A DNA stretch of 64,000 nt from Zygnema circumcarinatum SAG 698-1b (taxonomy: Eukaryota > Plantae > Zygnematophyceae). The position numbers were made by a program, and so were the translations under genes. Positions 1-64,000 of the stretch are shown piece after piece (positions within the stretch are counted from its first letter, which is position 1; each line of letters starts with the position of its first letter). The DNA lies in NCBI GenBank assembly GCA_037447605.1, contig CM074811.1, positions 2,232,001-2,296,000 on the forward strand. The letters are read 5' to 3'. A model generated the notes under the pieces. It was given only the letters and a program-made list of their open reading frames with translations. It was not told the origin of the DNA and made no database searches.

Positions 1-110
1 AAGAATGTATGCTCTCTGGCGTACATCGTAGAGCTCGGATCCAGTTAAAGCCCTTCAATTGTCCGTCCTTTCGACTTTCTTTCTCATATTTATTTCTTTG
101 TTTCCTGCAG

Positions 111-839
111 GTTCTATGCAATGCCTGCGGCATTCGGTGGTACAAATTGAAGAAGGCCATGGTTCAAGTGTTAGAGAAGGCAGACGTCCCGTCTGCTCCT
201 TCAACTCCTGTGCGCTCCGCAACTCCAAGACCGGGAATGTCGCGAGGAAAGAACTGCAATTCAAGCCGAAAACGGTTCGCAAAGCTTGATCTGGATGCAG
301 AAGCTGGAGGGAAGAAGGGCCATGGACCTGCTCCTTGCAACCTGCAACTTTTGGAGCTTCCTGCACCCTGGAACAAGCGCAGCCGTTCGTCTCTCCCGTC
401 CTCTCTTTCTCTCCCGCAGCACCCTCCATGGGGGGAGGACCATGAATTCCCTGCGCCTGCTCCGAAGCGGAGTCGATATTCACCAAGGAGTACTACTCAA
501 TGGGAGGATGTTCAGAGAGAGCGGATAGAGAGAGAGAGAGAGGATGGGGTGAGCAGTGGTGATGAGAAAGATGGAGAAGCCCCTTCATACAGTGGGAGCA
601 GCAGTGGGAACAGTTGTTTGACAGGGAGAGGGAGGAGGACGGGATCGCCTGCTTGGACAAGCCGGCTGAGTATGGAGGATAGGAGTTCTCTTTTACGGGC
701 GACTTTGAGCGAAATGAAGGAAATTAAAGTGGAAATGGAACGGAAGTTTGAAATGGAGGAGACGGAGGCAGCCGTTTTGCTTATGATGTTGCATCAAGGG
801 GGAGCATTGGCCGATGGAGTAACATGTGAGTGGAATTGA
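111..839 (+). CDS. B-class GATA zinc-finger transcription factor with C-terminal LLM motif (last exon; 5' part outside window)
   Basis: Acceptor ttcctgcag ends at 110. The exon opens with the second half of a GATA finger (VLCNACGIRWYKLKK) and ends with EEtEAAVLLMMLHQG, matching the LLM motif (EAAxLLMxL) of B-GATAs. Confidence 0.85.
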   Translation, partial: VLCNACGIRWYKLKKAMVQVLEKADVPSAPSTPVRSATPRPGMSRGKNCNSSRKRFAKLDLDAEAGGKKGHGPAPCNLQLLELPAPWNKRSRSSLPSSLSLPQHPPWGEDHEFPAPAPKRSRYSPRSTTQWEDVQRERIEREREDGVSSGDEKDGEAPSYSGSSSGNSCLTGRGRRTGSPAWTSRLSMEDRSSLLRATLSEMKEIKVEMERKFEMEETEAAVLLMMLHQGGALADGVTCEWN

Positions 840-2280
840 AACGAGGTATGAAGAAAGAAAGAGGGAGAGAAAGAGAGGGAGGAGGAGAGAGAGAGGCTAT
901 TGTAGATATTCATCGGAGAGCGGGGGAAGTGAGAGGGTCGCTGCTTACAGCGGGAAATTTTGACAGTGGGTGGAACGTGGTTTTAACCAATCCTGAAGGC
1001 CGTCACAAAAAGGTGCCGAAAGGGGTGTCTCGGTAAATAGGGTTTTTTCCTTATCATCATAAATGGCATAATAATAGCTCCAAAAGTAGCTGTAAGTGAC
1101 GCCCATACATATCGGTGAATCTTGTACGTGACTGGCTGAGGGGTGGATGTACAGTTCAATGCTGGCAGCCGAAACCTAAATACTTTTGAGAGGCATATCT
1201 GAAAGGATTGTGTATACTGGGGGGGGGCTCGAAGTAGCGTTGGGAGGGAGAGATTCAGGTTAGATATGCAGACTCTGCTTCCATTCGACTCGACAGGCTC
1301 ACAAAAGTTCGTGAGTCTTAGTGATGAGGCGGAGAAAGTATATATTCTCTTCAAATTGGTTAGGACTATATAGAACGCATTAGCAAGTTTATTTCTTGGT
1401 AGGAATTTTAGAACACTGCAGTGACTGGTTTTCTCTCTCCTTTCCGGTTCCCTTTTGCCGGGGAAGTGGGAGCTGGGGATCGGCTGTGGGTAGTTACGAA
1501 GGCTGGCTGCTCTCTTGCCTTTGAAGGAGGGAGGAGGTTGAGACAGCGCTTCATGTGATGGCTCCTCATGCCACCATGGATAGTACATGTCACAAGTAAG
1601 GTAGCCGTGACATGAAGCAGCAGAACTACTCTTTCTTTTTTCAAAGAAATGTTTTTGCAATTCTCAGTGTGTGGTGGATATGGTGCCTGGACTGCTTGTA
1701 CTGTAAGAGCTGGAAAGAGAGAAAAAGAGGAAGAAACAGACTGAGAGAGACTATTGGGAGTGGGTAATGGATGTGAAGTTTGGTGCTTGTGCTGCATGAG
1801 AGCCTCTGTTTGCAGTCCGCTAAAGAGGTCGCATTGTCCGCATACATCCAAGAATGAAGATTCGACCTGAGGCGGAGGGCCCCCTGTCTTGTCTTTCAAT
1901 TAGGGCTGGACAGAGAGACAGACGCACACCGCAGACATTATTCATGGGTCGTGCGCACACCGAAGCCGGAGCATCCAGGCAGGCCCTGGCGCTGGGCGTA
2001 TGGCTGCCCGAGTTTATGTGTGGTCGTGAAAACAAGTACAACAATAAGAAGAAGAAGCAGAAGAAGCTTCTTCAGAATTACAAGAGGAAGGGCGAATGGT
2101 GTGCATTAGTCAGAAAGGCGAAGAGAAGTGCCCCCTTTTGGCTACACTTTAGTGACTTGTAACCAGTGATTACAGCAATGCGTGTATGCATGCATGCATG
2201 TCAAGTCTAACATGGCATCCACAATTGGCAATGTCAAATTTGGAATGTCGAGGCCCTAGGCCCTAGACGCCCGAGCCGGC

Positions 2281-2950
2281 ACTGGATCGTACGGACAGTC
2301 CTGCACGCGAGCGACCACTCAGAGAGGGCCACGCGCTGCCTCGGTCTCGCCGCTGCCGTACGGCCGCAAATCCGCGTACGGACGTCGACTCCGGCCGTAC
2401 GGCCTGGCTAGGCGCCACGCGGCAGGCGGTCCTTCGGGAGGACGCGCCGTCTGGCGGCGCCGCGGCACCGACAGTCAGTCGGGCGCACACAGGATTAGAG
2501 CCGAAATTAAAATACGTACGGCAATCCAATTTTTCCAAGGAAGACTATATATGCAATAAAATATCGCAATTCCAACCTCTGAACGGAGATCGATTTGTAG
2601 TTACAATTCACAGCATTACAACTACATCGAAAGGCGCAGCTACAGTTACAGTTACTGTGCAGGTTCATTCTCACGGTCCACAAAGAAAGGGCCCTGCCCG
2701 GCCCGGCCCGGGCTGGGCGGCGGAGCGGGTCCCGTCCGCGCTGCAGGCTGTTGGAGGTCGCGGGTGTGGGGGGGTGGATGGCGGAGGAGGCCTGCCGGCC
2801 ATGGCGGGCATGCGATAACAGGGCCGGCATTCGCGGCTTGCATCCTCACCGCGTCTCCCTTCTTGCCCGTTCTTGCGGGCCCGGAGGCTCGTGAGATATT
2901 TTCTTCTGCTGTTTTGCGTGCTTGCTGCTCCCACAGGCGGTCCATTCTCG
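2281..2950. promoter_or_regulatory. GC-rich upstream island of the golgin-like gene with five CGTACG palindromes
   Basis: CGTACG at 2288, 2357, 2375, 2396 and 2515; perfect 12-bp palindrome GGCCGTACGGCC at 2393-2404; lies directly 5' of the ATG at 2957. Confidence 0.5.
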
Positions 2951-2956
2951 TTCAAC

Positions 2957-5900
2957 ATGTGGCGTACACTCGGCACCTTGAAGGAGGGGCTGCAGGAGTT
3001 CAGCCGGGACGCGCTGCGGGAGACAAACCTCCTCCGGCCCGCTGCGACCACGGAGACGGAGAGAGCAATACCTGCAGAGAGAGAGAGAGAGAATAGCGCG
3101 GGAGAGAGCAAGGTGAGGTTGCAGGTTCAGGGCAAGAATGGATCTTTCTCACATGGAGTGAGATATTATCAGTTGATTGGAAGTAAGGAGATGACTGTTG
3201 TCATGTTAGGTTTGCGATTGGTAAGGGACCGTGGCGTTGAGCTAGATGGCGGGGCAGGCTTAGAATGCAATGTCGCTTAGTGGCATCTCATGTGTGCCGC
3301 TAGCCGTGGCGGGTGCAGGCAGGAGCTCGGCGGCTCGCGTCGTCACGGGCTGGTCGCTCCCCTGCAAGATCAAATGCAGAAGTTGCTAGAGAACCCTCTT
3401 CATTTTCACTGGACGAACATGATGAATGGGAAGGACAAAAGAATGCAGGCTCACCTGCTGTTGACGGAGACAGCGGCGGCTGGGAGAATCTCAACATTGA
3501 TACTCCCCTCAGCCCTCTTGCGGATCAGTCGTCTAGTATGGCCGCCTTCACTTCTCCAAAAGTGCAATCGTTGGGAGCTGCCGAGGCTGCTGTTGATACA
3601 AGCTATGACGACGGATTGATGGGACCAATTGATCTATTGGAAAGGCAGGATCGGTCCCAAGACGCAGGCAGTGAAGCTCATGCGATCACGGGGAATGACA
3701 CAGGCGGCCAAGTTGCAGATAGCCCAATGCTCTCAGAAAGCCAGGATGGTTCAAAGCCAGCCTCAAAAATGTCGCCTGCAGGTGAGAAAGTTGGTCAAAA
3801 TCGAGAGTCGTCCGAGTCAGAAAAAGTTGCAGGGGAGCGGCGGCATGAAGATATCGCAACTTCAGGCAATGTTCAGGCACAATCACCACCACTGGTTGAA
3901 CCGACCAGTGAGGGAGGTGCGGTTACAATCTCTGAAGGAGTTGCTCCCCCTAAAGCTTCTGTGAAGGCAGATGCCGTTAAGGAGGCGAGGCTGCAGGCCA
4001 AAAAGGACCGAGCAGAGCTTGAGAGGTTATCAAATCTATGCGCATATTTACGGAGTTCCTTAGAGGAGGAGCTGGTTGAACGGACGAAACTGAAGGAGGA
4101 GCTTGTCAAGTACAGAAATCAGGTCTGTACTGCCAATTAACAGGGTTTTTTTTTTTTTTTTTTTTTGTGAGCAGTAGAAAAGTACCGGTCAACTTTTATA
4201 CGGCTCAATGATGAGTTGTATTGAAGGCTCGAATCCTGTGAAAGGATGTCTGAAATCAAAGCATTTTTTTGGTGGTTGGGATAGAGATTGCATCTCTTCT
4301 TGCTCGGTAAGCTCTGCGTGTACTCTGAGAGCCCTGCCAAACCACTCAGTTCGTTATTGACTTTTTGTCCGGAACTGGTTGGCCTGGGCTTGCACTGACA
4401 TCACTAGAATTGCACTTTATCAGCGAAGCTTGCTCAAGCAACTCTGACAACATGCATCGCGCATCAAAGTCATGTGCCGATTTGCTTATTTGGTAACGAG
4501 GGATCTTTTATAACTGGAACACTGGAGGTATAGATACAAAGATTTTGAGTTAACTTCAAATAATCCAAATGCTGGTGTATTATTGGTAACTGCCCAAGTT
4601 TCAGGTGGCGCGAAACTAAGGTCGCTTATGATATGAATAGCGAAATTCTACGGTACTATATTTCCATGTTTAGAGAATGAATAGTAAGTATGAAATTTAT
4701 TGCCTACAAGGAGTTGTAGAATGTAGTGTAATAGCCATCAAAATCTATGAGGCAACGGGCAACGGGTTCAGGCTTTCGTTTTCGGTATTGTTTTAGAATA
4801 GTATGAAATTTCTTATGGTTAAACCTGGGAGAGAACTCTGCCAGTTATCTGTGCTGCCTTAAGCTGCCACTAATTGGAGGCAAGAGTATAAGAAGTCCCG
4901 TATAGTAAGGCGGTGCCCGCAATGTCAAATGATTCGTCTCATTTATCTAACAATTTTTCTTAATGTTGACAAGATCATCTAAATCAGGTCTATGCACCGC
5001 AGATTCAGCGCACCCGATATCCTAAAAAACCCGATCCTTCTGTCTCACTTCCTGCCAGTGATTGCCCAAAGGCTGTTCCAAAATAGCTTTGGTTTTGCTA
5101 TACAATACATGATTTTGTGCTCAACTTAGTGAATGAACAACCAGAGAAGGGTAGTCTTTCGTGGAAGTGTCTTGTTTAACACTACCAGCATTGGTCTTGT
5201 TTGCGAAGTCAGCGACAGACAAGGATGACCCTTTTTCAGAACGAGTCTGACTCCATTGGTGAGGGGGTACTGGATAGCACTGCAGAAGAGAGCACTGGAG
5301 GCACAAGTGGAGGAATTGGAGTCTGCAGCCGTAGACGCTGCAAAGATGGCGGAGGAGGAGCTGCAAGCAGCACAGAATGACTATCAGAAGCTGCAAGATA
5401 GGGCTATGGCTGCAGAAGCTAAAGCTGCTGCTTCTCGGAAGGAGAGAGAGGTCAGTTGCGACGAGAGAAGGCCACCTTTGAGTCAGCAAGTCTTGTAGTT
5501 GATTGAATGAGTTTGGTGACACGTGATGATGCGTTAATCTGATTGGGAAGGTTTTGCATGCTTGGGGAGTCGGGCAGGCTTTGGAGGCAAAAGTGAAGGC
5601 AATAACAGCTTCTTTAGAGAAACGGATGACAAATCTACAATCCGAGCTGCAGGTGAGTTTGGCAGGCAAATGTTTGAAGAGGAAAGGTCTTTTATGTCTC
5701 TGGTGATCTCTTCGCTGCTCTTTCAGCATTATTTTCAGCTTGAGTTTACATTTGTCCAGCCGCATAGCCGTTTCGTTGAGTTTCGTTTTGAGTCTTGCAG
5801 GCACGGCAGAAGGAGGTTGAGAGATTGCAAGAAGATAATGCGACAATGGAGTCGTCATTTTCTGAGTTGAGAAATCTGTTGAAGGAGGCTGTAGACGAGA

Positions 5901-7874
5901 GAGACGGGCTAATGGAGGGGCTGGCAGAACGGGATAAGCTGGTGGAGGAGATGAGAGAAGACTTGGAAAGAGCTCGAATGGAGGTATGTGCGCTTTTCAC
6001 CCGAAACCTGTCTTGGAAAACTTCTCAGACATGGCAGATGTCGATCCATACACTCTGTTCACCATTCTCGCAGTGTCTACGTGACGCTCTCCATTCTGAG
6101 GAAGGAATGCATTCAGTTCTTTCCTTATGCACATGCATGCATGCAGGCAGAAGCAGCTTGTCGTGAAGCAGCAGAGACGAGTGTCGCTCTCGCAGAAGCT
6201 GCAGCGCAGAAGAGAGAGGCGGCCATGGGACAAATGATGGGAGAGGAGGAGAGACTGCAATTGGAGGGCAGTGTGAAGGCAGCTATTGCAGCTGCAGAGG
6301 CAGCAAAAGGGGAAGCAGCAGAGCTCAAGGAGAAGTGCGTGAAGCTGGAAATGGCTGCCCGGGCGAGAGGGAGGGCCCTTGCGCAGGCGGAGGCAGAGCT
6401 CGCCATGGCTCAGGAGAGAGCTCTCGCAGCAGAAGGAGAGGCAGATGAGGCAAAGCGCGGGAGAGCAGAGGTGGGAGGGTGGGGAACAGGAGGGAGAGAA
6501 AGTGGTAGGGGAGGGGGAGGGAGCGGACAGCTTGAAATCTTGAACACTATGGTGGGGTTAATGCGTGACATATGGCCCGCAGGGTTTGTAGACTGTGAGT
6601 GTGTGTGTGACCAAGGTAGTGATGTGTTGATTGTTGGATGACTGAACAAATTGATCGAATGGTTATGATCGTGTACTGCACGCCAAGTGATTGGAACAGT
6701 ATGTTGAGCAGTGTTGTATGAAAGGAAGCGATGATCGATCGAAACTAAATCGCTTTCGTTGTTTTCTTTCAAGTCGCTGAGACTATGTTTCCTGCTGCAC
6801 ATATGCGCAGGCAGAAGGGAACAGTGAGCAGCTACGGGAGCAGACAGAACGGCGGGCGAAATTGTTCAATGCAGCTGTAAAGGCGGCAGTTAGCAAGATT
6901 AAATCAGTAAATACTTAACTTCCACTTCCAACACCAAGAATGTCATTGTTTGGCAGGGAATATTTTCAGTACTAAGGTCTCAGATTACTTTCAAGTCTAC
7001 ATTACAGGCAATTGAATTCAAGCTGGTGGTTTTTCCTGCAGGAGTTGGAAGGAGAGCGGGACGAAGCTTTGTTCCGAATTAGGAGTTTGGAGGCAGAGTC
7101 TGCTGCACACATTGAGGAGATGAGAAGCTTACAGGTGTGGTCCTTAACCATTGGTCCTTAAACTGCTCCTCCATGCATGTTTGCTTCCTCCAACCTTCTC
7201 CATTCTCGTGAGAATGTTGTCAAAACTTCCATGGAGTCCTAAATTCCCTCGTTCCGGTGGGTATTTTTCTTATTCCTTCATGCAGGAGCACGCTCAGTCC
7301 TTAGTGGAAGAGCTGGAAGCTGTGAATTCTTCACTGAAGGTGGAGGAGGAGGAGAAGAAGGGGCTGCAGAGGAAGGTTGGGGAGATGGAGAAGGATATGA
7401 AGGCCTTGCAGAGGAGGGAGGAGGAGGCACTTGCAGCGGGAGAGGCTGCAAGAGACGTATCCAACTCACTGGCAACAAAGGTAGGGGCACAGCCACAAGC
7501 TCTCTGAAGGCCTTGAGCTATGGTTACTCCTTGAGCAAAAGTGCATAGAATGGGGAAGATCTATGTACATGTTACACCTGGAGGAAAGGATTCCTTTAAA
7601 AAAAGCACAGATTTTTCCAGAAACTGTGGGAAGATGACGTTTTCGCAGTCTGAAGAACCTAACAAAGTCCTGGGGAAATACTAAACATTGGAGGGCTGCA
7701 GATATCGGCCCTGGACGAGCAGTGCAGAGAGCTGCGGGCGGAGGTGGAAGCGGTTCAAAGTGAAGCTGAAACAAAGCGTGCAGCATGGGAGGCCGAGAGG
7801 GTTGTGCTCGCGGGGCAGCTGACAGCTGCGGATCGAGAGAAGATTTCGCTGAAGGTGCCGTTACGAGACCAATC

Positions 7875-7909
<35 letters not shown>

Positions 7910-8825
7910 CCTCTCTCTCTCTCTCTCACTCTCTCTCTCCCTCACCCCTTCCCACCCCGCTTTTTCGCACTCTTTTTGTCCCCTCCCTCTCTCCGCTCCC
8001 ACTCTCGCTCTCTATCCCCGCTCTCCCTCCCCCCCCCTTCTTCTCCCACCTTCTCTCATCCTCGCGTTCTCTCTCGAAGGCTCTGCAGGTTGCTGGCCAT
8101 GAATCGAGCAGCGAAGCCCACAGTTTGCGGCAGCGCGTTGCCGAGTTGGAGGGTCGCCTTACAGCAGCGGAGAGCAGGGCAGTCCGTTTGTCCGAGGCAG
8201 CACGGCATCACGGAATGGACAAAGTCACATCGCGAACAGAACGGTCGACCAGTGCTCTTGCAGACCTTGAGTTGGACACAGTGCGGGTGGGACTGAGAGA
8301 CTTGGAGGTACATTGCATTGGTCTCTCGCTCTCTCTCTCTCTCTCTTCCTCTTTTCTCTCCTCTCTTTCTTTCTTCTTTTGCTCTCTCTTTCTCTCTCTT
8401 TAGTGACAGGCCATGCCTGAACTGAACATCTGCTTTTGCGTAGTGATGTATCGCAAGGAAAGATTTTGGCGCATAGTTTGGCAGTTTAATGTTTCAAGCA
8501 TGCAGAAGTTTAGGGTTTCTAACGCCATGGAAGAGGTATTTTTCACTCTCCGCTGCCGGGACTTCAGTCTTCCAACGATGCGCTGTTGGAGTCGAAGGGA
8601 AAGCGACCGTACAAGAGGGATGCTCCTGCCTCGTGGACGAAGCGGCAGCAGTTGGATGACCATGACAGGATGCCGGGCCGTATTTCAAGGCGGACTTTTC
8701 TCCTCGGTCTTTACATAATGCTTCTACACATCATTGTATGCAGTCTCTACCTCTCTCTCTCTCTTTCTCTCCTTCTGCAGCTTTCTGACCGGTCCTCGTG
8801 TCACCTGCTCTCCATTCTTTCCTGA
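2957..8825 (+). CDS. Long coiled-coil protein with C-terminal transmembrane anchor (golgin-like)
   Basis: Phase-0 GT-AG exons: 2957-3112, 3319-4122, 5286-5450, 5578-5652, 5801-5983, 6147-6470, 6811-6906, 7042-7134, 7286-7480, 7702-7854, 8089-8307, and about 8568-8825 (last exon boundaries uncertain). E/A/K/R-rich heptads; C-terminal RRTFLLGLYIMLLHIIV carries the Y-x-x-x-L-H pattern of golgin-84/CASP anchors. Confidence 0.75.
7876..7939. repeat. (CT)n microsatellite in golgin intron
   Basis: Imperfect CT dinucleotide run read directly. Confidence 0.9.
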
Positions 8826-9799
8826 ATAACAAACGTTATTGCTCGTAGCTCTTGAGACCTAAAGTAGCAAGTGGTGTTGGCGCAGGTCATGGTGTCATTC
8901 ACCCACCGATCCAATCCCTGCTCTTCCGGTGACATCGCAAAGGCTCTCCCTGACTCGTAAACAACTGGGAGCCAGTTCTCAGCTGGCCTCGTTGTTAGGG
9001 GTGGGTGGTGGGGCCCACTTTGACAGTAGGAAGCTGCATGAATGTATGGGATGGTGGTAGGATTTGTGCTCTAGGGGGCTGCCTGGTCACATTGATTACT
9101 CATTTATTTATCTCTTCTTTGAGGATGTCGGAAAGGAAATAAAGTTGCGTTTTTTTTTGTGCTAGTTTTTTTATTCAGAATGGGCCTTGTGGTGATTGGA
9201 ATTCAAGTCTGTTGGATAACTGTAAGGTTGTAAGGTCCTCCTGATTTAGTGTTGTGGGGAAGTTATCGGGACATACGTTATTCCGGCGGCATTTTTTTCT
9301 TTCCAAAGCAAAAATTTATGAAAATCAAAATACTTCGCACGAGTTGCAGATTTCCTCTTGCCGCCAACCTTTTGTCCTCGCTCGAAAAAGATTCAGAAAC
9401 GACACACAGAAGAAGACACAAAGCCTGCTGCCATTCCCGAGGAGTGACCTTGAGACCAAAGTGGTCTTCATGGTCGTGCTGGAACTTGAGCAACTTCTTG
9501 CTTTTCACCTTTGTGACATTTCATGCTCCAAAATCGTAGCACTCACCACGACGACATCTGCCGATGGAAGAGAGAGTGAGAAGAAAACAAAGAGGAAAAG
9601 CGAGAGAAGGGGGGGGGGAGAAACAATGGCATCTAAGACATAGAAAACGTCAGTATTACTGAGGTTTCAGCCGTTACTGTACGTCTCGTAACAGTGACTA
9701 TTGACTATTGTATTTTTTGTACGATTATGTCATCTTCGACAATCCTGTATTCGTCCCTTGAAAAAAAAAAAAAAAGAAGGGGACGCCAATAATATTTTA

Positions 9800-9996
9800 G
9801 GGGGGTTCAGACTTGTCGCGGAGCGTAAGAAATTCCCGAATTCAGTACGAAAAGTCACTTTTTTCGTGTACGAATTCCGGGTCGGGATCCGCGGCTCCGC
9901 CGAACCCACCCGTACCGAAATGCGTACCTAGCCAATGCGAAATGCGCCCGGCAGGCTTACGAAATTGATTCGGCCATGTTTTAAGTCTGAACCCCC
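9800..9996. mobile_element. MITE 1 (non-autonomous DNA transposon, ~197 bp)
   Basis: Perfect 14-bp TIRs GGGGGTTCAGACTT (9801-9814) and AAGTCTGAACCCCC (9983-9996); TA at 9798-9799 and 9997-9998; no coding capacity. Confidence 0.8.
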
Positions 9997-10220
9997 TATT
10001 TATGAAATTCAAGGGATTTCGTACACGGATTCCCTTAAATGTAGAAGGCCTGACTCTCACTCAGACAACAAGTGGGTTCCCAAACTAGTTTGCAAATGCG
10101 CAGTTACCAACCAAAAAGCCACCTATGCGGTTTGAGGGGAGAACGCCACGCTTGCCTATCGATTAACCTCCTTTTACCTCCCCACATTACAGCGCCCTCC
10201 GCTGTAGTCTCAAGCCATTA

Positions 10221-10497
10221 GGGGGAGTCAGACCTTGACCATCGCCAAACCAATTCCGCGAGCCCGTCCGGCCAATTCCGCGTTGTACGGCAGGCCTTTT
10301 TCGCCAAAAGTGGACGTTCGACAGGCTCGGGCGCCGAGCCTGTATCTCATTTTTGTAACCTATTTCGAAGTACGGACGGGACAGACAGGTTCGGGGGGAG
10401 CCGCGGTTTCCGATCCGAATTCTGCAATCGAAATCAATACCTTTCCGCCGGCGGAATCTTTCAATTCCGCGGGCGATGGTCAAGGTCTGACTCCCCC
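10221..10497. mobile_element. MITE 2 (277 bp), same family as MITE 1, opposite orientation
   Basis: Perfect 26-bp TIRs GGGGGAGTCAGACCTTGACCATCGCC (10221-10246) and its reverse complement (10472-10497); TA on both flanks; internal hairpin ACAGGCTCGG-GCG-CCGAGCCTGT at 10321-10343; interior is homologous to the reverse complement of MITE 1. Confidence 0.88.
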
Positions 10498-10919
10498 TAT
10501 TATAAGGATGGCCAAGACTGTACGGCAGCCCTGCGCCATCCTCTCCTGTGCGATGTGCGATCGGACCAAGAACCCATCGACCACTTATTTGATGGCATCA
10601 TCGCCCGCCATCGTGAAGAGACCAATGCCACAAAAGGAAGGAAAATGGCAATGAACTCACAATGGCGAGGCTATCGAATGCCGCAAATTTCTTCTCACCA
10701 AGAAAGAATTTTGTCTCCGTGCTTGCTTCAAGTCTTTTCGTTTTTAGAAAGGGAAAAGAACTGGTTTTGACTCATGTCGCTCGTTTCTATGTCCATGTGG
10801 CGGCGTCCCAGCCGTGCGTTTCATGCCCATCCGCCGTTTCAGTTCCCGTTGTTGTTCCTTTTTCGGTCGCGTCGCTCTACGTTCCGCCGTGCCAAGTGGC
10901 AGCTCCCCACGCTGTCGGC

Positions 10920-11098
10920 GCCACGTGGACCTGTCACGTTGCTGCCTTCCACCGCAGACACGTCACTTTACTTCTGAGTGCCACGCGTTTCTTTGCATGT
11001 GCTGCCACGTGTCGCCTCAATGACTATTGTTGCATTTGCCACGTGTCCGCGCCTTTGTACGGAGCTACCCCGTTTGTCCTTTTCAGGAGCGTATAAAA
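10920..11098 (+). promoter_or_regulatory. ABRE/G-box cluster plus CE3-like element, RY motif and TATA box of the PEBP gene
   Basis: GCCACGTG 10920, GACACGTC 10957, GCCACGCGT 10980 (CE3-like), TGCATG 10994, GCCACGTGTC 11004 and 11038, TATAAAA 11092-11098; the ATG is at 11199. Confidence 0.7.
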
Positions 11099-11187
11099 GC
11101 GACGAAAGCCGGCGTCCACTGCAGGAACGTCGGTCGCCATTTTTTAAGTTTTTGCAGCCACAGCTCCGCTCCAATTTCCTGCAACCA

Positions 11188-11195
11188 AAACCCTA
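11188..11195 (+). promoter_or_regulatory. Telo-box (AAACCCTA) immediately before the PEBP start codon
   Basis: aaaccctagccATG; similar telo-boxes occur at 26601-26609 (SEC62), 40688-40696 and 49257-49264. Confidence 0.45.
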
Positions 11196-11198
11196 GCC

Positions 11199-12319
11199 AT
11201 GGCGGCGCCCCTGAACCCCAACGACCTCATCTCCAGGATGGAGAAGTGGAAGGTCATCCCTGACGTGGTGGACAGGTTCGAGCCCGGAGGAGAGGATTTG
11301 AAGGTCGTCTATGGCTCCACAGCGATCCTGACAGGGGGGGGGCTGAGAGAGGAGGGCGTCCAGGAGCTTCCGAAGGTCGAATGGGGAGGTTCGGTGGCAG
11401 GAGATGCTCTCTACACGCTTTTTATGGTGGATCCGGACGCTCCAAAACCGGAGGAGCCTACTTTTCGGGAGTTTGTGCACTGGATCGTGGCAAACATTCC
11501 TGGGTCTTATAGTGCCACGTGCCAGAGTGAGTGCACTCTTAGTTCCGCCTTATCCTCGCAGAATGCCCTTCATTTTTCTTCTATTTTTGGCTGCCTTTTA
11601 ATTCGAAAGACTGTCAGGATTGAAAGGAATGAGATGAGTTTGCAAGGGGTTCAAAGTTCACCAACCCCTTCTTCCTCCATATTAGACGCCAATCCTTTTA
11701 ATTTGAGCTAAAAAAATTCCCCCTTCCACTACGCTCTCTCTTTCTCCCCCTTTCTCTCTCTTTCCCTCTCACGCTTACTCTCACTCAGACACAGACACAT
11801 GAATATGCTGTGGATACGCTGCAGAATTTTTGGGAGTGAGTACTGAGGTGCTGCCGTATACGGGCCCTGCTCCTGTGGAAGGCAACCATCGATACGTGTT
11901 CGTTCTGTTCAAGCAGGTACTTAACGGGTTTTTTGGCTTCTGGGATATTTATCAAATCTCAACAGGCATACCAATAATTTGCTCAATGACAACATGCAAG
12001 GTCCACTCTAATAACGAAACAGTCACCAGAACGTACTAGTTTTGATTGTTGGAGGGCGTTCCATGTCTCAGTTGCTGTTATTTTAACCGATTCCCATCCT
12101 TGAATGTGTATGGTAAACAGAATATCCACAATAGACTTACAGTCGTTCTTTCTGCATTTTTTTTATTGTATGCAGACCGGCAAGGTTGAATTGACGGCAC
12201 CAAGTGAGAGAAAAAACTTCAACGTGCGTGCTTTCGCAAAGCAAAACGACCTTGGAAGTCCTGTTTTTTGCGACTTTTTCTTCGTAGAGCCTGCAAAAAA
12301 TATTATTGGCCGCGCATAG
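11199..12319 (+). CDS. Phosphatidylethanolamine-binding protein (PEBP; FT/TFL1/MFT superfamily), 187 aa
   Basis: Exons 11199-11526, 11825-11916 and 12176-12319 splice in frame. Motifs YTLFMVDPDAP, REFVHWIVANIPG, GNHRYVFVLFKQ, RKNFNVRAFAKQNDLGSPV. Confidence 0.93.
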
Positions 12320-13269
12320 AAACCTCGGAGAGCCGCACACCGTGCGAGCTCTGTTGTCCCCTGTACTACAGGATGTATTTTGGTAATTTTGGACATAAAA
12401 TTTGTGTCGAATGGCACGGCTGTACCATCTAAATAAAAGCAGAGAGAGCCCCTCAAGGGTGCGAGGAGCTGTGTAGTACCGAGGGAGGGGGGGAGAGCGT
12501 GGGACGGAGGGAGAGAGTGGAACGGAAAAAGGGTGAGACGAATTTCTGCAAGAAGACAGTTACATGAGGGTCTCGGAATTCAATTTCAGTGCCCGAAGAA
12601 ACATCAGGCGGATATGTCACCCCTATTCTTTTGTAAATTGATTTTTTTGTCAAAAATCCATTCTTGGACTTGGAAAACATTTTTTTTTTCCTTCCAAATC
12701 GTGTCCTTCAGGGAATGCCTTCTCTGGCTTTTACGGAGGAACCTTCTTCCTTTTTCGCTTGTGTTGATTTATTTCTCAGGAATGCATCTTGGAGGAAGGG
12801 TGATTAGGAAACTCGCAGATCGTGTTGTGCTGTACTGGCTGTTAGCTTCGGCTATCAACTCTGACTTGCATCGTAGGGAGTCCAAACATGGCATACACTG
12901 CGTGTAACACGGTTGGCGACACGTTAGAAATCTCTACCCTCAGTTGTATGAGGATTCTTTTTTTTTGTTTTCATCGAGCTTCACCGAGGCTCACAGTTGG
13001 CCGACTGCCATTGCTCATATCATTCGGGCGCCGACTTCCATCGAAGCGGAGGGAGCCCAAAGAGCCTCCTCATGAAGGGCCGTCCCCGCCCTCTCAGCGC
13101 GTATGGCGATGGCATAAATGGGACCTTCTATTCGTATGCACAGCATACAACCTTTCAGCTTTAGGGCCAGTCATTGTGTATCGCCGGAGATCTTCAAGGA
13201 CACCAAGCTTTAGCAAGGTCCCACGTCCGGAGAAAGAAAGCATTCACAGTTGAGACATTGGGTCGGCAC

Positions 13270-13694
13270 CCATTGGCCAACCCGTCCAATAGTTGGCAAC
13301 CATTGGAATGGTGGGCAGCCACAGAAACCAACGGGTTACTTACAACTAGGGGCAGGGGTGGCAAGTTATTCGAGCCGGCTCCACCAGCTGGTTCAGTTGT
13401 ATGCATCCCTTCATAATTAGGCCAATTATGGTGAGCCACATCAAAAGGGATGGCACGCGGTAAGCCTTCATTGGTTGCACATGATGGAGACAACGATCAG
13501 CGAGTTACCTGGCTCTAGCCATTGCCAGCTCAAGTTGCAACCATTGGCAATGTTTGACTGGCTTCACGCCAATGATGGGAATGTTTGGCAACTGCCGGCT
13601 AGACCTTATGCCAATGGTGGAAATATCCCAATGATTCACGCTCACTAAAGCGATTCCAACCATTGGCAATGGTTGGTTAGATGATCCAACGGTC
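13270..13694. repeat. Cluster of CAACCATTGG/CCAATG motifs with a perfect palindrome
   Basis: CAACCATTGG near 13298, 13538 and 13657; CCAACCATTG-G-CAATGGTTGG palindrome at 13656-13676; further CCAATG copies at 13569-13633; TCCAACGGTC at 13685-13694. Confidence 0.55.
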
Positions 13695-15052
13695 CGATCT
13701 GTGAAAGGTTTGCGTAAGTTCTCGTTTAACTCTTTTAACTTTCTACATTTTTTTTTTAATGGTACAGAATTACAGGCATCCAACCACACAAAACTCGACC
13801 AAAACCAAGTTCAATAATTGAATCACATGTGCACGTGCTGGAAAGGTTTCACACCTGAGGTTTCAATCCTTGGCGTTCTTGACGAGCACAGATGGGAGGG
13901 GCGACTCTGTCAGTCGATAATTAGGTCTAAGATGATAGCTGACCGGACTTGTCTCGACCGCCAGTTGCATTCACCTGCATCTGGAAAGCCTAACCTGGAA
14001 AATAGCGCTGATGCTTGCAAATTAAATGAAATAAAATAAAAAATCTTCAAATCCGTGTCTAGAATCATTCGGCTGGCACAACCCCCCCCCCACCTGTCCG
14101 TCTATCTCCTCTACCACTCTCACCAAAAGTCAACCAACGCCTTCAACTTCATCAGGGAGTGAAGGCCCTGAGACTACCAGCCCCCCTCTCCCTGGATCAC
14201 ATAGAAGTTCGTCTCACAACTTAATTTCACCAAAAAAACTGACAGTTTGACTAACAAACTTGGAAAACTGACAAACCGTACCCCTCTACTCTACCCCCAC
14301 TGAACCACCTGATTCTGATCAGAGCTTCTCTTCAGATGCTCGACCATGAAAGGCACAGCTTATTGGTCTAACCTTTAACTTAAAAAGGCTGACTAACTCT
14401 GACTGGATGCTACTGCTTCATCAATCTCCATGTCCTTGTGAGTTGTGCTCGAAACTCCAGCGACCTTCACAACACAGAAGCTGCACACACAGATCAGCAC
14501 GTCCCACCCTCTGCCGCTCTCAGTCAACACGTGCACATACCACCATTGAGCATTCCCACTGACTAAAGTGAGAGGGAGAGCAGCAGAAAAATGCTCCTAG
14601 ATGCTTCTACTTCTGCAGCATCCTCGTTGAATTGTGTCACGCATGCACGCATGCATGCATGCACTAATAATCTCCCACCTCTTCTCTTCCTGCTTGTCCC
14701 CCTCGCCTTGCTCAGCCTTTGTTGCCTCTCCACTTGCAACCATCCTCCCCCATGACTTCTTATCTCCCTGCTGCCTTCCTATCCGTCTGGACCTCCCACT
14801 ACCTCTCTCCACTTTCAGCATGCGTTGTTCTTCTTCATGCATGTGCATGAAGTGCTCTGTATATTCCTCTTTCCCTGCTACCCTTCTCTTCCTCAACCCT
14901 CTTCCTCCCTGCCCATCAAACTCTGTTCAAAAGAACAACTATGAGACCCCTCCTCCTTTTCCCCTCAACCGACACCCTCCCGTTCCTTGCGAGAATGCTC
15001 TAGGAATACAGCACCTTTCAAAGGTTCAAACGACCCACCTTGTCTTTCTCTT

Positions 15053-18000
15053 CTACGTCCGAGGTTCGGGAGAATCCACGATAGCATCTGAAGGTGCGGC
15101 CCCATTGCGTTTTGGAGATCTGGCCACACGCTTGACAAGGTCTTGCACTACCTTTGACATGGGAGGCCGCAACTCAGGCTCATGCTGCACAAAGGGAGGG
15201 AGTTCATTAATATTGAGAAAGTCGAAATAGCATACATGGGACAAGAGTAAGCACCAAAGTTGACCTCGCTATGCTCCATACCTACTTCGTAATCCTCATT
15301 TTCTAGGTCCCTCCAAGCCGAAGTAAGTCACATAAAATTTAGACAAAGCGAAAAAAGTTCCCTTCTGAACTGAGGAATCAACCGAGGAATTCTGGAAAGG
15401 AAACGGACTATCTCTGCAATGAGAAGTATTGCAAAATTTCTTACCTGTATGCATCTTGTGATGACCTCTGCAAAGCGTGTCAATGATACTTGTTCGGGAC
15501 GAGGGCCGGGAAGCTGCGGATCAACCATAGCTTCAAGCTGAGGGAGGTCATGAAGAAGAGGTGCAGCCCACCGTACAAGGGACTGTTCCGGCTTCGATCG
15601 TGACCTACATCAAATCAGTTAAATGGGCAATGGCAAAACAACTGGTGAGCACTTAATCCTGTGAAATTGGGGGGGGGGGGGGGGTAGACTCGTTTCCCAA
15701 TTCAGACATTTGCCTTGATAACTTATCAGCCTAAAGGTCTTTACAACATTGAATACTGCAGTTGATGGAGTCGAATTCAGGAAAACGGCTATCATCGAAT
15801 GTGACATTTGAAAGCCCCGCAATTTTGGCAGCGGTTTCCGATTCAAGTGAGCTACCAGAAACGTGAAGTGGTGAAAGAAGGAGAAAGGTGCGAGAGGCAT
15901 AAGATGCCGCAACATGACGAAGACAAGGGAGTCGTCTAAAAGGTGGTAATGTTCCAAATTACTGGTCCAAATCCCAACCGAGGACCAGGAAAAAAAACAC
16001 AAACACAACACCAAAAAGAAAGAAATCTGAAGCTCATAATCGTCAATGGAGCAGTCGATGGTAGGTACGGTTGGTCAGGTGGGCACGTGAAACAGAAGAA
16101 GTGTTAGCTACATCACATAATGTCTGAGCAATACACAGCAGGAGGTCCTTACAGATCAATGGGCTCCCGTCCAGTGAGCAGCTCCAAAAGGAGGACACCA
16201 AAGCCGTACACATCGCTCATCGCAGTGTACACTCCCGACATCATGTATTCAGGAGCACCATACGTTAAGCCTCCCTGAACCTGCATCCATATGCACATCA
16301 TATACCAGTTTTTTCAGAAAATGTTCAATAACAGTTCAGAGACTGACCTACGCGACAAGAATACTAGCACTGAGCAGTAAGTTTTCTTCTGCTTTTCATC
16401 ACACGCTCTATCTTATTAGCCCTAGATACAAGTAAGACTGTCCTCTTCAACATCCTGGAGAATGAGCAAAGAAATGGTCATCCGTAATCTACCCAGGACG
16501 TGGACTCACCATACTGTCAACACCAGTAGGATTGAACACAGCCATGCCACAATCCGCAACATGAGGTGACAGTTCCTTGTCGAGTAGCACATTAGTTGAC
16601 TTAAAACTCCGATGCATTACAGGCGGCGTTACCTGCTCATGCATGTACCTGCACGCAAAAAAACCGAACTTTACCATAAATCAAGCAGCACTTCTCTATC
16701 TCAGACACCCTTCTTTCATAGGGGCATTGCCCAAGCGAAAGGGACAAAAAGAAGTTGCGAGATCAAGTCGCAGACGCTTCCTTTCACTTCCATCAATGCA
16801 TTTCAACACTTTAAACCAACACCCATTAAGTTGTATGTTGCAGTTGCATGGAGTTGGGTTGTTCGAGCCATACTCTAAAGCTCTCGCTGATCCGATTGCA
16901 ATGCGTAGGCGCACATCCCACGTGAGAGCGGACTGCCTTTGTCGGTCGTGCAGGAAGTCATATGCGCTGCCGCCGGGGAAGTATTGGAAACCCAACAGTC
17001 GCTGTCCGTACTCCACACAATAGCCATGGAGTTCAACAAGGTTGGGATGGCGGAGACGAGCCATGTTGTTCACAATTGCTTTGAAGTCTTCATCAGACAT
17101 ACCCTCCACAAATGAGGGGTCCAACCGTCTGATTGCAAGTGCCTGAATTCAATGAAAAGCGTTCCAACAGTAAATAATCAGCATTTGATGATCTTTTACA
17201 GTTTGCGAGTTGTATAGCCTTCAGGGGCAAGCAAACATAGAACAACATGCATCTAAATGACAGTTTATCAGTGTATCCGAACAGGTATATAACAGCACTA
17301 ACTGACAGGAGGACAGGCAGATCAGTGAAAAGGTGATCATGAAATCTAGGACACGTCGATAAACTTGTAGCTCTCAGTGCAGCGCAGGACAACAAGACCG
17401 ATACTTTGTAACCAATAATAAGTCAAGATGTTTTAACTGTTGGAACAAATACACCACCGATTTTCAGCCCAAAAAAAAAGGCCTTTTGAAATAAGCCCAC
17501 AAGCCCCCATTTAGCAGAGGCACACTTCCACAGTTCTCCCACACAATAACCATTCAAATCTAGCAAAGCGACCAGAACTTGCTTCGTCATCCAGAAACCC
17601 ACCAAAGCCACAAAGAGAATCAAGAAACTTAAACGGGCAGAGCCTATTTTGGAAGCTTGTGCTTACCCTGCCCTGAGCAAAATCAGCGCGATAGAGACTT
17701 CCCATCGGACCTTCTCCAATTTTCCTATCAATGGAAAATGAATTTGTGGCCTGCTGCAGATCTGCCACAGTAAATGCTTGTGCCCCATATACAGGAGAAA
17801 GCTTTCTCGGATTTTCAGCAGAACTTGGACCCTCAGAGCCTTCCCTCTTTGACCTTCGAGACTCTGCTCTCGTCAGAGAGGCTACTGCCCCTGCTGTTGC
17901 CATTACCCCCCCTTCAATGCCGGCCGCTGTTAAGTTGTTTGAGCTTCCTGTAGTTGAGAGGGTGCTTGTTGCAGGAGCATCTCTCGCTTCTCGCCGACTT

Positions 18001-21000
18001 ATAAGGGGGGAGCTGTTCCCTGATGCTCTGCTTGATCCGCCATTCTCTCTCTGTTTGGATGGAAGAGACCCATATTCTGCTTCAGCATTGTTTGTCTGCT
18101 CGCCCTGTGTCCAGCCTGCCAATAGAGTAGAAACATTAAACATGGTAAATGTTTTGGGAGAACAGACGCAGTTGAGTCAGAAAAGCTACAAGAAGACTTG
18201 TGGGTATTTGAGGAACAGAAGCAGAGCAGATTCTAGCTCAAACAATAGGATAAATTATGAAGGCACTCTTTTTCTCAGAAAGAGAAGAGAAATAGCTCAA
18301 CAGACAATTGGACCCATTGCTGCCTGATAGGGTAAAGAGGCAAACGTGACCACCTCAGGAAATGACTGATACAGCTTTGCTAGTTTAACCTTCAATGCAA
18401 AAGAACTTCTGTACCTGCACCAGCTCTTTGTTTTGACTTCGGTGGAGTGTAGTCCTTTGCAGCATCCGGTACAGCCGGCGGCTCTTTTCTTTTGCGACAA
18501 CAACAGCACCAAGCGATAATAGCCAACAGCAAAACAATGGCTGCTCCGCCGGCTGCTGCAATACATATTATGACAACTGTTGATAGTCCGCCACTACCCT
18601 TACTTTTTGGAGGAGGAGGAGGTGAACCTGCTAAGCGAACACAGAACACACTGGATAAGAAACTTGTCATAAAGCATGACAGTAGCAGGATATGTGACCA
18701 GGTCAGGAGGGTCTCTAAAAAAGGAGCAAGCTTGGCCAACTATGGCACCGTCCTTAACATGCAGGTTATTCGTGTTCAAATTAAATGCATGGGCACTCAG
18801 AAACCAGTTATATCCAGAACTATGCCAGAAGCGATGGAATAGTAAGCTCTTTCTAACTCCAATCCTTTCATCAGCCATATGAAACCGAATGCCTAAACAA
18901 ACTAGTGTGGCCTCATACATACAGAACACCTTCGTATAATGGCCCAAAATCATACAATCATCTCTTCTGAGTGCAGCATCCAGACCATATGGTTGCCAAG
19001 AGGTACATTGCAGTAGCAGTGAGCAGACATACCAAAACCTGCATATGTAGATGGTGCAGTCACGTTCAGAAGCGTGACGTTCCCAAAATCGGCCGTCAAA
19101 ATCAGGGTCTTGTTATTTGTGTTGTAGAAGAAATCTAAGACATATTTTACCCTATCGTCATCCAGCTGGAGTGCCGGAGAAGAAGGCAACAAGGCCATGT
19201 TTAAGTAGACACTGCCGGACACGATGTTGACAAAGATGATGTCCTCCTCTGGAGATTGGAAATTACTGGCGAGCTGAGATCGAAGACTCTGCAAAACTCA
19301 CACTGCACTGGAGTAAAAATCTGTGACAAAACGGATCTCTTCAAACTCCTTGAAAAGGCATCCGACGTCAAAACCCATCACAGTACAACAAATCTGCAAT
19401 GATGGGTATGCAACGCTAATAACTATTGCAAAGCAAGGTTGCTTCTGGTGAATGAACAAACAAGTGGAAAAACAACGTAATCCCTGTATGTGTTGCGCAC
19501 GCAAATCTATCAAACTGGCTGCCCCTGTGCATATGCAGGTCGCTGACATAATAGTTTGACGCCATTAAACGAACGCGTACTATTGACGGTACTTTGACTT
19601 GAGTCAGCCTTTTGCAGGGAACCATGGATTGTAATATGGGTTTTATAACTTTATCCTACACATTTTTGTTCCTTTCTCTAAAATACAACCTTGTTTCACG
19701 CATTATAGGTTTTACGAAGGCAGGAATGGAGTCATTACCGGGATTTCAAGTCGCACAGGAACTCAGAAATTACTCCAATGCTACAGTTTACTAGACGGTA
19801 AAAATAGTTTGGAGGAGTGGGAGCTTACATCTTGTTTCGAGGACATAAAAAGGTCGTAGTCCAGACTGAACTTGAACCACGCAAAAAGAGGATAGACACA
19901 CTCGCAGTTACTTGGCCGGGCGTACTTGCCAGCTTTTCCTCCACAAGGTATACAGACAGGAGGAGGTGGAGCAGGTGGAGATGGAACAACTGGAGGTGGT
20001 GGGGGTGGTGAAGGTGCAGACGGTTCACTGGAAAGAGGAGCAGGAGAGGGAGCGATAGCAGGTGCAGGTACAGGAGAGGGTGCAAGTGCAGGCGGGGGGG
20101 GAGTGATTTCTGGAGGTGGGTTGAAGGGTATAACAGCAGGGGAAGGTGCAGGGGGAGGGGCCTCTGGGGTTGACGGTGGGGGAAGCTTCTTTTTGGGAGG
20201 AGGAGGAGATGGTTTTACCGACCGAGGGGGAGGGTGACGTTTTCTCACAAATGGGGGAGGACGTGAACTTGGAGCAATAGATGGGGACGGAGAGGCAATA
20301 GGAGGCTTTCCGATAGGGGACGCTTGTGGTGTTGGAGCAGGAGCAAACGTTGGTGGAGATATGGGTGGACTGATGGGACTGACAACAGGTTTTGCAACAG
20401 GTACAGGAGCAGACGCAGGTGGACTCAGAGCCGGAGCAGGGGGTTCAACAGGTGGCAAGGTTACGGGAGAAGGGGATTCCACTGGAGGTATAGCAGGGGG
20501 TGCTCCTGCAGGTGATGGCATGGTAGCAGAAGGTGGCGAACTAGGGGGAGCGGAAGGGACAACTGGAGCAAGTGCAGGAGGGATACTTGGAGAGTATATT
20601 GGAGGAACAAGGGGAGAGGGAGTTGGAGGAACAAGGGGAGAGGGAGTTGGAGGAACAAGGGGAGAGGGAGTTGGGGGAACAAGGGGAGAGGGAGTTGGGG
20701 GAACAAGGGGAGAGGGAGTTGGGGGAACAAGGGGAGAGGCAGTTGGAGGAACAAGGGGAGAGGGAGTTGGAGGAGATTTCTCAGGTGCAGAGGTTGGGCT
20801 GGAAGGACGACGGACTGGTGTAGGTGTAACAGCAGCTGGAATTGGAGATGCGACAGGAACAGGAAATGCAATAAGTGCAGGTGGGGAGGCAATTGGAGCA
20901 GCGGCCGGGGTTGATGGAGCAGGAGGTGACCCCCCTGGGGAAGACTCTGAAGGTGCTGCCACTGCTGCATGTGGGGCTGGCCCACTAGCGGTCGCTACGA

Positions 21001-24000
21001 GGGTCCTCATTTCTCGAACGCTGTAGATATAAAACCCAAATTGCGCAAGTTCTAAGACATTCTCAAAAGCTTTATAAGGGAAGAAAACAAACGTTCTCCA
21101 AGCACTGCTTGGCTCTCACAATTATAAAACGCACCCCATTGTATTGAACGAAATATAACGGCTTCCTCTCATTGATTTCAAGCACCTACACTGCACGATT
21201 AGCACCTCCTAAATTTGAAGGCGACAAGGGCCACAGGCTTACTTACTTGGAGTTCATCCTTCTCACTGAATTTTCCACGTTCCATGTTCCAATTTTATAG
21301 CGTCCACTCCGAGATAAGCCACCGTCTTCACCAAACCTGACACAAAAAAAAGCAGCGATTGAGCAAAAGGAAAAAGGCTTTAGACACAGGAAAAAGTCCA
21401 TAATCATTCACATTTAGCCTATGAATGTCACCTGTCAAGTTGTTCCCAGACCACTTCACGAAGTTAAAAATGATAGTCTTTTGCATTTCCAGTTGGCGAT
21501 GATACTCCTGGTATAGGGCAGTCACCTTAACATCGTAGAATTTTTTTTAACACTTTGCAAAAATCCTTAAATAGCGATAATTCACATATACATCCGTAAT
21601 CTAAGTGTTTGGAATCCACACTAACCGTTCCAGCTCAACGAGGATGCTGCTATCTATCACAGTTCTGCCCCTTTCTAATACCCCAAAAGATCCATGAATG
21701 ACCTTGAGGGCCAAGGTGCTGACCCGTGAAGGAGTAGAAAGTGGACATGACGGAGTTCATGCCATTCAAGAGGGAGTGCGGGGGAACTTGCTCTTTGATG
21801 AAAATTAGTGCCACAGGGCAGCAGAGTTTGTAGCGTGGCATAATTTACAAAGGATACCTTAAAAGCTTGTAAATGCAAAAAAAACGGTTCTGCAGTACAT
21901 GTTCTCGATGGTATACTGCTTGATAAAAAGCCCCTTTAGGATTGTTTCTCTTCGCGAAAAATATATCTGTAACGAGACTGCTTGAACACATGTGCAAGCA
22001 TTGTAGTTTGAAGTACTATTTGTCATGTTTTACTGTTTGTCACATCTTGGCTTTCGTAGTTGGAAATGGTGTATCAACAGTGGGAAAAACTAGCTGTAAA
22101 TCTGCTCAGAGAGCAATGACCGACTGAATAAGAGGCGTAAGAAAAAGGGAAACCAGTGTCAGTGAGGAAAAAATTCACTTACAATAAGCCGAAAACCGTA
22201 CGAAAGATAGTGGTCCCTTTCCCGACATCATTATTGCTCACATCCAGAAGTTCGAGACGGGGCAAAGCTTCTAGCTCCTTCGGAATCCGGCCCAGGAGAT
22301 TGTTATTCGATAAATTTCTGTGAACCCCCATTCAACCAAAGAACGGCCTTTTCATTGCATTAGTGAAAGACTACACGAATGCCCACATTGCGCTGGAATT
22401 CAAAAGCATGACCTTTGCCATCACAAAGGGGAAGGTAGAAACCAAATGTGATACAGCTCAAAATTCATTTCAAGTACTTTCAGTCATCAAGAACCTCAGG
22501 ACGTGCGAAGTCTTACAATTCTTTCAGATTGACTAACTCCTCGAACTCAGGAGGGATAATCCCAGTCAACTGGTTATGGTCCAAATACCTGTGAACCCAA
22601 CCCAAAGCATCCTTACAAAGATTTATACGCCAAAATAACTGTAGCTGTAGCTGAGCATGTTCTGTCTCCTTCCCAAAAAAGACATGTGGATTTCGTAATG
22701 CAGTGCTTCTCACAGCTGCTTACTCCATCTGAACTACAGATCTGAAATGAAGCCTGCAAGCCTGGAGACAACAATTAACAGACTACACTTGACCCATGCG
22801 ATGGAGAAAGCGAAAGCCTTACAAGAATTCGAGCTCTTTGAGCCGGCTAATGCTTGCAGGGACTGCTCCGGAAAGCTTATTGTTGGCAAAGGACCTTCAC
22901 AAAACAACCCATAGCTTGATTTAGGATTTTAACAATTCTTGGACCACTTGCTGCAAATTTCCTGCGAATAGAGAACCAACGTCAAGAGGCGTACTTCAAG
23001 AATCCATCAAGTGGATAAGAATACTCATCATCATTTTTCTTGGGTGCATATTCAAGTGTAAGCCTCTTTATTGCCTTACGTTTACTCTTCTATCATGAAC
23101 GGTTCACATCCTCTGGCACCACTGGGAAAAGAAATTGACTGCTTCTCAAGAAAGCGTATATTAGGAATGGCCAAGAACTTGTCAGAACGCCTAAAATTTG
23201 AAAGAGACGTTAATACTTTGAGGGGAAAAAATGGATGGCAGACCAATTGTAAATCCCAAAATAAAATTACAGGATCTCAAAAAGAAGAACCACACAGGGA
23301 ATTAACTTACAAATATCGGAGACGGGCAAGATTTCCAACGTCTGAAGCAATGTTGCCTCCCAGACCCGAATTGCTCAAGTCTCTGACAGCCCAACGGGAT
23401 ATGCAAAGCTAATTTTCCGTATCAGGACAAGCAACAAATTTATGGTATCAATAAATGGCTGGGCACAGTAGTACTACCTATTCAGTTTTACAAGCCTAAA
23501 TCTCTGTCGACGGCCACTATTAAACGGCACAGAGTCCATTCTATCAGTATTAGGATGGGATGGCTGACACAATTGTGGTTCAAGTGATTAACAAACGAAA
23601 TTTCTTACATGGTTAAAATTGGAAAACGAAAGTATGTCAGCTCAAAATAAGAGTGGCATGCGACAACGGCGGCCAGCGGCTTACAAGGCAACCACTCTCA
23701 GCGGAAATTCTTCGGAGTCGCACACAATTCCTGTCCATTCGTCCAGGCACGGATCTCCTTCCCACTCACTTAACGTATTGCCCCCGTGAAGTGATCCTTT
23801 AAGCGCTTGCAATGCCAGCACTGGTAACAGAAAGCACAGGCCCAAGTTTCCTCATGAGAAGGGACTCCCTTGGCTACAATGAATTAGAAGCAGGTAAAAC
23901 TGCTTAAGTATCAAGATGCGGAGCGATTGCAGAAATGTGACTGGTTGAAATCTCAGCAAAACTACAGAAAACAGGCTGATAATGCCATCCTGGAGACTAC

Positions 24001-24428
24001 AATGAGAATCATTGTTCTTCTTGTAGTTGACAGTTCTCTTGCCGTCACCGAAAGGGCGACTAATAGCTTTCGACTTGATATGACAAAAGTCTGGTAAATG
24101 TCTAACAGTTTTGCCAAAAAATGAATTTTCAAAAGCAATGGGGAAACATTCGCAAGCAGGTCGCGTATCAAACTTCGCAGTTTCATGCTTTGAGTTGAAC
24201 AAATATTTTGCAACGAGAACCAGGAAGTTCCCAGCTGGCACTAGGGGATTGAAAACCCGCGTTTCCATTCCTGCAAACAAGACACGCCGCGGTTGCTCTG
24301 GTTCATAGACTAGTCAAAGACAGCATACCGTCGCTTTCTAGCGTTCTTGATTCCCCTTGATAAACACTGGAAAGCAATGTCGCCAGAGCTATCCATTTTA
24401 TTGTCGAGCATATGATTCCTCCAGCCAT
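15053..24428 (-). CDS. LRR receptor-like kinase with Pro-rich and ALE2-N-like ectodomain modules and STRUBBELIG/SRF-type atypical kinase
   Basis: Exons: 24428-24329 (signal peptide), 23820-23685 (LRRNT, W..DPC..W.GI.C), 72-nt LRR exons 23382-23311, 22894-22823 and 22588-22517, then 22317-22183, possibly 21336-21247, 21020-19829 (Pro-rich), 19288-19039, 18630-18415 ([11 protein letters not shown]), 18115-17667, 17142-16874, 16648-16510, 16280-16153, 15604-15445, 15184-15053. All phases are consistent. Kinase has SRF hallmarks ([30 protein letters not shown]). Confidence 0.88.
20601..20768 (-). repeat. Coding 24-bp tandem repeat, 7 copies, encoding PPTPSPLV
   Basis: Unit ggaggaacaaggggagagggagtt on + strand repeated 7 times with few substitutions, inside the Pro-rich RLK exon. 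Confidence 0.95.
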
Positions 24429-24777
24429 GCTCAGCTTAGCTCTTGATTTCCAAGCTTCAGCGTGTGCGCCTCTGGTCGTTTACTCCGGCAGTGAGCAGTC
24501 GATCTCTTGTTTCCTCTTACTGATCCACACGCTAAGGTACCTCCGCCTCCTCTAGTTCCAAAGCTCGTCTATTACCACAGCAATTCCCCCAGTCCACTCG
24601 CAACGCTGACACCACAGTGTTTTTCTCTCAACCACCCACATATTCCTCCTTCCGCTCACCAACCTCCCCCTGTCACCTGCCGTCAATACGCTTCTCAAAC
24701 GTCAATCCCCTCTCCCAGTCCCAGTCCCCCTCCCACACTGCCTCCTGCTCTACCTTCCCTGCCTGCCGCCAGCCCTT

Positions 24778-24778
<1 letters not shown>

Positions 24779-24805
<27 letters not shown>
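24779..24805. repeat. (CAG)9 microsatellite upstream of the RLK start
   Basis: Read directly. Confidence 0.9.
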
Positions 24806-24808
<3 letters not shown>

Positions 24809-24859
24809 GCGCGAGGTCGATCTGCAGTGCCTACGGGTCCCGTCCTCTGGCTCCTTCCT

Positions 24860-25560
24860 CTCCAGCAGTGCCGCGCCGGGCCGTGCCGCAGTGGCGGGGG
24901 GCGGGGGGTGGGACGGGATCCGCTCCGTCTTACGGTACCTCTGACAGCCCGCGCCCGCCGCCAGCCCGCCAGAGCCAGCCACCGCCACAAAGCTCATCCT
25001 CCGGAACCGGAGGGAGGGCGAGAGGCGCCCGTCCGTACGGCCCGGCCCCGGCGCTGTGGTGGGCCTGCCTGCCTGCCTGCCTGCCAGGAGGAGGCCCGGG
25101 ACCGCTCCAGTTCCGATCCGATTCGATCCGTTCCGCGACCCACGCCGTGTGAACGCGCACAGGACAGGCCCGGGCTCGGTCCTGCCTCGTCCGTACAGTG
25201 CGAGCATCGCGGCTGGCCGTTGTTGACCTCGTGTGAACGCGGAAAATAGAGCGGCCTGGCCCACTGCCAGGCGTACGGCTAGGTACGGTACGGTACGGCC
25301 TCCGCGGCGGCTCGTAACGGGCCTCTGCGCGCGATCCGGCGGGAGGGGCGGCGCGGGGCCTGGGGGGCGGAGCGGGCCCTGTGTCGGAACTCGGGCAGGG
25401 GCGGCGGGCGGGCGCGATCGCGACTGGACTGGACTGGACTGGACTGGGCAAGACGCCGCGCGGCTCAAAGTTTGAATTGGGCGAGGGCGGGAGGGCAGCC
25501 GGCCGGCCGCCTGCTGATCATGCACGCATGCCCGCTTGCACAATTCATGCACGCCATGGG
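24860..25560. promoter_or_regulatory. GC-rich island upstream of the RLK gene, rich in GTAC motifs and short tandem repeats
   Basis: CGTACG at 25034 and 25272, (GTACG)3 at 25283-25298, CCGTAC at 25191, plus (CTGC)n and (GACTG)n runs; sits between the divergent RLK and SEC62 genes. Confidence 0.45.
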
Positions 25561-26757
25561 GACGCGTGTTCCGCACGAGATGGCATGGATGATGATGGCA
25601 TGGTCGCTGCTGTATTCTCTCCACGCTGACCACACAACCACAATGGCACCGGCATAGAGGGGGCAGCCTTGCCAAGCTGCTCATGCGAAAACAAGCCTTC
25701 ACCTTTCACTCGCTCAGCCAAGCTTGGAGGCTTGGGAATCTGGACCTATGTCCTCGAGAGCATATCACCGCATGAGGACCTCGGACTGCCATGCTTCCAT
25801 TACATTCTTGCAATGCTGAACCCCCCCAATGATGGTAGAAGGAATGCCTGCGGCCTTGCAAGCACCTCGCCGCCGCACCGACTGAACGAACGAACGAGGC
25901 AATGTTCTTTGCAATCAAAGTACAGAGTCGTAAGTTCTGGCGCTGAGTCCAAGCTTCACAACTCGAGCTACACGGTGTTTTCCTGATATTGACCGCATTA
26001 TTGAAGGAAATATATGCCATGGTCGATGAATCCGTTTGATAGAGTTGACCACTTTAGAAGTTAGTTGTCCAAACATGGCTTGAAAACAGTAATACAGCCA
26101 AACACATTGAAGTGAGTCCAAAAACCATATTCTTCGTGTTGCTAACACATACGCTACGCACTTATTCTCGAGGAAAGCCAAAGGATCAAAAGTTACTACC
26201 ACAAACCAATGCAAGACGCGAGTGGCAATATTGCAGCCAAAGTTGGTCTGAGTTCCATTCAATAGGTTTCAATATATTCCTACACATCTCTCTACCGAAG
26301 CTTATGCTTTCATGGCTCTTCTTTGCAGCGTCGGCCCATACCACATCTTGTTGCTCCATGGGAGGCCGCCGAAAGGAGACCGCTTTTTAACTGAGCCACC
26401 AAAGACGGCTAGGGGCAGGACGTTCCGTGTTGTAAACTAGTTCAACAGAATGTGTAACATCGGCGCAAGGACATGGAGCCGCGCTGCTTTCACGCAACGC
26501 TTTTAGCGCCAGTTCACGTGTTACTGGACTGCGCACTGTGTAGGATGTACATGGAACCTTTGTTTGGCACAGCATCCGGAACGAAGCAATGTGTGAGGGA
26601 TTAGGGTTTGGGCTCAGCACCGGCGGCCATGGCTGCGTAGATTCAACACGGTAATGAGGGCAGTCTTTCAGTGCTTTGAATAAAAGGCTGGCCGGAACTA
26701 ATTTGTAGTTTTTTTTCCACTACACATTTGTGGTTTTTCATCACTTTGTAGAAAGCC

Positions 26758-29655
26758 ATGTCGTCACGGCGGAAAGAGAAGCAGAAGGCTCCGTCGGCTG
26801 CTGCAAAGGTATGGTCCCGCGCTCTCTTTCACTTGTTTCTTCTCCTCTCCCTGCTTTGTGTAAGCGATGGCCTGAAAGGAGTGTCTACAAATGTGTACAG
26901 AAAGTGTAGCTTCAGGAAGGGCTGCATGTGGCTATGTGCTGCGAGAATTGCAGAAACGTAGAAATTTTGAGCTGAAACTTGTTATTTAGACAACTAGCAC
27001 ATGCCAAGGCCTGGCACTCTGCAGAAACTATTGAGCAGTGCGAAGTTAGCGAAAGGCGTCTCCTGGATGCTGCCCGGACCCTGACTTTAGCAGGGACTCC
27101 TTGAATACAGAAGGAAAAGACGATTGATCCCGTGCGCACGTTGGCGGAAAAGGTTCGAGACCACAAGGAGATGGAATCGCGCTGGGCAGTTTTGCAGGTA
27201 AGCTGAAGTCAGATGTAAGGAACGTTGTTTGTTGTAGTTGTAGCAAACAGTGAGAAGCATCGTCAACAAGCCCACAATTCGCCAAGGAAGCATGTGATTA
27301 TAGAGTCTTCACTGACACATAATCGATGAGTAATGCAGCCATTAGCTGTTTCCTAGGGCTCTCTTGAAAGCTTTAGTCGATTGGAGTGGAGTTTTATTGG
27401 GGCCTTTCAGGATCTTTCCTCTTGTTTTTTTATAAATTTTTAATTTATTGGCTGCTGCAGGAGGCGCGTGTTGAATACTTCCGTGGGAAGGATTTCGCCG
27501 CTTTGATTAAAAGCCATCCGGAGCTTCCAGCCTTGGTGGCTGATGTGGGTGGTATCGGAAGTGCACCAAACGAGGAGGATATTGCAGACCTGCTCTTGAG
27601 CCGCAAAATTATTGTGAGGTGCGATAGAATGGTGAAGACAATTCGCCCAGGCAGGAAGAAGTTGTCGAAGTGGCCAGCTCGACTGTTGATACATCCTGTA
27701 AGTTCACCAGCTTTAGCACGGCAAACGTTTCAGTATCGATTGACACAAACATTTCTCATCTGGAAGTGAAGGTTCTTTGAGCAATTTTAAAGATATAAAG
27801 TAAAGGAAGGAAACAAAGGAAAGGATAGTTTCTCCATTTTGTGTCGATGTGATGATATGGCTCTCGTCAAGTTGGAGAAAGAAGTTTGAATAATTTCAAG
27901 CCATGCAAAGGAAAGTTCAGACAGCTTTCAGGGGTTTATAAAGAATATTTTGGCTCTCCTCGATTGAGGGCACAAAGAACTGTAGCTCAGTTCATATGGA
28001 TGATAGCGGACAAGACCTTGCTAGCATTCTTCCTGAAAACGAGGGAACTATGCTGAATCGACTTCTGTCTGCGGAAGGCAGCAGTATGTAATTTCAGCGA
28101 ATGTAGCTAATTTATGCATTCAAAGTTCATTTTAAAGACCTGTTTCCTTATGATATGTAATCGTAAGTGATGGACAAAGCAACAAAAATTCTGAGATCTC
28201 AACTCCTTACCCTTTGTATCCTCCACTTTGCCTTTCTCCAGGATCAGTCATTCACAGAAGCCGACGGATTCTATGCTTGGATGTTTGAGCGACGGAGGCC
28301 CTTTTGGCAAACCCTCCTCTCTTTCATGGTTCCTATTTTTACGGTGGCCTGCTGCCTGTTTCCAGTGTTCCCCCACTGGGCCAAGCTAACTGTTCTCTAC
28401 TCATGCCTCTTCTTTCTAGGCCTCATTTTTGGAGTCCTTTTAGGTGAGCTTGCGAACTGTATCTATCCCGTCTGCACATAAGTCCTCTGCACGCTTCGAG
28501 GATTGTGATTCAGTCACTGCCAAAATGCGATTCTTTGTCGTTTTTTCGAATGACAATCATTCCTTCATCATTCATTCATTTCTCAGATACATTATCCGCA
28601 CGCAGTCTTGTTCAGGACCCTTAGCATCTTTTCTGAAAGGTCCACTGGTCTCGCAATTGTAGAAATGGGTTGAGGGCTGACTTGTTATTGCCCTGTTTCT
28701 GCCTTCTCAGTGCGGTGGCTCGTATTTCTCGTCATTTGGATTCTGGTTGGCAAGAGCGTGTGGTTTTTTCCCAATATACTTGCGGAGGAGGCAACAATGT
28801 CGGAGCTTTTCCGGTTTATGCCCGAAACAGGGAAAGATGAGGACCCGCCCCCAAAGATGACCACCCGGTTAGCTGTCTGCGCCTTCACAGCACTTGTGGT
28901 TTGGCTCAGTGTGCGGCACGCACCCGATGAGAAGGCCCGAGCTCGGTAAGCTGCATGCCTCCTTGAACTAGACTTAGAGTGGAAAAGAAAAGAGCAGGTG
29001 TTGATTGTTTGAAACAGCGAGAACTTCTTGGCTATGAGAGAAGAATGCAAGAGCTCAAGTTGGAAAGAATGCGAAAACTCGAGAACTGTCCCTGCATCGT
29101 ATTCGATTGGACACACTCGGAAAATGGGATCAGGGTACATCGAGATAAGGAAGTTGGGATCCGTCATGCTGAGTGAGACTGATTCTATGTGTTTGATTAA
29201 GTTGGGGCGGCATTGAAACGTTGTAGTTTGGAAAACAGAAGGGATTCACGTCTCTATGTGAAGGTGGGAGGGCAGATTGTGGCATTACCTTTACTGATAT
29301 TGTAAGAAAATTGGGCGGATGCAGGTATCGGAGGAAGGTTGGCAACATCATTGATGATGTGCTCACATGGACCCCGGCAATGCTGGCGGGCAACAAAACG
29401 TCCTTAAATAGCACTGTTTTTGCAGCTCCTCCGCCTGAGAATCAGACAACGGAGGCAAAGGAGAAGCCTGTGCTGAATGAAACAGAACAAATAGAGCAGC
29501 TGTTTGCAAAGGCGGCTGACTTAGCAGGGGACTTAGAGGGTGAGGACCTTGAGGATGAGGCGGATGGAGGAGAGAGCGGAGAGAGTAGAAGTGGGAGCGG
29601 TATGGAAGGAGGGAGTGATGAAGAAGAGAGCGGAATGGGAGAGAGGGAACTGTGA
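26758..29655 (+). CDS. SEC62: Translocation protein SEC62
   Basis: Exons 26758-26808, 27111-27197, 27461-27697, 28242-28443, 28711-28945 and 29325-29655 splice in frame. Plant Sec62 motifs LAEKVRDHKEMESRWAVLQEARVEYFRGKDF, RPGRKKLSKWPARL, WFFPNILAEEAT, RYRRKVGNIIDDVLTW. Confidence 0.95.
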
Positions 29656-30399
29656 GTTACAAGCCAGTTTGTGGGATCGGGAGGTTTTTGCCAAGTTACA
29701 CCTTGCCTCACTACCCCTTCTTTACCCTCTCTCTCTCCTTTTTTTTTTCCTGTTCTTCATTCAAACCCCTTAGGAGAATGATTTGTCGCGCTTTTTCCTG
29801 CATTCCCTAAAAAATTGTGTTTACGCTGCTGGAGTGTTTCTTAGAAACTGCGGATTATTCGCAAGACGGACCTCATGGGCGAGTTCAATGTGAGGAAAAG
29901 TTAGTGATCAACGGAATGGTTTCACCACACGGAGAAGGGAGGGTCCATGTCCTCCAGAACAAACCAGGAGCATTTCTCGTGGTGGGAAGCTTTTCCAACT
30001 TCATGTGCCCCCACGGTTTTGCTGAGAATGTCGCCAAGTCAGAACAACAGACTGCTATACACTCTTATGGAATGACTGCACATTTGCATTGTGACACGGT
30101 CACAACGTGAAACGCAACGGACAAACCATACAGTAGAATTGGTGTGGAGGATATGTGGCAAACTTGTCTCACACTGGAAATTCATTAGTCGTGAAACGAC
30201 CGCTTGACCACTTGATTTGCAACAATGTTCCTGAGCCAACTGACCAGCACGGATAAAAGGCGTGCCTGATGGAGTCCGATCGACTCTGCCTAAGAGGCCA
30301 ATAACAGGCGGCCGCAGCATCCACCTACTAGTAAGGCAAAGCAGAAACAAGCTACAGGTCAAACTTCGGTCTGCGGCTTGTCTCCAGCCATAGCAAGCT

Positions 30400-32810
30400 T
30401 TAAGGCTTGGGAGCTCTCCAAGAAGCTGGCCAGAACCCCACTTTTTTGGCGATGTGGGCCCTTAAATCCTTCACAGCTCCCGCCACCACCACTCTCCCCT
30501 TCTCCATGTATGCACCCCCGTCAGCGTACGCAAGCTCCTCTAGGCGATGAGTCACCCACAGAGCTGTCACTCCTTCTGGGCCACCCACTACTCCCCTGAT
30601 TGCCTCGAGCACTGCCACCTGTTAGGGAAGCAATCACCCACTCCTACCCCATCTCAGTTGCCTGCCATCTAATATAAGAATCAAATTCAACCTAACCCAC
30701 TAAGCATTAACCTGCTCGCGGCTTTTAGGAGCTCCTAAGGCGACACTTCCAAAATTTAGAGGTAGTGTCCTGAGGGCGATACGGGTGCATACCCAACATC
30801 AGCTCGAGGATAGCTGGGGGAAGGGCTATGAAAGCGCACCTGATCCCCTTCATCTAAAAATGTGGTAAGCTCATCAAGAAGCAGCATTCGGCTTCCTTCT
30901 GCGAGAGCTCCTGCAATGGCGACTCGCTGCTTCTGGCCTCCGCTCAATGTCGCCACTGCCCTCTGCGTTCTCCAGTCATTGGCATGCAGTTAATTGGTTT
31001 TAGAAACGCAAAGGAGTTTAGAATTCAGCACAAGAAGAACAAAGATATATATGGTGCCACATTGACTAGTTATGGGGAAGTTTGTCCGTCAAGAGAGTTC
31101 TATATCCATATCAACGATACACAAAAGGAAACGAGTGTACTAAGCAGAGGGTCCTCCTAGAGGAGTCTGTACGCATATTGGTGAAGGCCCTTATTGCGCA
31201 ACACTCAAATGAAATTTGATCCATAGAGTGCTTGCAGGATTTTCTTTTTCAATATCCGAAAAGTTCAAATTAGTCCTTTCTCAGGTTGTACTCAAACTTC
31301 TGTCAGACCTACGTCTGACCGAATGTGATTCAGAACTCTTTGTCATCGTGCTTCATTAATCTAAATGCTGATGCAGGCTCAACCTCAACAAAGTGGCAGA
31401 ATTCCGATTCTGCACCAAAGCAATCAGACTAAAGCCTTGTTGCCAACTCCAAGTGCAAAGGTTGCCAAAAGCAGACCATGCTCACCTCCATGTATTCTTC
31501 CATTCCAACTGCGGCCAGAGCTGCCTCCACTCGCCTTCGCACCTCCGATTCAGGAAGATTTAAATGTCCCAAGCCAAAGGCGACATCTGAGCACACTGTG
31601 GGCATCACCACCTGGAGATTGCCAAGGTCAGGAACAGACATCCCCCAATAGATGCATGACAGGAGAAACGTTCATACTTCATGCAATACAAATATCTCTA
31701 TAGAACACAAGCTGTGGACGCCATGTGTCGTATCTCGGGCAAGCAAGCTGATTGATTGTTAAGATCAGGAGACTACAACCCATAGGCTGAGGCAATGCAA
31801 GCAGGGACTTCGCAAAGCAGACATTTCCAATGCTCACTGTAAGTGCGAATGTCGGAGCACCTGATGGTCAGGATTCTGAAACACGAAACTCCGAGAGCTT
31901 AGAACACGCAATTTTCCCGATGAAGGCTGCAAAAGGCCTGCCAACACCTGCACATTTGTACATAATGCTCGTTGTCTTTTACCCCTTTTTTGGAAATAAA
32001 AGGAAAAAAACATCGTAGCGTTGGTATTACAACTTAACTGGAGGAGCGTGTGATAAAATTCACTTTGTCTGAAAGCTCACCAGTAGGCAAAATTGAAAAA
32101 GAGTATGTACAGGGCTACTATCTATGTCAAAAAGTAGAAAGAGGATGGGGAAGGGAAGGGGATGGATAGTAATGAAGAAGATTGACTTCAATGCGGCGGG
32201 GTATCCATTAATACATAACTCTAGTCAAGGAAAGAATGGAGAGTCGAGACAAATTCACGACTAACCATAGCGAAGAAAGGCAAAATGTGCGGCTCAGAAC
32301 CTTCACCTTCAACAACGTAGACTTTCCGCAACCGTTGGGTCCAAGAAGCATCCAGAATTCGCCCCGTGGAATAGCCAAGGAGCATCTTTTGAGCACAGCC
32401 GCCTCATCCTCCTCCCCTTCTCCCCACCCGCACACCACGTCCTCCATCAGCACTCCCCAGCGACTATCCGTTGCAGGAAGAACCGCCCCTCCTTCGGCTC
32501 CTTTTGCAGATACGATCCTCCGGGCAGGTCCATTGGTCTCGACTCCTCTGACTCCACGAGAGGGTAAAGGATGAGACGCTGCTTGAACAGAGCGATGTCC
32601 TGAATGGCCTCGCCTTCTTTCAGTACAGCAGCACTCTTCGCGGGAATTTATCTTCAGGGCTTTTGACGATTTCCCAGTTCTTGGAATAGGTGTGAGGTTA
32701 AGTCGTTTCTGTAATCCGACCTTCAGTGAAGGTGCAGTCCCAGCAGGCTGACAGTTTGCCGCAATGAGCATCCCGCAAAGACTGGCATTGCAGGTGCTGC
32801 TCATTTCCAC
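30400..32810 (-). CDS. ABCI10: Plastid ABC/ECF-type ATPase (ABCI10/NAP13-like)
   Basis: Exons 32810-32307, 31947-31861, 31611-31486, 30962-30840 and 30618-30400 (3' end uncertain). Walker A GPNGCGKST, FVFQNPDHQVVMPTV, signature LSGGQKQRVAIAGAL, Walker B LLLDE, H-loop WVTHRLEE; Ser/Arg-rich transit-like N-terminus. Confidence 0.88.
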
Positions 32811-34022
32811 TCAGCAATGCAGCTAGTACCGCGTTTGCATCATTGCACCATTCAAAAACTGCAAAAATCCCAAAGAAACACGGCTCTGGCTAGAGAAAGT
32901 TGATGTGAAAGAAAATAAGATACGGAGAACTGAAGGGCGAAATGGCAAAGGCTAAAGACGCGAACGAGAGAGAGATGTGGCTTTGATCTCACGATTGCGA
33001 TGAGGCCATCAAATGTACATGGCCAAAATCAGCATGGGGAAGGAACCACGAGTAACTGGTCGCAAAGGACCTAAGCACAAAAGAAAAATGCTAGGAGTTG
33101 AACGCTACGCAAACCCGTTCGGTGCAGTGGCTGGCGGTGGCAAAGTTGGCCGCGCCTAGAATTCTAGCGGGAAGTCCATTGCCATCGACTAATTATTTGA
33201 AAGGGGGATTGACTTACTAAAGAATGGCTGAGCACTCACCATAAAATTGGCTAAATTTCGGAATATCAAGTGACTCTCGAGTCAATTCTCAACAAATGGT
33301 CGTCGCTTCCCACGCCTTCGATTACCTTCATTATTTATTCATCTTTTGGTTGTCATATTTTAGCCAGTAATCAACTCTATTTAGGTCTCCTTTTGCTAGT
33401 AGTCTACATCCTATTAGGAATGATGTACCCCATGTTAGAGCTTTGTGTTTTGCAGTGACGTCGTTGCTGCAATCGCAGCCCTGCTTCCTCACTTTCAGGC
33501 CTAAGTGAAAAACGAGGCGATGAATACACACTCTACGAATCCACATCCGCGGTCTTGATCAGCTGATGAGTCAGCCAAGGTTCCTTACCGAATTTGCTTT
33601 GCCTCTTCGATACAACGTCACCCATAAGCTGTAGCGCATTCAACATGCCTCCACAGAGATCAGAGCACGCATCACATCCGTCCACTCACAAAATTCTCAC
33701 GGAGGCACGCACCACTCTCACACAAAATGCGTCCACCATCAAACCAAACACTTGACCAGTCTTCAAGTTTGACCATACTTCCATCTCTAAGCGTCTCCTC
33801 CATTCGTTCCAAAAACCCTACAAGTTGTGCTGCAGGCTTCTATCTTATCCCTCCACATCTCTCCCACCTCCAGGGATAGCGCCACAGCTGTTATTGCCTG
33901 AGAGAGCTTCAGGCTCAATAATGGATGTTACGTTTCGAGATCAGTGCGGAAAGACAGGGCACAACCTATCATATCCTGAATGACATCTCCACTGCTGTAC
34001 AACGTTCAGCCTGCCTCGCCTG

Positions 34023-37000
34023 TCAGGGGGCGGCAGCAGGGTACACGGGAATGACAGGCGGCGTGTTGCGCGGAGTGACAGTCATCAACAAGCCCTTTGT
34101 GGTGTGAATGGTGGCCCCAGTTTCCATGTCCACCTGATCATCCCAAACACAGTACTGTATTTCAACAAGGGCCAGAAGTCATCTGCTCTTCTTTGTGGCT
34201 CAACTGTACGCATCAAACCACAAATAGCCACGGCTAGGCTGCGAACTTCTGTGTGAACCACTAGGCAACCCCTTGCTTTCAAGCAGCAAGCAAAGCATGG
34301 AGGACAGTGATAGAGGGAAGGGAAAGGACACTGAAAATCTCACAGGCGGTGCGTTGGGTGCCATCTGGTAGTCAAACCGGCGAATAGTCATTGCAAGCGT
34401 AACAATAAGCTGCATCCGAAGGACGTATTCAAAGGACAGTGTTTCCAGATGATGAGTGATGACAGACAGAAAATTTACCAGGACATGCCTATTGAAAGGA
34501 AGCGTATGAGATGATCAACAGATCCACCATTTCCCAATCTCCGGTGAACAGCAAAGTTGGTTGACCTCTCAATGCAGCACTCCCCAAGGTATCTGAAGAC
34601 CCAACACATACAACTAGTTGGGCTGAAGGCTGACGTACCTCAGACAATGCAAAGACGTCACCTACACATTTGCGAGGTCCACCTCCAAACGGAAGGTAAC
34701 TGCACCTCAATCCCTTGCCTTAACGGATTTAGTCTCATGCACTTCCATGCAACTGAAACCGACCAAGCCGAGTAACCTCATCTTACTGACGTAGTCGAGG
34801 TCCCTTCCAGCTGCTGCTTGAAGAAACAAACCAATAGACTTTAGGTCTTGACCCTTGCAAAGTATTGTACAGTGATGTTCATGGCCCTGCCCCCTCACCT
34901 AAAGTTTTGGGTGACCTCAGTTGGGTCGGGTCCATTTATGTCCCAACGTTCCGGCAAAAAGTCGTCAGGTCGATCCCAATATTTCGCGTTTCGATGAAGA
35001 TTCCACACAGAAATGAATATATCCTGTCCCCTGCAAACCCCATGCCATGCTCTTGCGGTCTAATGAGGTTTCATGTATGGAATAACATGCAGATTTATCT
35101 CTTGCCTGTGGCAATTTTTAAGGAGCGGATTCAGGAAAATGTAGGTGGCAAAATTTGCCGAGATTAGAATCAGCGTGAGCCCACAGTTTCTCTGCCATTT
35201 TCTCCACTTTCTCCTCTTGAGAGTAACCTTTCACATAGTATACAGTGTTTAAAGAATGCATCTCTGCGAGTAAGATGCAGTCGGTAAGACTGCAAGATAT
35301 TAACATCTTGAAATACAATTGATGTCAACTGCCGAGTTGAAATTGTGTACGCAAAGCCAGGAAAATTGTTCCCTATATGCGAACACAATACACACATGCA
35401 ACGGTCGTCTTCATAGACCAACATGATGAAAACAAACTCTAAAACACCCCTCCCCCCTCCCCCCCTCCCCCCNNNNNNNNNNCCCTCCCCCCCTCCCCCC
35501 TTCCCCCCTTCTCACACACACGTTTATGACAGACAGAGTTGGCGAGTTCTACCTTTTGATTGGATAGCCCCCTAGCAAGTCATCCTCTAATGATCTCCGG
35601 ATAAGCACTGGCGGTTGAGGGTACAGGCGCATGGACTGCAAAGAAGGAGAGTCAAACCATCAATATGTCAAAGCAAATTTCAATGTTATTCACCTTCATC
35701 TTCATCTCTGCGAGAACCGCACACGAATCCTTCCATCGCTTGAATATGGCGGAGCTTACGACCGATAACCTCCGTTTCAAGCTGATCTAGTGGTCTCATA
35801 TTAGCATACAGTAAGTACTCAATAATCGCATGCTTACCTCATTGATGACACGCTTAGTGTACTTCAGTTTGCCCAAATCCTCTAAAGTTGGGGTTCGATC
35901 TCCTAGCACACTGTCCACCTGACCCCATCACAAAAGCTTTTAAAGCCATTGATTCATCATCCCTCTGGGATTCCTTAGAAAGAAGTAGAGCCTCCCCGTT
36001 GCTCTAAGACCGAAACAACTCAATTACACAATTGTAGCATAGTCATTGACGAGGTGCACAATGCAGATGAACGCGAAAAGGTGGATGGAGCAAATCTGAA
36101 CAGAAAGTCGTTGTATTTCTGAAACAAGGACTTTTGATAAGAGCGGGTTTGGTGGGCTTAGGGAGGTTGAAAACGCACCTCCGCTTGGAGCTTGGCAGTT
36201 ACTTGAGGATGCTGCAGTGGACGCGTGGCAGACACACAGTCGTCAGATGACAATGCGTTGAGGATCAAAATTTCAAGTAGCAATGGAAGCAGAAAGGGCC
36301 CATACATACTCTTGAGTCAACATCAAAGTCAAACTCGAACCGACACTAAATGGATCTGCAGTCCATTGCGTCTACCAATTGCGCCATTGTGTTGACCTTC
36401 TCTTAGCATGGGAGTTTACAATAAAGCCGCAAGACCGCAACATGCACGCACCAAAGGGAGTAAAAATGTACAATTGCCATTTCTTTGCATATTGGTGACC
36501 TAAATGTTGGAATCAAGTTACTCTTGTTCACAAAATATGCTGCACACTCTGTTGCGGGGGACCATCTGAACGTTTCTTGAGACCATATAGTAGCCATCAC
36601 AATAAACTTTGTGAACAACTTCCCTACCTGACCCACACATGCACAAGTTGCTACTGTGTGCAGCAAAGCTGACCTGAGACAGAAGATAGAAGGTCCATGT
36701 GAGCACGGCTGCTGACGTTTCATGGCCCGCAATGAGCATTGTCATGAGGTCATCTCGCAGCTGCTTGCTAGACACCTGCCCGCCCAGGAAGACATGATTG
36801 GTCCAAAGAATCCGGGAGAGGATACTGTCCTTTGAGGAGAAACGACTGTTCCCACATTTCGTGCAATTTTTGGGGCAGGCAGAGAAGGGTCTTACATCGT
36901 CACCGGACGCAATTAGAAAGCGCAGAATGCTCGGGTCCCCTGCGTTTATGTATTCCTCGCTGAATTCCTCGGCTTCCTCATCCACCATTTTCTGCAATAG

Positions 37001-40000
37001 TCGGCAGAATCGACAGATTGTTGTTGTTGTTTACAACAGAGAAGGAAGGATTCCACAGAGCAAAAGCAACAGAAGTAAAGTTTTGCAGTTTGTCAAGAAA
37101 ACAAAAAGAATGAGGTGGACGATTTTGGAAGGGATGCTGAGCGGCAACCTTGCAAGTACTGATGAGCTCATCAAGGGTGAGGTTGATCAGAACAAGGGCT
37201 TCTTCGACTTTCTTTAGTCTTGGAAACAAGTCACGCAGAAGAGGAACGTTCCAATACGGAAATGGTGATGTACTTCTCACTTCAGCTTCACGGAGTACAA
37301 CATACACTGCCTGCAGGTAAAAAACAATGATTGTACCGTTCACCCTCTCTCCAGGCTCTTGTTGTGCTTGCCTTTTCGGGACTCCTCGTTTGATCCCTAA
37401 CATTTTGCAACGTGAAACTTGTTCTTCTCTGCTCTACAACAAGGTTGGCTTCACTGAACAGGCGTGACATAGTCACAATAGTCCTCTATGAAGGAAACTC
37501 AATGTCGAGTTCATCCGTCTCGTAATTTCAAAAACGCGATAGTTTTAACAACGCGATACTTCCAAGTATGCCTATCCTGACGGAATTTGGCTTTCTTAGA
37601 AGCCATGCCTCACTTGCACATTTACTTTAAAGTCTTCAAAAGTACTTTATGGGCAGCAAGTTAGAAAGCAGGACTGTCCCATAATGAGGATGTAAAATCT
37701 CACCTCGGTGATTCCCGTGTCCTTGGACAGCGAGTCAAAGTCATAGTTAAAGACTGCTTTTCCAATAACGTCCAAGGTGAGGCGAGAAAACAAAGATTCC
37801 ATCTCCGCGGGTTCGCCTTTAGTGGCATTCACAGTCAGCTTCTCACAAAGCCGTTCGGAGCATTCTCCAAACAAGCCTATCATGGCACCCACATACTGCC
37901 CAGCACACGAGTCCAACTTCAATCAAATCCCAACTGATCACAAGATGTCACAACCGAACAAAAAGGTGGACAAGAATACAAAAGAGTGGAGCATGGAATT
38001 GAGTTCAGGCTTTAGGTAGCAGTATTCACAGGAAATTTCTTACTCTTCTATGCAAAGCTGGAACGATAGCGCGTCTGCGAGTAGACCATATCTCTCCATC
38101 AGCAGGTATCAACCCGGTCCCCATTACAAACTCCAGAATTTCTGCTAAGATTCCCTGCATCAGTTCATCATTCATCGCGATTGCCATATAAGCTCTCGTC
38201 TCCAAAAGCTCTAGCATGTGAAGGAAGATGACAGAGAGACATAACAAGAAAGTAAGTTATGCATAAATAAGTTATCCAGCTACACCCTATGCTGTGCTGT
38301 TGCCATATCTCTATGAAGCTTTGCTGAGGACGTTGACCCTCTGACAAAACACTCGTCCATAGGATAGGCCCACCCCCGAAGGACCTGCATTGTGTATTGT
38401 GTACCTTTGAATAAGCTCGAGCATTGTCTTTGAGGATATGCTTCGCCACCACCGGGTCTGAAACGATTGCGAATTGCTGTCAAAGAAAAACAGCCGTTGA
38501 TAACGTTAATACATTACTCATACCTCACAAAAGTAACATCGGCATTTGCCATTGAGTCAAAAGCTCTGCACATGCTTTACTTTGAGTTTTTTGGGCTCAC
38601 AAGGACAATTCAGCCACTTCACTTCACTTGACTATATATTCAGTCCTTCAGAACTTGAATCGTTTGAAGAATGTTTGCTTCATTCATTCTGCCACTTGCG
38701 CCCTCTGCATGACAAGAAAACCACACAGACCAAAAATGTGGCAAGAACAGTACCTTTGGCCCAAACGAGAGCCGAAACACGCCACCGTAGACAAGGAAGA
38801 GATTGTACAAAGGGATAAAGACTGGCTGTCCAACAATGGCTCTCACATCTCCCCGGGCAGTCGGCATAGCCAGAGGGTTCGCAGCTCTCCAGCGCCGCTC
38901 AGCATGAGCCAGAAGCTTCGCAGCAGCGCGCCCAGGGGCCCCTGAACTGGCGAGTGCCTTTCGAAGTGGGGCTAAACGATCCACTCTGTTGCATATTTTG
39001 CAGCAACAAGCGGAGATCAGAGCCACACACACAAAGGGGAAAGGGCTATGTACTGCTGATCGTTTTAAAACGACGAAGGAGGAAGGAGAAAAGGGGGGCT
39101 GAATCGGCGTGTGCATGGCAGGCAAACTATAGACAGGCCGCAAAGCCGGACATACCAACTAATTGGTGAAAGGGACACAATTGCATGTACACAATAACCG
39201 GAACAGCAATGTACACTCTGAGCAATTTCACTTGTCACTGTAAGGCTGCCAGCTAAGCCAGACTGCCAGTACAACACACCTCTTTGAAGTTACGGTAAAT
39301 TCTCCTGATGAAATCCGGGCAGCGAGATCCGCTTGTTGTTTCTCTAATGCCGCCCGCTTCGAGTTCTCAGCGTCCTTCGCCTCTGTCGACTTTTCAACCT
39401 TTTCCATAATCGAGCATGTCTTCGCTCTTGTTCGCTTCCTATCTGAAAGCAAGCAGAGGAAAAACTTCATAATCACCATTACATCAAGACAAATTGAGCA
39501 AATTTTCATTCCAAAGGAATCCTGCTGCTTTAATGATCACAGGTAGGTTACACCATTACACCATAATGTGCAAAGAAGAGGCCTTTCCTTAAATGCGTTG
39601 AACCAGAGTGCCTCCAAACTCGATTCCTTCAAATGACATTCTGGCATTTCCCACCTTTGCTTCCTCTAAAAACAACTTCGTTTTCACTAGAACATTTATG
39701 AATCGGATACATTTCAACCTACACCATACAGGCAGCTCGTTAGTCGTAGCTTAAACAAAACAATAGCTGTCCCTCACCATCGTTTCTCAGATTCCCAGAA
39801 CTTTGAATGCAGGTACCATAGAATCCAGTCCCAAGCTTCGTTGAGGTCGTTCTGCATCCTCCACAACTCTGTCCTGTGCGACTTGTCCTCGTCAGAGTCT
39901 CAATTGTTGCAAAATGCCCAGCTTGCAATTCCTGGCATGCACCATTCCTACTTCTGCCCTTGTTTCTGCTGCTGCAGCTTCCCCCTCGAGCGTGCAGCGG

Positions 40001-40051
40001 CACCTGCACAGCCAAACTGCTGTGCAGGACCTTTCCACAAGTCAGCGACAT
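34023..40051 (-). CDS. CYP97A: Cytochrome P450 CYP97A, carotenoid beta-ring hydroxylase (LUT5-like)
   Basis: 16 in-frame exons: 40051-39778, 39442-39280, 38985-38754, 38476-38405, 38154-38044, 37895-37704, 37310-37149, 36991-36896, 36775-36674, 36211-36179, 35918-35838, 35635-35553, 35030-34899, 34699-34639, 34409-34344, 34133-34023. Motifs [12 protein letters not shown] (CYP97A-type), [27 protein letters not shown], heme loop [12 protein letters not shown]. Confidence 0.95.
35447..35510. other. Assembly gap (10 N at 35473-35482) within a (CCCCCT)n tract in a CYP97A intron
   Basis: N-run read directly; flanked on both sides by C-run repeats. Confidence 0.95.
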
Positions 40052-40745
40052 GCTGCCCCTCCAGCTGCCCAGCTCAACTGGAGGCCCCAAAAGTAACCCA
40101 GCCGCCTTTCCTTAACAATCCTTTCCTCGACCTCGCCAAGAGACTGTTCCCCTTCGTCCCTAACTCTCTATGAAGCGGAGAGGAGTGGAAGGGAGTGGCT
40201 CAGTGGAGCAGCATTAGCAGCTGAAGTGAGAGAGGGAGGGAGCCGTCCATGGCTGCCTGCACAATGCAAAGGGAGTGGCTACGTGTCGCAATTTCCAAAA
40301 AGGAAATGTCCATGTCAGCAAAAATGACCAATCAAAATGTCCGCATGTGGATAGGGCTGCTCCCATTGGCTGCTCGCTGGGAAGCGAACCACAAACTAGT
40401 TTTCGAAAATCTGGTTTGCTCCAAAAAACTTGCCCTCTTGCCAGACTTCCTCCTCTAGCGGCTGCAAGCTCTGCCGGTCTGCGCTGCGGCGCAATACAGA
40501 ACTCGAGTTCAAGGCCTGGCCTCATCTCATGTACGAAAATTCTGTATTATTTTGAAGATTGCCAGCGACAGAACTCAGAAGTTAGTGATAAACTGGACGT
40601 GTGGTTTGCCGTTTTGCAGGCGGCTACAGTCCTGAAGTTTCTGATTTCCCTGTTTCAGGCACAGACTTTGCCCTTGGGATTAACTTGAAACCCTAATTGT
40701 TAGGGGGAGCTTGCTGTTTGCTGAAGTGAGGGAAGCAGTCCTTTA

Positions 40746-41217
40746 ATGGCGCCGAAAGAGCGGAGCAAGACGCAGGCGAAGGGGCAGAGTGCTGCGGAGA
40801 GTGTTGATGGGAAGGCGGGGGCCAACTCTCGCGTAGAAAAGCAGCTGCAACTTCTTGCTGGTCTGTTTTTTCTGACCTCTCGTTTCTGCTCACGTCACAC
40901 ATCTCTTTTCATGTGCCTTTTGGTCTGAACATTGGGAAGAGAAACGCAGTTAAGTGCTGTCGCTGAAAAGCCCATCCTTGAACTTTTGCTTTTCAAAAAT
41001 AGATGCCAATTCCCTTTTTGACATTCGTACTCCGGAGAAAATGTCCGGAAGTGCTCGCACTGAATTGTTGAACTCTCCCATCTTCCGCAGACGTCTCCAA
41101 TGCCAGAAAGGACTTGTTGGAACAGATTCAAAAGGCAACGCCTATCACACCTCCTCCTCTTTGGCAAAATTTCTTGAGAACCAGAGGAGACTGCGATGTC
41201 GATCTGGAGGATCCTGA
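40746..41217 (+). CDS. Small orphan two-exon protein (109 aa), basic, divergent from CYP97A
   Basis: ATG 40746 with telo-box at 40688; exon 1 40746-40860 (phase-1 donor G|GTCTGT); pyrimidine-rich intron; acceptor TAG at 41002; exon 2 41003-41217 continues in frame to TGA (330 nt in total). No family recognised. Confidence 0.45.
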
Positions 41218-42369
41218 CCTATTGCGAGTGTTGAATCGTTCAACGACAAGCGAATGATTTGAGCCTTAAATGTGCAATTTTGTTCACCCCCTTTTTTTTT
41301 ATGTGAGTTCGGTTCAGAACGTCGTGGGACAGTTTGGGAAATCTATTGCGAGTACAATGTCCTCAGCGCTTAAGTCAATCAGAGTTCCAAAAGTTAGATT
41401 AGGAATCTGCCGCAGTTGATGCCAAGCATCAAAGGGTGCAGCTGCTCAGCATGGAAGAGGTTATCCGATGACTCGTTTTTTTTTTGAGAATTCCAGTTAC
41501 CTTGTTAACCTCGTTGAGGCTGACAAGGTGAAGGGCAAGTTGCTTTTGATTGCCGCCGCTCTTTGAGGATATCAAGCTTCAAAGCAGGTTTCATTATTGG
41601 CTTATTTGCATTGAAGTGTCGTTCAAAGGCTTTTAGTTTCCGTTGTCAAATGCTCTTAATGAAATAATGATCTGCAGCTTGACAGGCTGGCTCTTTAACC
41701 AAAACTATTTCCTCTTGTGCTATGAGGGTTCAGTGCAAACATTGCCACTGTAGAGCATGCACACATTCCAATACCTCGATTACAGGAAACTGGTTCACGC
41801 ATTAGGCAAGCTATTTAGAATCCATCACAGTCGAAAATTGATCTCCTCTTCCTCAAGATACACAAATATGCACTGACCAGACTTTCATCGCCAGAATGAA
41901 GAACACCACGTGGAAAGCGGCAATGCAACCTCCTCCGCTCTAGAGTGAAGACTGTATGAGCAGAGCCACTACGACTGCCTCCAACTCCTCACAGGGTCTC
42001 AACGTACAAACCACTCGACATCCCTTTCCCTGCTGAGAATTGCCGCTACTGACATTCCTCTAAAGGGACCCTGTCTTCTGTACACGCCTCCCAACAGAAT
42101 TTACCAATCCGCTAACATAAATGCATATCACTAGCACGCTGAGACAAGGTACGCATACCTAGAAAAACAATGCCTCCAGACTACCATCCCTCACATGCTG
42201 CTACACCATGACTCGCCAACATTCTGCTGCATCCTGTGAGGATCAACTGGCCCATTCAGCAGCAAGCTCGCTAGAAGACTTAGAAAGTCATCGCTGCAGG
42301 CGCTTCTCGTTCCACTCCCCCTCCAGCTGTCAGTGCAGAAGAAGAAGGATCGTGTTCTGCATGACCAGC

Positions 42370-45300
42370 TTACCCAGCCTGGCCGGATGACGTTGAAGAT
42401 GTTTCAAGGGACCTGTGGTATGACAGGGATCGAGTCAGCCCACGTCCCCATGCTGAAGGGATAGCTTTCGCTCCTGCTGACCAGCTCATATTTCTGGCCA
42501 AAGGACTGGTAGTTGATGCCATCATAGCCGGGACACGTGAACCGGCCACTGTGGGAAATTCTGTCGTAGTGACTTCGGCAGCAGCAGCTATTCCTGCATC
42601 TGCTGAAGGGTCGCTTCTCCTCCACTGCAATCTGCCAACAGGACTTCCCTTCACCGTAGTGGCAGCTGAAGGGAAGGAATTGATGCCACCTCGAAGGAAG
42701 GAATTCCTGCCAGCGCGAGGAGGAGCAGTCGGTCGTCGGATAGGGCCCCTCCATGGAGCGGCTCCAAGTAGCTCTGCAGGAGTTGTAGGTTTGCGGACGA
42801 CCTGCACGGACGCAACAGGGGAGGCACATTTTCACTAACCTGAAAATGATAAAGTGAACTGCCCAAATGCACGTTTTGAAAACAGACATTCTGACAACAA
42901 GCAGAACGGAGATATTACAGACATCGAAAGACTGCAAAGGACCAAGGGTAACCCTACTTCAACAAAGGTTACCTGTGACTTTCTGCATCCAGAACCATAT
43001 ACGAATGCTATATACAGGTGTATATGTACACGTATGTATATAAGTCGACTAGAAGCTCAATCATACACAACTGGAATCTGGAGGGTTCAAATGCAGTGGG
43101 TGCTACAACAGAATTAGCCATGCACCCTCGTGGAGAATTCCATGAAAGCATGACAAACACTAAACTCTTCATAAAGACTGGCACCAATTCCAACCCCCCT
43201 GAACTGAGCACTCAGTAGTCTATGAAGGGAAGGAGTACCTTCAATAAGCGAGAAAGAAATGATGACTCATTCAGCTCCAATGCCTTTGTGACGGCAGCTT
43301 CTGAAGCGAATTCAATGTAGGCACAGCTGCAAGCGGAGGCGAAAATGTCAGTCAGAAGGTACACATGTAATTTCTCCTTCAACAAATCTCCTACAGTAGT
43401 CCATAGGCATCCGCATCAAGTCCAAAGCCCGCTCTGCTTTTTAAACCCAAAACAAATCGTTGCTCTTGATTTCAACTTCGTATATATTACGAACAATGTT
43501 TGGTGAATTAATTTTAGGAGGTTACCAAATTAAGAAATCTCTGCGACGGTACAGCAAGGGAGATGAGACTGGAAGTGAGAGTACTTGCACACGAGGTCTC
43601 TTGTACTAAGTGCAGAAAACTCACCCTCTTGGAAGACCGGAAGTGGGGTCTGTCAAAATGGTCACTCGAACCACTTCCCCACATGCACCAAAATGAGCAG
43701 TGAGTCCGGCCACAGTAGCAGCAAAGTGTACCTGCATCAACGTGGCGATTGACTGTGAGAAAATTTACTAGTGATAAGAGAAGGAGCTACGCATACTACC
43801 TCAAGAAAAGGATCTCGCTAATATGTCAGCCAAAAATGGAGATGACATAGGGCTTGGCACTTTACCAGCATCCCGCTGTGCTACTCTCTATCCTCAACAT
43901 GTATTTACAGCAAAACAAAGGAGCCGTATAGTCATGAAGTCACCTCTAGTGGACAAGTACGCTGCTAACAACATTAAAATACTCATTGATGTATTTTCTC
44001 AGTTTTAGATCAGTATCAAGTCCGAGAACTTAAGTGTTAGTGAGAACTATTCGAAATGAGATGCTGCAAAATGCCTTGATTGGAGATGTCCCTCATTCCT
44101 TTTAGACACTTACATTGCTTACAAAAATGGACCGGGCGTTGATGTCCTCTTCAGAAGGAGGAAAATCAAATACCTTCAAACCTGCGGCAGGGGAGGTCAG
44201 AAAGCAGATCAAGTCAGAGATTTCAACCAACTCCAAAAGCCATCAATCTTACCTGCTATTAGGAGGAGATTAGACATCCACGCTTATCAAATAGTCAGTC
44301 CCTCTGATACGACAAGATGATGATCCCAGCGAACAAAACAAAGGCTGACTCCCTGCCCAGATTCACAATTTCAGATTCCTTTTGTCTCTTGGACAACAAT
44401 TACAATAGCTTATTTTGGGCTTGAAGTCCAACCTGGCAGAGGTGCGGTCCGGTTAAGATTGACGACTTCTGCTTGGCGAGCTCTCAACTTTGTCATCTCC
44501 AACTGCACTTGCCTCATGCGTCGCTTCATCTGATCCACATCCTCCAAAGCCTGAAACACCAAAAGGCCCCAAATACATTTGAGCACAGTTCTAATATATG
44601 TGAGCAGATTTCACCCCTTCAATATCAGTATAGTGAAGACATCTGCATCAAGTGGAGCTCGCCAGTTATGTGCGACCACAGTTCCATATCAGCAGGCTGT
44701 ATACGTCCCCATATGGTAGAGCGGATACCTTTCAATATGTCACTTTTAAGTAACTCAGTGTGCAGGAGGCATCAGTGAAGGACTCACATGAATATGACGA
44801 AAATATGCTCATAGTTATGGCATGCGTGATTGATGCATGACAGCAGCACACTAAAACCTATTAACCATTCTCGCTGACATTGTTTTGTAAGCAAATAATC
44901 TGGCATTTTTTGTTGAATCACCAGTCAAACTCTTTGCAAACTGGAGCAGAGAGTTTGGCCCTTATCCAGCTTGCGGACTCACCAAGCCACCTTCAGCAGC
45001 CACCTCCTGTGAGGTATTTTCCTCCATCGCTTCGTCATCTTCAGTTTCTCCTTCCTCCATCACGACACGAAGAGAAGCGTCTGCTGGCCCAAACTGGTCT
45101 GTCAAAGTAGCCTGTCCTGATGTTACCCTATGCCAAGACGACGAGCCTCTATTATCCCCTTGTGCAGCTCCAAAACCGGTGGCTATACCTAATCTCGATG
45201 CTTGATCTTCTACATCTACAGGCCCCACTCCATATGCCCCCTGTGAGTCAAATTCATGAACCCGAGGCCCCAATCTACTTCTTAAATTTCGTGGCGGAGG

Positions 45301-48300
45301 AGGAACTTCTACTCTGAAACTCTCTTCTCCTTCCCAAGTCAGCCCAGCTTGAGTTTCTTCTGCTTGTGCATCCTGGGCTTGTCCAATATGCTCATCTTCA
45401 TGCATACGGCCATTTCCATTCCACTCTTCGGGATCGCTAACATGACCCCTGAATAGAAAGCCCTGTTGGGGTTCTGACCCCCTTGTATAATCTCCTCTAC
45501 CCCTGGATTTCTCAGAAAGTTGTACAGAGCTATCAATTTGAGGCAACACCATCGATGATGTCCTTCCCGGGCCATGATCGACATAACCATTTGTTCTTCC
45601 TAACCTTCCCATTAACCTTGAACGCCTTTTACTACCATTCACTTCACCACTAGAAACGTTCCCTGTTGCCAGTACACTCTGATCATCTGCACCAATCCTG
45701 CCAGCTACATCAGGGCCTGACCCATGCTGATCTTCCCCTCTCGTCTCCAAGGGCTCTTTCACACTTTTTTTTCCATTTTCTCTGGTGGTTATAGATGTTG
45801 AGCCAAGCCGACCCCACACACTGCTAGGTTGCCCATCGTCTGCTCCCTCTTCGTGCAGAGGAACTTCAGAAGTCGTACCTTCCACTTCCATACCACTAGA
45901 ATCTGCCAAAAAGAAGTGCACGTGTACACTTTGTATTCTTAATACAAAACACAATAGAGTCTCGCAAAGGTGAGACAAGCTATGCTTGAACGATAAGAAC
46001 GATAAGAATCGCTAGCTAAATGAATTGCTTACACCTATGTTCGCTGCGAATGCTGCCAAGCAATGATACCAAAGAGTTGCCCTTTGCCCATTGAAGAAAA
46101 CAGCTCAAAATTTCTACTGATTGAACAAGCTAGCCAATCACATCAGAGACTCCTAGGTTACTCGTCACTACTAAATGAAGCCACAGATTAAACGAGGGCA
46201 TGCAACTCACCCTGCATGAAGGACATAAGACATTGACAGCCAACCGCATTGGATATCCAGGCCACTGGCAATGAGGTCTCGACAACACATCAGAAAACAA
46301 TCAATCATACAAGTTCCTTATGTTGCCCGGACAAAGGTCACTACCGAATAGTGAAAGGCAAACCTCTGACAAGACATTTACCTGCATTAGGTGCGACTAT
46401 TGAACGTAAGCGTTTGGCCGACGGAAGACCTGAAGCTGGTCCAACAGCATCTCTGACAGCGAACTGGAGAAGCCGAGCAGATGGATTCATCCGCACAACA
46501 GGAGGACCAGTGACCTGTCCCTCACAAAAAGTTCAAATGTGATCCTCAATTGTCTGCTAAACAGCTCAGTGGACATGTTACATGAAAACAAACAACTAAT
46601 CAAGCAAACCTGCAAATGCAGTAGTCCCTTGAGTACATTCGCCACGATCAATAAACAACATGACTCTCCCAAGATCATAATTTTAACTACCGACTATCAA
46701 CTGGCTGACAGGCTCATTATGCTATTTACGTACAAGTAGAATCACAACCAACGAACTATCTAATTACTATGAACCCAAACCAGAGTTTTAGCCAGTTTAA
46801 AGTGAACTGCAGTCATGTGCATACCCTGGATGGTACAGAGTCCCCGTAACGAAGATCATGTTCTGTCTTGGAATGGGTCGAGTCACTCTGCCGCCCACGC
46901 TTCAGCTTGGAGTGTCTGTCCCGCCCAAGAGACTCAAGCCCCTCTCGCATGCCACCTTCAATATGGTCCTCAGAACCATGATGTGACGTGATCCGCTCTC
47001 GATGCCGCTGCTCTTCATCAATAACTGACCTGGGAATTGGAGCCTGCTCTTCCGCATTCATTTTCTCATCCTCGTCTACTCTTACATCACCTACTCGAGA
47101 CCCTATTGAGTCCCTTCCACCAGGTGCCAACTTCTCCCCTTGCAACGTCCTAGAATGAGTTCCTGTTTCATTTTTCACTCCTATCCTCTTCCATGCGCCC
47201 TTTCCATTTCTGCGCTCCATCGATTGACCTTCAGGCGCTTCTCGACGGTCTGTATCTCTCGAAGCGGGAGGACGATAGAAGCGATCAACCCACTGATACT
47301 GATTCCTCCCACTTCTATCGTCCCCTTCATCCAGTCTTCGAGCATCTGCTGTTGGAGGAGAACGTTCAGCAAGCTTCCTAGTTTCTAAGTTACGATTATG
47401 ATGACGCCCATCTTGGACATGATCATGCTCGCTTCGCATGGGCATTTCAGATTCTCTAGCTCTTGATGTGTCAGGCTCATGCCTGCTCCGCCAGTGTCGC
47501 TCTCCCTTCTGGACACTTTCCGCTTCAACCCTCTCAGACCCTCGCCTCTCACTTGGTGAATCATATCGACCCCCGGCTTTGGACAAAAATCGGCCAAAAC
47601 CATCTTCCTCTCTAAGCCTGCGACCTTTGTTTCCTTCCGGTGTATGGTTCCTTCCATCATCTTTGTAGGCTAGGTCTGGTCTACTTCTAGTACCAGCAAT
47701 ATCCTCGTCAAAGTTCCCTCTGTTTAGTTCTTCCTTATGTTGTCTGAGATTCCAGTCTCTTTCAACCTCTGCAGACGTGTTCTTTAAAGGAGATGCGGAT
47801 GTTTGAAGGTGGCCATCCACCTGCAATTAATTGAAGAAAATAACCGTGTACTAAGATCCTCATGAAAGCCAACCATGTAAACACCCATGAAACCCTCATG
47901 CAACATACAAAAAAGGGTAATTGCAAATGAAACCTCACCTCCAGTGATTCGCCCTTGACATGTGCTCCAGGTTGGCTCCCCTCTTCATTCTCGGCTTCGG
48001 CAAACGGAAATGCCACATTAGAATCATTTTCTTGAGGCTCCTCAACAGCAGGCTTGGATACGTATAGGTGCTTATTTGCAGTCAAATGGTCCCAAAGCCT
48101 GCGAAGAATACATAGCGTCGGTATTGGCCAGTTCATGCATATGGACACAAACTGCAGAGCACAAGCCGACGCACTAGCAACTAACTGCAAAGAGACTCAT
48201 GCTCTATAATAGCAAGAGAGACTGCAGCGAGCCTGCCTGGTTGGGTTCCTTGTCAGAGTAATAGCACAGACTCCTGCAACAGTTAGACCACAAGCACAAT

Positions 48301-48858
48301 TGATCCTTGAAAGGAGACTCACCATTCCACAAATGGTTCCGTGTTACTACCGAGAAAAGCTTCCAAATCTTCAATTGTTTGAGAATATTGCTTTCCATGA
48401 CCCACAAGTACAACCACGTACTCCTGCAAACACCATTGTTGAATACCAATTATTTTACTTAAAAGAGCAAGTTGAAGGCTTGACAATACTTAAGCACCAA
48501 AATTGACTATTCAAGACTCAATTTTAGCCACGTGAATAAAAAGCAAGGATAGTATCTACTAAAAGGGCATGGAGAGTAACAACTCTTTTCTCTCGAGGCT
48601 TCGCATGCTGGAAAGTGATTTTTTTTCTTTCCATATATCTCAAGCATGAAAGCATCTTGAAGCAGGAGACACTCGTTAGACACGGTGATCAACACACACC
48701 GCGAGCACATCGTCGGTGTAACTCCCCATGAATTCAGCCAGCTTTGCTTGTACTGTTTTCCGCAAACGCTCAGCTCCCGGGCTGTGGATGGTTATAGAGA
48801 AGGTCTTTCTTCGGACATCCATCCTCTTCAGCCCGTCCGCCTCCTCCTTGCTCCCCAT
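42370..48858 (-). CDS. Nuclear RNA-binding protein with N-terminal PWI-like domain, long disordered linker and C-terminal PABPN-type RRM
   Basis: Exons include 48858-48700, 48423-48323, 48098-47939 and 47820-46825, further exons down to about 44430, four RRM exons 44180-43240, and a last exon ending at 42370. PWI motifs KLAEFMGSYTDDVLAEYVVVLV, DLEAFLG, WLWDHL; RLLQFAVRDAV; RRM RSIFVSNVHFAAT...GCAYIEF. Confidence 0.85.
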
Positions 48859-49402
48859 CGATTCGCTATCAACAGAGAAGCGAGCACCAGCTCGAGTCAA
48901 TGGCAGGCATCATGCCCATGGGCCGAGCTGCAGGGCACCGACACTGCCACAAACAAAGAGGCAGAGCCTGCTCCTCCCTCCATCCATGGCTGCGGTATTT
49001 TTTCCCTCCTGCAAGCCTTCCCTTCCAAGAAGAAGCCCTCGGCCTGTCCTAAAGCGGGAGGGAGGGAGGGAGGGCCAGCTTTGGCCTGCAACAGATTCCT
49101 TCTGTTAGGAACTACAGGTGGTCGAGCATCTCCAATGGCGAGGCGCCACGTGTACAATTTTGTACACATGGCAGCTCGCTATTGGATGATGCTCGATGAT
49201 GCTCGATGATGGTTCGCTTCGGGGAAAGGGAACAGCCGTTAGGGCTGAACCCGCGCAACCCTAAAAGTTGGGCGTGCAAGAGCGAAGGGAGGGGGAAAGT
49301 GAGTGAGAGAGAGGGAGAGGGAGAGAACGAAAGCGAAGGCGATTGTTCTCTTGTTAGCTTACTTTTCGAATATTTCAGAGTTGGTTCTCGGAAAGGGCAG
49401 CC
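48859..49402. promoter_or_regulatory. Short bidirectional promoter shared by the PWI-RRM gene and PBA1
   Basis: 544 bp between head-to-head start codons; G-box GCCACGTG near 49145 and telo-like AACCCTAA at 49257. Confidence 0.55.
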
Positions 49403-52400
49403 ATGGAGCACCTTGAACCTGACTGGATGACTACTGCAGTCGATCTTGGAGTAGGTTGTCCATTCTCGGTCCAGCTTTATTTAATTGCTGATTTGACAGC
49501 TAATCGGGGTTGGTGATATGAGAGATAGAAGAAAGAGGCTACCCCCCCTCCCTCCCCCCTTTTTTTTGTTTTTAATTGAGAGTCTTGCAGAGAGATTAGG
49601 TTCAACTTGATGCTAAGCAAGTAGATCTGTGTCATTTAGTTTTTGTAAGCTGGGAATGTTGTTTCCTCAGTCAGGATACAGGCAATAGCACAACATGCTG
49701 ACTATTTAGCATCTTCGGGTTGACTTTAGTTGCAACAGTTGTAATTGTTTTTGTGCATTGCGTACATGCGCAGACGACTATTATGGCCACAACGTACAAC
49801 GGCGGAGTCATTTTGGGAGCTGATACTCGAACTACTACGGGTATTGTTTTTCCCAGTTTGATTCCCACTGTCACCATGGCTGACATGCCGCAAATACCCT
49901 ATCAGAGCTAAGACTGTGTTGAGCATGCGAGGCTTAGTCGAAGCGGTCGTGGAACGTTTGTTACGGGGCTAGATATGCTGATTTAAATGTTTTTCTAATA
50001 AGCACTTTTAGGGGTAGTGGACTCAAAGATTTTTGGGTGGTGAATTTTGCTGTTTCCTGCAGGCACGTACATATCTAACCGAGTCTCAGACAAAGTGACT
50101 CCGTTGACAGACAATGTGTACATGTGCAGATCGGGCTCGGTAAGATTATTTTGGGATTAGCGAGGCTGTATTGAATTGAGAAATGGCATGTGCCTGCTGC
50201 TCCGAACGAAACACTCCGCTTTCCGCCTTTTACAAGCTGAGAGTGCGTATGATAAGTGAAAGATTCTTGTTGCATTTGTGCAGGCTGCTGATGCACAGCT
50301 CATCTCTGATTATGTTCGATATTTCTTGGAGCAGCACGTGTAAGTGAATTGCAAAGACAAGTGTTTGTGAAATGCACTTCACTCGGGTGAAATCGTACCT
50401 GTGACAGCTTTTGCAGCAGATGAACAGTGCCATCGACTAGAAAGATCAAGGGAGTCCTTCTGTAGTTTGGACAAAAGAATGTTTCAATTTTGTTAATTGG
50501 GTTCGGTTAGGCTCTGTCGGTATCTCATAGCTTGCTCGCGGAGGATGTGCAGGGTGGAAAAAGGTGCACCTGCAGATGTAAAAACGGCAGCAAATTTGGC
50601 CACACAATTGAACTATCATAATAAGGTCTGCAAGTATGGTCCAATTTCGGATGCCAGTTTGCTGCCTTTCCATTTTGTTGTGCTTTCAGGAAGGAAAGAA
50701 ATCCGACTCTAGTGCTCGCCTTATGCGGGATTGTGAACTGTTCTGGATAGACTCTGAAAGACTAGCATCCGATTGAACCGATGTGTCTACAGGATGCAAG
50801 TGCTGCGCCGATGATTTCGATGTTACTAACTTAAATATATGCGCTTCTGTCTTGGGTAGAGGATGCTGGAAGCTGGGATGATCGTGGCTGGATGGGATAA
50901 ATATGAAGGCGGTAGTGTTTACGCTCTTCCTATTGGTGGAACTATGTTGAAGCTGCCCTTTGCTACTGGTGGTATGTATACTTCAGTCAATATTCTTTTG
51001 ATGCTGTGTCTTTGGTTTGCTGATGAGTGAAGCCGTGCGCTCAGGCATCTATTGTCCAACTGAAGGCCAAACATAGCGAGTTATGACGTTTCTTCGTGCA
51101 GCTATGGGACGGTTGCCGACGTGATGGCAAGATAAGTAATGTTTTTATCACCAGTTCTCATTCTAGTTATTGTTCATGGAATAGGATCGGGTTCAACCTA
51201 CATATATGGCTTCTGTGATCAAGCTTGGAGGGAGAACATGACTCAAGAAGAAGCCGAGGTGCGTGCATCTTTTTGTGGTGACCAGACATAAAAAAAAATC
51301 ATATTCGTTCAAGTTTCCATGGTGATTGACGCAAAACAGTAAGGACCTATTCATAGTGCTGAGTATGACTTTTAGTTTTCTGGGTTACGAAAAGTGGGCG
51401 TAAGTAGAATAAAGATATTGTCTGGATTTGGAGCTCGGTGCCAAATGAGTAAACACCTCCTTTCTTTCCCCTTCTTAAACAAAAATGTGAGAACGTGCTG
51501 TCACGTGCCAGAGTAATGATTAAAGTTTAGGGGATAGTTACTGTTGCATAATTGTTTCAGGCTTAACTTACGTTCAAAGAATTTCAATACTAAACCAATA
51601 CATGAAGCGAATGCATGTTTGGACTCCTAATTCTGGCTCAAGTTCGATATCTTCAACCCGATTGATTCATAGGTCTCATTCACCCGAGCAAGGACACTGA
51701 GACGTGAATTTTTCATCTTTCTGTTGGTCTTTTTCACTGAATGTTTTATAACTAATTCTGATGGCTACATTCTGGGACCTGGGTGGCATTCAGGCGTTTG
51801 TATTGAAAGCATGTTCCTTGGCTATGGCAAGAGATGGAGGAAGTGGAGGAAATGTTCGTATGGTCATTGTGAGTACTATAGGCTCTACTGGATAGGAGTC
51901 AATGTTCGAGCTGTTCAATGTTGTCTTTATTCGAGCTTAAAGTGTGGAGTGTTGATCTGCACCCTGTTGAACCCTATTTGCAGAAGCATCTTAGCGTCTT
52001 GGCTTTCGAATTGTGAGGTATATGGACAGATTGAAACTAAGTGAAACCGGCTGCATCATATTGACGATAGCAATGTTTTTCCTGAAAACACAATACAGCT
52101 TTGTTCAGTCTGTTAGTATTCGAATTTGTCTAGCGAAGGTGCCAGAAATGCTGTTGTTCTCGATTCCACTGTCAGGCATTCAACCCTTATATCTGTACCC
52201 GCCGTCACATGGCATCCTTCCATCATCTTGTGTGTTTGAAACTTCGCATCCAAGAGTTGGAGTAGGACTTTTGCTGTATAATTTGCCAGAAATTAGGTCA
52301 GAAAAAGGAAGACTTCTGATTTCTCGTCGGAGAAGGTTGGAAATTGCTCGCTCTGTTTTGCATTGTACTGGAAAGAACAAAATCTTTGCAGTTCTTTCAG

Positions 52401-52772
52401 CTGCGTGGCTTTTTCCCGACACTGCAAAGGTTGATAGAAATATTGTTGGAACCCGAACAGCGTTGGAAAGGTCTGTCAGAACTTTTGGGTCATTTTGCGA
52501 GTTCAATTATGTCATGTGCCATGTCTTGCTTGAAGGTGTGAATGGCTCAAATATTTTGCATAATCTCGCTATTGGTACCCCGTCCTGTTTGTATCAAGAG
52601 CCTTCCCCTTAGCGTGTGAATAATTGTTGAAAGCCGTGAAACTCCGTGGCAGGTGAATGAGAAAGGCGCAACCAGGAAGTTTTTCCCTGCTGACAAGCTG
52701 CCACTGTTTTATGAGGAGATGGTTCCACAAGCGTCTCTTCTATCGGGAGAGAACAACAGCATGTCAACATGA
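49403..52772 (+). CDS. PBA1: 20S proteasome subunit beta-1 (beta type-6)
   Basis: Exons 49403-49450, 49774-49840, 50063-50139, 50284-50339, 50553-50625, 50860-50971, 51185-51258, 51794-51868 and 52653-52772 in frame. G|TTIMA catalytic Thr, [36 protein letters not shown]. Confidence 0.95.
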
Positions 52773-53587
52773 AGCGACCTTCTCCAACAATCTGAATTGT
52801 GAGCTCTATGCTGTGGTCTGACCTAAGCAGCAGCCTGAGCTGATGGGAGACACTTCCATTCGGTGTTCCAGCCCCCCTAAGCGCTCCCTCTCCCACTCTC
52901 TCTCTCTTCACCAAAGCAATTGCAGTCGGAGCTGCCACATGCGGGACATTGTTGTCTTATGCGCTTCCAGTATTGCTCTACAGAGACATAACGGAGAAAC
53001 TGAGCAGTTGGGGCTAGAAGTGAGAGTGGGAGTTCAGGCGTTGTGCTTGCGGCTTTGTAACTTTAATCTGTGGACCCGTCCTGTATAGCAGAATTGGCTG
53101 TTCTCCTGTTGGGCTCCTCTTGGCTTCCGCGGGTGCCGGCAGATCTCATGACTCAGCTTTGCAAGTTTAGATGCACAATGGGGGCATTGCTTCTCGGGTT
53201 CTTGTACTCTTTTTCTTTCTCGTTTTTTAATGTGTCATCAAAATTAGTTGCTTTTCGAGTATTTTCAGACTTAGTCCTGTAACAGCGCTTTGGAGGATTG
53301 TGAACTAGAGCACCACAAATGGTTTCTCTTGGTGTCCCAATTTTCACCTTCGGCATGTTTGGAATGTGAAGTTTTATTGACATAAAAATGTACTGGAGAT
53401 TAAATAGAAAAGCTTGGCACAGGCCAGGGGAACACTGCTCCATCCAAGAAGGGCTTGATGGATTTACCTATCTCTAGGGCTATCATAACTGAACCTAATT
53501 AAAAACTGAAAGCCTCTTCTACGGGTTGCATCCACGCCGGCTACTTTATAAGCCAAGTCACATAATTTACATTTTTTTCGTGCCAAT

Positions 53588-56500
53588 TCACAAATCTACT
53601 TCCCCGCACACATTGTCAATGCTGGCTGGTCTGAGCTCGGACTCTAAACTGCAAAAAGTTCGCCTCCAGAGCTTCACCGCTTTGGTGCGATCATTCGCCA
53701 TCCAATCAGAAATGTCGCCCCAAGGAGTGGCTCTCAAGTCAAAGGTCAATATCTTCCACTGCGGAAAAAACTTCATGAGCCCCTCCTTGAACCACATATC
53801 CACTCCATACGAACTGGGGATCCGGTGCTCCGAGGACTGTGCAAACCAATCGTAATAATAAGCGTTCAAGTATCGGTCCAGGGAGCCATGAGGGTACTTA
53901 AGCACTGCCAGCTTCGCCACCAGGTCCTTGAAAACCTCCTTGTTGGGCTGGATGACCATCACTCGGGAGGAGAACATGTCAGGCGGGAATACACTCGGAA
54001 TGGCTGCAAAGGACTCGTACCGCAATAGGTCGTTGCAGTTGTCAGTGAAGAGAGAGAGGGGGTGCACATACACAAGCTTGTCAAAGCCTGCCTGCTGATT
54101 CCAGACGTGCAAAACTGAGAACTCGGGAGGGAGTTTCCGCTTGCCCACAACTATGGGGTCCACAATGCGAACATAATTGAATAAACGAATGAAGGGATCC
54201 CATGCCTCGCGGTTCAGTGTCGAAAGCACGAGAAGCATAGTTTTCCGCCAAGAGTTGAATGAATGGTGCTGCTGATACGAGGTCGCCCACACGGCAGCTG
54301 CCTGCGGATGGTCCTCCCAAAGCACTGTTACGAAGGCTTCACTGCTGCCTGTAGCACGTGGTGGGATGAGCTGCACATGTGGCACGTTTGAGTTGGCTAT
54401 TGCGCCGAGTGGAACAGGACCCATTGTTGCTTCTGGATAGGTTTCATATGCCTTTGCATTCGGAAGCATCTTGACAATGGAGACATTTCCTTCGTCAAGT
54501 GGTCTCCATGAGTTGGCTGCCAACGCCTGTGACAACTTCAGCCATATATCACACCAGATGAGTTCACTGCTGTTGGAGGTGAGTCTCCAGGGCTTGTGCC
54601 ACGGACCTGCAAAGTGTACAACTGCCAGAGGACCATAGGCCTCATATATTTTGTTCATGTCATACCATTCCGGGGGGTGGTAATGAGGAGGAAAAAGGAA
54701 TACCGCATTATAGCGGGCTGGAAGACGGTGAGCAGGCGGCATCTCAAACCAGCCGCTGTAGTAGGAATTCAAGAAGCCCTGGTCTCCTTTATTGTACGAT
54801 GGGAGTAGGTCCAGCTTGGAAAGCATGTCTGCATGGGTAGCCTGCACACGTACAGCTAGTGAAGCTAAGAGCCATGCAGCACCGGATGGAAAGAATGGAG
54901 CAGGTATATGAGAACGAGATAGGAAACCTCCCCCTTGTGAAATGTTTGTAAAGTATCGGAGAAACAACGTCACAAGTGGGCCACACAGGAAGTGTGAATT
55001 GAAGCAAAGGATTTCCATGCAAAGATGAGTTTCATGGGATGCAAGTTACAAGGGCACTATCAGGATCAGCACTTGGTAGAAGGGTGTGGCCAACCGAGGC
55101 TCCCTCTATAAGCTGAATGCGCATATTGAGAGTGACTCAGATTTTGCAAGGGAAACATAAAGCTCCATCGCTCTCCAAAACCCCTGAGCTCTGTGAGGAA
55201 GTAAGTACCTTGGACGGTTTAAGGACAAGCAGACCGCTGTTAAACTTCCCGGACATGTAAACGTCTGGTACTGCTGATGGCTCCGGGTGAGCAAATAAAT
55301 GATCGAGGTTCGCCAGAATCATTGTATCAACATCAATGTAGACCACTTTCGCATAATCCAAGAGTAGCCATGCATTGAGCTTGTTGAAACCCTTCACTCT
55401 GTACTTATTCTTTACACTCTTCACCTTCAGAACCTTGTCGAAGTGCGCCAGTAGAATGGGGTCCTTCAGATTCAAATTACTCGTGTCATCAATCATGAGG
55501 ACGAAGTCATGCACAGTGCCCGTATTTCTTAGGGACTGCGACAAAACCAACGCAGCCGGAATGTAATCCGCTGAGCCGATGAGAGTTGTGTATGCGAACC
55601 GGCTTTCCGTGACCACGATGTTTTGCCCCACTGCTCGACGTGCCAGCAGTTTTGAACCAGCTCTCTTGTCACAATGAACAATGACTCCAAATTTATCGCA
55701 GAAAACCTGCTCAGAGACGTCGGTTGTCGCTTTGCTGCGACTGTACCGCAGCTCCATGCCTCCCCACAGCTTAACAAAAGAAGCAATGCAAGCACCTCGA
55801 TCTTTTCGATGTCCTGCTCGAGCACTCAGACCAATGGCGCTTAGCTCGTCGTCCGAATTACGAGTATCGCCCCAGTCTCTGGGCGACCCCTCCACCAACT
55901 GAGGCCCAACTCCCGTCTCTGACGACACAAGAAAGTTCATTGCTATGTCTTCACAATTCATCCCCTTGTCAACAAATTCCTTCACTCCAGGCGGCGCACG
56001 GCAAGTGTAGTGAAAGAGATAATTGGTATGCAAAAGCATGAGCTTGGTCAGCATGATGGAGTACCGCTCAGGCAGCTTTGTGTACATCCATGACTTTGTA
56101 TCAAGATTGTAAATATGAGCCCTCGGGAAAAACCCAACGATCCGGTGCTGATTCTCTTGCCAAACCTTGAGTGCAAAATACAATGATTTCTCGTCCGCTG
56201 TAATGTCGTCGTCGCATATTGCAACAACTTTTGTGCGGATAAAGCTTCTTGGAAGGAAGCGGTCATTCAAACTATTGGTTTTCTGTCTCACTACTTGGAC
56301 GGGAGCTCCTGCACTCGCCCACTGTTCTCCATTACCTACAAGCTCCTCAGGAGTACTGACATTTCCCCATAACACGTAGATGGCATCTACAACCAAACTC
56401 TGAGAATATGTAAACATGTTACGCTTCAGAAGCGCGATCCTCGCTTCTGAATAGCCATTAACTAAAATAGTAATGCGATCTTCCAGGAGCATATCTGTAG

Positions 56501-56726
56501 CAGGATACATCCTGCGGTCGCAGATGCTTGCATCTCCCAAGTGCTCCGCTGCATATGTGTCTGCTACTTCTGCCAGTGTAGCAGCCGGCGCAGAGACCAA
56601 AAGGCCTCTTAGTAAAAAAAGGAACAGTAATCCGAGAGCCACAAAACCACATTGCAGAGGATATCGCAAAACCCTAACTCCCGCGGTGTGCAGAGCGTGG
56701 GATGACCTGCTGGACATGAGACCCAT
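53588..56726 (-). CDS. Type II membrane glycosyltransferase fusion: GT64 + GT8 + degenerate GT8 (~923 aa)
   Basis: Two exons, 56726-55209 and 54841-53588 (phase 0). Signal anchor FVALGLLFLFLLRGLLV; GT64 motifs NSLNDRF, CDDD, RIVGFFPR, YSIMLTK, NCEDIAMNF; GT8 motifs AYTTL, VYIDVDT, FNSG, DQGFLN, HFAGPWHKPW; then a second GT8-like copy. Confidence 0.9.
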
Positions 56727-57026
56727 GGCTGAATGGGAGAGAATGATCAATAGCTATGGCGATATAAATGCAGACATGTTTTCTCTTTTGGCGAGACTGA
56801 AACGAATAGAGGGAGGCTGCGCCCTCCTGCCAGAGGGCGCGCATCTCATGGGGCGGACCCTCGCCCAGAGGCCGCCATGGCTGTGCCTGCCTCCGACTTC
56901 GAATGGCCTCCTATGACGACAGGAATGGGAGTCGGCGGGGGAACACTGTACGGACAGACGATACATGAAGCCGCTGTTCCGTTGCCTGTTGTTGTTGAAC
57001 GGAACTGGCAAAGGACGGGCTTCGAT

Positions 57027-57066
57027 TCCCTCTCTCTCTCTCTCTCTCTCGCCTCTCTCTCTCGCT
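57027..57066. repeat. (CT)n microsatellite upstream of the glycosyltransferase gene
   Basis: Read directly. Confidence 0.85.
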
Positions 57067-58860
57067 CCTCTTATTTATTTCGAGCCACAAACACTTGCAC
57101 TTAACATATGGTTAGCATGGCTTCCAGACGAGCTGCAACTTCGACTTTACAAGGGTAGTGCTCTCATTGTAGAGTACTTCTGGAGTCTCAACATTGAGCT
57201 TCTAATAGACAATTTTCAACATTCTTTACTATTTGACTTTCGACTCGGAAATCAAATGCAAGTGTAGCTACTGTTTGAATATTAAACGGTCACGTTGCCA
57301 ATGCTCTAACCATGTTTTAAGCTGAGAGTGTGGAAGTACTGCGTCAGACTCTTGACAAATTCAAGAGAGCTATTCCAGTCCACTCAAAACCAGGGAGGCA
57401 GTAGCGGTGCTATAAAATTGGACATGGTGCCATGCCCATGCATGGTCCACAACTCCAAGGCGCCCTATGTACCAGCCCTCGTCACATCATGTAAATAGGA
57501 GTGCGGTTGTTCCTAAAGAGGCGGAACCCCCCACTGCCCACCAAGTGAGTGCTCCAATATTAAGCATTGAACTCTTGCGAATTCTGCGGATAAGCCTCTA
57601 GCTCAAGCAAGCGACGAACCCCTGCAACGAGGCACATTGCCACTGTTGGCCACAACTCAAGGACCTGCCCCAGCAAAGGGGGTCTGAAGGGGGTGCATTG
57701 CAGAAACTGACAGTTTTCACTAGCGACTGCTGGAAGCTCAGCTTGGCATTGGCCTTTGAGATTGAGACAAGGGAGCAAAGGGCTTCTCCATGATCTGTTC
57801 AAGGAGCCATTGTTATCGTCACATGTTTCATGTAATCTAGATTCCAATAACTAGAGGAAACAAAAGCAAGCTAAGAAATATCCGTCTTCACTCTCGTAGT
57901 TGACCTTTCACGAGCTGTAAGCTTGTATTAATGGTCCTATTGGGGGGGTTCCAGAGTTAGAAATGTTTGACACTTTTGGAATGCGAATCAGTACACGCTT
58001 CCAACAATGAAATAAGTAATACAACGAAATAAGGAGCACTCGATGGAAACATGGAAATAAATTCCATGTTCAGCTTTTCAAGCCTGAAACCCCCTACTTC
58101 AGTAGTGCATGCAAGAACTGACTGTGGTTGAGGCTTTGTTTCTAACCCATCCATGCAAATACCAGGTTTGCAACACTGTCAGATCAAACGATTCAATCGC
58201 AGCACCCCGCCTACTTCAAGAATTCATACTTAGGAAAAAGACAGGGCCAAAGGTTGTGGCCGTACATCGCTCCCCCCCCACCCCCCCCAACCCGTAGCCG
58301 CTAAGCTGTGCATTTTTAAGGCATTTGAGGTTCTAGGTCATCTAATCGCCGCATATTGAGCAGAGGGTCTCCACAACCCGACCAATGACAAATTCTGTAT
58401 TCTGTAAAACTGAAAGTTGCTGTCAAACAAATCACAATACAAATGTGTCTATATCGTCCACCTGTGCAAAACCAAAAAACAGACGCATCCGCCCCTAAAC
58501 ACCCGCCTCCCCTGCTGCTCAGAACAAACTGCCATGTCAGCGCTGCAAACATTGGACGCACAGGCCGGAGAGGGAGAAAGTGAAGCAGGCTGCAATGGCT
58601 GCCGCCGCTTGGCTTCACTTCGCTGCAATCCCCTGTGCTCTGCAGGCCTGCCTGGCAGAGAGAAGAGAGAGCGAGTGATTGAATGCGAGAGAGAGAGAGA
58701 AAATATAAGGAATGGATAGAGAGAGGTGAATAGGTGGCCCTTCAGACAGGGCCCCCGTAGCAGCTGTTCAGCCCAGAAAGGCAGCTCAGAAAGGCGCTGT
58801 TGCAGCTTGGACTGCTGCCAGAAACGAGACGGATGTTGGGCTTCAAACAATGCCGGGCTC

Positions 58861-61800
58861 TTAGGAAACAGCGATGGAGGGAGAGGGAGCGGAGGGCGAG
58901 GGCCCAAGCGGCGGACAAGAATTGGGTTGGCTGGTTGGATTGGAGGGCGGCTGACTGCTGCCTGGACGGGGAATTGGGACCGCCATGGCTGCGCTTGAAG
59001 GCTTCAGACCTTTATTCATTGCTGCGATTGGAAACCCAGATGGGTCTTTTGGGCTGCTACTGAAGCTTCTGCGAGCAGTCGACTCTTTTCCACGGTGGTC
59101 CTTTAGCCGCCGGAAGTCGTCAAGGGAGCGGAACTCAGTGGAGAGGAGGCGAGCCAGTTCGGGATTCTGCGGTAAAGGCACTGCGTCCTTGTCCTTGCGA
59201 TAAAAATGGTACGCCCTACAGCACACAGAGGAGGGAAATGGGCAGAGTCAGTGTTTGCATGAGGAGGAGTAGGGGTAGGGGTTCAAATAGGGGTTTAATT
59301 TCACAAATTGAAAAAATTCTCTTCGAATTGAGTGCATGCGAGACCCATTGACATAGACGACCTGAAAGCTTCATGAGGGCTGATAGAATGGTTCAGACAG
59401 GCTGAGGAGATGCCCTATTGCAGAGTCGCTTACAAACACTGCAGAGTCTCTTACCAGTATTTCTCCAAGCCATAGAGGTTGCCATCTTTATAACTCTCTA
59501 GCGTCAGCTTCTCAAAATCATCATACATCTTCTGGTCGAACTTTGCTTCAAGGCCGTAGCTGCGCACCCCAAATACGAGCCCACAAAACCCTAAACTTCA
59601 ATTCAGTCATAGAGAAGCGATGCGTAGGGGAAAAAAAGCAGGGCCCACTGTCTGTTTAGCACATGAAATGAACAATAAGTCTGGATAGGAGGGCATCCAG
59701 TTGTCCTTGGCTTCACTTTGTTGAATACTGCTTTGGAGGGTCTACGCAAACAAAGGAGGCCACCGGTTACTTGTCCGAACTTCCGTGCATTAGGTTTATC
59801 GGGATTCAAAAGGCTACCAAGCGCACCTATAAAAGCGGAAGAGGCATTCGAGCCCGTAGTAGTATTTGGCTGCTGCATCTTCAAGTGCAAGCTTCTTGAA
59901 GTCTTCATACATTGCCTGGTTAAAATTTGTCCGAAGGAAGTAGCACCAAAAGCGGAAAAGAGTATTCATTTCCTGCTTTCCCCCCATCCACCAATCGAGG
60001 TCAGACAAACCTCAATCAGAATGTTGGCTGCAGAGAAAATCCAACCACACAAGTCCGATGGTGAAAAACAACGGTTCATTCAAAAAGCCCACAAGTGCAG
60101 GAAGTGGACTTTTTGAATGAACCATTTTCAAAGGAAGTGGCCAGCCTCTAATTGCAATACGTAATATCAAATTCCAAACAACGGAAATCAGAATCCCATT
60201 CAGGTAATGTTGCAGATCTCACCTCACTCGAACCAACGCCGAGCTTCTTGCGCTCCTTTATGCACCTCTTGTAAAAGTGACGATACCTGCACAGCCAAAG
60301 ACGTACATATTGCTTCACGCACCTCAGATTTTTGTTCCTCTCAAGGCACATACAACGGATCTCAGCATAAATAGGGGGAGTCAGACAAAAAGCGTTTCCA
60401 ACTACGGGAAACAAAAGTTATTGAAACAAGTACATTCATGAAAAAAAGTTCCACTTATGAAACAGCACGGATTTTATCCATTTCCGTATGATGGAATGGT
60501 CATTTCCTGTACGTTTCTTTTATACCTGCGCGTCCCTAGTACAGTTAAATGAATGGCGTTTACAGACTCAAACTTGATGGAAAAAAATCCTCAAAGTAAA
60601 ATGGACAAGCAAACCGGAAAGTTCACGAAAAGCGAAAGATCACCACAAGACAAACCAGTGGAGCCGCGGCTTTGGTTAAAAGAAGCTTCGAACTACTCTT
60701 ACCCTCAATATCTACACAGACTATGTGTCAGTTTTCCCCTTCCCAGTGACTTCACGGCAATCGCCAAACAGCGAATAGTTTGCAACTACAAACAAGGACA
60801 ATCTTCCTCCCAAGTACTAAGAGCTGGTTGCTTACTTCTGCTGCCGGAAGCCATTGTCCTCGAGCAGTGCATGGCTGGGGTGCTGCTGCTGACTTCCTTG
60901 TCCACTCACTACTCCGTGAGCTCCATGAGAGTGAGTGTGGGTGCCCGGCTTTGGTATAGAACCCACAGGAGGGCTGCTGCCAGTAACAAAACCCATAACC
61001 GGGGAAGTCCCACTAGGAGATGCAGCTCCCAAACGTCCCGAAGGACCTCCCCACGAGGATGACAAGGAGGTTGCAGCAGATCCACTGCACATTGGGAAAG
61101 GAACAAGAATGACATCAACTCTTGCTTTTCATGGTTGAAACTGCACAGTGTTTGATAAAGAATAGGAAGGCAAAGGCCCTGCTGGGTTCTCAGACTGTTG
61201 TTCATCTGTCACTAATTAAGCTTCCCGGATTTTGAGACAGTCAGAGGTCATTACACAGACAACCATCACTCAGTCTAAGTTCTTTGGCATCAGAAATGAA
61301 GGATATATCAAAAACAGCGTTTCCATAGCTACCTTGTACTGCCAACAAAACTCAAAAAAGAATAGGATTTCGATTTCAGCACTATTTAAAATAGCGAGAT
61401 ACACCGGAGACATGTACATCACTCTACAAATACCCACCTTAAAGACTCCGGCGGGGTGGCTCCAAAAAAGAATCCAACTGAGTGCACTGGAGGACTCTTC
61501 GACGAACGATAGCTCCCATCACCGATGTCCCTTACACTAGTAGGGAAGAGTCGCTGCTGACTTTTGCTCCCTCTGCCTCCTCTTAACATGCGCAAGCCTC
61601 GAGACTGCCGCAAAGGCCCCTGCCCTTCACTCCCACTGCCCGCACTGCCTGCGCTACTTCCAAAACTACCCACATGGTGTCTCCCAATGGACCCCCCCCC
61701 CTCCCCATCTGTGCTTGATCCGGGATCAAGGGGAGGTCGTCTATCCTGACGAACTCCGCCAGTTATGCGTCTGCCTCGGCGAAGGTCCTGCAGAACGTTT

Positions 61801-63399
61801 CAATTGTCGCGAAAGGTTGAGCAGAGCACAAGTTTTATGACTATGCCGTAAGGAAGTGGTTTCACCTATTTGGACAGCATACGATTTTTGCGGGACAGCG
61901 ACAAGGCAGGTTCCATATGAAACGGGAAAGGTCTGTCATGAGCGGACCACAATGGAAACTTGAATGTAGGATTTAAGCTTGAAAGTGGATACATAACCGC
62001 CTTAGTTTCAGGTAAGTTACCTGCTCATAAAAGTAGAGACTATCATTAATCACACTGGCAAGGTCATCTCCAAGCAAACGACGATTCCCTTCTCGCGTAT
62101 CCCCACTCCTATGAGCACCGCGCATGTGCCGTCGGCTCTGCGCGCTCCAACAGCAAGCCATTCAACATTATTTTCAAAGGCATTACCGATAATTCTAAGC
62201 TAGTGGACATGTGAGACGTGCAGCAAAATGCATATGTTCTTAGGTACTCTATATCGAAACTGCTAGCCCTCTAATCTACCTTTCACCTTCATTATGCAAC
62301 TGTCTTTTCACAGCATTTTTCATCACTTTTGGCCCAACCCATCTCTCGCAACTGCGTCATGTTCCGAACGTCCCTTATTGCAGCAACACGCTGGGCATGA
62401 ATGCTATGCTGCTCATTGTTATAGCGTGCCAGTGCAGGCCTGTCAGCACATCACATGCTGCTACAAGCACAGCACATCTCGCTATCAGCACATCACATCT
62501 TGCTACAAGCAGCAGACAGCCATCGAAGTTGGTGGACAAGGCAACAATCAGGTGACCCTGTTTCCGCTAGTGTCACGTCACTCTGCTGGCCAGTCGTGAA
62601 CCAGTGACAGCAGCCACTACCCATAACCCGCCTATTCCTGTTTGGCCTCTTCCAGCTATCCATTAACTACTCAAATGTGAGGAGTCCTGTAACAAAATCA
62701 CTCACAAGTGAGCAACTAAAAGCCCATAAACCTAAACCAGGAGTGCGACTACTATTTGTTGCCTAGCCGTTGTCTATGGCCATAATCACTGGCCTCACTA
62801 ACCTAAGTGGCTGAGTTCATCTCCACTGTCAGAGTCCATTTCATCTATAGCTACCATCACCTTCATGAAGATAGACAACCGAGCTAGACAGATGACCTCT
62901 AACGGTGGATTCCCTTCAGGACATCAACGCGGCAATGGCCATTTTTAAAAGCCAATCATCCCCACTGTTGTACTTTCCTCCAATTTTGCGGCTAATTATT
63001 TTTTGACAGAAAATGACAAGTTCGAACCATAAAAGTAAGAACTTTTGTAAACACGCCACAAACGAACACACAGCTGCTAAACAGAACGATGCTGCTATAA
63101 TCAGCACCTGTGTGACGATGTACAGCCGCCTTGTCTTCGCGTCTCCAAAGTCAGAATCGTCATCTGTAGTTTCCTCCCTCCTGTTTGTACAACGATACTC
63201 ACTGGTCAATCTTCAGCTGATTGTTGCTTTTCCGGTCAACTACCACAATTTTCTTTCAAGTAGCATGGCAGACATATCTGATCAAGCCCGTGGCATGTGC
63301 TCATCACCTCGCTTAAGCTGGTTAGTTGCAAATAGGGAAAATTTAGCCCTTGCAGGAACCAAGCCCTTGACGAAGTTCCATTTTTGCGCATATACAGAC

Positions 63400-63456
<57 letters not shown>

Positions 63457-64000
63457 AAGAAAGACAGACAGAGAGGGACAGAGAGAGAGTGGTTTCCACC
63501 ATGTTCCACGTACCGTCTGTCAGTCTCACCTTCACCAAAAGAATAGAGAGCAATATGTGACTTACAGTTTTGTCACAGCGTGCAACGCCGGGCGTAGCTC
63601 AAGCTCTTCATCTAACTGAAAGGTATCCTCTGCTTCACTTCTATTGCCGGATGCATGAGCCTGTGATTGGGATGCAAAAGCAGCACTGAGTCCTCCTGTA
63701 TCTGCTGCAAGTCGTGACCCTTGCGGTCGCTTTACTGAGCCGCTGCGCCTCTTTAAGGAATTTCGCAGTGATGGGCCCTCTGTATCAGTTTCATCATCTG
63801 CCATAACCCCAATATCAATTTCTGTGTCCCGATGTGTTGTTTTATCTGTCCTATCAACACGCAACCGTGACGAAACCGGAGTCATTGGAGCCTCCTTCCA
63901 GCCCTCGTTCATGTCTCCAGCTTTCATGTCTGTGCCATCACAGGCAGCTTCCACCAGCTTAGGACCCTCCCGATCTGCTACCAAAATCTCTGAATTCATG
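58861..64000 (-). CDS. LARP1: La-related protein 1 (DM15/LARP1 domain); 5' part with La motif outside window
   Basis: [62 protein letters not shown] (exon 59559-59455), YGLEKYWAYHFYRK (last exon 59215-58861). Confidence 0.9.
60372..60386 (+). mobile_element. Solo terminal inverted repeat of the MITE family in a LARP1 intron
   Basis: TAGGGGGAGTCAGAC is identical to the TA plus first 13 nt of the MITE 2 left end; no matching right end found nearby. Confidence 0.5.
62444..62511. repeat. Intronic 26-bp direct duplication (period 42)
   Basis: CAGCACATCACATGCTGCTACAAGCA at 62444 and CAGCACATCACATCTTGCTACAAGCA at 62486. Confidence 0.8.
63405..63452. repeat. (GA)n microsatellite in LARP1 intron
   Basis: Read directly. 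Confidence 0.92.

What the first reader, a model, noticed from the sequence alone, without database searches (positions are those of the whole stretch)
53588..56726. GT64-GT8-GT8 glycosyltransferase fusion: a possible one-protein glycan assembly line
Seen: one reading frame joins a signal anchor, a complete GT64 domain (~56477-55665, CDDD intact) and a complete glycogenin/PGSIP-type GT8 domain (~55601-54590, DVD, DQGFLN and HxxGxxKPW intact). The GT64/GT8 junction lies inside exon 1, so it is not a splicing artefact. Known: in land plants these families are separate genes, and GIPC sphingolipid head groups are built by a GT8 (IPUT1/PGSIP6, adds GlcA) followed by a GT64 (GMT1/EPC1 or GINT1); animal GT64s pair with GT47 instead (EXT/EXTL). 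From memory, the GT64 tail (RDWGDTRN..GLS.R..HRKDRG.CI..F, EQ..C.K.G..V.CD) resembles the uncharacterised Arabidopsis At1g80290 clade. Inference: this is a Rosetta-stone fusion that couples consecutive sugar transfers and may point to the function of that orphan clade.
Basis: partly seen in the sequence, partly recalled or inferred. Interest (0 to 1): 0.85.

Follow-up and report, generated by a model that had tools for sequence, protein, structure and literature searches.

The report
Algal GT64–GT8–pseudoGT8 fusion glycosyltransferase
This alga makes one membrane-anchored protein that joins two intact sugar-adding enzyme domains to a third, inactive copy. It is the long ancestral form of an uncharacterised enzyme that all land plants still carry in shortened or decayed form, so it offers a way to find out what that enzyme does.

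Summary
A two-exon gene on the minus strand (56726..55209 and 54841..53588, with a 367-nt GT..AG intron) encodes a 923-aa type II membrane protein. It has a signal anchor, an intact GT64 domain, an intact glycogenin-type GT8 domain, and a second GT8 domain that lacks every catalytic motif.

The GT64/GT8 junction lies inside exon 1. An intron-free RNA-seq-derived contig from a close relative carries the same uninterrupted reading frame.

The architecture is not unique. It occurs in Chara, Zygnematophyceae, liverworts, mosses, a lycophyte and a haptophyte. In land plants the first GT8 domain has lost its DxD, GDQG and H..KPW motifs. Ferns, Selaginella and seed plants keep only the GT64 part, the 'GT64 C3' proteins, which end at the fusion junction.

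The GT8 domain is not IPUT1, GUX or glycogenin. It sits in its own well-supported clade of tandem GT8 proteins.

A separate fusion in the reverse order (GT8–GT64) exists in fungi, a red alga and Zygnematophyceae, which strengthens the case that the two families work together.

The most likely function is a Golgi enzyme that adds two successive alpha-linked sugars, with the dead GT8 copy as a built-in dimer partner. The substrate is unknown, and the GIPC idea is neither supported nor excluded. I found no paper on this fusion.

The parts
53588..56726 (-). Whole coding region: exon 1 56726..55209, intron 55208..54842, exon 2 54841..53588 (stop codon TGA at 53588..53590); 923 aa
   Evidence: collinear with the intron-free ortholog contig L001
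54842..55208 (-). 367-nt phase-0 intron (GTACTT...GTGCAG) that splits the first GT8 domain between KPSK and ATHADM
   Evidence: L001 runs on continuously: its bases 596-1873 match window 56485-55208 and its bases 1880-3078 match window 54834-53636
56589..56660 (-). Signal anchor (aa 23-46), the only hydrophobic segment, implying type II topology with all three domains in the lumen
   Evidence: hydropathy scan; the same N-terminal segment is found in P0002, P0004, P0006, P0007, P0083 and P0089
55725..56474 (-). GT64 domain (aa 85-334), with DDD at 56205..56213 and NCEDIAMNF at 55932..55958
   Evidence: Pfam PF09258 E 4e-65; PDB EXTL3/EXT2 GT64 domains E 1e-31; 47% identical to Ricinus 'GT64 C3', which ends at the junction
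55209..55616 (-). First GT8 domain, N-terminal part in exon 1 (aa 371-506), with DVD at 55326..55334
54545..54841 (-). First GT8 domain, C-terminal part in exon 2 (aa 507-605), with GDQGFLN at 54767..54787 and HFAGPWHKPW at 54587..54616
54356..54544 (-). Linker (aa 606-668), partly helical then disordered in the model of the ortholog
   Evidence: low pLDDT over residues 634-656 of P0002 and 275-305 of the fragment model
53681..54355 (-). Second GT8 domain (aa 669-893), a pseudo-glycosyltransferase: VHP (54059..54067) in place of DxD, LDRYLN in place of GDQGFLN, no His/Lys motif
   Evidence: PDB Gat1 E 2.8e-19; motif table; glycogenin fold in the model

Best explanation
The gene encodes a type II membrane protein of the secretory pathway, most likely in the Golgi. 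It carries two active retaining glycosyltransferase domains. The GT64 domain would add an alpha-linked HexNAc or hexose. The glycogenin-type GT8 domain would add an alpha-linked sugar from a UDP-sugar. Both would put successive sugars on the same glycan. The C-terminal GT8 copy is catalytically dead and probably packs against the active GT8 as an internal stand-in for the second subunit of the Gat1/glycogenin dimer, completing the acceptor groove. Land plants kept the GT64 activity while the GT8 catalytic residues decayed and the tail was later lost. The more economical order is therefore GT64 first, then GT8 extending its product. Shown here: the gene model, the domains, the motif states, the phylogenetic placement and the distribution. 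Inferred: activity of both domains, lumenal location, order of action, and the pseudo-dimer. Unknown: donor sugars and acceptor.
For: One reading frame, confirmed by an intron-free ortholog contig. A single N-terminal hydrophobic anchor. GT64 motifs are intact in every ortholog. In the first GT8 domain the metal-binding DxD and His, the GDQG sugar-binding motif and the phosphate-binding Lys are intact in the Zygnematophyceae examined (Spirogloea excepted), in Chara, and in the two GT8-GT8' proteins without GT64, P0086 and P0087; algal terminal branches are short at 0.07-0.26. The same domain is degenerate, with long branches of 0.8-1.2, in liverworts, mosses and a lycophyte, while their GT64 branches stay short at 0.05-0.33. 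The second GT8 lacks all catalytic motifs everywhere but is retained as one old lineage (98/92). The AlphaFold model of the GT8-GT8' fragment has pLDDT 85.8 and pTM 0.84 despite a 30-residue disordered linker, which indicates a fixed packing of the two domains. Each domain has the glycogenin fold, with TM about 0.8 normalised to the target. Gat1 and glycogenin are obligate dimers whose interface forms the acceptor groove (bioRxiv 10.1101/764241). GT8 and GT64 are also fused in the reverse order in fungi, Galdieria and Zygnematophyceae. Seed-plant GT64 C3 proteins end exactly at the junction.
Against: There is no biochemical data for any member of either fused clade, and no transcript from this genome itself. 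The closest solved GT8 structures (Gat1, glycogenin) are cytoplasmic enzymes. I could not inspect model coordinates, so the pseudo-dimer geometry was not compared with the real glycogenin dimer. Proteins with GT8-GT8' but no GT64 exist (P0086, P0087, P0095 to P0098), so the GT8 module can work without a fused GT64. Retention of a dead GT8 tail in bryophytes shows the tail also has a non-catalytic role, which could be its main role here too.
Confidence: 0.6

Rival explanations
1. GIPC head-group assembly line: the GT8 domain does the IPUT1 step (GlcA onto inositol phosphorylceramide) and the GT64 domain does the following GINT1/GMT1-type step.
For: From established knowledge, the two characterised plant GT64 enzymes (GINT1, GMT1) act on GIPC directly after a GT8 (IPUT1). 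The fusion pairs the same two CAZy families. All GT8 catalytic motifs, including GDQGFLN, are shared with IPUT1-type proteins such as P0232.
Against: The GT8 domain lies in a clade (100/99) separate from named IPUT1 orthologs (97/93 and 100/97). It lacks IPUT1's C-terminal membrane segments. IPUT1-type proteins scored below Gat1-like, glycogenin and GUX-type proteins in the exhaustive search; only one IPUT1-like protein reached the top 150, at E 5e-21. Land plants lost the fused GT8 activity yet keep the GT64, which is hard to reconcile with the GT8 making the GT64's acceptor.
Confidence: 0.15
2. Co-polymerase like EXT1/EXT2 (GT47-GT64) or LARGE (GT8-GT49): the two active domains alternate to build a repeating alpha-linked disaccharide polymer of the algal wall or mucilage.
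For: It has the same design as the known bifunctional polymerases, with two catalytic domains on one type II anchor. Foldseek also lists LARGE1 among weaker matches. GT8 activity was lost at the transition to land plants, as expected for an alga-specific polymer.
Against: No such polymer is known. The GT64 part survives alone in all vascular plants, so it has a function that needs no partner domain. Nothing in the sequence separates polymerisation from adding two sugars once.
Confidence: 0.12
3. Only the GT64 domain is catalytic. Both GT8 domains serve as carbohydrate-binding or scaffolding modules, as they must in bryophytes and lycophytes.
For: The tail is retained with dead motifs in land plants, and the second GT8 is dead everywhere. 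The two GT8 domains pack as one unit in the model.
Against: In the window and in the other algae examined apart from Spirogloea, every catalytic residue of the first GT8 is intact and its branches are short. That pattern is not expected for a purely structural module, given how quickly the motifs decayed in land plants.
Confidence: 0.1
4. Annotation artefact: two neighbouring genes read through as one.
For: No RNA data from this genome itself were available.
Against: GT64 and the first 136 residues of GT8 share one uninterrupted exon. A 3345-nt contig from run SRR8128903 and a complete Trinity ORF from EukProt carry the whole architecture without a break. The same arrangement appears in more than 15 species.
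Confidence: 0.02

Closest known systems
Plant 'glycosyltransferase family protein 64 C3' (uncharacterised GT64 clade C; At1g80290 in Arabidopsis, from memory)
   Same: The GT64 domain is 41-57% identical and shares the tail motifs. It forms one clade with the fused proteins (83/90, 33 rows). The stand-alone proteins end at the residue where the fusion continues.
   Different: The stand-alone proteins are about 320-350 aa and have no GT8 tail. The window protein has 923 aa with an intact GT8 and a pseudo-GT8. Neither has a known function.
EXT1/EXT2/EXTL3 heparan sulfate enzymes (GT47-GT64)
   Same: Type II Golgi proteins in which a GT64 domain is fused to a second glycosyltransferase domain. 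They are the best solved-structure matches for the GT64 part, at E 1e-31.
   Different: The partner domain is an inverting GT47 on the N-terminal side, not a retaining GT8 on the C-terminal side. They form an animal clade separate from the plant clade.
LARGE1/LARGE2 (GT8-GT49 matriglycan polymerase)
   Same: A GT8 domain fused to a second glycosyltransferase domain on one type II anchor; a weak structural match.
   Different: The GT8 subfamily and the partner family differ. LARGE has no pseudo-GT8 copy.
Gat1 (Skp1 alpha-galactosyltransferase, PDB 6mw5) and glycogenin
   Same: The closest solved relatives of both GT8 domains (E 1.6e-29 and 2.8e-19 for Gat1). They share the fold and are dimeric enzymes with the acceptor groove at the interface.
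   Different: Both are cytoplasmic, single-domain homodimers. Gat1's UDP-Gal determinant Thr180 (GDTG) is Gln here (GDQG). The window domain falls in a separate clade.
IPUT1 (GT8) followed by GINT1/GMT1 (GT64) in plant GIPC synthesis
   Same: The same two CAZy families acting in succession, both making alpha linkages (established knowledge).
   Different: These are separate genes. IPUT1 is a different GT8 clade and has C-terminal membrane segments. GINT1 and GMT1 could not be included in my GT64 tree.
Reverse-order GT8-GT64 proteins of Mucoromycota, chytrids, Galdieria, Closterium and Mesotaenium (uncharacterised)
   Same: The same two families in one protein, with the same PSYN.GDQGFLN.YF signature in the GT8 domain.
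   Different: The domain order is reversed and there is no second GT8. They form their own GT8 clade (100/99) and a different GT64 branch. They coexist with the window-type protein in Zygnematophyceae, so they are paralogous.

Membership tests
CAZy GT64 (Pfam PF09258) | Profile match above the curated cut-off | tested here: met
   219.9 bits against a cut-off of 21.3, E 4e-65
CAZy GT64 (Pfam PF09258) | DXD metal/nucleotide motif and the NCEDIAMNF motif shared with EXTL3 and EXT2 | tested here: met
   DDD aa 172-174 and NCEDIAMNF aa 257-265, conserved in all orthologs
CAZy GT64 (Pfam PF09258) | Retaining alpha-glycosyl transfer activity | not testable with these tools
   needs an enzyme assay
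Plant GT64 clade C ('GT64 C3', At1g80290-type) | Groups with named C3 proteins to the exclusion of other GT64s | tested here: met
   33-row clade of fused and C3 proteins, 83/90; animal EXT and reverse-order GT64s fall outside it; 47% identity to Ricinus C3 over 296 residues
Plant GT64 clade C ('GT64 C3', At1g80290-type) | Separate from the GINT1 and GMT1/EPC1 clades | not tested
Plant GT64 clade C ('GT64 C3', At1g80290-type) | The database name 'GT64 C3' corresponds to At1g80290 | not tested
   from memory only; the one paper holding 'At1g80290' is uninformative
CAZy GT8, glycogenin-like (Pfam PF01501) | Profile match above the cut-off | tested here: met
   met in the uninterrupted orthologs P0001 to P0004 (28.9-36.7 bits against a cut-off of 24.3); not reported on the window pieces because the intron splits the domain
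CAZy GT8, glycogenin-like (Pfam PF01501) | DxD, GDQG and His...Lys-Pro-Trp catalytic motifs | tested here: met
   first GT8 domain has DVD, GDQGFLN and HFAGPWHKPW; second GT8 domain has none of them
CAZy GT8, glycogenin-like (Pfam PF01501) | Glycogenin-type GT-A fold | tested here: met
   Foldseek E 1e-21, TM 0.8 normalised to glycogenin-1, using the model of ortholog P0002
IPUT1 / PGSIP6 | Falls inside the clade of named IPUT1 orthologs | tested here: not met
   IPUT1 clade 97/93 and 100/97; the window sits in a separate clade, 100/99
IPUT1 / PGSIP6 | N-terminal GT8 domain followed by several C-terminal membrane segments | tested here: not met
   the window has one N-terminal segment only; the IPUT1-like P0232 has four C-terminal ones
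GUX / PGSIP1-5 | Falls inside the GUX clade | tested here: not met
   the GUX clade, including a named Selaginella GUX1, is 100/100 and separate
Gat1 (Skp1 alpha-galactosyltransferase) | Cytoplasmic single-domain protein with the GDTG (Thr180) UDP-Gal determinant | tested here: not met
   signal anchor present; GDQG instead of GDTG
Bifunctional two-domain Golgi glycosyltransferases (EXT, LARGE type) | Two catalytic glycosyltransferase domains with intact motifs on one type II anchor | tested here: met
Bifunctional two-domain Golgi glycosyltransferases (EXT, LARGE type) | Alternating polymerase activity | not testable with these tools
   needs an enzyme assay

The most novel reading that the evidence does not exclude
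The protein is a co-polymerase in the manner of EXT1/EXT2 and LARGE. Its GT64 and GT8 domains would alternate to build a so far unknown alpha-linked repeating glycan of streptophyte algae. Land plants would have given up the polymer, with the GT8 decayed and then lost, and kept the GT64 half (At1g80290-type) for a single-sugar transfer.
Probability: 0.12. Interest if true: 0.85.

Novelty: new variant of a known kind. Interest (0 to 1): 0.6.

Why it matters
GT64 clade C is the one plant GT64 group for which I found no assigned function (PMC3342304; no later paper). This analysis shows that its ancestral form carried an active glycogenin-type GT8 and a pseudo-GT8. The GT8 activity decayed in bryophytes and lycophytes, and the tail was dropped in ferns, Selaginella and seed plants.

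This gives a concrete, testable lead: the orphan enzyme once worked in tandem with an alpha-glycosyltransferase on the same glycan. It also gives tractable material. The algal enzyme can be assayed as one soluble lumenal protein, and Marchantia and moss orthologs can be knocked out.

The fusion of the same two families in the reverse order in fungi, a red alga and algae suggests a general GT8/GT64 partnership across eukaryotes, of which the plant IPUT1 then GINT1/GMT1 steps may be one unfused example. The tandem active/dead GT8 pair is also a candidate case of a homodimeric enzyme turned into a single-chain pseudo-dimer.

Tried and rejected
- Pfam on the two window ORFs separately missed the GT8 domain, because the intron splits it. 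I used the uninterrupted orthologs instead.
- The word-index search with the GT8 region returned only orthologs and no IPUT1, GUX or glycogenin. The exhaustive representative search and a search seeded with an IPUT1-like hit were needed to get reference sequences.
- I tried to read the donor sugar from Gat1's UDP-Gal determinants (Thr180, Asp176, Ser233). The window has Gln, Asn and Ala at the aligned positions, so no donor can be inferred.
- I could not obtain GINT1 or GMT1 sequences, so the GT64 tree lacks the two characterised plant clades.
- The GINT1 paper (PMC6053017) is not held.
- Searches for At1g80290, GT64 with GT8, GT64 C3 names, the Pfam names, and GT64 with GT8 and Zygnematophyceae found nothing on this fusion.
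Only pTM is available as evidence.
- Neighbouring ORFs and earlier notes on this window show no glycan-related neighbour.
- A word search of earlier scan findings for GT64/GT8/IPUT1 returned nothing.
- The idea that the gene is two genes read through was rejected.
Full report
**Gene model**

The region holds two long minus-strand ORFs, 55137..56750 (537 aa) and 53588..55018 (476 aa). The first ends just after a consensus donor (AAG|GTACTTAC) and the second contains an acceptor (GTGCAG|GCT) in the same phase. Joining them gives exon 1 at 56726..55209, a 367-nt intron at 55208..54842, and exon 2 at 54841..53588. The product is a 923-aa protein that reads ...FNSGLLVLKPSK|ATHADMLSKLD... across the junction. 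All coordinates below were checked by back-translation.

An in-frame stop lies just upstream of the ATG. There is no RNA evidence from this genome.

The closest database relative, P0001 (83% identical), is encoded on a 3345-nt contig assembled from run SRR8128903. That contig aligns collinearly with both window exons and has no intron between them. Its bases 596-1873 match window 56485-55208 and its bases 1880-3078 match window 54834-53636. Its reading frame extends upstream to the same MGLMSS start. A complete Trinity ORF in EukProt (P0002, 918 aa, 78% identical) has the same layout. The fusion is therefore one transcript in close relatives, and the GT64/GT8 junction lies inside exon 1 in the window.

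**Domains**

- **Signal anchor.** A single hydrophobic segment at aa 23-46 is the only predicted membrane segment. This implies a type II protein with everything else in the lumen. Three N-x-S/T sites and 11 cysteines downstream of the anchor fit a secretory-pathway protein.
- **GT64 domain.** It matches Pfam PF09258 at E 4e-65 and the GT64 domains of EXTL3 and EXT2 at E 1e-31. DDD and NCEDIAMNF are intact.
- **First GT8 domain (aa 371-605).** It has DVD, FNSG, GDQGFLN and HFAGPWHKPW. Using the uninterrupted ortholog, it matches Pythium Gat1 (6mw5) at E 1.6e-29 and glycogenin-1 at about E 1e-22.
- **Second GT8 domain (aa 669-893).** It matches Gat1 at E 2.8e-19 and glycogenin at E 3e-9, but has VHP for DxD, LDRYLN for GDQGFLN, and no His/Lys motif.

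An AlphaFold model of the ortholog shows three folded domains (mean pLDDT 75.5, pTM 0.57). The GT8-GT8' fragment alone gives pLDDT 85.8 and pTM 0.84 despite a disordered 30-residue linker. Its domains match glycogenin with TM about 0.8, normalised to the target.

**Distribution**

The same GT64-GT8-GT8' order is found in:
- Mesotaenium, Closterium, Spirogloea and two Chara paralogs;
- Marchantia, where it is annotated 'glycogenin', and two Riccia species;
- Ceratodon and Diphasiastrum;
- the haptophyte Diacronema lutheri.

A motif table across 18 orthologs shows three states:
- GT64 motifs are intact everywhere.
- First-GT8 motifs are intact in the window, in its zygnematophyte relatives other than Spirogloea, in Chara, and in the two GT8-GT8' proteins without GT64 (P0086, P0087). 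They have decayed in liverworts (EID, RRQYLLN), mosses (DLN/DVN, VEHRPLN), the lycophyte (DVE, TADHFLN) and Spirogloea (DSG).
- Second-GT8 motifs are absent everywhere.

Ferns, Selaginella, gymnosperms and angiosperms have only stand-alone GT64 proteins of 320-350 aa, named 'glycosyltransferase family protein 64 C3'. A Ricinus example is 47% identical to the window GT64 and ends at ...LIFCDR, exactly where the window protein runs on into GT8.

**GT64 tree**

In a 60-row maximum-likelihood tree, the streptophyte fused proteins and the C3 proteins form one clade (83/90), with the fused proteins nested among the stand-alone ones. Animal EXT/EXTL proteins form a separate clade (97/89). The GT64 domains of reverse-order fusions lie elsewhere.

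Two limits apply: the link between the database name and At1g80290 is from memory, and no GINT1 or GMT1 sequences could be obtained for the tree.

**GT8 tree**

An exhaustive HMMER search with the GT8 domain found 33 proteins at E up to 1e-30. Most of these have two GT8 stretches. Below them is a continuum of small Gat1-like proteins, glycogenins and GUX-type proteins around E 1e-28 to 1e-21. One hit with C-terminal membrane segments (P0232) served as a seed and brought in many named IPUT1 orthologs.

- **79-row tree.** The window's first GT8 sits in a clade (100/99) made only of tandem GT8 proteins, with or without GT64. IPUT1 (97/93), GUX (100/100), glycogenin and the reverse-order fusions (100/99) are separate clades. 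The backbone is unresolved.
- **Tree with the second domains added.** The first domains form one clade (100/99) and the second domains fall on one side of a branch (98/92). The internal duplication is therefore old.

The GT8 domain is thus neither IPUT1 nor GUX nor glycogenin.

**A second fusion in the reverse order**

Proteins with GT8 first and GT64 second occur in Galdieria, chytrids (Rhizophlyctis, Irineochytrium), Mucoromycota (Mycotypha, Choanephora), Closterium and Mesotaenium. Their GT8 and GT64 domains each fall outside the window's clades, and Zygnematophyceae carry both types. They are therefore paralogous and most simply a second, independent fusion. One tree weakly joins the two GT8 clades (82/64), so a single old fusion followed by rearrangement is not excluded. 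Either way, the recurrent pairing is good evidence that glycogenin-type GT8 and GT64 enzymes cooperate.

**Mechanism**

I favour a Golgi enzyme that adds two successive alpha-linked sugars. Both catalytic domains have complete motifs that are conserved across these algae.

Land plants kept the GT64 under tight constraint (terminal branches 0.05-0.33) while their GT8 decayed (0.8-1.2). The GT64 step therefore probably does not depend on the fused GT8 step. The likelier order is GT64 first, with GT8 extending its product, and that extension was lost on land.

Gat1 and glycogenin are obligate dimers whose interface forms the acceptor groove (10.1101/764241). The conserved dead second GT8 and the confident two-domain model suggest a single-chain pseudo-dimer.

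The donor sugars cannot be read from the sequence. Gat1's UDP-Gal determinant Thr180 is Gln here, as in glycogenin, GUX and IPUT1.

**Literature and novelty**

Harholt et al. 2012 describe three plant GT64 clades, with B and C uncharacterised (PMC3342304). GINT1 and GMT1/EPC1 have been assigned to GIPC synthesis since (PMC11440917, PMC7980081). I found no paper on At1g80290's function or on any GT64/GT8 fusion. The held library lacks most subscription journals.

The predicted proteins are already in public databases as hypothetical proteins. The novelty therefore lies in the reading, not in the sequence: a new domain combination within the known class of bifunctional Golgi glycosyltransferases, and an evolutionary history for an orphan plant enzyme.

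**Verdict**

Interest is moderate to fairly high for plant glycobiology.

Noticed in passing
window 57030-57068 (minus strand, about 300 nt upstream of the ATG at 56726): A (GA)n tract of about 40 nt sits in the presumed promoter or 5' leader of the gene. A similar GA/CT repeat shows up as RERERE translations near 63400-63546.
   Followed up: no
L001:1-3345 (Logan SRR8128903): The gene call for the ortholog P0001 starts at an internal Met (MEDRITIL). The open frame continues upstream to MGLMSSRH with a hydrophobic anchor, so the database protein is N-terminally truncated by about 75 residues.
   Followed up: partly
P0086, P0087, P0095-P0098 (Zygnematophyceae and unnamed transcript or contig assemblies): Tandem GT8-pseudoGT8 proteins without any GT64 domain, some with their own N-terminal anchor. 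The GT8 pair therefore exists as a free-standing module alongside the fused form.
   Followed up: partly
P0105 (Catharanthus roseus, 1025 aa): A seed-plant protein with two GT8 stretches of equal strength (E about 1e-31 each) and no GT64. It was not placed in the trees and may be a tandem gene-model fusion or a distinct family.
   Followed up: no
P0109 (Logan, 1134 aa) and P0113 (EukProt Trinity, 1210 aa): Further arrangements of the same families: GT8, weak GT64, GT8 in P0109, and weak GT64, GT8, GT8 in P0113. Organisms are unknown.
   Followed up: no
window 44962-47826 (minus strand): Two long ORFs of 337-338 aa rich in Arg, Asp, Glu, Gly and Ser, looking like exons of a low-complexity, possibly RNA-binding or RS-like protein. 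Unrelated to the finding.
   Followed up: no
P0323, P0324, P0335, P0341 and similar (about 269 aa; one named from the myxobacterium Minicystis): Small, probably bacterial GT8 proteins group next to eukaryotic IPUT1 in both GT8 trees (89/15 and 90/81). This hints at a bacterial connection for the IPUT1 lineage.
   Followed up: no
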